A stretch of DNA of 58,859 bases, filler included, from Circinaria calcarea (taxonomy: Eukaryota): the NCBI GenBank assembly GCA_051942165.1. It is 5 parts of 5 records of this genome, joined end to end, with 100 filler letters (N's around TTAATTAATTAA, not from the genome) between each part and the next. Parts side by side here need not be neighbours in the genome. Positions count along the whole stretch, not along the records: positions 23,603 to 35,295 come from JAVECS010000659.1; 4 more parts are not named here. One strand, written 5' to 3'. This document shows, piece by piece, positions 1 through 58,859 of the stretch. The notes below the pieces were generated by a model. The model was not told where the DNA came from. It searched no databases and saw nothing but the letters and a program-made list of their open reading frames with translations. How positions within the stretch are numbered: position 1 is the stretch's first letter; the number at the start of each line of letters is the position of its first letter. Both the position numbers and the translations under genes were made by a program.

Positions 1-2
1 AA

Positions 3-675
3 ATGAAACTCCTAACCATCAACTTCCTGACCTGCGCCTCCAAAGCTTGCAAGAGCTCGCCCTTGTCCTACCCGCTGCACTTCCGGGACGCCGAACTCGA
101 AGAGGTGGAAATGGAATACAATCCCCGCTTTCTCTGGAATATCCTGCCGAGGATCGAGTGGGAGGCGTTGAGGGTCAGTGCGGGTGAGGTAGGTGCTGTT
201 TCCATTTGTGGAGGGAGGGGGAAGTTTGGATGTCGGAGAGATGGGCGAGGGGACGAGGAAAAGGCAGAGTGGAAGAAGGGGAGGTTGGATTTTAAAGGAA
301 GAGCGAGGAGCTGATTTGGGGGTGGCGGATGTCTAGTTAGGATTCACAACTCTCCCAGCTACGAAGCCGGAACCTCGCACGTCCGCATCCACATCCACAT
401 CTCCATCCACGGAATCCAGCATCCAGCACATCGCTCCCCCGACTGACACGAACACGATGGTCGACATGGATACGGCTGACCCTCCCACCGACCCCAACCT
501 CGAGCAAGGGAAGCAAGAAGAGGAAGAAAAAGACGAGTCCACGCTACGGGACCTCCACAAGCTGCTGCTGGAAACGCAGGTCGTGGAGGGGAAGCTGGTG
601 TGTGGGAATTGTGGGCACGAGTACAGGATCAAGGAGGGGATTGCGAATTTCTTGCTGCCGAATCATTTGGTTTAG
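3..675 (+). CDS. TRM112: Trm112 methyltransferase activator subunit (2 exons: 3-188, 337-675)
   Basis: N-term MKLLTINFLTCASKAC and C-term EGKLVCGNCGHEYRIKEGIANFLLP (Zn-binding Cys); GTAGGT..CTGAT..CTAG intron 189-336 joins both parts in frame. Confidence 0.93.
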
Positions 676-1272
676 GGGTTCTTCTGGAGGATTGGGGGAA
701 AAGACGAGGAGGGGGGTGGCTTCGAGACTACCCGAGGGTGGAATACTGAGTTGATGGATATGGAGTGACCATCGAAAATAGCACATGCAGTGAGCTTAGG
801 AAGACAGTGTCAAAGTAAGTAGGCCATGAGAGAAATACGAAGAACGGACAGTTACTGATCTACTTCAAGCATCTTAGCCTGCCTCTGATACGAAAAAAGG
901 TGAAAAGGGGCACCGGGAGGACAGACTCCAAATACCCGAGATGTCAGTTCAACATGATAATGTAAAGTGCCTTTGATTTTCAATACACTGCGCTGTGATT
1001 GCCATTTTCGGCTTGCTTCCCAGATCAGAGCCCGCTGGCGCTTTGATGCTTCGACCATTTACATAAATACAACGTGTGCAGATACTCCATCAATGCCAAG
1101 CCCGTGAAGATTTATCCTTCAAATCATGGACCATGAGAGTATCTGGTGGGTTGAAATGATGGATTTCCGCCCAAAAGTAATGCAATGACACCTTTCGTAA
1201 TGCAGTGCAATTCCCTCCCACATGTAGGGATGGCGTCAACGCGAGTACAAATATCCGTGGCGAGAGAGGTCC

Positions 1273-4200
1273 CTAGTTGAGGAAGCCTTTACAGCCAGTA
1301 GAACCACAGAGACAAGGTATCCGGTCGTCACTATCCCACTCACGTTCGAACTTGTAGTCGTAGGTGAGCTCCTCGTCTGCAAACAACCAGTCAGTTTTAT
1401 CCCCAAAAAAAGCCCCAACATAAAACTTACTTTGCCCAATGTCCCGAAGGGCATAGATGACGATCCGCTTGCTACCTTCCACCTTGATGATTTTAGCCGT
1501 GCAATTCGGGGTACAGCTATGGTTAATGAAACGCGCAATTCCTCCCCTTTTAGTCGCGTCGATGACCGTGTTCTCATCAATCCTAAACAGATAACTGCTG
1601 CCAATCCCACTTTTGAGATATTGCTTTTCTCGCATATCTGCAACTTGCTGCCGCACTTTCTCACCGACGTACTCGATGATCATGTCGTTTGCAGCGATGT
1701 TCTCCATGGCGTACAAGCCCCAGTTGTGGATTGCAGAGCGAGCAAACTTGACAGGTTTCTTTCGTTTCTTGAGCTGATTGAAGCGGAGCGTATCACCGTC
1801 CCCGTTGGAAGTAGCTAGAACTTGCTTCTGAGCTGCCATGTCGGCGACGAGACGACGATTGTTGACACGGTTTGATCGAGACGCAGATTTAGCCGTGCTC
1901 GTCGCTGCGGCAAGCTTTGCAGCCTCAGCAGCGGCCACGCTAGGGTCTTCTTTTGCTTTTGCTTCCCGCTCCTCTCTTGCCTTCTGGACCTTGATACGAT
2001 GTGGTAGGTATTTGGACTTTTCGGACTCCAGGATCTTCTTTGTCCCTTCGGTACGAGCACAGCCCGATGGGTTAGGCACGTAGTAGCCATCAATCTTGGT
2101 TTCTGCATGCACGACGCCTCTTTCCCCATTGCGGTTGAGTGCCTTTATTTCCTTCTGTTTCCAGGCCCATATAGAAACATTGCCCAGACGCGCCGAAGGC
2201 CGGTCCTCAAGAACCTTTCGTAGAAAACGCAAATCTTCGTCGTCCTTCAGAATGTGCTGCCACCCATCCAGATCAAGGACAACATCTGGATCGTCATCCA
2301 CAGTACGTCTTGGCTCGTCTGTTGAGACGCCCCATTCAATCTCTGCCCTGGTCATCTCTAATGTCTCTCTTTCCTCAATTTTCTGATCCGGTTGCACGAC
2401 TTCTATCAAGGGTGCGTTCGCAATCAGGTCCTCGAACTGGGCTTTTGCTTGTAGTTTCTTGAGGGCTTCTCGCTCCTCAAAAACCTGCTTCTTGGTCTTC
2501 TTCTTTGCCCTCGGCTTTTTCGGTGGTACTCGGAGTAGGTCAGACTGAGTCTCTGGCGTTTCGCTAGAAAGTTTGTGAACGCTATCAAATCCGCCGTCTT
2601 CGCCAAGTAGCTTCATTTCGGTAACCGGATCATCTACGGTTGGAATTATTGACGGTACAAAAATCTCCTCGTCGTCCATGCCGATACCGAAAAGCTCATC
2701 ATCTTCCTTTTGCTTCTTTCTTGCGGCAAGCTCCTTCATAAGGCGCTTTCTCTTCCTCGAAGCAACTGGAAGATTATCAATGACACCTTCCAAGGCATCG
2801 AGCATGTGCTCTTCGGATGTATCTGGAGCTAATGTCTCTGTTGTCACAAGCATGGTTTCCTCCAAGTCTTCATCATCACTGACGCCTCCCCAAGATGGGC
2901 CTTTTGAATGACGGCTGTACTTATTCCGAGCGCCAACGTTACTCTCATCATCCGAGACCGCTGAATCGACACTCATTCGACTTAGTGGTCGACTTTCTTG
3001 CTCCTCGGTATCTCTTGTGAACGTGGTCCGCCTTTCGTCCTCGGACTCCTCTTCTTCATCCTGGAACTGTTGCAATCGGTAATGGAGCGGTCTGACATCA
3101 ATTTTCTTCGGAGCACGTTGTTTACGACGTTCATCCGTGAAGCCAACATTCTCCCTTTTCATACCCACACCCTTTCGTATCCTAGGGAGGGCCGTCACAT
3201 TCAAGGTCGAATTTCCGAGGGGCCGTCGGCCATCAACAAATACATCAACTCGTGAGTCGGGTGTTCCGTTCGTCGGTGTGTCGTATGCTTTTTCGATGTA
3301 AATACCAGGTCGTCGATCGTCATGCGGCGCGTTGATATTGAGTCGCCGACGCTTTTCGATGTGACGATCGGGGTCCAAATACTCATATAGAGATGGTGCC
3401 GCAATCCTAGATTTTACATCTTCGAGCAACTTATCCCGTACCTCCGCTCTGAGGACTTCTAGCACTCCGCGAACAGGATCCATGTCTCTTGCCCTCTGCT
3501 TCTTTTCCTCGTCCAAATCCAATTCCTCCTCTCTTTGCAGCCTCTCCAATTCAGCTTTTTTACTTTTCTCGGCTAGAACCCGTTCTGGACTAGGACTCCT
3601 CTCATACTTTGGGTTTCCATATTGTTGGCATTCCATGTTCATCATGTACGTAAACAACGGCTTCAAATGACACTCTTTGAAGCATCTGACCGCTTCTTCT
3701 TCACCACTTCTGGAATCATCAAAGACAATGTAATAGCCTGTCTTGTCGCTGCGTACTTCTTTCCAATCAAACGCCTTTAGTCTTTTCTTCAGGTGGGGAA
3801 TTGTAGTATTGAGTACAGGGACGTAACAATGGGCAATGAAGATGTATGGGTCTCGCTTAATCTGTTCCAAGACTGGCTTTTCCTCGATCAGTGTTTGTGG
3901 AGCAGGTCTTGGGAGTACTCGTGGCCCTTCTGGTGGTGGAGGTGGCGGAGGACCTAGGGGTCTTGTAGATGATTTTCCAGAAGGTCCCTTGGGCGCCGTT
4001 GGAGGGGGCCCGGAGTTGTCAACAACTTCCAATTTCTTTTCCTCCTTCTCCACCTTCTCCACTGGTCTATACTTCGGCCGTTGCTTTTCCAGAGCTCTTG
4101 AGATGAACCGGCGCCAAACAGACCCATCACGATCTAGGTCAGCTAGCACAGTACGAAGGCCTACGCGATGTTGGCCTGTCTTGCACTCGAGATGCGCACG

Positions 4201-5343
4201 TCTAGCTGCATTCACAGCAGAGACTGGAGGGCCACCACGGACGGATTTGGAGTCTCTATATCGTATTAAGCAAACACCAAGGAAACTACCGTTGGTCGGA
4301 TCAGTCTTGTTGCTGATCTCTGCAATTTCCCCAAAACTTGAGAAAAGATGGTGGATTTGATTCACTGGGACAAGCGGGTCAAATCCTGTGATGACTACCC
4401 GCGTCGGTGGTCCTGGTCCAACCGATGTCTCAACATCATAAGCATATGGCTTGATCGAGTACGGAGCAGTTCTCAGGCGGTGCTTTTGCTTATTTGCCGC
4501 GCCTCGAGTATAATTCGCAATTCGCAGCCGGGGATCTTCTGGTGGGGCATCATCGTCCTGCAAAAAAACGTAGTAAGCTTCAACGTTTACCAAGCAGAAT
4601 TGGGTTTCTACAGCAGGACAAATGGAGGTTCGTCGTAGCCATACCTCTTCGCCAAAAGTCTTGTACTGAACCTTACGAACTTTCTTTTCTTTCGAAGTCA
4701 ACTTCTTGTCAAGTTCTGGGTCATAGACAACCTTGACACCTTTCACCTCACCTCTTCCAGGGCGCGCTTGTGTGGTACCAGGTCCAGGCGAGCTGATGGG
4801 TGTCAGTGCTTCCGGAGTTGGCGCCACATGGTGTGAATCCGGAGTCCTGGAAGAATTGCTTACGTCCATACCTACGCAATGATCCAGTTTGTCTTGGGGC
4901 GGACTCTTATGCATACCAGGAGGGGAAGAATCCGTGTTTGTTATGGGAGTCAGGGTGGCTGTATGATACGCTCCTCCATGATGCGTAACGCTAAGGTTGC
5001 GGTGATGGGTGCTAAAGACGGAGGATGCGGTGCTGCTCGAACTTGCGGAGCCAACTCCATTAAGTAGATCTCCCTGCGCATAATCCCCTTCATCTTGGAC
5101 TATGGGAACTTGCTCGGCCATTGTCTCGTCATCGTCCGTCTCATTGATGAGAGACTTCTTGTCAGGATCTCCATCCTTCGCAGCAACCTCGGCAGCCTCT
5201 AAGACTGGAGGAGTGGGGGCGGCTTGGGTGACGGGAGAAGTCTCCTGCCTCCTTCGATGTTGCGCCGCTCTGGAACGTTTTTGCTGGAGGACCGAAGGGG
5301 CAGTAGGGAAGAAATCCGCAAACCCCTTGGAAGCGCGCGACAT
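1273..5343 (-). CDS. SET1: Histone H3K4 methyltransferase Set1 (COMPASS); two short in-frame introns near 4560-4640 and 1378-1430
   Basis: RRM region, N-SET (GCARTEG), SET domain ([34 protein letters not shown]), post-[19 protein letters not shown] at 5343 (the ORF track starts at an upstream TTG). Confidence 0.97.
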
Positions 5344-6281
5344 GCTCAAGAAAGCCTACTACTTGAAGCGATCACGACGAACCATCTCGTCACCCAGCCA
5401 TCATACCAGTATCAAAATACCACCAGGTGTGTTTCCCATATATCGGAAGGCGGCGCTTCTATGACTGTAATCAACTCGGTGGCTTTAAGTGAACGCGGTC
5501 CGGGGAGGGGCTGGACGCGAGGAGTGCACGATCGTAAAGGGGTGGGGGGAGGGGGGTGTATTGAAGGACGACAGATAAGAAGAGGCAAAAACCAGAGCTC
5601 GTATGGAAAACCTCGATGTGTCAATTTGGATGCTTTCGAACAACAGAACTTCTCCCGGTGAGGTAAGGTCCAAGTGCATTCCTGGAGGCCGGTTTAGCGC
5701 GGTTTTGGCGAATTTCACGGTCTGAGTCTCTGCGATTTCATTATGGTCATGATCATCCGTTCCAGTTGAAGCACACGACCTTATCGAAGAACAAATAAGA
5801 TTTAATTCAAACACACTACAAGATTACTGCTATTGATACGGTCTACGAAACGCAAATGATGGAAAACTCTACAAAAATCTATGACGGTTGGAAGTAACAA
5901 GTTTCTGCCTGAAAAGCCGCTCCATCCTACCGTCCCTCGCCCTCAGAATCGCTCAACCTCATCCATCGCAGGTGGAAGGGTTGCTAAGGTCTGATGCATA
6001 CAACTGATGGTTCATTGTAACTCTCAGCTCGTTGCCCCTAAAAGAGCCTTAAATCAACATTCGGCCTACTTTCCTTGACTGAGAAACAAGAATTGACCAA
6101 CCACAAATGCATCTGGTTGGGAATTTCAGAAGTGGAGAAAGATACATGCGACAATAATGAACGGACCGGATATTGAGCTTCTCTACCAAGCTATCGGTGA
6201 TAAGCGGATGGAACAGTCGAAAGATGACATGGGCAAAGGATTTGCACCCTTTGGACAGTAATTTTTGTGGTCTGTTTATAG

Positions 6282-7124
6282 CTACCTTGGTACTTCTTCA
6301 ACGACTTCCTCCGATGCTTTGGTATTGGATCTGGTATCGTCGTTTTGGCTATCTGGGAACTCCAAAGGCTCCGCATAAGCCATGCCTTTCTGACTCTTGC
6401 CCATCCCTCCCCCTCTTTCCTCCGTTGTCTTCCACTCCTGAAGGCTAGCTTCGTCGTCGTCGACGAAGTCGAAGACTCGATAGTCTGCATTGGCAAATCT
6501 AGTGTGGCTTACACCGACTCGAAGGAACCCCGAATGTGATACTACCACTACAACCTTCTCAGGTCTAGACTTTAGCCACCGCCGGCAGTCTATACCTCGT
6601 TGTGTTATAGCCGCAAGAGAGTAAGCCCACCGTCCCGACTTTGCTGGATATTCCGGGAAGACACTATCAAAATTGAAGTCTGGAAAGTCGCTGGAGAAGA
6701 TATGTGCAGGAGTACCAGTATCACATGGCTTATCCGAATTCTCTATTGCCATTTAGAACGGATATGTCATTAGGCATGATGGGAATTAAATGTATCGTAA
6801 ATTCGTACCCTGCCATTCCCCCCGAAGTTGAACGGGGACTCCTCGAGATAACAACCACCCCAAAGCTGCCTGTGCCGTTTGTAATGTCCGCCTCATTGGG
6901 CTAATAACGATCAACTCTATTTCTTGCGCGATTTCCAGGTGATTCTGCAGGTGCTCCTGCAGCTCCTTGCACTGTTCGTAGCCAAACTGTGAAAGGGGTG
7001 GATCATGTAGTTCAGAATCTTGTAATTGAAATCAGCATCGAAACCCGACATAGGTTTAGGAGGACATATTATTAACATTGTGCAGTGCTTGAGCATGCCG
7101 TATGAGAATGACTGTGGGTGCCAT
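6282..7124 (-). CDS. Histidine phosphatase / phosphoglycerate mutase family protein (multi-exon)
   Basis: Start MAPTVILIRHAQALHN (RH motif), LHDPPLS, VVISRSPRST, ENSDKPCDTG, VVVVSHSGFLR, FANADYRVFDF. Confidence 0.85.
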
Positions 7125-7890
7125 TATTGGGCTTCTTTCAGCAGTGAAGTACGAGTACCAACAACGCCCGTGATTTGTATGTAGGACTTGCGCAGTAGTG
7201 GTGATGATGCCAGCTAACACGCCTTCTGCGCAATAACCACCCAGGTTGAGAGTACTGTATGAGGCTGTTGATGAATGCTTCTGTGGAAGGATCCCCGACG
7301 TCGCGATTTCCCCTACTTTGTACTGGTCCGGAGTAAGCTATCGTCATGCAGATCCATGGCCCGTGCAAGCCTCTAGCTCAGGAACGGATTTTACTAGTGT
7401 TGATCTATTTTTGACAGCTGGGAAACTTTATCGATTTGTCCGGTAAGGTAATACGAAAGTGTCAGCGTAAAAAGGGGCTTTCAGTCTCCAGTAGCAAAGT
7501 GAGCATGACAGCTGAGAGCTCAGAGGCTTGGCTGCGCCATACGGTATTTGGAATCCCCATCGAGGAGAGGAAGGGTTCAAGGACAAACAAGCAGGTGGCC
7601 TGATCGCCCTTACCCCTTGTCGCTTAAACAACCCCATTCTCTAGCTGCAAACAGCCCAGTAGCTCCTGGAATTTCACCCTCGACGGACATCTGTGAATAC
7701 TATAAACATCCCACTTCCACAACTTCCATACATCTACCTTTAACGAGCTTCTAATAAGTCCATCGTTCTTGTCAGATCAACGCATTCACATACTTCTACT
7801 CAAACAGTACCTTCTTGTCACTAAGCACAAACGTGTTCTACTCTCAGTTAAGCTTCTGTTAGGCTTCGTTGTAGCTAGATCCGAGCAACA

Positions 7891-10275
<2,385 letters not shown>

Positions 10276-11186
10276 AGATTGTACGATCAGATCGGGACAA
10301 GGGCCAAGGAAAAGTTGTAACCGATTATGGAGGCTCATGTCTGCATGACAAGATGGCATTGAAAGCGTTCACACTTATTTCTACCTGTATCATGGCCTTT
10401 ACGATGATGCCCTGTTGGACGTTGTGATAGCCACATATGGCCTATCCGTTTGATTATTCTTGTATGCTAGGACTCTTGAATGCAGCACATGGATGGAGTA
10501 ATAGCGTTATGATCTTGAAGACAGTTGACACAGCGAAGACCGTAGACTAAGTTCATGGATTAGCATAAGTTTCATCTCCCTTGGCGGATGTGCATTGAAA
10601 GGAATAAGGATACAGTTGGTGGCATTTACTCTGGCTGAAGTCCGGAAAGTACGATTCTGGTCGGTTTCCCAACCGGGAAAACACAGTCTGCTATAGAAGG
10701 GAGTGGCATGATTACCATCACCGCGAAGCCCTTGGTTGAGCTTTCGGTAGAATGATTGGTAATCTCTTTTCACCGAGCACGAAGGCAAAAGTGGCCGCTC
10801 AGCTTTGAACCTTATCTTGGGATACTGGAGGCCAAAGTTCGGAGTTGGATACCTGAGTAACAGCTATAAATACGCCTAACCAACAAGTATCTGCAAGCTG
10901 ATAGGAATGATTGGGGGAGTGGGAGTGGCGATCACGGCAGTGCATGGTTACCTCTGAAATTGCGGCTTTGCGCGTACCAGTAGCGATCCACCAATTCAGC
11001 CTCATCCTGCAAGCCTCATGGAGGGTCCAATTCTACTTTTGTGCCTCGATCCTTCACGATGGGGCCTCAGACTCCTGAGCATTACTACTCCTAAGATGCT
11101 CAGCCACTTGTTATGAGGCCCAACAACGTGGGAGACTTCCCACGAGGTTTCCCTTCTCTCCATCCATCATCCAGATCGATTGAATC

Positions 11187-11706
11187 ATGTCATTCCTCTC
11201 CATCGGCTTTGTCCTCATTTTCACCAATCTGATTATTGCGCAGAACGACGGTGTGTTCTACAATCCTCCTTCCCCCGGTCCTGTTGGAGATTTCTCAAGG
11301 AACCCGATTTATGTGATTGGGGACACCGTGCAGATTCGGTGGACCGTCTCATGGACTAACATATCGTTGGTACTATGGCAAAATAACAATGACGACTTCG
11401 AATATCTTCTTCGTGGGTCATAGCTAACTCCCTTACATTTGGTTAGCATTAACGATTGTATGCAGCTGCTGTCTCGAACCCAAATAATTATAATTGGATT
11501 GTCCGCCCCAACAAGAACATATCTCTTGAAAACGTCTTCTTCCTTTCAGTCTTCAAGCCTGGAACTAATGATCAATTCGGATGCCATTACTTCAACCTTA
11601 CCGAGTCCTCCGTTACTACCTCCACCACCTCCACTTCTACTTTATCCACTTCGTCTACAAGTGTTACATCCCAGACCACCACTACCTCTGTGTCGGCCTT
11701 TACCAC
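11187..11706 (+). CDS. Secreted/cell-surface Ser/Thr-rich protein, truncated by contig end (intron ~11413-11465)
   Basis: Signal peptide MSFLSIGFVLIFTNLIIAQ, beta-rich extracellular domain (NPIYVIGDTVQIRW...CHYFNLT), then S/T-rich stalk running into the gap. Confidence 0.7.
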
Positions 11707-11806
11707 NNNNNNNNNNNNNNNNNNNNNNNNNNNNNNNNNNNNNNNNNNNNTTAATTAATTAANNNNNNNNNNNNNNNNNNNNNNNNNNNNNNNNNNNNNN
11801 NNNNNN
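11707..11806. other. Artificial contig linker N44-TTAATTAATTAA-N44
   Basis: 100-bp spacer with six-frame-stop palindrome; genes on both sides are truncated. Confidence 0.98.
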
Positions 11807-13616
11807 CATCCACCCGGTGGCGACCGTGGTCACGCGACGGATGCCCTTCGCCGATATGACCCAGCGGGCCGTCAGGGATCTTGAAGTCGGCGAGCCAGAG
11901 CACACGCGCCACCGTGAGCATCATCTCCACGTATGCCAAATTCATCGCAACGCAGCTGCGCGGGCCGGTTGAGAACGGATTAAAGGCTGCTTTGGCGTGT
12001 TCGAGCATCTCCGCAGGACTGTCTTTATCTTTCAACCAGCGCTCCGGGCGATACTTGAATGGCTCAGGGAAATAAATAGGGTTATGATGAATCGCGTATG
12101 TTCCGACTGCACAACTGAGACCCTCCGGGAGGTATGTGCCGCAGATAGAGGCGCCTCCCAATCCGACCTCTCGATACAATGGGGCAGATACGGGTGGGCT
12201 CATTCTCAGGGCCTCATCGAGGCAGGCGCGTAGATATTGGCACGAAGTCAATGCTGATCCGGTACGTATCTCCTCCTCTGACGAGAAGGCAGAACGGACC
12301 TCAGCGGTCGCCTTAGCATATGTATCCGGATTTCGAGAGAGATAGAAGAAAGTACTCGAGATCGCCACGGAAGTAGTGTCACCCCCTGCTGTGATAAGTG
12401 TATATGCTTCTGCCAAGATCTCATTAACGCCAAGCTGCTGATCTGTCTCTGGATCGATAGCAGAAATGATGAAAGACATCATATCATTCCGAAGACCTCG
12501 GTTTCTCTCGGTTTCTATACGATCCATGGCCCATTTCCCGCCTACCGCAATCCAGTCGGCTCTCAATTTGCTTGTGTCCGGGAGCAACCAGGTACCCAGA
12601 TCTAACCACTGACCACTTGGTCCTTTGCGGAAAGCGGCAGGAAACTGAAAGGAAATGGCCATACGACGTCCCGCTCCCATTAAAGCCTTGCTTATAAAAC
12701 GCATGTCTTGCTTTTGGAGCATTTGGAATGATTGGCCAAATGTGAGGTCGGACGCAATGTCCAGTGTCATAAATTGAGCTGCTCTATATTAGTGTTTGAA
12801 AGAAAAACTCTTTGATCTCGAAGACGCATACTCCATACAGACAAATCCTTCGGTTCCGTCCATACAGCGGATTCAGCTTTTATCGGTTCAAGGAACGTCG
12901 ACTCAGAATCTTCAGCAGGTTCGAGCAGTCGAGAAACAAAACGTTGGACATGCTCTATGATATGTGGTTCGGAACCTCTTAAAGCCGGATCTGAAAACCC
13001 CTGGCTAACCATCCTTCGTTTCCGACGGTGAACCACTTTGTCGGAGGCATTGAATATACTATGCACGGGGCTGGATCGCATGACCTCGTATGCGGTCCCT
13101 TTGAAAAGGTTACTGTTGTGGCCGTATATGTCTGTAATGTTGAGGTGGTCAGTAGACGTGGTGTCCGTAAGTTGTGCGTGTTAGCTTGCCTTTCAGAGCG
13201 TCGGTCCGGTTGATTAGCAGTCGATTCGGACCATAGCGTACGAAATTGCCTCGTAGCAGTCAGGTATCAAGATGATCATCGTATAGAATGATAAGTGCAT
13301 ACCGTACTTCTCATGACATCTCCATATGTTGATATGAGTATCTCGCTTGTAGGCATGGTACCCAGCGTAAGCATCAGTAAGCTTTGCCCAGAACGGTCCA
13401 GGATATTTGGCAAGAGGACGCCAGGTCAGCTGGTAGATGCAGAAGACGAATAGCTAAACACCGTCAGCGTTTGGGAAGCTGTACAATGGAGTCTCGTTGA
13501 CCAACGTATAATACTCCAAGTGCAGGTACTATAAGGACAACCCTTATAAGTGTACTCGAATCTACCCCGACTGACCGCAGTCCCAAGAGCAAGCGGTCAA
13601 ACAAGCTGACTGACAT
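11807..13616 (-). CDS. Cytochrome P450 monooxygenase (multi-exon; extreme C-term lost at contig edge)
   Basis: N-term TM, YPGPFWAKL, VRYGPNRLL, I-helix AGGDTT, EALR (ExxR), PERW, heme motif FSTGPRSCVA. Confidence 0.95.
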
Positions 13617-14297
13617 AATGCCAGTACAGATGTTTTCCAGAAGCTCTTTGGTATAGTACTAATGTAGTCGGAGACTACAAATAGACTTTAGAGCTCTCTT
13701 TGCTGACGGAGAAGGTATAGTAAGGGTACACTAAGAGAGGACATGGATGGAAAGATGATTTGAGGCACCGTCCCTGATAGACTTATTCAGCGGCTAGGGA
13801 CAATGGCTGCCAGATGTAGATTATGAGGGATCTCAAAGACTAAATACTAATGCTAGAGAGATTATTACCTCGGTCAAATAATGGTCTTACGAATACGAGG
13901 GTGAATAAGCCAACAGTCTTATTAGTTCCATCGACTGATTATCTCTCGTGTCCCTCATAAGCCACTGTGCCTGATTGGTTCTTTGGACACCTGGCCGGTT
14001 GCGAAGTACACAAGATATTCCAATCAACGTCTCTGCTCGCGCCTTGCACCCACAGATCTGGAGATGATCGGGGCTCAATAAAGAAGGAGGCACCCCTTGA
14101 ATATGGTCAATCGAGCTCGGCAATAGTTCGGCCCGACTCGCAACGCTAGGATCTAGCAGCAGTCGCGGTATTTAGCAAATTAATATTGTTTAGTGCCTTG
14201 GACGAAGCTACAAAGTAGGCGTAGACATTCTAGAACGGCCGGTCAAGAGATACCTTTAAACTGGTAATATCTCTCAGATCAGAGTATTATCCTCGCC

Positions 14298-16079
14298 ATG
14301 TCGCTTTCAATACCAGGTGCGCCTAATAGCGGACTTTTCAAGCAAGGGTATCAGAAGTAAGGTTGTCTCTGAGGCCAGCCAATATGTCAGGATCTAATTG
14401 TATATAGTTACGAGTCTGAAGACGGTGCCGTGATCCGGAATATAGAAGCATGTCGTGCAATAGCGCAGACTGTCCAAACCTCCCTTGGCCCCTACGGTCG
14501 AAACAAAATTGTCATAAACCACCTACAGAAAATGATCCTGACCTCGGACGCTGCAACTATCCTACATGAGCTCGATGTGGTGCATCCGGCAGCAAAACTG
14601 ATAGTCATGGCGAGTCAGCAGCAAGAGGCCGAGATGGGGGATGCTACCAACATGGTCATTGTCCTGGCTGGTGAGATGTTGAAGAAAGCAGAGGAACTCT
14701 TGAGGATGGGGTTGAAGGCCAGTGACATTGTACAAGGATATGAGAGGGCGCAGAGGGAAGCTCTTAAGTGCCTGGACCGTATGTTTCCCAAGAGTAGGGT
14801 ACAGGAGCTACATGACTGCGGAGACTAATAGCGGGTAGAGCTTGTCGTGGACCAGGTCAAAGACATCCGGTCCCAAGAAGAGCTTAGCAAAGCTATAAGA
14901 ACGGTAGTAGCCTCGAAGCAGAGTGGTAGCGAGGACTTTCTTGCAGACATGGTTGCCGAGGCTGTACTGGCTGTTTTACCCAAAAATCCAGTCAATTTCA
15001 ATGTGGATAATATACGGGTGGTGAAGATCATGGGTGGCAGCTTAGAGCAGAGCAAGGTGGTAAAAGGTATGGTCTTTGGGCGAGAACCAGATGGGTCAGT
15101 AAAGAAGGCAAAGAAGGCCAAGGTTGGAGTCTTCTCCTGCCCAATCGACATAAGCCAAACCGAGACCAAAGGAACCGTACTTTTGCACAACGCAAAGGAA
15201 ATGCTCGATTTTACAAAAGGGGAGGAGAATCAACTAGAGACGATCGTGAAGGAGCTGTATGATTCGGGGCTACGTGTTGCTGTGGCAGGTTCAACAGTAG
15301 GGGAGTTGGCTCTTCACTACCTAAACCGGTTCGGGATTCTCGTTATTAAGATCCTCTCTAAGTTCGAATTGCGCCGTCTCTGCAGGGTTGTTGGCGCGAC
15401 ACCTCTAGCACGGCTGGGTGCTCCTATGCCAGATGAGATGGGTAATGTAGATATCGTGGAAACGCTAGAGATCGGGGGTGATCGAGTTACCGTGTTTCGG
15501 CAAGAGAACGACGCGACGAGGACAGCGACCCTGGTTATTCGAGGTGCCACACAGAACCACCTTGACGACATCGAGAGAGCCGTGGACGATGGAGTCAACG
15601 TTGTCAAAGCCATCACGAGAGATGCGAAGCTTGTACCGGGCGCCGGAGCCACGGAGATGCAACTAGTCGAACGTATCACAGCCTTTGGTGAGAAGACACC
15701 TGGTTTGCCTCAGTATGCCATTAAGAAATACGCCGAAGCCTTTGAGGTCATTCCTCGGACCTTGGCGGAATCGGCAGGACTAGACGCCACCGAGGTTCTC
15801 GCAACCTTGTACACGGCACATCACAAGGCGGCAACCTCAAGAAGCAGTGATGAGCATGAATGGACGCTAGGGGTGGATATTGAGAACGAGGACGGTACGG
15901 GTACGTTGGACGCCGAGGACGAGGGAATCCTCGACCTCTTGATCAGCAAGCAGTGGGCTATCCGGCTGGCTACCGAGGCCGCGAGGACGGTCTTGAGCGT
16001 GGATCAGATCATCGTCGCCAGGCAGGCCGGTGGACCGAAGCCTCCGGCTCAGGGGAACCCGAATTGGGATGAGGACTGA
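14298..16079 (+). CDS. CCT8: T-complex protein 1 subunit theta (chaperonin CCT); introns ~14357-14407 and ~14779-14839
   Basis: MSLSIPGAPNSGLFKQGY start; TSLGPYGRNKIVINHL, MGDATN, KILSKFELRRLCR, PGAGATE, C-term GGPKPP..NWDED. Confidence 0.97.
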
Positions 16080-16418
16080 TTTAATTCATGCCTCCTGTGT
16101 ATTTAAGCGAAAGATATCCACCGAAAAGGAATATTAAAGCATTGATTGGCGTTGATGTGGAAACTGTGATTGTATACGCTGTTGGTGGCTCGTCCAGTGA
16201 TATCACAAGGGACATTGAGATTGTACCTTCGCAATCAGTTTGTAAGACCTCGTCAAGAGTTTTCTGGACTATCCTATCTGCAAACTACAACCTAAGGAGG
16301 CATACTCCCCACGTACATGAACCCATCCATTCCTAATCCACAATTTGGATCCCAGGTCCCTGCCCATACCATAAGCACCGAGTAAAAATTCCCCGCACGC
16401 GCCGTGGCTGTCGTGAGC

Positions 16419-17171
16419 TTAACGAGGTAAATTTGTCAGGTGGATGGCGCCCAGGAACTCACGGCGCTGTGCTCGAGCTGTGAGAGGGTAAATCTCAATT
16501 GTCATCGGAGATATGATAACGATGGGAGGGGAGCTTACTGTTGTGATCGATGATGTAGAGGCGGTCCGCGTTAAGGAAGACAATGGACAAGATGAAGAGG
16601 AGTCTGGGCTGGGGTTAGCTCATGTCTGGGAGGGGGCAAGAATCCACAGTGTGACAGGAGGCAAAGACATACGCCTCCAAAACGCACATTGCGGTGCTAA
16701 TGCGCCAGCTGAGGAATGGCGGTTCCTCGAACGTCTTGCGGAAATCCTTGCCCTTGGGAAGCCACATCAGGACGATGACTGTGACCCACAGTCCGATGAA
16801 GAGGATGTCGACAAAGATGCGAAAGGCATATCGGGCGTTGGTACCGAGACGCGTCCAGGGAGGGACTCCGGGCCTTTTGAGGTCACGGCTGTGTTGGAAA
16901 AAGTAGAGGAAGGTTAGGACGATGGTCAGGACAAAGGCGGTGACTGTAACGGAGAGAGTTATCAAATCATTCGATGGTAGAATTGGGCAGGGTGATACGC
17001 ACGGCCGACAATGTAGGTCAATTCGATGTTCAGCCACCAGCCCGGGCTCGAGTAGCCGTTCCACAGAAAGGCGAAGCAGGCACAGGAAACGAAGAGCTGG
17101 AGGACGCGTGTGAGGGAAAGCTTGGTGAATTTAGAGTTTACATTGGGCGAATCGAAGAAGGTGAAAGGCAT
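16419..17171 (-). CDS. Small four-TM (MARVEL-like) membrane protein, 4 exons
   Basis: Hydrophobic helices RVLQLFVSCACFAFLW, TAFVLTIVLTFLYF, IFVDILFIGLWVTVIVLM, ALLFILSIVFL; canonical GTGCGT/GTATGT/GTAAGC donors splice to a TAA at 16419. Confidence 0.65.
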
Positions 17172-17902
17172 GGTGATAGCTTCGGATTTGGATGAGGCTT
17201 CAAGTGGCTGTGGTTGAATGATGTCTGGAAGACGGGGGCCATGAAGATGCAGACGAGAGTGTTGACAGGAGACGAGATCCGAAGTGGCACCGTCGCTTTA
17301 ATGGAATAGATAGGGCATGGCCAACCGAGCTTCTTCCATTTTTTCACGTTGATAAGACAAGGGTAATGTATCACGGTCCACAACGATGCACCTCTAACCC
17401 TAATGTCCATAACCACATCATACCTGTCCTCTGCTGGAAGGAGGAGGAGACCTTTTCTCATCTTCATCCTTTGTGCCCATATCAGGGTATCTTTTGGTGA
17501 ACCCAGGCAACAATCGTCCCAAATGCGTCGTTACAGCAAGTAGCTGGGTACGCAGCCGGACTGCACTCTCTCAACGCTCTATTGGTTGGCAATCCTCTGG
17601 GACTTTGCCAGGAGACTTTTGTATATCTAGAGTTTGAGAGTATCTGCCAATGCAGCCGGACACCCGTAGTGCCAGCGATGAGGATGGTGCCTGTTCCTAC
17701 AAGTTCATAACTCAGGGGGAACTTGTCGATATCTACCCTGTCCTTTTCCGATAACGGGGCAATACATGAGTAAAATGGTATATAAGGTGGAAGTGGTGAT
17801 GGGTTGGTTACCCAAGGATTGATGTTAACTTTTTTCTCTTGGCAGGTCCCGACTTAGATTCGACCCTGCAGCCACAGGGCGCGAGCCTCACCCGTCAGCC
17901 TC

Positions 17903-18571
17903 TTGCCTCAGTGCCACCTCCGTAAACTCCGGAGGCCTCAGACTTCTTTCGTACTAGCTCCGCGTAAAAAAGGTTATTCCGATCCGATATTACATAACCC
18001 TTTTTTGAAAGAAGTCTGAGAGTTTCATCCACGGAATATATGGGACCTCGCGACATTTGTTAGCGATTTATATACAAAACCGCGCGACATCCCCGCGCGA
18101 CCAAAACATGATTTTTACTAATTATATGATCATTATGCATAATTAATTAAATCCGCTCTGACAATCTCTTCGAAATAATTATGGCTGTATATTAATTAAC
18201 TTTTTATTGAATTTGATCTGGTCGTTATTAAATAAAATAAGATAAACGTGTACAAAAAAAAGTAATTTTAATACGCCAACACTTCTAGAACCTCAACGCG
18301 AAACATTAATAAAAATTAGCTCTGACAGGTTATGGCTTTTGATAAGCTTTTAAATATGGCCTTTTCAGAATTCTAATACGCCGTGTTGTTATTGATTAAT
18401 TCGAAAAAATCACCTCTCACATAAAAATGTTGTTCCACTCACCAAAAAGGCTAGATGAAACCCTCAGACTGCGCTTCGCGCGCACGCTATTTTTAGCATC
18501 TACTAACTATATACAGCCATTCCGAAAAATACGCGGCAGCGAAGCAAAAGCAGTCTGAGTTTCTGAGACAA
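17903..18571. mobile_element. Non-autonomous TIR DNA transposon, copy 1 (669 bp), 9-bp TSD GTCAGCCTC
   Basis: TSD at 17894-17902 and 18572-18580; termini TTGCCTCAG / CTGAGACAA; both ends highly similar to 26384-27311; AT-rich interior. Confidence 0.9.
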
Positions 18572-19029
18572 GTCAGCCTCACCTTGTCTCTTGCCTTTGT
18601 CAGGACGTCACACGATCGACAATCCCATGGCAAAGGCTCCATGATTCGACAATTCCGCATCCTTTTCATCATGTACTGAGCGCAAGTTGAGTGGCGCCGA
18701 GAAATATCTTCGCATCAAGCGACGCTGTATCCTCAACAAAACTGGGATTTCATCTGTTCGTTGAAGTGGGTCAGTAGCCTTTGTCAGCGCCAGGAAGACA
18801 AATAGACATACATCTTGTCGAGCATCATCAGCTATTTGGAACTACAACTCACCACTTACTCCTGATCAACTGCGGTGGGGAATTTCATGACGTTGTTGAC
18901 GTTAAGACCATCAGCAGACCCGCTTGTTCAACATACCTAAAATACCTCCTCGTGTAGATACAAACACCCCTCTGGATCAGGTGCACTACAAAGGCGAGAG
19001 AGCTTTCCCCCTGACTGCTCAACCACGTG

Positions 19030-21210
19030 ATGGAGCAACGAAGTAGTAGAGGTCATCTACAATCGTCAGCTATGGACTCAGACGACGAAATATATGCGGC
19101 GAGCAGACTCCAGCTGGCACCTGTGACCGGCCGGCAGACCTCGCGGCGGAAAGATGCGATGCGGCATTCGCACCCAAAACCCCCGTTGACGCCGAACACT
19201 GGTGTCCCATCATCGATGTCGAATCCCCTCCTCCCTTCTGCGCCCGCTTCACCTCCCACGCCAGCACCATCGCCAACTCCACAATCGCGGACTCCCATGT
19301 GGAGGAGTCCAATCGAGGGCCACCATGACCCTCTAATACGGGACGCGAGTCTTGCTTTTGCCAGGATGAGCGTTCAAGCGAAGGAAGCTTGGCTGGCAGC
19401 AGTGGTGGATACCTTTGATAATCATCTTCTGAATTATGTCCACCAGCTCGTCAGCCCAAGGCTGAAGAAAGATCCTTTCCGGACACTGCCTAACGAGCTC
19501 TGTTTTAAGGTAGCTATATCTGCCTTGTTGATGATAACCGGCCACTAATTTTCAACAGATCCTAGAGTTTGTTGACGATCCGCGGACTTTTGTGCGCGCT
19601 TCCCAAGTTTCACGGAGATGGCGGGAGGTTCTAGGTGACGACCAAGCATGGAAGACATTGTGCGAGAAACATGCGTACCGGAGAATGTCGAGTGACTCTA
19701 ATCTAAATAGTCCATTTTCCGCTACAAACCCTTTCCACCTGGACCAGTCTCCACACTCCAAATTTCCAGAATGGAGCTCCGCGGCGTCTTCGATCAAGGG
19801 TTCTTCCTTGTCCCATAATACCTCAAGTCAACCAACATTTATGTATGCTGCGGAGCATGTTCGTAAACTTAAAAAACCCTGCCCAAAGTCTACCCATCGA
19901 TTACACTTCAAACATCGTTATTTAGTTGAATCGGCATGGAGGAAGGGTGGTAGAATGACGGCCAGACACATTGCCCCAGAACAAGGAGTCGTTACGAGTC
20001 TACACTTGACCAAAAGGTATATCATTGTAGCGCTGGATAACGCAAAGATTCACATTTTCAACACCAAAGGAGACCATCAAAGAACATTGCAGGGTCATGT
20101 CATGGGCGTATGGGCAATGGTCCCTTGGGAGGATACGCTCGTTAGTGGGGGCTGTGATCGCGACGTGAGGGTATGGAATATGGCTACGGGGTATGCTTCC
20201 CAGCACTCAAAATCTTACACTGTTTTATATCTATTAACCCATTTCATAGTGAGAGCGTTCATACGTTACGGGGTCATACATCTACAGTCCGCTGTCTGAA
20301 AATGTCGAATTCTAGAACTGCCATCTCTGGCTCACGGGATACCACTCTCCGAGTATGGGACATTTCTACCGGAACTTGCACTGCTGTCTTAATGGGTCAT
20401 CAAGCCAGTGTACGATGCCTCGAGATTCATGGAGACTTGGTTGTGTCCGGGAGCTATGATACCACGGCAAAAATCTGGAGCATCTCAAGTGGGCAGTGCT
20501 TAAAGACTTTATGCGGTCATTTTAGCCAGATCTACGCGATTGCCTTTGATGGGGTTAGGATTGCGACTGGGAGTCTGGATACTAGTGTTAGGATTTGGGA
20601 TCCTGTTGACGGGTATGCCTACCCGTCCCCTGCCTACACCGTTGACTAATTTCTGGTATCACAACTCATGCTGACCACGCTATCCAGATCACCTAAAGCT
20701 ATCCTTCAGGGCCACACATCTCTTGTCGGCCAACTTCAGATGCGAGGTTCGACCCTGGTCTCTGGAGGCTCGGACGGTAGCGTCCGGGTGTGGTCCCTTT
20801 CTGATTATTCGCCGATTCACCGTCTCGCTGCACATGACAATAGCGTCACGTCCCTACAGTTTGACGACACGCGTATCGTTAGTGGCGGTAGCGATGGTAG
20901 AGTCAAAATCTGGGATTTGAAGACGGGGGTACTGATTAGGGAATTGATTCAACCGGCAGAAGCGGTGTGGAGAGTGGCATTTGAGGAAGAGAGGAGTGTG
21001 GTGCTAGCCACCCGGGCAGCCAAGACGGTCATGGAAGTTTGGGATTTTGCACCGCCGAAGGATGGTCAGGAGGATGCGGACATGGGCGGGGTTGAGAGAT
21101 TAGGCCTTGAGCCAATACGACATGATGAGGAAAACATCGACATGGTCGATGCTTATACGTTGACGAGGAGTGACGAGGAAAGAGAAGGGAGCGCATCAAT
21201 GGTTGAATAA
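19030..21210 (+). CDS. F-box/WD40 repeat protein (Cdc4/Fbw7-like SCF substrate adaptor), 4 exons; exact start uncertain
   Basis: F-box DPFRTLPNELCFK|ILEFVDDPRTFVRASQVSRRW; multiple GH...WD repeats (LQGHVMGVWAM, LRGHTSTVRCL, LAAHDNSVTSLQFD). Confidence 0.93.
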
Positions 21211-21779
21211 GGCTGGTCTTGGGACCAGTCAAAGGGTAGATCTGGCGTCTTGGGCTCTGCAGGCAGTTACACGATATGCATCGGCCGGTTGGAGCCCGCT
21301 GGCATGTCCGACCAGTTCCTCGGACAGAATTACGGAGCAGGGAATGGTTTCAGTGTACCTAGAGCAGGATTGGTATTATGACTCTCAACGTTTTATTGGA
21401 GGCTTGTTCGTTTTTGGTAATTACTATGATTGCAACAGTATAGAAGCAATTCCCCTTTTTATCATTTGCTGAAATCCCCATACCATGTGCAGTTCAAAGG
21501 TTACATGCAATTCTGATCAGTGGTATCAGAATAGCTTACACCAGATCAACCAATCAGTAGTACTTAGTCCGCCGGTAAGCGGCCCAAGTCAGAAATAAAG
21601 AAAATATCTTGGGACCACCAGCAAAGGGGATTTGAGCTAGTACTCTGGGACCTGTTATATTTCGGGGCATGCGGCTTTTTTTGGGGGGTAGGGGGTAATA
21701 ATCAGTACAGGTTGAGCTCAGCCGGGACGGTCGGTTTAATTTGATTTGAAGTGCGCAGACGATCGATCGGGGTTTCTCT

Positions 21780-22391
21780 AGCTTATGGTACGCCCTTGTG
21801 GGGGAAACACAGATTCCCTATACCTATACAACGGTCGAGTTTGCGGCTTGTGAAACGGAAACGAGTGGTAGACTTTGATCTATAAGCAATCATGAGGACT
21901 ATGGTAAAGGAAAAGCTGTAGTGAGCTAGAGCAAAACCGGGGTGGGTTGGCTGTGCAGCCGTCAGCCGTCCAGCGGATGTAATGTTAGCAAATTGAACGC
22001 TGAGCGGCAGCGTAAGCCTTCCCCCCTCCTCTTTTCTCTTTCTTTTCTCTCCGCCTTGTCAGGATATGGCTGAATGCGAGAAATGCAGCGGACGAGAGCG
22101 CGGGCCGAGTTATGGGTTGGATTTATACCAGGATTGGATTCAGGGGCCTATGGAATGGGCTTCCTGTGAGGATTGTTATGGTTGGAACGCTCACCGTAGT
22201 TCCATGGCTCTTTGGCTACATATTGCAACGCGTTTACAGGTATGGACTGACGCTTTCTAACATCAGGCATTTTAACGGCTCATTTACGACAGCTTCAAAG
22301 GTCGGAATATTTCATTTTCCACCTGCATCCGCAGCCCTAGTTTAATATCGATCAGTGGCCCTAGGTGTTTCCCACGACCGGTGGGCATTGA
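21780..22391 (+). pseudogene. Decayed C-terminal half of a mitochondrial phosphate carrier (Mir1/Pic2 family)
   Basis: Recognisable but frameshifted motifs: PLWG..QIPYT, AVSxPADVM.SKLNAER, YTRIGFRGLWNGLPVRIVMVGTLT, LIYDSFK, PTTGGH*; intron remnants; no 5' half. Confidence 0.8.
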
Positions 22392-23211
22392 ATGAATTGC
22401 CCAAGGCTCCCCGTAATGAATACCTCTTCGCACAACTGGACCAAGCCTATCCACAAGGCATTCATGTATAGAGAGCAGCCCCGGGATCTTGCCGACGAGG
22501 CTAATGGGGGCCTGCCTTACGTGTCTCCAAATGGCGTCCATGGATTGTGTGGAAGTTGAAGATAAAAATGGTTACAAAAGCAGTTCAGCACGGAATAGGT
22601 CCTTGATATAAGCTCAATCAAGCTCCACCATGAGAACTACTCCATGGGAGTTTCGAATCGTTCATCTAGATATTAGCTTGGCGGTCTCTTCGCTTGTACC
22701 ACGCGAACCGAATTCGAGTTCAGAGAGCAGGCTTGAGTTTTTGGGAGGGGAGGGGAAGTTATATGCTAGAGACGAGGGGATTGGCAATGAAATAGGGATA
22801 GCAACGGTGATGGGATTACGGCTGAAGTAGGATTGGAGAGGATTATCCAGGGGGGAAAACAATCGGTACACGAGTCACTTTGATGTTCTAGATGTTTGGT
22901 TGGAGAAGTTAGAGATTGCTTCGGATCGGAGGTTTCTGGTTCGGATCAGTGATTGGAGGTAGGTGAGATGTTGTTTCGGCAATGTTACTTGTAGTAGCTA
23001 GCATTCAGGTACGTGACTTCGGCTGTGTCACGCTAAAAGCCAAGATGCATGGACCGGGGTGAAGATCTCCCACGAGCTTTCGGATGTTTCCAAGCCGAGG
23101 GGGCAACCCAGAGGACATATAAACACAGGATGTGACTCTGACTCGTGGGAATTTCTTTAGATACCGACTCCATCGAGCGCGTGTTGTAGGTTGCACAGTA
23201 ACGCAGCTGCA

Positions 23212-23502
23212 ATGGATTCGATTTCGGAAGCGTCCCAGACCTTCTCCCTTCCTACTGTTCTCCGCGTCTCCGCATACACTACCTTCTCTGCCGTCCTACT
23301 CCTCCTCTTCTTTTACTATCGCCCGCCCTTTCCCTCCAAGGCGCCGAAACTGATCAATGAAAATTATCCCATCCTGGGCGCCATCCGCTTCTTTTACGCC
23401 CGATGGGACTTTTTCAAGGATGCCCGGACGGAGACCGATACAGGCAATTTCAGCTTCCACATTGGAAAGCATCCAGTCGTGGGCATGTCGGGTGATATTG
23501 GC
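23212..23502 (+). CDS. Probable cytochrome P450 N-terminus, truncated by contig end
   Basis: TM anchor followed by RPPFPSKAP..YPILGAIRFF..GNFSFHIGKHPVVGMSG, typical of P450 N-termini; no heme motif in window. Confidence 0.65.
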
Positions 23503-23602
23503 NNNNNNNNNNNNNNNNNNNNNNNNNNNNNNNNNNNNNNNNNNNNTTAATTAATTAANNNNNNNNNNNNNNNNNNNNNNNNNNNNNNNNNNNNNNNNNN
23601 NN
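23503..23602. other. Artificial contig linker
   Basis: N44-TTAATTAATTAA-N44. Confidence 0.98.
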
Positions 23603-24495
23603 ATCAGAAGAAGAGATAACATCAATGCCAGGCATCCAATCCACGCAATACCAATCACACTGAACCACCGGCAAAGGCTCCAAAAGGACCTCCACTTTGC
23701 CGTCGTTAGCTGCTCGACCGACAGTTCCACTTGCATCATATTAAGGACCACGGACAAGATGCCAAATATGAAGAGGAAGGGACCGTAGAAGCGTGAAAAG
23801 TAAGCTGCATACTGACTGTGCACATCCTGAAACTGGAATTTGTAAAGGAAGATTTTGGCGTAGAAATTTAGCCTCGTTAATCTCAACTCGCCAAAGGCAT
23901 ATCGGCTAGAAACGTCTACATCCTCGATGCTATCGAATTGGGAGGTAAAGTCGGAGAATTGCGTCCAATCAACTTGGATAGGGATCAGGCGCAGTCGGTC
24001 GTCCCGAGCAATATGGAAGTCGGATTCGTGTTTGATGAGGTGATAATAAGTCCGGAGATATCCCAAAGCTGATCTTCTGATAATTTCTTGTTGGCAGCCT
24101 AAAGGCGACTTATCATTCAGTAAGTAGTGCGTCCAGAAATGATGGGAGAAGAGGTATCTCGGGATCGGTTTTATGAAGATCCTATCGTGAATCCAGACCA
24201 GATGTAAACGTGGATCCTCGGTAACGACGATTTCACGGCCCCGAACTTTCTCATGATGCAAAGGGAAGATGTTCGCACTAGACTGGGTCGACATCATCCA
24301 CAAACGGGGCGCCATCTTCTCCAAGTCTGGCGCGCAAAACTCCCGCTCTAGGAAATCGGTAAGATGCGGCAGATCATTCAGCTGGATACGGGGGTGGCCG
24401 GGTAGGGATGAGAGGTTCGAAGACTTCGGTTCCTGGCCAGACGTGGTTTCAAAGTCGTGGTTAAGCTGCGATGCCCTCGAAAATGGGCTACGCAT
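23603..24495 (-). CDS. DUF6601-like fungal membrane protein (3' truncated)
   Basis: Intronless ORF with PLHHEKVRGREIVVTEDPRLHLVW..RIFIKPIPRYL, LIKHESDFHIA, RYAFGELRLTRLN and C-terminal TM helices. Confidence 0.75.
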
Positions 24496-25131
24496 TATGT
24501 CTGCCTCGATCCCTTCCGGGGCATGATAACATAGACAGAACCCCAATGGAAATCCGAGAGATTGTGAGCGCGTCCTGAGACGAAGTTACGACGCTGTGTG
24601 ACCTATTATAGAGTTCTAGGTAGTGGAGCATCTTACAGCCTCGTGCCACACCCTTGTCCAACGTCAAAGAGCACTAACGTGGGAGTCGGGCAACCTGCAG
24701 GCTGCAGGGGGTTCTCTCGTTGCCTTCTTGTCTTAACCGTGCTCCGATTGGGAAACAATAGAATGAGACTGCGAGGCACGGTTATATGAAGTACCAGTAG
24801 GCAGCAAAGGGGCAGGTTCTCATGAAACTGATAGCAGGCATAAATGCACGAAGTGGTAGGGGCCAGTGAAACAATTCATTGGCACAGCTCTGATTTTATT
24901 CCCCTTTCCTTTCCCATCGTTTCTCCATCATTCTCCCCTCCTGTCACTCTTTTCTCCTTCATCTCTCTTTTTGATTGCTATCCTTAACCCGATCAAAATC
25001 AAGAGAACCTTAAGTCCATGGCACTGCTGATCGGTAACACGGTCCTCTCCTTGGCTCTGGCTATTGCTTGCAGGTGGCTCTCTTTCCTGCACTGAAGGTT
25101 TCCGAGTGTACCTGTTGTTAGAATTATCACA

Positions 25132-28100
25132 ATGGCAGAGTCCAGTGTGAGACAACCACCAGAAATCCAATCTTGGCAATTAGGGATCAAGGTCTACTAT
25201 GAGCCAACTGAATTGCCGGACGTGGAGTAAGTCTGCCATCTCCGCAATAGTAACGCTATTGATGACAACTGGTACATAATAGTTTAGTGGTGGTACACGG
25301 CCTCGGAGCAAACCCTGACAGTACATGGGAGTACAGACACAGCGATGAGCGTATCACCAACTGGTTACAAGACCAGCATATGCTCCCTAGTTATGTACAG
25401 AAGGCGCGTATAATGCGGTTTGGGTATGACTCTCGATGGTACGGGAACAAGGCTGTTTTGACAAGACTGTCGCCGGTGTCGGAAGATCTTTTGCTAGGAC
25501 TGAAGCGTGAGAGAAAGGTATGCCTTGACTCTATAAAGAACTTACCGTTCTTAGGAGATACTGACGATTGAAGACTTGTCAGAGAAGACCCCTTCTGTTC
25601 CTAGGTCACTGCTGGGGCGGCCTTGTAGTCTTTAAGGTAAGTCCAGCCATTAAATTTCAATCGGTTGCTGGATTAATAAGTATCAGGCTTTGCTTCTGGC
25701 GCAGAGCCAGGAGCACCGATACGAAGGCATATTCAAGTCCTGCTTTGACGTGGTCTCCATGGGTACTCCGTACCATGGTACGAGCGATGGATCCTCGATA
25801 CGTTCCGTTTACGCTGCCATTGCCGCAGCTTTCCCAGAGAACTAGATAGAGAACAGTATAATACGCACACTGAATCGTAGCAATGATACTCTCATGGATG
25901 TCGTCAACGGCTTCTTGGGACTTTGCGGGACCAAAGGTCCAGCACAGCACATGACCCTGCAGTGTTTCTATGAGAGACAGCCAACCAAAGTTGGATGGAT
26001 GATCGACAACGAAGAACTACCCAAGGTTGCTAAGCCCTATTATAGCTTTGCACTAGGTGAACGGCGATAGCTAACATGCGGTAGGAATTTATGGTCGATG
26101 AAACCTCTGGCACCCTTCCCGGACGAATGAATCATGGGTTGACGCTCGATCATTTCAGCTTGAAAAAATTCCCAGGCCCAGAGGATGGTAATTTCATTGC
26201 CGTTGCCACCGTCATAAAGGAACTCATCGAAAACGCGGTTGACGATGCTACAATGATACGAAAAGAGTAAATTCCCTAGTCATGAGGCCAGTTCGTATTT
26301 CACCTGAGTGATTCTAATTGAGACGGTGATCACAGTGCGACTAGAGGGAATGCTGACTCTCTTCAAATCATAGGACGGTTTCGTTGCCTCAGTGCCACCT
26401 CCGGAGGCCTCGGACTTCTTTCGTACTAGCTCCGCGTAAAAAGAGTTTTCCGATCCGATATTATGTAACCCTTTTTCGAGAGAAGTCTGAGAGTTTCATC
26501 CACAGAATATATGGGACCTCGCGACATTTGAATAAGAGAAAATCTAGGTTTTTTCACGCTGATTTACATACCAAATCCCCTGCGCATTATTAAAAGAGTT
26601 CGCTCTAATAGATTTTAATATAGTATTCGCTCTAGAAAACAGCTTCTTTATATTCTTTATTAACAGCGTTGAATATGAGTAGTAGTGTAAGGATCCTCTA
26701 CGAATAGTATGATGATCTTACGAATAAGGGTCGGTAAACTGTGTGATCATGAGCTCAATGGGTTCGCATAGCGTATGAATTATTGCTAAAGAATTCTGGT
26801 GTAACGCTTCGCGAGGAAAACCTTTCTCGTTAAGTTAGTACCTCGTGACCTCGGTGTATAGTTCATCCGTAGGGTTCGTAGGGGTTCTCGGGTAGAGCCT
26901 TGACAAGTAGGCTATTAAAAAAAGGCGAGTTTTTTACGAAAAAGTCGTGTGTAACGCGATATGAAATGAGACTTCGTCGTTTTTTTATCGATTTCATAGC
27001 CATTTCAACGTGCTTAATCTATATTATAAAATTAACGAAATATTTTAAAAAATAATTCGCTCTGATAAGTTCTAGCTTTTATTAAGCTGCTTAATATAAC
27101 CTTTTCAGAATTCCAATACGCTGCGTTGTTGTCGATTAATTCGAAAAAATCATCTCTCATACAAAAATGTTGTTCTCCTCACCAAAAAGGCTGGATGAAA
27201 CCCTCAGACTGCGCTTCGCGCGCACGCTATTTCTAGCATCAACTAACTATATATGGACATTCCAAAAAATACGCGGCAGCGAAGCAGAAGCAGTCTGAAT
27301 TTCTGAGACAACGGTTTCGGAAGAGCCTCGAGATAATCTTCGGGCCATCATGGGCGCGACCCAGATGGAGACTTCTATTGGCAGTCCTCATAGTCCTCAT
27401 AGTCATAGTTCCTACAACGGTGCTTCCGGTTCATTTGCTGGCGCATGGCCGACATGAAATTGCTACTGTCGCTTCGAGGTGAGATTCAGAACTCCCTGTG
27501 CAGGCTGGTAATAGGTTTTGACTGGTAAAAACGCCCAACCTTAGCCAATCCACGTCGCTCTCAGGTTCTTCCGCCACATTGTCAAAACTATCAGAGGCGA
27601 CATCCAATGTTTCTGACCATCCCTCAATTCCTTCTGCGGAGCTCTTGAATTCAACTTCTTCTCCGCCCAAGCCAACATCCTTGTATTTCTCGACCTCTTC
27701 AGTATCACCATCTCTTAGTGCAGCGTTGTCTTCCCAATCGTCCTCTATTGTTCCGGCTCCGGAGGCCATGCCTATCTCTTCTGATCCATCGATTCGTACT
27801 GTAGCTCCAGCAACTACCACAAGTCCAGCAAGATCTGATGTCACATCGACATTCCTAACATCAACGTTTGGCTCACCGTCAAAGACAGCCAGCGCTTCAC
27901 CAGCATCACCGACGCCTACTGCAACCCCAACTTCCTCAGAAGTCGTAAGTGCTGCATCGACGCCGTGTACTTGGGGCTGCTTGGGATGGGCGTGTACAGA
28001 CCTCAACGATTGCGCGGACCCGTATCCTTGTGTAAACAAAATTTGTGGCGCTACAACCGTCTCTTCCACCGCACCAGCAACATCGGCACCATGTAACTGG

Positions 28101-28181
28101 GGCTGCCCTGGGTGGTCCTGTACCCTAGACACGGACTGTCTATCACCGTACATGTGCAAGAACGGAGTGTGTGGCGGATGA
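25132..28181 (+). pseudogene. Disrupted gene: SesB/DUF676-like alpha/beta hydrolase + TM helix + Ser/Thr stalk + two Cys-rich repeats; in-frame TAG at 25843 and transposon insertion at 26384-27311
   Basis: Exons encode DLVVVHGLGANPDSTW, NWLQD..LP..ARIMRFGYDS, RPLLFLGHCWGGLVV, MGTPYHGT, CFYERQPT, MVDETSGTL..DHFSLKKF; frame continues across the excised element to the Cys-rich ORF 27579-28181. Confidence 0.8.
26384..27311. mobile_element. Non-autonomous TIR DNA transposon, copy 2 (928 bp), 8-bp TSD CGGTTTCG (9 bp ACGGTTTCG if the terminal A is counted)
   Basis: TSD at 26376-26383 and 27312-27319; same termini and ~150 bp left / ~250 bp right ends as copy 1; different, longer interior. Confidence 0.9.
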
Positions 28182-28504
28182 TCTGGTGCCCTGCATTTCC
28201 TCTTCTTTTCTTTCCACTACTGTCTGCAGGAAGATAGAGTATAGAAAGACTTAGATCTAGACAAAAGAAAGTCATGGGAGCTCACGTATAAGCGTCGGAG
28301 TTGGCGGTTATAGCGTTAGTATATTTGAGCACGCTAAGTTATGGACATTTTAGGCTTAGGGCTTACTTCGACTATGTACATAACTCATTACTCAATTGGC
28401 ACAGGATGGCTCTTGTGTCTTTTCATTGTCCACCAATCAATCAATAAAATTCTACCGATGGAGGCCCCTCTACTGAACCTTCTGCAGGTTCAAGTCTACA
28501 GACG

Positions 28505-31040
28505 TTAGACTGGCTGCGTCTCTCTCAGCAGCCACTTCATTGTCCTCTCATCCTTTCCTTCGAAGAAACCCCTGGTTTTCTCCAGGACCTCCGTATGATA
28601 TTCGTTCAGCCATTTCTTCTCCCTCTCCGACAGCAGTTCGGGTTCGATGAGTTTCCGACACATGGGGACCATGGTGACGTGCTCGAAACCGAGCCAGGGC
28701 TTCTCGCCGAAGGAGTGTGTCGTCTTGACTTCCCTGGCCATGATGATATCTACAATGGAGTAAGCTAACTGCTCAAACGGACGTGGAGACAGGGTAGAAG
28801 TATGGTAGGAAAGAGAGCTGTACTTTCGATGCGGATACCGAAATTGCCGTCTTCGTAGTATCCAGGCTCTTGGACATGTTAGCTCAGAATCTAGATTAAG
28901 TTTCTTGGTTCATGGGGAGGAAAGATACCATCTGAGATGACGTTTCCCGCCGAAAGAGCAACTTCGGTGTACTGCACCCGAGTGCCTACGCCTATGGGGC
29001 CTTCATGGACGTTCTGTAAGGCGGTGAGTAATTAGTTCAAATTAGCCTGAAAAAGATCAACATACAAGATACGATCCCACACCATGTCCCGTCCCGTGCC
29101 TGTAGTCCAAGCCTTCTTCCCATAGAAACTGTCGGGCTAGGGTGTCGAGGGCCAAGCCATTGGTTCCTTTCGGGAATACAACCTTATCGAGGGCAATCAC
29201 GCCTTTCAGTAACAGAGTGTATGCCTTCCTCTCTAGTTCCGTGGGCTCCCCAAAATGTAGGGTTCGTGTTGTGTCTGTAGTACCGTCTAAATACTGGGCG
29301 CCTGAATCGCAAAGATAGATGGCTTTCGGATCGATGATTGAACAATTCCCTGGTTCCGGCTTGTAGTGGATAACTGCAGCATTGGGTCCCGTCGATGAGA
29401 TGGTGTCAAAAGATAAACCAACAAAGTTCTCCTTTTGCCTACATACCTCAGTAAGCTTAGGTACGAAAGAAAAGTCAAACCATAGAGGTGACGAACGATC
29501 TGATTTGCTCCAATTTATCTGCAGCTTGCACTTCGTCAAGCGTAGATCCCTTTGCTGCGAGCTCTTCCTCAAGCCAAGCAAAATATTCACTGAGCGCAGC
29601 TCCGTCTCTTATATGGCATTGCCGCATACCTTCCAATTCCGTCTTGTTCTTGATTGCTTTGGCGTCACCAATAAGACTTCGTAGTTCATCCACCTTCTCT
29701 TCTCCGCCTAAACTCAGGCTCAGTGCCCACGATGCCTTCGTCGAGATCATAAACTTTCTTTTCGGAATAGCCGAATCTGGTTCGCTACTAGGGCTCGCCT
29801 CCAGTTCTAGAGATGCGCTTAGAGATTTGGTGTCTTCAAAAATCGCTTCGTAAGGACGGATATGGACGCTATCACCAAGATGTGAGCGTACTTCTGAACT
29901 GAGCTTGCTCGCATCGACATATATCGAGGCAGCGGTTGGCGTTACAAGAGCATATGAGAAGAAAACGGGATTATAGGGGATACTAAAGCCTTGTAAGCAT
30001 CAGAATCCGTTTCGTGGCTCCTGAGTTTAGCATACTCATTTCCACGGAGATTGTACAGCCAGGCAATCTCGTCCAGCATAGCTTTAACAGGTTACGTTAG
30101 TGCAGGAATACCTAAGGAAAAGTAGGCAAAGTCGACGTACAGATGATTAGTCCCGCGCTCTTCTTCTTTTCAAGTTCTTTTCTCAGATCTTCTACCTTCT
30201 CTTCGAATTTCTTCCCGGCATACTTTATATCTAGGACCTTGACGGCCTCGTTCGGCCGCGGAGGTCTTTTGTCGCCCCACACCAAATCGACTAAATTGGG
30301 TAAGTGGCCAACAAGCCGCCCTCCTCCCTTTTTCTTGATCTTTTCAGCGAGCTTGCGAGCATCGGCTAGAAAATCATCAGTGGGCTAGGCGGGCGAGTAA
30401 TCCCGTTAAGACTGACGAGCTGTAATGACCGTTGAATCGACAGCCACTGTCTTCCCTCCTTCTGCCTGCTCCACTGCCCTGGCCACTGTGAGAAAGTTGG
30501 AATTAGACCCATTCCCTTGAACATTCGTACCATTCTTGCCAAGTCGGTACATCTTCCAAACCCTGTTTCAGCAACTGCCAGTTGCTATCCAGTTGCTTCG
30601 AGGCTTGATTGAAGTACCGGCCATCGGTGGCCAATGCGGCCTTCTCCAAAGTAACCACAGCGGTTCCAGCGGAGCCGGAGAATCCAGATATGTGCTCTAG
30701 CTAATCAGTTACGCAGAGGTCAGAACGAAGCAGCTTCTGACCTCGACGAGCATCACATGGTGCTATATACTCTGACTGATGGCTATCCTCTGAAGGTATG
30801 ACTTCGCGTAATTAGCTCGGCAAGCAAAGGCCAGGATTGCTAATGGATCACACTGTACACGTCGAACTTATTGTCTTTCATCAAGCTTCTGAGCCGATCC
30901 AAACGTTCCGTAGTATGCACCGTCTCCATATCCAAGTGTAAAAGAGATTTCGGAGTCCAGGAAAAGGGTCTGTTAGGCACTGTAGCAACAATTGATCTTG
31001 ACACTCTTTTCAAACAAAGAGTCCGGTGAAGCAATAACAT
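28505..31040 (-). CDS. Xaa-Pro aminopeptidase (aminopeptidase P, M24B), many introns
   Basis: [93 protein letters not shown]. Confidence 0.96.
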
Positions 31041-31555
31041 TGATCAATTACTTTGCCCTTCTCAGTGTCGTCGATGCTGGTTTCTCCGAGAGACGCTTGA
31101 CCCAATCTGGCATAGTAGATTTTCCGTCGAGCAATTTGGGAGCTCGCCGTCTCTTGACAAGCACATTTATTGCTGAGGCTGGCAACCATAGAGCAAGTTG
31201 CCATCTTCAAATCACCGAAGCCTCTCACGCACTCTAGATGAGAACCCATAGACCGCTAGGAGTTGAATACTGCAGGGTCGTGGTAAAACTGCTATCTTAA
31301 ACTCCTATCGAGTCGTTTGCTTTTGCCTTTTCCATCAAAAATTGGTGTTGTAAGAGCATGCTGTCTTGCTAGTGTAGGATTAACTTAAGATCAGAGTCAT
31401 ATTGTACAGCATATTTGTTCTTTGCCTTTAAGAAAAGGTCATCATTTTCAGGCTTTTCCAAAAATATGCTACTTTGCAAACATCTCAGTATGCCTATGTT
31501 TGAACTCAGTTAGATCCACACATCAAGGAATAACTATTACAGGACTCATATCGCT

Positions 31556-34500
31556 ATGGCTCAACCTACGATAACAGAGGTCTCCGAGGACCTTCCTGAG
31601 CCTAAATCCCTCGAAGAGGTTGAAAGGGTATACACTCCGTTGGCTTCACTCTTCAGCCTTATGCTGAGTCCTTCTCCGTGCAGCTGGTACAATCGCTTTA
31701 TCAGCCAGGGTCTCCCCGGCGTATTTCACAGGCGGAACGTGCTCTTCAAAAGATACAGAGGTCTTCTCAAGGTTGGCAGCTTGCGGATGCTTTACTGCAG
31801 AGTCAAATTGCCAACGTTCGCTTCTTCGGTGCTCTTACCTTCTGCATAAAGATTAACAAAGACTGGTTAGAAAACTGTTTGTAAGTAGCTATTTGTGCAA
31901 ATGATGCTGACTTCGGATAAGGGATTCTCTAAACGATGAGGCTTCTGATGCTCTACTCGATCGGCTCTTGCTACGTCTTGTCCAGCTCGTTGCTGCGGAT
32001 GAAGGCGCCCTAGTGAAAAGAAAACTATGCTCTGCCTTAGTTGCCTACCTCCTATGTCCCTCAGTTTCTTGGGATTACTGTGTCAAGCACATACTATGCT
32101 GTTTCTACGCAAATACTGTTATACCCGTGAGAACGATAGATCAGTACCCACTCACAAGCGAGATTGTCCAGCGTCTCGGCGATGCTCAGCTTCTTACGAG
32201 TCTTTGGTTTGTTACTACCCTCGTTGAAGAGGTTGGAAAGACAAGCTCTGAGAGCATCCAAACGTATGCATTTGTGAGCCGTGTCCCCGCAACGTGAAAG
32301 GATATCTACTAATCAACCTACAGACATAAGTATCACGAGAGGGTCTTGTGCAACCTAGATGATATGGTCACTCTCTTGCGTCACGGTTTGAATGGCAAGT
32401 CCCACAACATAAACCTTGCCGAGGAGGGAATGAAATGCTACCATGTGAGTGATAATACATTGATATCACCCGTATTCCCTCCCTGACCTGACGATCAATC
32501 TATAGGCATTGGTTATGTATGCACACCGAGCTTGGATAGATAAGGCCATGGCCCTCGATCCCATAAGATTGTTGATACCACAAGCCGTTCAGCATCTGGG
32601 TGACAACGATATGTTCGATGTTACTGTGGAATTCTTTACAGATGTGATGACTAACTTTTCGTCCTTCTTCTTGGGCCAGCACTATGTCCTAATAGCCTCG
32701 ATATTGTGTGCCCCCGCAGCAGAAGAGAAAATATCGAGCTTGCGAGCCGGTGACTTTGACTCTGACGCGATGGCGTTCGGCAGGTTACTGCTTGCCTTTG
32801 GGGATGCCAACCTATCAGACCTGGCTAAGCATAACGATACACCTTCAAATAGACGGGTGCTTGATATGCTAACCAGTCTTTTGACATGTGAAGGATACGC
32901 CGTCTCCCAGGACGAGATCTGCTCTCAAACTCTGGAGTTTTGGACCACCTATATCGAGCATCTAACAGATGCGTTATTCGCAGAAGGGGAGAGTAAACCA
33001 GAGTGGATGCCCCCGGCTTTGCAATACGTGATAAGATCAATCGAAGCATGCTGGATTAAGATCAGGATGCCACCACCCGAAGTTGCTATTAATTGGGACA
33101 CCGAGGCTCGGACTGGGTTCAAGGCATTCCGAGCAGACGTTGAAGATTTAATCCAATCTTCCTACACGCTTCTAGGAATTGATCTATTTGAACGATTCAT
33201 ACGCCTGGCGCTGGAGGCTCTCGGTAGCCAAGATTGGCTTCATCTAGAAGCGACTCTGTTCTGCATCAAATCGCTCGCAGATCCTATCTCCGACGGGGAG
33301 GTTGGCGATGAAGGCCTTGCGAGGCTCTTCGGCTCCTCCTTGTTTTCGCAAATGAGCAATGACACATTAGCTATTCCAGCGAAGACACAGCAGACGGCCG
33401 TCACCATGATCAATCGTTACACTTCCTTTTTCGAACGACATGCGGAATACCTTCCACCTACATTGAATTTTCTCTTCAACGCCATCAAAACTACATCCCT
33501 GGGTATTGCAGCTCCGAGAGCCATTTTTGCGATTAGTTCCTCTTGTCGAAAGAACCTAGTCCTAGAATTAGGTGCCTTTTTGGAACAATATAAATCGTTG
33601 ACAAACGCAACAAATATAGATGCTAGTGCAAAAGAGCAGGTTATCGGCGCGATTGCTGCCATTATTCAAGCAATACCAGTAGGTGAAGCGCAAATCCAGC
33701 CTCTGAGTCAATTACTCCAATTCGTTGAAGCAGATATTCAAAAGTGTCTCCAGTTACAGCTCTCTACACAGATTGAAGAACTCGAGCAAGCATATGCAAT
33801 TGGCCTTTGTGCGCTACGATGCTTAACCAACATGGGGAAAGGATTACAAGTTCATGAAGACGAGGCCATTGACCTTGACGCAGATAAGCCTACCGAAACT
33901 ATCTGGGAGCATGGGTCAGGATTAACAGTACAGTCGCGGATCATACAGTGTTTTGGGACAGTTTTCAGCTCTTTGAGGCATGATGGCGATATTATCGAAG
34001 CGACCTGTCACATCCTGCGAACAGGTTATACAGAGACCTCTCCAGGGCCTTTCGTTTTTGCACCGAAAGTCTCAGAAGATATTGTCACCAGTAGTGACTT
34101 GACAACCCCCCGGCTAGCATACGTTCTGGATACCGCTGGTATCATGCTGAGCAGAAATTCCGCTAGGTCTTCCGACGAGCTTGATCATGCGGCATTGAGC
34201 TGTCTTGGACATCTTATTTATCTAATAAATGCTCTTGACTGTAGGTTTGAATTCTATCGTTACGCTACTATCCTACGCAAGCTGACAGTTTGTGGTAGGC
34301 AATCCTGGAACCGACCCTGAAATCGCATCCAGCTGTATCGATCTGGTAGAGAAGACTGTTGCGCGTTACCCCAAGCTGTTACTAGTCCCCGAAATCCAGG
34401 CTTCGATACCCAGTCTCTTCACCTTCACTCTAGTTTGCTTAGTAAGCACAGAGATCTACCCAAAGCGAGCAGCTGCGGCCTTCTGGGTAAGAACCTCTCC

Positions 34501-34962
34501 TCACCGTGTCAAGTCTTACCTGATAGTCATGTCAAAGTGCTCTGTCGTCCAGCTTCGCAATTTGCCCGCAGATATCCAAGCCATGGTGGACAGCGTCATC
34601 CACGAATACGGACCCCTAGTCTGCCTAGGCTTAGTGAGAGGGATCGCCGGAGAAGCCGCCCGTAGCGAGCTCGACGCCCTTATTGAGCCGCTGAAGAAAC
34701 TGGTCTTTAGGCAACCGAGGGCGAAACAGTGGCTCAGCGATGCCCTCTTCAATGACTCGTTCCCGAGCCCGCTGGTATCCGAGACGGATAAGAAGATCTG
34801 GCTGCAAAAGGTAATGAAGTGAGTAAACTCTTGGGATTCTGTCGTCTTCATCTCGAGCTAACGGGCTGTTTTCGTAGTTTGAGAGGAGCAAAAGGCACCA
34901 ATCAGGTCGTCAAGGACTTTTGGATGGCGTGCCGAGGGACGAGTCTGGCGTATGCGTCTTGA
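31556..34962 (+). CDS. Importin-beta family karyopherin (importin-13/Kap111-Mtr10-like), multi-exon
   Basis: LQKIQRSSQGWQLADALL..NVRFFGALTF, HEAT-repeat body (TLEFWTTY, WLHLEATLFC), GEAARSELD, C-term FWMACRGTSLAYAS*. Confidence 0.88.
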
Positions 34963-35295
34963 AGTGAAGGAAGGTCAAGCGCCTCCTTCTTTCTCCAGCA
35001 GTCCAGGCGGCATCAATAGACCGACAGTTCCGGAATTGTCTTCCTACACCTAAATCTCCAACAGAAAACCTTTCGAATTGTTGCTGTTCCTTTATATGCG
35101 CAATTCTACCTTTTTTTCTCTATTTACCTCCCCTTTCCCCCCCTCCCCGAGGGGGCCTGAATATTACCTTCTAGCCGTGAACTCATACCCCTTATTCCAA
35201 TCTTCTTTACCTCACCTAACTGACCCTCTTCCTTCTCTTGGCTTTCCCCCCCCCCCGGACCCGGCCGCTCACACATATGACGGATTCCCCCAATC

Positions 35296-35395
35296 NNNNN
35301 NNNNNNNNNNNNNNNNNNNNNNNNNNNNNNNNNNNNNNNTTAATTAATTAANNNNNNNNNNNNNNNNNNNNNNNNNNNNNNNNNNNNNNNNNNNN
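35296..35395. other. Artificial contig linker
   Basis: N44-TTAATTAATTAA-N44. Confidence 0.98.
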
Positions 35396-35661
35396 CGCCC
35401 ACCTTTCCATATAGGTACATGGGTGCGTGGCTTCTCCTTCCCCCATTACTATACTATCCCTTAAACCGTCACTCAGGCAGCCATGGCCCGTGCGTTTTTT
35501 GAATACAAAGTTAGGATTGGCCAGCTAGGTTGACACGGACCAGAAACTGGTCCGTTCAAAAACGCACGGGCCATGGCTGCCTGAGTGACGGTTTAAGGGA
35601 TAGTATAGTAATGGGGGAAGGAGAAGCCACGCACCCATGTACCTATATGGAAAGGTGGGCG
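35396..35661. repeat. Near-perfect inverted repeat (~107-bp arms, ~51-bp spacer), probable fold-back element cut by contig start
   Basis: 35396-35503 is the reverse complement of 35555-35661 apart from one T-run indel; the left arm starts exactly at the contig edge. Confidence 0.92.
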
Positions 35662-36445
35662 TTTAACTCCGTACTCCGGGGGGTCCTCACCGAATTTTCT
35701 AGAAATGTAAGTAAGATAACTAGAGTAGGGTATGGTAGGGTAGGGTAGGGTAGGTAGGTAGGTGTTTAGTCGGGACTGGGAGGACCCTATCATAGTACCC
35801 TAGATAATTTTATAGGATCGGGTTGGGGAGTTGAGTTGGCAACTTTCGCTCCTTACCTACTTGTCAGGCCCCGCCTTAGTATTTTGTTTTGCACAGCTTA
35901 CTTCCTACAAAGCACATCAAGCCAGGGTACAGAGAGAACATTAAGGGTTTTAATCCATTTTCAATTTTTTTTTGGGGTTGGGTTGATCTTCCATCTGGTG
36001 GGGTTTTTCTAAGCTAAGATAACCAGAAAGTCCAAAAACGCCTGGCACAATCTGAGTGAGATAGAAAAACGCAATCTGGATGGGGCTTAGTCGTGCCATG
36101 TACCATGTGCAGAATCAAGAGCAAAAGACGAGTGCTGCTGCATCATGTCCACCGAGTAGCAGCTTCAGCAAAGTTTACCACAAGCGGCAAAAGAGGCAAA
36201 GCAGCGTTCCACCAGAAACCAAGCATATCCAACAGAGCTGCGACCAAAGTTCCCCTCAGGGGAGGAGTAACTGAAGTAGCGAGCACAAGTGTGGAGTGGG
36301 GCAAGGTAGATGGCTAGGCAGATAAGCTCGTAAATGCAATGTTCCGATCAGTCAAATCCTCTACAACTGCTGGTCCCTTCAGCGTAGGCGCCGTCATCGG
36401 GAGCCAGTGCTGAGGGATTGATGATAATAATATAGATGGACCTAT

Positions 36446-39284
36446 TCAGGCCAAACTGGGCAATGCGTCAGTGTCGGATTCTGCCGCATGCCACTCCTCC
36501 CAAAGCTTACTAGATTTGCCACAGATGACGTTTGTCTCCTTCATGAGTAGAGCAACGTTGTAACTTTGCAGGAAGTCAGTCTTTTATCCGTTGCAAGTAG
36601 GACTTCCTTTAGACTTACTGCTTGTTGTCTTTGTAACCGACACCGGGCAAAGTACCAACATGCTCAAAGTCCCATTCCTTTCCTAGCCAATCCTTGATCC
36701 ACTTCATCGCATGAGGGTCCTTGGTGTAAAATCCAATATTCACCATAATCCTATGAATCTCACGTCTCCCACCATGCTCATAGTACAGCGGGCTATCTGC
36801 AAGGAAAGCAGCGCCGTTACGGCTGAAGTAGGCCTGGTCCATGGAAACTATCATCCTATCCACAAGTGTCTTTCCAATGCCGATATGGAGAAATTCGTGA
36901 TGGGTAAAGAACTGCATCTCCGCAGTGTATTGAAAGGCAGTATTCTTGCCGGCATAATCTTCAGCGTAGGCGAATCCAACAATCACTTCGCGGATTGGAG
37001 CGCGACGTCTGACGATTCGACGTCCATTGCGACCGCCGACTGCATTGTTGAAATTCTTCGCATTCTTAATCACGGCAACCACAAATGGGAGGAGCTCATC
37101 CTCGGCACATCTTAGACGATTATGCCACTCGCTCTCTGGGGTGTCTTCTAGCTCACCGGCAACAGCAGATTTCTTGACATAGTGGTTGTATATGGCGGTT
37201 ATCTGCTCGACATCCGAGTGCTGAGCTGGACGAATGTAGATGTTGGCCTTTGGAACATGAGGGTTCGGCGGTGGCACATAGTTTGCTTCTTCTTGCAGAC
37301 TTGCCTCTTTAGCCAGCCTCCGTTCTTCGTGTCGCTTCTTCTTCTCTGCATAATGTACCTTACAGAACGCCTTTGACGACGAGAGCGAGGTCTGCGCAAG
37401 ACGCTCAGGAACGTTGGTATAAGGATCATCTGGACGCTTGGTAGTCCAATCGACTGGATACGGTCTCCACAGAAAGCCCGCTCTACCAGAGGAAGGAGAT
37501 TCACCTGAAGTATATCCTGGAAGAGTTGTGTCGAGTTTCAGGGGACGATGTAAAGCTTCGACGACCCGATCGTTCATCCATGACTCCATATATCTCACGT
37601 GGCGCCTATCATTGTTGTTAAAGGCAGGACGACAATCCCATTCGACAGGTGCTGGTGCCCAGTTTCCGTCCCAGCCAACCAATTGGTATCGCAGAGCCGC
37701 CTTCTTACTGAGTACCACAAATCCCTGAGCGTCAACTTTAACTTCCCCCACAGTCGACTTAGTTAGCCCATCGGAGCCAACGGACTTATTGTCCTCCAAG
37801 GGCTTGGCTAAACCGTTGTCTGCACAAAGGGATGCATTCTTATTCTTGCCACGTTTCAAGAGATTCGCTCCAGTGAATCCTGGGTCAACAACCGGCGGTT
37901 CGTTTGTAGCAAGTTCCTGAACAAGCTTACCAGTTTCTTTTGATGCGTCAAGTTGCACATCAGTTGGGGATGACTCAAAAGTCACTCGGCTCACATCCTT
38001 CTTTGCGTCCTCCACTAGAGTCTCTGCTGCAACTGACTCGGAAGTTGGCATAACAACGTCTTTGGTTGTGTGGAGATTTTCATCACCCGAAAGCTGTCCG
38101 TTTGAACTCATCTTGTGGATTACGGGTTCAGATGAGGTGGTCGCGTTAACCTCTGTAGGGACTGAAGATGACTTCCCGTGAATGGTTGGGTGAATGATGA
38201 AGCTCCCTTCACGGTGCTCGTTCAATACTCGCAGATGTGGGGGAAGTTTAACACGGATGTCTCCAATCACCTTGGCCTCGTCCTTTACATGGACCGTCTC
38301 CATGACTCGCAAATGTGGAGGGAGTTGAACCGCAGGCTTTGAGGAGCTTAAAGAGGTATTCGTATCTAGACAGTCGGCAACCGTAGACATTGCAGGTGAT
38401 GGCTTCATTGTAGTATTCATATCATGACGATCGCCAGTGGTAGAGATTGGTGACGATTGGACTGCATCACGGTGTTCACCAACGGATTTCTCTCCGAGCA
38501 ACACACGTAGATGTGGCGGCAGGTAAGGGGCCTTGTCACCACGCTTCTGCGGCTTTTGGAGATCAGTATTGCCTTTGGCCTTGTTCACAGCAAGGGCTGA
38601 TGGCTTTTGAGTCTCTACTTTCATGTCGTCATTGTGCTCTGGTACTATTAGCACTGTAAGAGCTTGTTGCTGGGATAGTTTCAGAGAAAAAGACTTACCC
38701 TTTGATGAGTCGTCTTTATAGACCTTAAAAGCCATGCTGTCAGGTTGATGGGCGATATCTTGGTTGCCTGCACCATCAGCATGTGCGAAGTCTAACAAGC
38801 GTGTATGGAGTGGAATAGATGCTGAGTAGTGGTAGTTACCTTTGAAGGGATTGTCTGGATTAGCCTGGAGACTCGTGCTCTCTGATTGACTGCGTTTGCC
38901 TGCTACGACAGGCAATGATGCGCTTGATTCGTCTAGGAAGATGTTTGTACTTGGTGTAACTTGGTTGTTCTGTCGAAGTTGTGGTTTTCGAGGAAGGAAG
39001 TCGTACTTGGGTAGTTTGTTGAAGTTGAGATCGAAAGACATGTTCATATGCGACGGACCCTTAGGGCTTTTTAATGCGGTGGCTGGTCGATGGCCTCTAG
39101 CGGGAGAGGTGTGAAACGAGGAGGTTGGGCGTCTGGCGGAGGAATCGATTTGTTTATTAAGCGAGCCTTCCGAATCGGGCTCTCCCCTCCATCCCTTATT
39201 GCATTGTTGCGGGTTCGAAGTTGTTTCTATGTTATTTGCGGGTCCAGAATGGCTATTGTCAAGTCTACAAGTGCAATTGTGCAT
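36446..39284 (-). CDS. GNAT-domain acetyltransferase with long low-complexity N-terminus; true start may lie in further upstream exons (~39770)
   Basis: C-term IRPAQHSDVEQITAIYNHYV..VGFAYAEDY..FQYTAEMQFFTHHEFLHIGIGKTLVD..VGYK; last intron ~36566-36618 leads to stop at 36446. Confidence 0.78.
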
Positions 39285-40191
39285 TAGTTCGAATATCCTG
39301 ACAATGTCTCATTGAAGTCATCATTGTTGTGATATACTTCAAGTCGTCTATTTTTTTCCATTGATTGCCACTTACAATAGCTGTGGTTCATTTGACAGAT
39401 GCCTCGTGACCTTTGCGGCTTGACCACTCCCTCTCGTCTTGTTCACAAGCTCCTTTGGCCTGCTAGTCTCCTATATCACATCGTCATGACTCGACGTTGT
39501 AAGGTGTTCTGATAGCTTCATAGAGCCATCGATAGGCTTTGTCAATGTTTAACACTTGCCTGCGATATTCGGCAAAATTGATGTTTCATTCTCCTCGACT
39601 TGTAGTTGGTGATGATTTCTTTCTCAGTGCTTGCTTGGTCAGAATCAGTAGTGTTACAAGCTGGAATGATGTTTGACTCACCGTCGTGTATATAGAGGCT
39701 ACTTAGTTCCTGGATTCTTGCTTCGTTGCCTTCCTGACTTTACGCTTGTTCCATTGCCGTTTCTGGGGCGGCATCTTTTTCACTACAACTCCTTCCATGC
39801 CAGCTGCAGAGTCGTGTTTTAACTTCAGCAATATCCGGATCTATCAAATGTGTGAGAGCTTGAGTCAGATTCGATCCCGTTGGGATCGAGTGAGGGCAGC
39901 CTCAGGCGGTCAGTTTTTGGTCTCTTTGTCAGACAGGTGACGAGTACGGATAGAGAGTCAATAAGGAGTAAATGATATATGTAGATATCATACATAATTA
40001 TCAGTAATGGTAATGTGCCGGGTCGGTCAAACCCTAGGAAGTACCTATTGGTCGAACCGGGAAGATCACGTGCACAATACCGAATCGTTAGGGCTTCCCA
40101 GGACTGAAACAAGTTAGGCGAAACAAGGTCCTGTCCAATAATCTCCAACAGTCCACCAAAGGACGTATTATTTGCGTATCAACTCAGCAAC

Positions 40192-41000
40192 ATGCTCTCA
40201 GTACTACGGAAGGCACGACTGAAGGATAAGGAGATGAGAATTCTAATGCTGTATGATTTGGATCTTTTATGTCGAATCGCGACTAAGCCAGTGTAGGGGT
40301 CTCGACAATGCGGGCAAGACGACCATAGTGAAGAAGATAATGAATGAGGATGTCAACACTGTCAGTCCAACTTTGGGATTTATCATAAAGACTATTGATT
40401 ATGATGGGTGCGTTTGTCTTCGTTGCCATTTCACAGCGCAGTGAATGACAGTCAATGAAAAGCTACAAACTCAATATATGTATGATGGATTTCATCCCAA
40501 TGGAACAATCCCATCCATGATCAAGTGCTTAAGCAGAGTAGGGGATGTGGGCGGCCAGAAGACACTGCGCTCCTACTGGAGGAACTACTTCGAGAAAACA
40601 GATGCACTCATCTGGGTAGTCGACGCAACAGACCGCCTACGGATGGAGGATTGCAGAGAGGAGCTTTCAGGATTGCTACTCGAGGAAGTCAGTGTCGAGA
40701 CGCCACGCCAGGGTTTCTGCAACTAATGGAGCACAGCGATTGATGGGGGCAAGTCTTCTCGTCTTCTCCAACAAGACTGATGTTGGGGGATGCATGACGG
40801 ATGATGAGATTCGAAAGGTTGCGACCGGCTGCATCTGGCCCACTGTCTCGCTCCACTGACATTGGCAGGGGCTTCAATTGGATTCAATCAAGACACACCC
40901 ATGGAAGATTATTCAATGCAGCGCCATCACCGGATTCCATCTCACAGACGGGCTTCGATGGGTAGTTCAGGATGCCAAAGACCGGCTTTTCCTTTACTGA
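40192..41000 (+). CDS. ARL2: ADP-ribosylation factor-like GTPase Arl2/Cin4 (tubulin folding), 6 exons
   Basis: [54 protein letters not shown]-term DAKDRLFLY*. Confidence 0.95.
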
Positions 41001-41402
41001 GGGGGGGCTAATGAACCCTTCTGCCAGCAGCTTCCCAATGGTTAGATTGCCGAGCTGCGCTTATATCGCTAGAATAGAATACAGGGGAGCGCGTTCAGTA
41101 GAACGTCGAGGTTGCGGCCACAACAAACAGGCCCATGCTTATCGTTATGTACATAATAACCCATTTGATTTAGAAAAGCCAATGATGCCTACATCGTGTT
41201 GACATCTGACTTCATACCACTTCACGCCCGTGTAGATCATGCCTGTCCAGAAGACCCTGTATCGACTCCCCGAATAGAAAGATCTACTTCACTTAGCGAG
41301 GCGACCTTCAGCAATCGAACACACCGCCTTTGATAGGTCGAATTGGCAACGAGAATAGCCCAGCATAGTTGACAGTTCCTCCATTATCTGCGGCATTATA
41401 GG

Positions 41403-44400
41403 ATGGCAACCATGGCTGAGTCAGATGGCTCGGAAGATGTCAACGACTTCTTGCAGCGCATTCGCGAGCTTGGTGACAAGCGTGATAAGGAGGATGAAGA
41501 GCGGACTAGAAAGCTTGAGGAAGAGATTCTACAAGGCCGCAAAGAGAGGCAAGCTCGGAGAGCTGGTGAGTGTATACTGTCCGAGGGGCAATGCGTTAAA
41601 GAATTAGTACTGACCGAGTCCGCAAATCCAGAGCGCGCTAGGTCAATTTCTCCCACAAAAGACTCGCCTTCGAACTCCGGGACCCCTAATTCATTGTACA
41701 GCGCAATGGATACACCCAATCATCAGAGATTCATTCCGGACTCGGCAAGCTCACCTCCGCCTTCTCTCTCCCCGTCACCTCAGAAAAGTCACCTCAACCG
41801 GACCAGCGAAAAGTCAACAAACATGGGAGAGGATAAGTTAGGGGATACAAGGCTAGCTCGAGGAGGGCTACAACCTCTTGGTGCCGGATCTGCGCGGGCT
41901 GAATCCCCAAACAACCTTACGCCCCTATCTCGAGCTGGGACTCTTACTTGGCAGCAACGACCAAACTCAAGGGGCTCTGGTAGCGCAAGAACGCGCCCCT
42001 TGTCAGTGTTAGCAACAGAAAACAACGCGATGAAATCTCCGAGATCAACGCCAGATCTGCCGTCCGCAAATGAGGTAGAACCATCTCGAAGCCAGATTGC
42101 GCAGTCACTAGGGGCAAAAGACCCAGCATGGTTTAGACAGACTGCGGATCGTGGCCTTGGGTCAGCTGCATTTCGAAAGAATCGGGATGACTCTAACTCG
42201 GACACAACCTCATTCAGCGCAAGTATGCGCCTGCCCGGAATGTCTAGAGAATCTACCGTGGAGCCAGAAAAAGAGGCAAGTCCGCTTCATGACGACAATA
42301 AATCGCGTTCTCCCTCGCGAGAGGGGTCGAGACGTGGAGGTATTGGTTGGAGTCAGAAAGACCCAAGCGCCGCTTCAATAAGTTCTACCGGTGCTATTGG
42401 CTCCCCTTTACCTACCCTCGACTCCCACAGACTTGATCCTCCAGCCACTGATAGAGACTTGTCCCATGGGCTAGAAGATAACTCTAATCGAAATATGGCC
42501 ATGTCGCCATCACAAGGACGAATGTCACCTGAACGTGGTGAACGGCCGTCCTCACCCACCAAAGGGCTTGGTGGTTTCGTACAGAGTGCCATGATGAAAA
42601 GGTCTGACAGTGTTAACAAACGATGGAGTACGCAAGCTGGGCCTGGTATTAGCAGGGGAAATTCAATTGCCAGTAATCGGGGTGGATACGACGGTTCGAG
42701 GCATATCACCAGCAACATGAGTCCTCCAAGAGAGATGAAGGCACTCAATCGTGAACATTCACCAGAATCAATCTCAAGGCCAGTATCGAGTCAAAGTAAC
42801 GTTGTATTCAATGCAGATAGTATAAGCAATCAAAGACCAGGCACTTCGGATGCTAGCACATCGAAAGGAGAGATGCAGAAGGACGACGGATTCAGGAGAC
42901 CTGCACTACCCGAACACTCTCGCACATATCCACAGACTACAGACGAGAGTAGATCAGCATCGCCAGTAAATAGGGAACGAACTCCACCGATGAGCCCAAG
43001 TAAGACGATAGACCCAAAGATGTGGAGTCCTGCAAAGGCCAGCTGGCTCGAGAGTGCGATCAACAAGCCTGAATCACCTAAACCAAGAGTTGCTCCTCCA
43101 CAGCAGCCAAGTTGGATGGTAGACATCAACAAAGCTAAACAGCGTGGAAGCGCAGACAACGGGAAGACATCAAACTTCAAAGAAGTGGCAACTGGCGGCT
43201 TACTGCGTTCACCCCCAATTGGCGGAACAAATAAATCCTCAAGCATGACTGGCTCAACTAGTGCGTTTCCTCTCGATAGCGGGAGAAGAGGCATGGCAGG
43301 CAACTCTAGTAATCTCACGAAGACTACGAGTTTACCTCTTATCAGCAAACCTGATACCACAGCATTAGCTGATGGGAAATCGACTAAAACCTTGACGAGC
43401 CCCCGACTGGAGGCTATTGATGACGATAAATTAGAAACCGACTTGCAACCTGAGGCGAGCTTGAAAATTGCAACATCACCTTCAATAGTATCTAGAAAGT
43501 CTCCGATTTCAAACAAAACTAAACCAATCACGCCCCCTAAAAAGGATTTTAGATCAAATTTGAAGCCAAGGCGAGTTTCGGGGGGTAACGAAAAGAAGGA
43601 TGAGCCCGAGTTCAAAAACGTTTTTGGCAAGCTTAAGCGTACACAAACACAAAACTATGTAGCGCCAGACGAACTCAAGGATAACATCCTACGAGGAAAA
43701 GCGGGCCTTGCTCTTACAGGAGGGCCAAAGAAGACAGAGCGACGAGATGAGTTTAAGGAAAGCATTCTGCAGAAGAAAGAGGAAATGAAGGCAGGAGGAC
43801 TTCCGAACATCAACAGAAAGGTTAGCGGTGGTGTTGCGGACAAGGCCCAGGAGGTGACTGTACCCGAAGCGATTATCAAGAAGCAAGGACTGTCCAAGCC
43901 TGCTAGTGGTGCTAGGTCTCCTGGTATTTCTAGTGGCAGCACTTCTCCGATGACAAAAGATTTGAGATCCTCTGATATATCGACGGATTACAGAAGCAGA
44001 GAAAATACAATTTTGGCAGTGCCGAACAAGCACCTTATTGCACCTGTGAGGGTGCAAAAGGAGCCAGCGGCAAACAGCAAGCTTGCTGACCGATTTAATC
44101 CTGCCTTGGTTGGGCTGCTCTCTCGTGGTCCCTCACCACTAATTGGCAGTGCTGGACTCGCTACGGCAAAGAGTCCATTCGAGTCTAGGGTTGATGCAGA
44201 ACAATCGACTGATTCGAGAGCTGAGGTTGATTCTTCAAATTCTCAACAGCTTACACATATGACTAAAGCGAGAGCTAAAGGCCCGAAGCGTCGCCTACCG
44301 ACGTCTGTACCTGAAGCGTCTAAACTTGGCTCAGTGAGTGCAAATAGCATCATGGAAGCTGAACAGCAAAAGTCTTATGGCAGTTCACCTCCAAATGCTA

Positions 44401-46497
44401 CTCTCGGAGCTGAACCTTATTCAAGCCCACCCAACAAAGATGTAGTGAGACCCCTAGCCGACAATTCCAACGGGAGCAATAAAATGTCGCACCCACAGTC
44501 GGCCATCAAGCCTAACACTCCCAGCAAGAAGGTGGTGTTCGATAGTCTTCGGCAGCCATCCCCGATTTCACCATCCTCGCCCAAGCCAATACCATCTCCA
44601 AGCGCGAATACTGTGCTGGTATCGAAGCAAAAGCAAGCGGGCCAGAATAGCCCTAGAATACGTAAACCGTCAGGCAATGTTACTCGTCCCCTTCCTACAC
44701 CACCAATAGTACCTACTCCGCAACTCACTAAAGGCGAGTTCTATCCTACAGATTCGACAACCTCATCAAGCCTCCTGAAAGCAGAGGTCAAGCATCGAGT
44801 GGATGAAAAAACTGCCACCCCTGTATCAGGGGCTGCAGCTCGCTGGGGTGGTCCACAGGAACGGACCTCGCAATTTCACCAGAAACTGAAGTCACCTATC
44901 AAACTGCCAACCCGAATGGATGAGGAAGCTTCTGTAAAGCGAGTGGGCCTTATCGAGCGAGATGCTCAACAACCCGTCGGCCTGGGCATTCGTTCGATTC
45001 CTGATGATATTCAAAAACCAATACTTATAAACCACGGTTTACCATCTCCTCCAATGAATTATCCTACATCACCTCCAATTCCACCAAGGAAACCAGAATC
45101 GATAGCTCATCGTATTGTCTCAAATGGTACTTTGAGTTTACCCTCGCCACAGGCTCAAGTATCTCCTGTGCCAAAGACTTCCGAGGCAAGGCGCCTCTTC
45201 ACTAACTTCTTCGACGAAGCCCCGAGTTCCACAGCAAAGATTAGCATTGATACTCAAGCGGTCCTCAGTTCAGCCCAATCACCGAACGAGCTGAGCAAAA
45301 TAAAAACATTACGGAAGCAGATCTGGCAAGTCACCGGTGATGGCAAGAAAATCGCTGTACCTGCGCAGCACGAGCATATTCTTTACGAACAAAACATGTA
45401 TCTTTGCACTCATGTCTTCGGATCATCTACAGGCACACGCTCAACCGAAGTGTATCTTTGGTGCGGTGATGGTGTGTCCTCGTCTGCTGTTGAGGACGCT
45501 CAGCTCTTCTCAAGGAAGCAGGCCAAGGAAGCCGGCAGTAAGCTCATCATCCTCAGACAAGGTAAAGAAACATCCAATTTCTTCCAGGCACTCGGAGGTA
45601 TCATGATTACCCGACGGGGCTCCAGCAGTACTTATATGCTATGCGGCCGCCGACACGTGGGACAGATTGCATTCGATGAAGTACCGTTTACCTCAAGCAG
45701 TCTATGTAGTGGCTTCCCGTATATCATCTCCGCTCGATTCGGCAAGCTATATCTCTGGAAAGGCAAGGGATCTGGTGCAGACGAGCTGGGCTGTGCGCGG
45801 CTTATAGGTATGGACCTAGGTCTGACCGGTGAGATTGAGGAAGTGGACGAATGCAATGAACCAAACGAATTCTGGGAAGCTTTTCCAGATCGGAAGAAAC
45901 GACCTGGTCAAATGCTGAATCACTGGCATCTCAAGCCCTCATGCGAGAAGTATACCACTAGACTCTTCAGCATCGAGCTCGAATCACGACTCAAGTCCAG
46001 CTCCGGCTTCATGTGGGGTCGGAGAGGCAGCGCACCCGCTTTGTCCGAAGATTCGCCTGTAGCTAGTATCAAAGAGATCACCCCCTTTACGCAATCAGAT
46101 CTGAGTCCAGACGGAATTTTTGTGCTAGACGCCTTCTTTGAAATCTACATGTTCGTTTCTTCCCCCTTTTCCCTTTCTTCCCTTGCTCCCCTTGAATTAA
46201 TATCGATCTCTCAGCATCACCGGCGCCTCTACCGTATCCAAATTCTCCACCTTCCGTACCGCCCTGCTCTTCGCGCAGGAATACGGTATCCTGGTCGCTT
46301 CTCTCGAAGATCGGCCCTTCATACCCATCACGAGTGTTGTCATGGCAGGTACGCCTGCAGGAATGAAAACCGGGTTCCGGAAATGGGATGAAGGGAAGGG
46401 TTGTACGAAGAAGGTGGAGCGAGGGGAGGGGGAAGCCGTCGTGGTGGGGTTGAGTGCGGGGTTAGAGGCGATTGGGAGGATGAATGAAGGTCTATGA
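41403..46497 (+). CDS. Large gelsolin/villin-repeat protein with DUF4045-like low-complexity N-terminus
   Basis: DVNDFLQRIRELGDKRDKEDEERTRKLEEEI, SPTKGLGGFVQSAM, KASWLESA; C-terminal gelsolin-like repeats (TEVYLWCG, LCSGFPY..LYLWKGKGS, FVLDAFFEIY); intron ~46151-46214 gives LLFAQEYGIL..EDRPF. Confidence 0.85.
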
Positions 46498-46949
46498 TTT
46501 GGTTGCGGGGGGAAAGGAGGTTTTTATGGTGATGTAGGAACATGTGGCTGGCGGTGCTGGAAATGGCTTCTGAAAAGTCTTTATTCTAACCGAAGACGAA
46601 AACATTTCCTCCGCGGGAGAGTCCGCTATGGATAGGGATAATGATCGGATAAGGGCGGATGGGAGAGGATCTTGGGGAATTGTTTACCTCGACCTCCTCC
46701 TTTCCATGTAACATACATACATAACATGGGTTGGTTGGGGGGGCTGCTACATGCAAAGATTCCCATCCAAATTGAGTTGATTGGAACTCTTTGCACCGGG
46801 TAGGGGAGGGATACTCTCTACTGACTTGCCGTCCATGTTTATATTTCCCAAAACGAGTGGGGCAGGCCGTGGTAGAAAGTTCATCGTAGAGAGCTACCAG
46901 ATTGATGCAAAATCCTTTTTCTCTTTCGTCCCCTTCCACGTCCTTTCCC

Positions 46950-47080
46950 ACCCCCTTTTTCCCTTTTTCCCTTTTTCCCTTTTTCCCTTTTTCCCTTTTT
47001 CCCTTTTTCCCTTTTTCCCTTTTTCCCTTTTTCCCTTTTTCCCTTTTTCCCTTTTTCCCTTTTTCCCTTTTTTCCTTTTT
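46950..47080. repeat. (CCCTTTTT)n 8-bp tandem repeat at contig end
   Basis: About 16 near-perfect units running into the gap. Confidence 0.95.
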
Positions 47081-47180
47081 NNNNNNNNNNNNNNNNNNNN
47101 NNNNNNNNNNNNNNNNNNNNNNNNTTAATTAATTAANNNNNNNNNNNNNNNNNNNNNNNNNNNNNNNNNNNNNNNNNNNN
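47081..47180. other. Artificial contig linker
   Basis: N44-TTAATTAATTAA-N44. Confidence 0.98.
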
Positions 47181-47261
47181 TGGTATATACAGCATTTCCC
47201 GCCACAAGGTAGAAACAAAGAACCAAGAAATTAAGCAGTGGGATAACCATATTGTCGATTA

Positions 47262-49258
47262 TTATAGCACCATGTCTTCGTCTAAACCAGGGAGCCCAGC
47301 GCCGGCTATATTCACGCCCAGAGTATGAATGGACTCGTGTATACCAGTAGTAAGCTTGAGCTCGGGGTTGCAAGGCGGCGAATGTGATTTGTGATATTTC
47401 AGGCCATTAAGATTTTTATACCGTTTGCCGCAAGTCTCGCATTTGTAGGGTTTTTCTTTCTCCATACCGAGTGTACCTGGGTAAGGGGTCGATGTTGTGG
47501 GATCAACGATGGAGAATGTGCCGTCAAGGTTCTCATGCAATTGCTGATTGTTGTGTCCATGCTGGTATTAAGCGTTAGCATCGGAAGGCCCCCCGCAGTA
47601 TCGAGCACAGTTGGACTTACAGATTTGTGATACTTGAGTCCGTTCTGGTTTTTGTATGCCTTCTCGCAACCTATGACTGGACATCGGAACGGCTTTGGCT
47701 CTTCGCCATTCAGGCCCGATACCGTATCAGCCAGACCCACTCTCCTTTGTTGTTCCCGGATTCGCTGTGCGATCTCACTATTGGGGCCATACTGTGCTCC
47801 CCCAAGTCGGTTTTGAGATGAATTATTCGAAACGTTGAAACCGCCGGGGCTAAAAAGTCGCTTCGCCGGTTCATCGATGCAAAGATCCAGCATGTCATTA
47901 CCGTTTCCAAACCCGTAACCCCCGAACGCTTGTTGTCCTCCCGGCATGAACTGTTGACTTTGTGTCATGGACATGTTACCAATTATATCAAGGAAATCTG
48001 AGTCCAGTTCTGCAGGAGTGCCGGGCGCAGACGAGTCCGGCGAATTTCGATATTGTTGTTGTAAAGGATGCGCGCTTAGGGTAGGTGTATTGACGGACGA
48101 TACAGTTGGGTTGTTTTGGTAAAATCCACCAGGCCTACCTCCCGATACTGGGGTTGTAGGCTGCGAATTCCGCAATCCCTGGTGGGCTTGTAAGGGATTT
48201 CCAAGGTTTAGCGCATTGAGATCGAGAGGAGGGACTCGAGCGGAAGCAGGCTGTCCAAATTGTGACCGTGGAGGTATTTGGGGTCGGTTTTGTATAGAAA
48301 ACTGTCGTTGTTGAAACTGGGTCGAATCTATTCCACAGAATTCAGTTTCGCCAATATCATCCATTTCCATATCCACCACATCATCCATGTCTTGTGCCGG
48401 CGGTGGAGGTGCTCTTGCAAATTCGCCAGTCCTGCTGTGAGGATTTTGCTGATGATTCCGCGGTACACCACTTCCATTGGCGGGGAGCTGTCGTGAAGCA
48501 GACGGATTCGCAGTTGATGCAGTCTGCAGCTGTGCTTGCCGTTGAACAGCTGATGCAGTGTTTGTTGCTATCGCGGCTTTGGTGTTCGGAGGTCCTTCTA
48601 AATGCTGTGCTTGCTGTCTTGGTGTAGACGGGGGCTGGACCTGGGCGTGAGACTCTTCGTAATGTTGAAGTAAATCATGTAGAGACGGTAAGACCAGTCC
48701 ACAGCAAGAAAAATCCTTCATAAAGTTTGCTTCGAGCTTGGGAAGATATGACGACGAATGGAACGAAGGGGAATTGTAGGCGAACGGCGAAGTACCTTGC
48801 ATGATGATACTGTTGTGGAGGTCAGCAGACACTTTGATAGTTGAGATGCTTAGCCCCAGTGTGGCTGCAATTGCAGCCAGAAGAGAGAAACGGAAAACAT
48901 ACTCGTCCCGAATCCAGCTTCCTACGGAAACTCCACCCCAGCTCATCCCACCCACCAGGCTTCCGGCTATACTCTCCCGCCGGGGCTGACCGCGGTGTGA
49001 TCCACTCATTGAGATAGGTAGTGCTCCAGTACCGTAGTGAGGGCCTAAACCAGACAGGGTTCCAGTAGAATCGTGTCGTGCGCCACCAGCACCCTTGCCG
49101 TGGCCATAGACCATGTTCATCGCAGACGACGAGCGAATCTCGTTTCCTGTGGTTGATTGGAGAGCAGTTGTCAGGTTCGAGGCCTGTGGTTGACGTGGCG
49201 AAATGGGTGTAGTACGTGATGGAGTGGTGATGTTGATGGGTGAAGACTTGCCAGCCAT
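47262..49258 (-). CDS. SFP1: Split zinc-finger transcription factor Sfp1 (3 exons); first AUG at 49258
   Basis: GMSWGGVSVGSWIRD, LEANFMKDFSCCGLVLPSLHDLLQHYEESH, CIDEPAKRL, KPFRCPVIGCEKAYKNQNGLKYH, KPYKCETCGKRYKNLNGLKYH. Confidence 0.93.
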
Positions 49259-51135
49259 CTCGCGCTCCGGTGACGGTTCAGCAAAGAGTGGAAAGGTGGA
49301 GTCCTCCAAGTCTGAGTCGAGTAAGGTTGAGTCGACGTACAGGGTGGCTCGGCCTCCGCCGTCTAAGTTCTTGTGATGCCAGGAGAACAGCAGATCTCGC
49401 TCCCTCTCGGACTTTCGAGGGATTGCGCTGCCGAAGCCTCTGGGGGTGCCCACCGGGGTTGTCTCGATGGGGGAAACTCGTTCAAAATCGCTGGGTGTTG
49501 GGGAGTAGTGCAAGGGAGGTGGTGTCTCTCGAGAATCCAGCTTTACGGCTTCTTGTATGGAAATTGGTGGATATAGGCGGTGTGCCGGGTGCCAATCGAG
49601 TTCCGACGATGCTTGCGATGCGATAACTTGCGACTGTCCTGTAACGTGTATGATGTTCCCCTCTAGTGTCTCTATAACTGCCGGTGATGGCTATCGATGC
49701 CTCGCCCCAAGGAAAATGACGGTCGAAAGGGTGCGGCGAGTACTTGGTACTTTTTGATATGGAGTCCGATGAATGCAATCCGATTAATAAAATTAATGAC
49801 GAGCCAAACCCCTAGACGGATACACTAACTTAGCCTTATGGATCCGTCAGTGCCACGCGAGATTTGATTCGAGGGAAACGGGGGAATTGTTTACCGTGCG
49901 CACCGTGGGTACTATGACTAATGCCAACGGCCGCTGCTTCGGTCCAGAGTCTATGTCGTTTTATGCTGATTCGAAGTCGAGATGAGGATGCACTCTTGTC
50001 GCCTTCTGCAGCAGGATTAAAGTGGACGTAGATGAGTTGGAGAGGAGAGGTTACGGGGTGATCTCATGCTGATATATTACAAAGGAGGAGTATCGGCAGC
50101 GGGGGGCGGCGCTTACACATGGCGAGGCAGGGATTAGTAACGGCTCCTATATGTAGGTTTGGTATGACTACCAGATCAATATCTCCGTGGGATGGTCGGG
50201 GAGCTGAAGCACGATCAGATGCATGGGTGTGACTCGGGGCTCTCGGGGGCGACAAGGACAATCATGGGAAAATCAGCCATCATTGCCAAGTCACCCCTTC
50301 TTTGTTGAATCTTGGAATGCCTCTGGTAACCGAGGTGGAGACATGCCGCTGCCGGACGGAAGGGACACGCCAAGTGTGATGGCGATCTGCGACCACGTAC
50401 TGGGGACTCGCCGACTTTGCCCTCTCCCATCTTTGCTACCCTTAACACACAACACACACACCAGGTACCCTTCCGCCTCGTCGTAAGCGCAGCTGGCGGC
50501 GTCCCCACTGAAGCTCACGAATAAGCTTCTTCGAGAAGACGTCTAGCGCCGGATGGCAAAAGGTTAGCGCGTCGATTGATGGTCAAATCAATCATGAAAG
50601 ATGGCCAAGAGGCTATATAGCCCCCACATCATAGGCAAGCCTCTCCAGTATATCATTGGTAGCATATCTCATCGCCTCACGTCCGTAGTCTAGACCGAGT
50701 CGAATCCTCAGCCCAGCTCAGACCGCCACACTTCCCCGCCCTGCATATCCTGAGCTTTCGTTGGCTACGCACCGCCAACACCTTGGACTTTGCCGAGCTG
50801 ATCGCCACTGTCGTACGAGGGAGGCTACTAGGGTGTACGTGGAGATGTTAAACGAAGGATTGAACTATGATTAATGAGGAAACGTAATAGGTCGATGTGT
50901 TATACTTCACTCATTTGAGAGTTCCCAAGATAACGTAGGCGAAATCCTCACCCCACCATGTATTTTATCCTTGCCGGTGCTATACCGTAGAAGTCTTTGT
51001 GGAGGACTACAATGGCCACAGGCCTTGCTCTTTCTCCGGAACCAACGCACGTATGAACCGTAACTATACTCACTGATTCGTTGAATAGTCGAGGGGCTTG
51101 TCCAGCGTCTGTAGGAACAAACAGTTACCACAACT

Positions 51136-53595
51136 ATGGATTCTCAAGTCCTGCTCGGTAACCCCCTGGAGCCGTCAGAACCTTTGAAGGCGGAGCCGTC
51201 CAGCGGACTCCTGGATGGATGCCCGAATCCAGGGTCAATACCCCAAGAAGAGGATTCCGCCATGACCAAAGCTGAAAAGGTGGAGCGGCTCATGGCCGAA
51301 GAGCGAGACAACGATGCACCACCAGTGAAGCGAATCAAATTGGATGGGGACAACTCGGAAGCATTGTTGAATGGAATCAAGCCAGGAGATGGTGTCCCCG
51401 CAGTTAGTGGTCTTACACCGAGCGAGAGGCAGAAAGGTGTTGCTCCTATTAAAGCAGAGTACCATCCCCTTTAGAGATACCCTCTACATAAGGAGAGCTA
51501 ACTCGACATAAGATTTCTCATATATCCCCCTGGCAACAAATACGATAGAGGGGCCACCATCACCAACGGGTCTTCAACACCTCTTGACGCGAGGGATCAG
51601 GTTGGTGGTAAAAGAAAAGAAAAAAGTAGAGGTCAGAATACTAACCGTCAATATGGTTCATCGAGGGATGAGAAAGGCCTTTGCCAAAGTCGTGCTACGT
51701 CTGCTGAATTTTCCCCAGCGGAATGTCGATTTGGAGAAGGATGCAAATTCGAACATAATCTCCGGACGTATCTTAGTGATTGGAAGAGACAAGATCTTCG
51801 TACCCTCGACGGGAGGTGTCCCATTTGGGAGTTGAAGGGGAGATGTGATGCAGGATGGAAATGCCGTTTTGTTGGGTCGCATTCGCAAGAAATCACCACA
51901 GTGGACGGCCGAAAAGAGCTCGTACTTCTTGAGGATAAAGACAGTCAGAAGAGTATACCTCGTTCTTATGACGGTTTCAACGAGACCGGGGTCGTCAACG
52001 TCATTTCCACGCAGACGAAAGCTGATTTGATGAAACGGAGAATAAAGACAGAAAAGGCTGAAACTTATCTGGAGTGGCTAGAAAAGAACAATGAAATATC
52101 CGCTAAACAAAACAATCCAAAATCCAGGAGAAGTCGCATAGAAGATGATAGTGATGATGACAATCACAGGTCGAAGGATGATATTGAAGACACGAGAGCG
52201 CAGTACACCGAGCCACCCTTTTTGCCTTCGGAAAAGCGCCGCATTTACTTTGGACCAGAGACACCTGTACTTGCTCCATTGACTACACAAGGCAACCTTC
52301 CTTTCCGTAGATTATGTGTGGGCTTAGGTGCCCAACTTACTTACTCGGAAATGGCCATGAGCTTGCCAATAGTTCAGGGCCAAAAGTCCGAATGGGCACT
52401 AATGAAGGCCCACGAGACAGAGGTATCACCTCCTCGCTTCAGTCCTAACTCTGTGGTAACAGAGTACGACAATTCGAAAGATTTGAAGTTCGGTGCACAA
52501 ATTGCTGCAAGCAAGCCATATCAAGCATTGAAAGCTACGCAGATCCTTTCAGACCTCTGTCCGCATCTCCGGGTGATTGACCTCAACTGTGGGTGCCCTA
52601 TTGACCTCATCTACCGCCAAGGGGCTGGTTCTGCTCTGCTCGATAGTCAGTCGAAGCTTGAGAAGATTCTTCGCGGAATGAATACCGTATCGGGAGAGAT
52701 TCCCATCACAGTAAAGATCAGGATGGGTACGAAAGACGGAAAACCGAATGCATTAAAGCTCGTCGACCGTTTAGTATACGGTAGTGGCGATTCATCGGAA
52801 ATCTGCGGTAGGACATCCGGGGTAGCTGCCATCACCCTGCATGGTCGAAGTCGGCAGCAAAGATACACGAAGAACGCAGACTGGGAATACATTGCTAACT
52901 GTGCGGCATTGATCAAACGTCATAACCAGCATGGTGACGACCTCGTCGACACAATCCGGGAAACGGAGGGGAGGGATGCTCCCGCGGTTAGTAAAGTCTA
53001 CTTTATTGGCAATGGCGATTGTTACTCTCACGTCGACTACCTCGACCATCTCCAAAATTCAAAAGTGGATTCAGTCATGGTAGCGCGAGGGGCACTGATC
53101 AAGCCTTGGATCTTCGAAGAGATTGAAAAGGGGCAGTATCTCGACAAGTGTGCGAGCGAACGTCTTGCAATGATTGAGCAATATGTACGATACGGACTTG
53201 AGACGTGGGGATCGGACGAGGTGGGCGTCGGGACTACGCGGCGTTTTCTGCTGGAGTGGCTGAGCTTTTCCTATCGATATGTGCCAGTCGGGATCATGGA
53301 GCATTTACCACCCCGTCTGCAAGATCGCCCGCCGGCGTGGAGGGGAAGAAACGAGCTGGAAACGTTACTGGGCAGTGACAACTACAAGGACTGGATCAAG
53401 ATCAGGCAGGTAGCTCTAACGCGGCAGAGGGAAGCCAATGCTAATACAGCTATCTAGTGAGATGTTCCTCGGTCCTGCGCACAAGGATTTCAAGTTCGAG
53501 CCAAAACATAAAAGTAACAGGTATGACAGGAATATCTGTGTCCGCTCTAATTGCGGCTAATATGTTATAGCTACGAGATTGAGGCTGAAGGATGA
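51136..53595 (+). CDS. DUS3: tRNA-dihydrouridine(47) synthase Dus3 (CCCH zinc fingers + Dus domain), 4 exons
   Basis: [13 protein letters not shown] fingers, [64 protein letters not shown]. Confidence 0.96.
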
Positions 53596-54259
53596 GTGCG
53601 GTCTTGCACCGGTGATCAGTCGACGAGCAGTCTTAATCTTCCTCCCAACTGAATATGTTTGTCGAGGTCGCATACCGAATCCTATTATTTAAACACTAGT
53701 ATTATGTGAAAGTTTCCAAAATGCGGTCCTTAATCGGTTGGCATATACCCCGATTGATCTTGCGTAGAGTAGTGTGGCCGGTGAAAGACTCATCCTTTTT
53801 GCTATGAATACGAATTCCTTGAAAGACATGTTATCACCGAGCGTTTTACGACGAGGCCTGGACTAGCGTTAGGGTTCACATGTCATAATTTTCCGCTTGT
53901 CAATTTTCCAAGGCAGCGTAGGCGAGGATGACGTTGCAATGAGCCTCCCCTCACCGGTTTTCTGCTTTCTCCACCCCAAATCCAATAAATCCCCACGACT
54001 CCAACACACGACCAAACCGTTGAACCGTCATCATCCTCCCTCATCCTTTTGCCCATCGTAGAAGGGACGCAATCTATTGAGATCAACCTGCTCTGAATTA
54101 TACGCCGTTGGTGCTAATCCGAGAGAGCGCCAATTGAAAAGGTACGACTCCGTTGCGGGCGGGCACAAATGGGCCACCACTTGCAGCTGCTTAAGCTTCG
54201 GGCTAACACATGGTTTCACGCAGCACATCGCTCCATCATCTCAATTCAAAGACGTCAAC

Positions 54260-55181
54260 ATGACACTCTACTACAGTCTCGTGAGTTCTTTTGGCATTGG
54301 AACGATCACTCATATCCTCGACCAGAACCATCATCTCCACATCTAACATTCATTGGTCTTCGGACTTTCCACAACACAATGCCTTCCATGATCTATGCTC
54401 CGGTTGGCGCTGGCCGTTTTAATCTCTGGACCGATAGATGCTGACCGTCTCATGGCTCTTAGGTGTTCGTCCTGCTGGTGGCAGAGATGACCATGTTTAT
54501 GCTTCTCATCGTTCCCTTGCCATACACGTGGAAGCGTAAGCTCTTCACTTTCATCTCCGAGAGTCCACTTATAGCAAAGTTGCAGTATGGAATGAAGGTC
54601 GAGCAGATCCATTCACGATACGGCGATACCCGCTGACGGCTTGCAGATCACGTTTATATTCATTTTGATCCTGTTCATTGATAGCGTCAATCGAGTCTAT
54701 CGCGTCCAGGTTGAGCTCGCAGCTGCGAACAAGCAGAGCGGGGCTGGGTAATGATGGCATTCCTGATACTATGCGGTCACACTAAATTCTCAGTAGAGCT
54801 ACAGTTCTTGGGGGCTCCGAACGTATGGAAGTGCAGGCCCGCAAATTCTACTCCCAGCGCAACATGTATCTTTGCGGATTCACCCTTTTCCTCTCGTTGA
54901 TCCTGAACCGCACCTACACCATGATCCTTGATGTGCTCCGTCTGGAAGAGAAAGTCAAGCGCTACGAAGGCGACCCCAAGGCCAAAGGCAAGGAATCCGA
55001 GAAACTGGCTCAAGCCGGTGGGCTCGGGGAGATTGGACAGCTGAAGAACCTATTGGCACAGAAGGAACGAGACATTGAGACACTCAAGAAGCAGATCGAC
55101 GGTCTCAGCCGCGAGTACAACAATCTCGGTGACCAGTACGGCAAGGCGAACGCGGACGGGGTCCCTAAGAAGGACCGGTAA
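54260..55181 (+). CDS. YET3: BAP29/BAP31 family ER membrane protein (Yet3-like), 4 exons
   Basis: MTLYYSL|VFVLLVAEM, FILILFIDSVNRVYRV, EVQARKFYSQRNMYLCGFTLFLSL, coiled coil, C-terminal KKDR (KKxx ER retrieval). Confidence 0.93.
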
Positions 55182-56382
55182 AGGATATCGTGCCATGTGC
55201 TTCATGTAGGGCTCGGAGGAGTAGTAAGATTACTGAACCCTGCAAAGACGCCACGTTGCACCGATGAAATTCGTGGCTGGTAGTTGAAGCGAGAGGTTGG
55301 TGGAATATTGGTGGGATTTGGGGCCCCCCAATTGGGCGGCACATGCTCGGATGACCTTTTGGGGAATTGGGCCGACATGCCAGTACGGAGTATGGATCGT
55401 AGAAAACATGCAGAGATGGAAAAGCGATGAATAGACTACAAATTCTTGTGTGTGCGAGTCGAACAATAAATATTGAAAGGATAATGCCCGCTTTACCATC
55501 TCGATCATGCTCAATGCCCAGTAGCTGATCGAATGGCTCGACACCAAAGCCATGGGTTTGGGTATCCGCCGAAACAGACACTCGGCCAACTTCCAACTCG
55601 GCCGAGGACGCCTTGATATGCTGGATGACTGGTTTCAGCAGTCTGGCATTTGCTTCATAGTCTCAAATAGCCCTCCCGCACCAGGCGCTTAGCAGTTCGT
55701 CTTACTCCCCCAAATCGCCAAAATTAAGGGTTACAGTCTCAGCTCATCGGCCGCCATTGATAGACGGATATAGCAGCCGCCAGTTTCTCCAGTGGCTGCA
55801 TGGTGCACGTAGCCTACTCCATGTTTATTAATAATGATTGTTCACCGTCGCGAGCCGGCGAGACGAGCGTTTGGAGGGTGGAGGGTCCTCGGACAACGGG
55901 TGAGTGTGTTGCACGGCCAAAAATGGGTGGGTTATCCGTAAGAAGGATTAAGGGAGCATCAGTCTCGCGTGTCCGACCGGGATCGTCAAGCCTCCTCGGC
56001 GGCGTAGCGCCAATCAGACGAGAGCCAGAGCAGGACGAGGCGACAACACTTTCTATCGCGACTGTCTCTCGACTTCTTCTTTCATGCACACTGGAAATAT
56101 ATCAGCATCGCTGTCAGCCGGTTGAATTCCCTATCCGCCGGCCGACCAAATCTCTGCCATCTCTCGGCCATCTCCACATTCTCCGCTCGATACTGTCCGA
56201 CAGCCTTGGGACTGTTTGCAAAATGCCCATGCAGCCCCGCATGTCGATAGCTTCATAATGTGCCCTGGTTGCTTTTAGACCTGGACATCGGGAATCCACC
56301 GCGGCTGCTTAGACGTATATCCTCTTTTACATTGCCCCACCCTCCCTTTTTACTCGATACCTACCCTCTTCAGATCCTCAAG

Positions 56383-58727
56383 ATGCTGGCGGTGAATGTA
56401 CCACTGATGCCATCACCAAGCGGCCTCATGTCGGCTTTCTCCCCGTATACAGACTCTCCCAGCTCCCCAGCGCCATATCACACGATGCCTTTGAGGTTCG
56501 TCTCATGGCATCGGATTTATCCATACACGCTAATCCTGGCAGGCATTCTGACCCGTCTGGCCATCTCTTACCGCCTTCCCAACGATCGCCCTTGGCTTCG
56601 AGCCCCTCCGATCTCAGTGACCCCTCGCCCATTGCTCCGTCGTCCAACGGCACAGATACGACAGATATCGATGACTCGACAGTCGAGCTCGAGGAATCCG
56701 AGGAGCTGGTGCAATCACCACAAGCGACGGAGGAGGACCAGCCAGAGCAAGATCTAAAGGTGGGTCTCTCTCTGGGGTGTACATGTCCTCCAACACCAAT
56801 CTCATGTCCTTTGAAGCTAGAGACAGTGAACGCCTCGGGACTCCGACCAGGCTCGGCTGAAGATGATCAGCCAAGGTCGGTTATTCACGCACCTAAAAGC
56901 TTCGAACTCTTTGTGAGTTATCCAAATCACCTTTCAACCAGGATGACATCCTAATTGGACATGCAGCATACGCGGCGGTCTCCGCCCTCGATCCGCCATA
57001 CCACCCCCAGCCCGTCCCAAAGATCCGATATTACTATTACTTCCCCAAACTCTGAAGAATACAGCACAGAACGGGTATGCCTTTTATTGGATCTGATACG
57101 ATTCCGCTAACTAGATTATAGAAATTCAATACCAGCCCTTTGTCACCGCACCGGATAACCACTTCCGTACCGCCTGCAAGAGATTGGTCAGCAACACCCA
57201 GAGCCCACACAAGGCAAGAAGCAGAGGCTTTAGAGCAAGAAAAGGGTTCTCAGTCGCGGTCTAGAAGCCTTGAAGGTATAACGGGATTATCAAAGCGGTT
57301 CGATGTGGAAGCTAATATGGCCTAAAGATATTCCTGAAGTGCAGGATGTGGATCAAACTCGAACGGATGACTGGAACCGACGGGATTCGCTGTTTGAAAG
57401 TGCATTAGACCAGTTTCAGCAAACCTCAGATGAGATAGCCGCACTGAAACTGGCGCTTAGCGAATGTTGGACCTTGTGCAATACTCTCGCAGGCTTAAGC
57501 TACATCCACCGAGAGCGCATCTTTAGCTATACTGGAACGGGCGATCATCAAGAACAAGCATGGAAATCGTGTTGGAAGCTCTGCAAGAAGCTGTATGAGA
57601 CTCGAGATGAAGATTACGCGCTTCAAGTTCGTCCCACTCTGGATTTGTGCCGCGAGTTTTGTCAGTCATTATTTGAAGTACGACAACGAGAGAATGATGT
57701 CGCAGACTCGGTTTTACGTGTCAGCTTTGAGTTGAATAACCATCTGTACAATACTCATGACCGAACGTTACCCGAGGCCTTTCGAGAGCGGACCCTGGAC
57801 TTCTATATTACACTCTGCCATCGGCTGATGAAGCAGCGGACACGACATGGGGAAGAAACGGATTCTCTCTTACGCGCCTGCTGGTCATTAGCGGAGATGC
57901 TATTTAGTTTGCGGCAGAACAAAAGGGATGGGAAGCCTCCCGATGGAGAACTCTTGGGGTCGGCAGTACAATCATGTTGGGAACTCTGCGATTTGTTTCG
58001 AGAAGGATGGACGCAAGTCAGGCCGGATCGGGGTACACCGCGTCCGAGCCAAACCACTTTCTCGCAAGCATTCCAACAGGCGAAGCAGACCGAGCTAGCC
58101 TCTACGATCTCTGTGGCCGAATCAGACGTTGAGGACGACGAAGATGACTTTGGGCGGCAACATCCGGAAACCCCCACCACCATCTTTGAAGATACTCAAC
58201 AAATGTCACCTGATGAAGCAGAAGCTCCAAATATCCTTGTTCTCGGGCCGGAATTGAGTAATCGGTTCCAAACCGGACCCAAATGGTCTTCGTCGTCAAG
58301 TAACCTGTCGGGATACTCGCGATCATCGGTCGAAACCTCATCCTCGACAAGCACCATTATCAATCCATCCGAAGATCCGCGATTGAGCTGCTTGAAGCTG
58401 CTCATCGTCAAAGCAGCAATGCATGCCGGCTTCCAGCGCGGCCAGCAGAAACTTCCTTCATTCGTCAAGTCTCTACCGTCGAATTCCTTCGGCACTGCAA
58501 ATTGGCAACTTCATTTGCTAGAGGACTACAAGAAACTTGTGGCCAGCGATCCGGCCTTTCGGAATGTGGGCCCTCGTAGTAGATCTGGTGCGGCGGATGT
58601 GGGGAGAGCGGTGTTGTGGATGGTGAGGAGCGGGCAATATGGATGGTTGAAAGACCTCTTCCGTTTGGTGTTTGGGTTTCATGTTGACGAGGCGGAAGGG
58701 AGAAAAGGCGTTAATATTCAGTCGTAA
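56383..58727 (+). CDS. Conserved fungal hypothetical protein (Ser/Pro-rich N-term, helical C-terminal domain), multi-exon
   Basis: Long last exon (ALKLALSECWTLCNTLA, VLRVSFELNNHLYN, AVQSCWELCDLFREGW, WLKDLFRLVFG); canonical introns incl. 57275-57327 join the ORF pieces. Confidence 0.78.
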
Positions 58728-58859
58728 CGGGACACTTTGGAGTTTTCGAAGGTGCAGGGTTGCCCTATGTATGCTGTGTCTCACATGGCGTCGGCGGAAA
58801 ATGTCTAGCACTATATCCCATTGAGCAATTGGTATATACAGTTTAAGCTACCGGATTCT

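Follow-up and report, generated by a model that had tools for sequence, protein, structure and literature searches.

In fungal NLRs, SesB-like/DUF676 (PF05057) hydrolases are described as effector domains at the N-terminus (Dyrka et al. 2014, PMC4986451; PMC9815663). A locus at positions 25132-28181 of the window (the whole stretch of Circinaria calcarea DNA that was analysed, 58,859 nt of joined parts with filler) has the fold family and motif order of these effectors (HGLG, nucleophile elbow, GTPxxG, DH). It differs from them in its Cys nucleophile and in what follows the hydrolase, which is a transmembrane (TM) helix, a stalk and Cys modules instead of NACHT/NB-ARC and repeats; no exon or ORF of 25132-28181 had a Pfam match to a NACHT or NB-ARC domain. 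A second system with a similar outline is formed by the Wsc/Mid2 wall stress sensors, which combine a Cys-rich head, an S/T-rich stalk, a single TM helix and a cytosolic part. The locus likewise places a Cys-rich head on an S/T-rich stalk, with one TM helix and a cytosolic part. However, the Wsc/Mid2 sensors have a signal peptide, a type I orientation and a short tail that is not an enzyme, whereas the protein of the locus has no signal peptide, is probably type II and carries an enzyme as its cytosolic part. None of the searches run related its Cys module to WSC. A literature search found nothing pertinent on the Circinaria calcarea genome.

All parts of the reconstructed gene lie on the + strand. 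Exon 1 (25132..25226) begins with an ATG at 25132 and is identical to the NCBI gene model P0011, which covers exons 1-4 and equals residues 1-180 of the reconstructed protein. The hydrolase domain begins in exon 2 (25283..25517) with a VVVHGLG motif; this exon has 100% identity to P0011 and can be aligned with P0012-P0016. Exon 3 (25583..25636) contains the nucleophile elbow GHCWGG (25604-25621, Cys codon 25610-25612), and exon 4 (25687..26025) has an in-frame TAG at 25843-25845 within the conserved domain. The domain ends in exon 5 (26085..26266), which contains LDHFSL (His codon 26151-26153) and an in-frame Met at 26255. Intron 5 (26267..26335; 69 nt, GTAAAT...CAG, with a CTAAT branch-like site) is proposed on the basis of splice signals only. 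The left part of exon 6 (26336..26383) is open only back to a stop at 26319-26321, has no ATG and is interrupted by an inserted element, and its right part (27320..27478) encodes a basic stretch followed by the TM helix (27372-27431). Beyond intron 6 (27479..27544; 66 nt, GTGAGA...TAG), the last exon (27545..28181) encodes the S/T/P-rich stalk, 6-Cys module 1 (27966-28046), a linker and 6-Cys module 2 (28092-28172), ending with a TGA at 28179-28181. Two genes on the opposite strand enclose the locus, one with DUF6601 and one for an M24 peptidase. A 261-aa ORF antisense to the stalk (27431-28216) has no Pfam match and was rejected as a by-product of biased composition.

An earlier note on this DNA had proposed this anatomy, and it is correct: an intron-split alpha/beta hydrolase, a transposon with target duplication in a coding exon, a premature TAG, a TM helix, an S/T/P stalk and twin 6-Cys modules. 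The positions it gave for the ATG, the TAG, the GAG TAA at the end of exon 5, both introns, the TM helix, the modules and the TGA all match the sequence. Deleting the element with one copy of its duplication and splicing the exons restores, as that note had claimed, one frame, which is 1752 nt long (582 codons and the TGA stop). The TAG at 25843 is its single internal stop, and there is no frameshift.

The insert in exon 6 (26384..27310) is an AT-rich, non-autonomous DNA transposon of 927 bp with a short terminal inverted repeat (TTGCCTCAG/TTGTCTCAG) and imperfect subterminal inverted repeats. A direct-repeat scan found the two copies of its target-site duplication, ACGGTTTCG, at 26375..26383 and 27311..27319. 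By itself, a 9-mer direct repeat is at chance level in 1.3 kb, where there are 19 direct-repeat families. The element is nevertheless certain, because a second copy of 668 bp on another contig of the assembly (17903..18570) shares its ends yet has a different flanking duplication, GTCAGCCTC. Both copies begin and end at exactly the same bases, each with its own 9-bp duplication. Bases 1-147 and 662-927 of the element match 17903-18059 and 18306-18570 at 88%, and the interior differs between the copies. Exactly two occurrences of the 19-nt element terminus are present in the window, where 0.04 would be expected, and the inverted-repeat score of the element ends is 41, against 22.5 +/- 4.2 in 200 shuffles. 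Inside the element, GC drops to 0.29-0.35. The mobile element that the earlier note had seen here is thus real.

Neither copy contains a long ORF, and the superfamily cannot be assigned from protein because no transposase is present. Mutator-like elements (MULEs) have a target duplication of 9-11 bp and long inverted ends. The element resembles them in the 9-bp target duplications at both copies, in its imperfect inverted ends of ~150 bp and in its variable interior, and differs in lacking a transposase and in having a clean inverted repeat in the outermost 9 bases only. The 9-bp duplications and inverted ends would class it as a Mutator-like DNA transposon; the duplication at copy A can also be read as 8 bp, which would suit a hAT-like alternative.

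In the assembly, the gene thus carries two disabling lesions, the nonsense codon at 25843 and the Mutator-like element in exon 6. The TAG is premature because hydrolase homology continues past it: the stretch downstream aligns independently with P0013-P0015, P0017 and P0018 (E 3e-23 to 3e-6, 11 subject sequences). This agrees with the earlier view that the copy is dead. The assembly is a metagenome-assembled genome (MAG). The gene might be alive in the organism if the TAG arose as an error during assembly or consensus calling, or if the MAG carries a minor allele, and if the element were removed within a long intron. Splicing from the donor at 26267 to an AG at 27324-27325 would keep the frame while skipping the exon 6 part and the element. 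The base after this AG occupies the third codon position, in agreement with the donor's phase, and the motifs with the catalytic Cys and His are preserved. However, the NCBI model also ends at the TAG, and an intron of 1059 nt would far exceed the other five, which measure 50-66 nt. We consider a living gene improbable and treat the locus as a pseudogene.

Whether the hydrolase and the membrane-anchored Cys modules belonged to one protein depends on the splice from exon 5 to exon 6, which would join the two halves. One gene read through the intron at 26267-26335 is the most economical, if tentative, model, because the TM/stalk/Cys part lacks its own start codon: from the stop at 26319-26321 to the TM helix, the frame contains no ATG. 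The frame remains open for 282 codons past the excision junction, and the splice signals of intron 5 resemble those of the other five introns. Since the 9-bp duplications are identical, the two flanks must have formed one continuous stretch before the element inserted; a misassembly or misjoin at the repeat was rejected, as both flanks bear the same duplication.

Homology to other hydrolases stops near residue 295, before intron 5, and so gives no comparative support for intron 5 or exon 6. With P0017, blastp formally extends the alignment to residue 334, but its last 40 columns are nearly without identities. When tail residues 296-370 were searched alone, nothing better than E 2.6 was obtained. 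Homologs joining both halves, to which the earlier note had looked, did not turn up. The hydrolase was seen on none of eight Cys-module proteins (all eight read, five scanned with Pfam, four blasted), the TM/Cys tail on none of six longer hydrolase relatives, and a hydrolase near the modules in none of seven metagenome loci, within up to 10 kb. A literature search found nothing on a fungal DUF676 protein with transmembrane and cysteine-rich parts. The domain combination of the locus is an orphan, encountered only in pseudogene form.

The same boundary near residue 295 would also suit two products. If intron 5 were retained, the hydrolase would end in the GAG TAA at 26265-26270, at the TAA of 26268-26270, and a separate TM/stalk/Cys protein would start from the Met at 26255; alternatively, both forms could arise by alternative splicing. 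Spliced over intron 5, the protein from Met 26255 would be a small membrane protein of type II, its cytosolic tail 38 residues long. The hydrolase domain reaches its end before 26266, the frame includes the ATG at 26255, and intron 5 has a length divisible by 3 and a stop directly at its donor. Two annotations point the same way: P0010, a 215-aa ORF, consists of the stalk and the two modules and was called as a protein without the hydrolase, and the NCBI model spans the hydrolase part only. However, P0010 may be just a fragment of the last exon from a prokaryote-type gene finder, and the NCBI model is uninformative on the natural end of the gene because it stops at the TAG of 25843, not at 26268. 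A separate gene would, moreover, need a promoter within the hydrolase coding region. We regard two products as rather unlikely.

Smaller still is the chance we give to the possibility that the locus was never a working fusion, and that the TM/stalk/Cys part is left over from another gene which ended up just downstream of the hydrolase, the frame across the junction being open by chance. Nothing else retrieved has this architecture, and with two lesions already present the locus may be decaying. Against this, both modules have kept their 12 Cys and their conserved W/G positions intact, introns 5 and 6 have good splice signals, and the 582 codons, including the 282 after the excision junction, have no frameshift and, apart from the TAG, no stop. 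We therefore favour, with some reserve, one lichen-fungus gene, now a pseudogene, that once encoded a 582-residue single-pass membrane protein with a cytosolic N-terminus.

Homology places the hydrolase half of this protein among the DUF676/SesB-like alpha/beta hydrolases. The closest relatives found are the non-NLR proteins P0013-P0016, and NLR-borne domains are more distant. P0013, from a Geoglossum umbratile MAG, P0014, from Ampelomyces quisqualis and annotated as 'DUF676 domain-containing', and P0015, from Parastagonospora nodorum, are GHCFGG hydrolases; P0013 and P0016 have an N-terminal DnaJ domain. Over residues 16-293 of the hydrolase, identity to P0013-P0015 is 40-42% (E 5e-34 to 4e-33 in a search of 5.8 billion clusters), and over P0011 it is 46-49%. 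Like the locus, these three proteins have a Cys at the nucleophile elbow and an LDHFSL motif. Unlike it, they continue after the hydrolase with a long stretch of charged sequence and a C-terminal domain that is conserved, and they have no TM helix, stalk or Cys modules. The Pfam matches of the 180-aa piece P0011 fell below the cut-offs (DUF676, PF05057, 19.0 bits against 20.3, E 0.0011; Abhydrolase_6, 20.6 bits against 26.3, E 0.0008), and the single exons, being short pieces, gave sub-threshold matches only. Exon 4 searched within longer proteins gave nothing at E <= 0.001, and P0014 had no match among PDB sequences.

The proteins P0017 and P0018, which have NACHT and WD40 domains, match the hydrolase at E 1e-12 and 3.7e-8 with 27-29% identity, and the alignment with NLR-borne hydrolase domains spans residues 7-295. 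At the elbow these NLR homologs have HSMGG, with Ser in the column where the locus has Cys. The elbow reads GHCWGG here and GHCFGG in P0013-P0015, with Cys in place of the Ser of G-x-S-x-G. The predicted triad consists of this Cys, an acidic residue and the His of LDHFSL. As far as the alignments tell, these proteins form a subfamily of SesB/DUF676-like hydrolases in which Cys replaces the nucleophile Ser, and this stands irrespective of the fusion. The reading of the locus as an NLR effector whose NOD had been replaced finds no support among these relatives, the nearest of which are non-NLR proteins.

The Cys modules have relatives of their own. They match P0003 (E 6.9e-25) and seven other proteins, in units of 27-30 residues with the pattern CxWGCxGWxC...; both modules at the locus have 27 residues. 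Elsewhere the module occurs in tandem arrays at the C-terminus of GH5-like enzymes. The match of P0003 to GH5 mannanases is weak (E 3.6e-4). A metagenome scan with a three-row module alignment found seven loci, three of which (L005-L007) look like the same sequence; in six of the seven the modules come after a P0003-like catalytic region, and the seventh contig is too short to tell. The module belongs to no Pfam family by the profile scores obtained. DUF7107 reached 13.3 bits against a gathering score of 24.6 (E 0.11, over 18 residues), and it matched 5 of 24 single modules below the cut-off (best E 0.012). Small Cys modules of the DUF7107, Dickkopf_N and EB types are comparable, at Pfam scores that are here below the cut-off. 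Literature searches found nothing on DUF7107, and nothing joining knottin, carbohydrate-binding module and fungal glycoside hydrolase family 5.

In structure prediction, a single module gave a pLDDT of 86.9 and a Foldseek list of mostly cystine-knot peptides, and its predicted fold superposed best on hainantoxin-III (TMq 0.73, rmsd 1.1 A, 29 columns), with EETI-II and MCoTI also matched. The best ESM Atlas score was 0.82, below 0.9. The earlier note had suggested folding the repeats and comparing them with knottins, among others; inhibitor cystine knot (ICK) peptides dominate the Foldseek lists, but all scores are non-significant (E >= 0.26 and >= 0.86 in the two lists; VIA Z <= 2.1). The module is thus predicted to fold like a knottin, with weak scores. 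Like knottins it has six Cys in ~27 residues; unlike ICKs, which are free peptides, it sits in large proteins, including GH5-like enzymes. As the same module forms tandem arrays on such enzymes, the modules may bind glycan or the cell wall.

A 19-residue hydropathy scan found one strong TM segment (2.89, residues 336-355); at the N-terminus the maximum was 0.44, with no sign of a signal peptide. Three K+R residues lie on its N side against one on its C side; with the disulfide modules on the C side, this suggests an N-in/C-out topology. The alpha/beta hydrolase would then be cytosolic, ahead of the basic stretch and the single TM helix, and the 141-residue stalk (57% S/T/P), probably O-glycosylated, would lie outside the cell, followed by the two knottin-like modules. 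The intact form most likely served as an acyl- or lipid-type hydrolase held at the plasma membrane under a wall-binding ectodomain. The earlier note's surface receptor wired to an immune effector goes further and is unsupported, as no Cys-module or hydrolase relative that we examined shows the fused build.

A pseudogene from one MAG carries little biological weight as long as no intact copy has come to light. It is speculative, and we think it a long shot, that intact orthologs in related lichen fungi would represent a new kind of surface receptor-enzyme, in which knottin-like glycan-binding modules, borne on a mucin-like stalk, sense an extracellular ligand (wall, photobiont or microbe) and, through a single type II TM helix, control a cytosolic Cys-type hydrolase with homology to an NLR effector domain. 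If true, this would be the surface counterpart of the intracellular SesB-NLRs. Irrespective of the fusion question, the 6-Cys module is a candidate new carbohydrate-binding or wall-anchoring module, because it lies outside Pfam families and occurs on GH5-like enzymes in tandem arrays. Should the fusion prove real, a hydrolase domain best known from immune receptors inside fungal cells would also have been joined to a head outside the cell that is rich in disulfides and probably binds glycans, which would provide a lead towards surface recognition systems in fungi, here in a lichen symbiont.

The window is eukaryotic and comes from Circinaria calcarea, a lichen-forming ascomycete (Lecanoromycetes, Pertusariales, Megasporaceae). 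It consists of five contigs of ~11.7 kb each, not one chromosome stretch, with spacers of N runs around TTAATTAATTAA between them (11707-11806, 23503-23602, 35296-35395 and 47081-47180). Coordinates therefore imply no physical linkage between features on different pieces. The locus studied here sits on the piece at 23603-35295. Reading of the window sequence bore out every coordinate of the earlier note: the start ATG at 25132, an in-frame TAG at 25843, GAG TAA at 26265-26270, introns at 26267-26335 (intron 5) and 27479-27544 (intron 6), a transmembrane (TM) segment at 27372-27431, two 6-Cys modules at 27966-28046 and 28092-28172, and the final stop at 28179-28181. The coding sequence comprises eight pieces (25132-25226, 25283-25517, 25583-25636, 25687-26025, 26085-26266, 26336-26383, 27320-27478 and 27545-28181), and all introns have GT..AG borders and lengths of 50-69 nt. 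When the exons are joined and the inserted element is removed with one copy of its flanking duplication, a single frame of 582 codons with one internal stop results, as had been proposed. Residues 1-180 of this reconstruction equal an independent NCBI model of exons 1-4, P0011 (180 aa, 'MAG: hypothetical protein Q9187_003763 [Circinaria calcarea]'), to which the exon-2 peptide is 100% identical.

The element occupies 26384-27310 within exon 6 (927 bp) and is flanked by the 9-bp direct repeat ACGGTTTCG at 26375-26383 and 27311-27319. The same 1.3 kb holds 19 short direct-repeat families, and the 9-bp repeat alone is unremarkable; the insertion is settled because a second copy of the element is present. 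Element bases 1-147 and 662-927 match 17903-18059 and 18306-18570 at 88% identity, the similarity starts and stops exactly at the predicted terminal bases, and the duplication around the second copy, also 9 bp long, has a different sequence, GTCAGCCTC. Exactly two occurrences of the 19-nt terminus were counted in the window, where 0.04 would be expected. This second copy (17903-18570) is shorter, at 668 bp, and lies where long ORFs are absent; inside, it departs from the 927-bp copy, so the internal part varies within the family. The element in exon 6 is AT-rich (GC as low as 0.29), contains no long ORF, and ends in a 9-base terminal inverted repeat within imperfect inverted ends over ~150 bp (score 41 vs 22.5 +/- 4.2 in 200 shuffles). 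It is a non-autonomous DNA transposon whose duplication length (9 bp) and long but degenerate inverted ends, both typical of Mutator elements, point to the Mutator superfamily. As the duplications are identical, both flanks were contiguous before the insertion, which rules out a repeat-mediated assembly error as the source of the joining of the hydrolase to the TM/Cys part.

The second lesion lies in the hydrolase domain. A search with P0011 found six longer proteins among 2730 candidates. Three match it at 46-49% identity: P0013 from a Geoglossum umbratile MAG (824 aa), P0014 from Ampelomyces quisqualis ('DUF676 domain-containing', 909 aa) and P0015 from Parastagonospora nodorum (791 aa). P0016 (435 aa) is 50% identical over half of the query, and two NACHT-WD40 NLRs, P0017 and P0018, are 29-31% identical. 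Reconstructed residues 16-293 are 40-42% identical to P0013-P0015 and 27-29% to the NLRs. An N-terminal DnaJ domain is present in P0013 and P0016, and P0013-P0015 share a conserved C-terminal domain that has no Pfam match. Downstream of the TAG, the sequence can be aligned independently with five of the six longer relatives, and relatives show G or K at the TAG column, so this stop is premature and falls within a conserved domain. The copy thus carries two independent lesions, the TAG and the element, and is dead, as first suspected; the gene is a pseudogene in this assembly, provided that the TAG is not an error of the assembly and that splicing does not remove the element in a long intron, for which a candidate in-frame acceptor lies at 27324-27325.

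The earlier note had also described the hydrolase as of the NLR-effector type. Homology to the SesB-like family holds, but the nearest relatives are non-NLR proteins. Dyrka et al. 2014 (PMC4986451) describe SesB-like domains as predicted lipases/esterases that are related to human SERAC1 and count among the commonest N-terminal domains in fungal NLRs. In Pfam, the 180-aa piece scores 19.0 bits for DUF676 (cut-off 20.3), and Abhydrolase_6 also falls just under threshold. The nucleophile elbow reads GHCWGG at the locus and GHCFGG in P0013-P0015, whereas the NLR homologs have HSMGG, with Ser in place of Cys. The Cys, being shared with P0013-P0015, is a subfamily trait rather than damage. The LDHFSL motif with the His is conserved as well. 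To judge from the searches run, this subfamily of DUF676-like hydrolases with a Cys nucleophile has apparently not been described.

A 19-residue hydropathy scan found the single strong TM segment that had been claimed (residues 336-355, score 2.89) and no N-terminal signal peptide. Three K+R residues lie in the 15 residues before it vs one in the 15 after, and these charges, together with the disulfide-rich C-terminus, suggest an N-in/C-out orientation. Membrane anchoring may recur in this hydrolase type: P0012, a 197-aa metagenome ORF with 43% identity to exon 2, has a hydrophobic TM-like stretch at its N-terminus. The stalk was confirmed; it measures 141 residues, 57% of them S/T/P. An antisense open frame over it (27431-28216, minus strand, 261 aa, without Pfam match) is probably a by-product of biased composition.

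An alignment of 24 modules showed six invariant Cys and conserved W, G and W (xCxWGCxGWxC-x5-C-x5-C-x4-C). No Pfam family reached cut-off on the last exon (DUF7107, E 0.11), on the 24 single modules (best E 0.012), or over the modules of P0003, P0009 and P0010, three of the proteins with matching modules. Predicted models had a pLDDT of 72.6 for two modules and 86.9 for one. Cystine-knot peptides dominate both Foldseek lists, with EETI-II and MCoTI in one and hainantoxin-III (TMq 0.73, rmsd 1.1 A) in the other, although all E-values are at least 0.26, and a wide structural search gave Z of only about 2. A knottin-like fold is thus suggested by the models, with non-significant scores. In P0003 (618 aa), eight modules follow a catalytic part whose match to GH5 mannanases is weak (E 3.6e-4; Pfam Cellulase E 0.046), and a similar catalytic region lies upstream of the modules in six of seven metagenome loci. 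The seventh, L003, is a 1.4-kb contig with modules only; L005-L007 look like the same sequence. In L004 (4801-5325) and L005 (2021-2632), short stop-containing, intron-like stretches break the modules, so these contigs are eukaryotic too. Where modules follow a glycoside hydrolase in tandem, their usual role is carbohydrate binding or wall anchoring of the enzyme, and because of this arrangement elsewhere the modules of the locus may bind glycans or the wall. P0010 (215 aa) has a stalk and two modules, laid out as in the last exon.

Whether the hydrolase and the TM/Cys part form one gene was weighed from both sides. Without the element and one duplication, the exon 6 frame is open through the TM segment and past intron 6 to the end. 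From the stop at 26319-26321 up to the TM segment the frame contains no ATG, so the TM/Cys part must start from an upstream exon, and hydrolase exon 5 is the only one available. It could still be a separate small type II protein started at the in-frame Met at 26255: the hydrolase domain would be complete if translation stopped at TAA 26268, homology with the other hydrolases runs out near residue 295, and residues 296-370 have no match. Nor does any relative found join both halves. The TM/Cys tail is absent from all six longer hydrolase relatives, the seven metagenome loci gave no hydrolase match within up to 10 kb, and none was seen among the eight Cys-module proteins (from 1.84 billion representatives; all eight read, five Pfam-scanned, that is, all but P0004, P0005 and P0007, and four blasted against the reconstruction). 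Against a separate protein, however, the signals of intron 5 (donor GTAAAT, branch-like site CTAAT, acceptor CAG) are equal in quality to those of the five introns supported by homology or the NCBI model. Two opposite-strand genes also bound the locus and leave no room for a second promoter: a DUF6601 family gene (23605-24585, minus strand, Pfam E 5.9e-86), truncated at the edge of the contig and divergent from the hydrolase gene, and an intron-split M24 aminopeptidase P-type gene (28508 to beyond 30000, minus strand; Peptidase_M24, M24_C, Creatinase_N_2), convergent with the locus end. The fusion first proposed is therefore favoured by frame, splice signals and the missing ATG, though not by any homolog, and we regard a single gene as the likelier arrangement.

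The domains of this proposed single gene are of known kinds, and their combination is new in everything searched, having been seen once, broken, in a MAG; a literature search of limited scope returned no paper describing either this architecture or the 6-Cys module. The intact ancestor would have been a type II membrane protein whose Cys-His-acid hydrolase sat on the cytosolic side of the plasma membrane; family analogy suggests lipid or acyl esters as the probable substrates. The ectodomain of the protein would hold the enzyme in place, its O-glycosylated stalk carrying at the tip knottin-like heads that bind wall or extracellular glycans. As nothing shows signalling from the ectodomain to the enzyme, localisation is as likely a role for the ectodomain as sensing.
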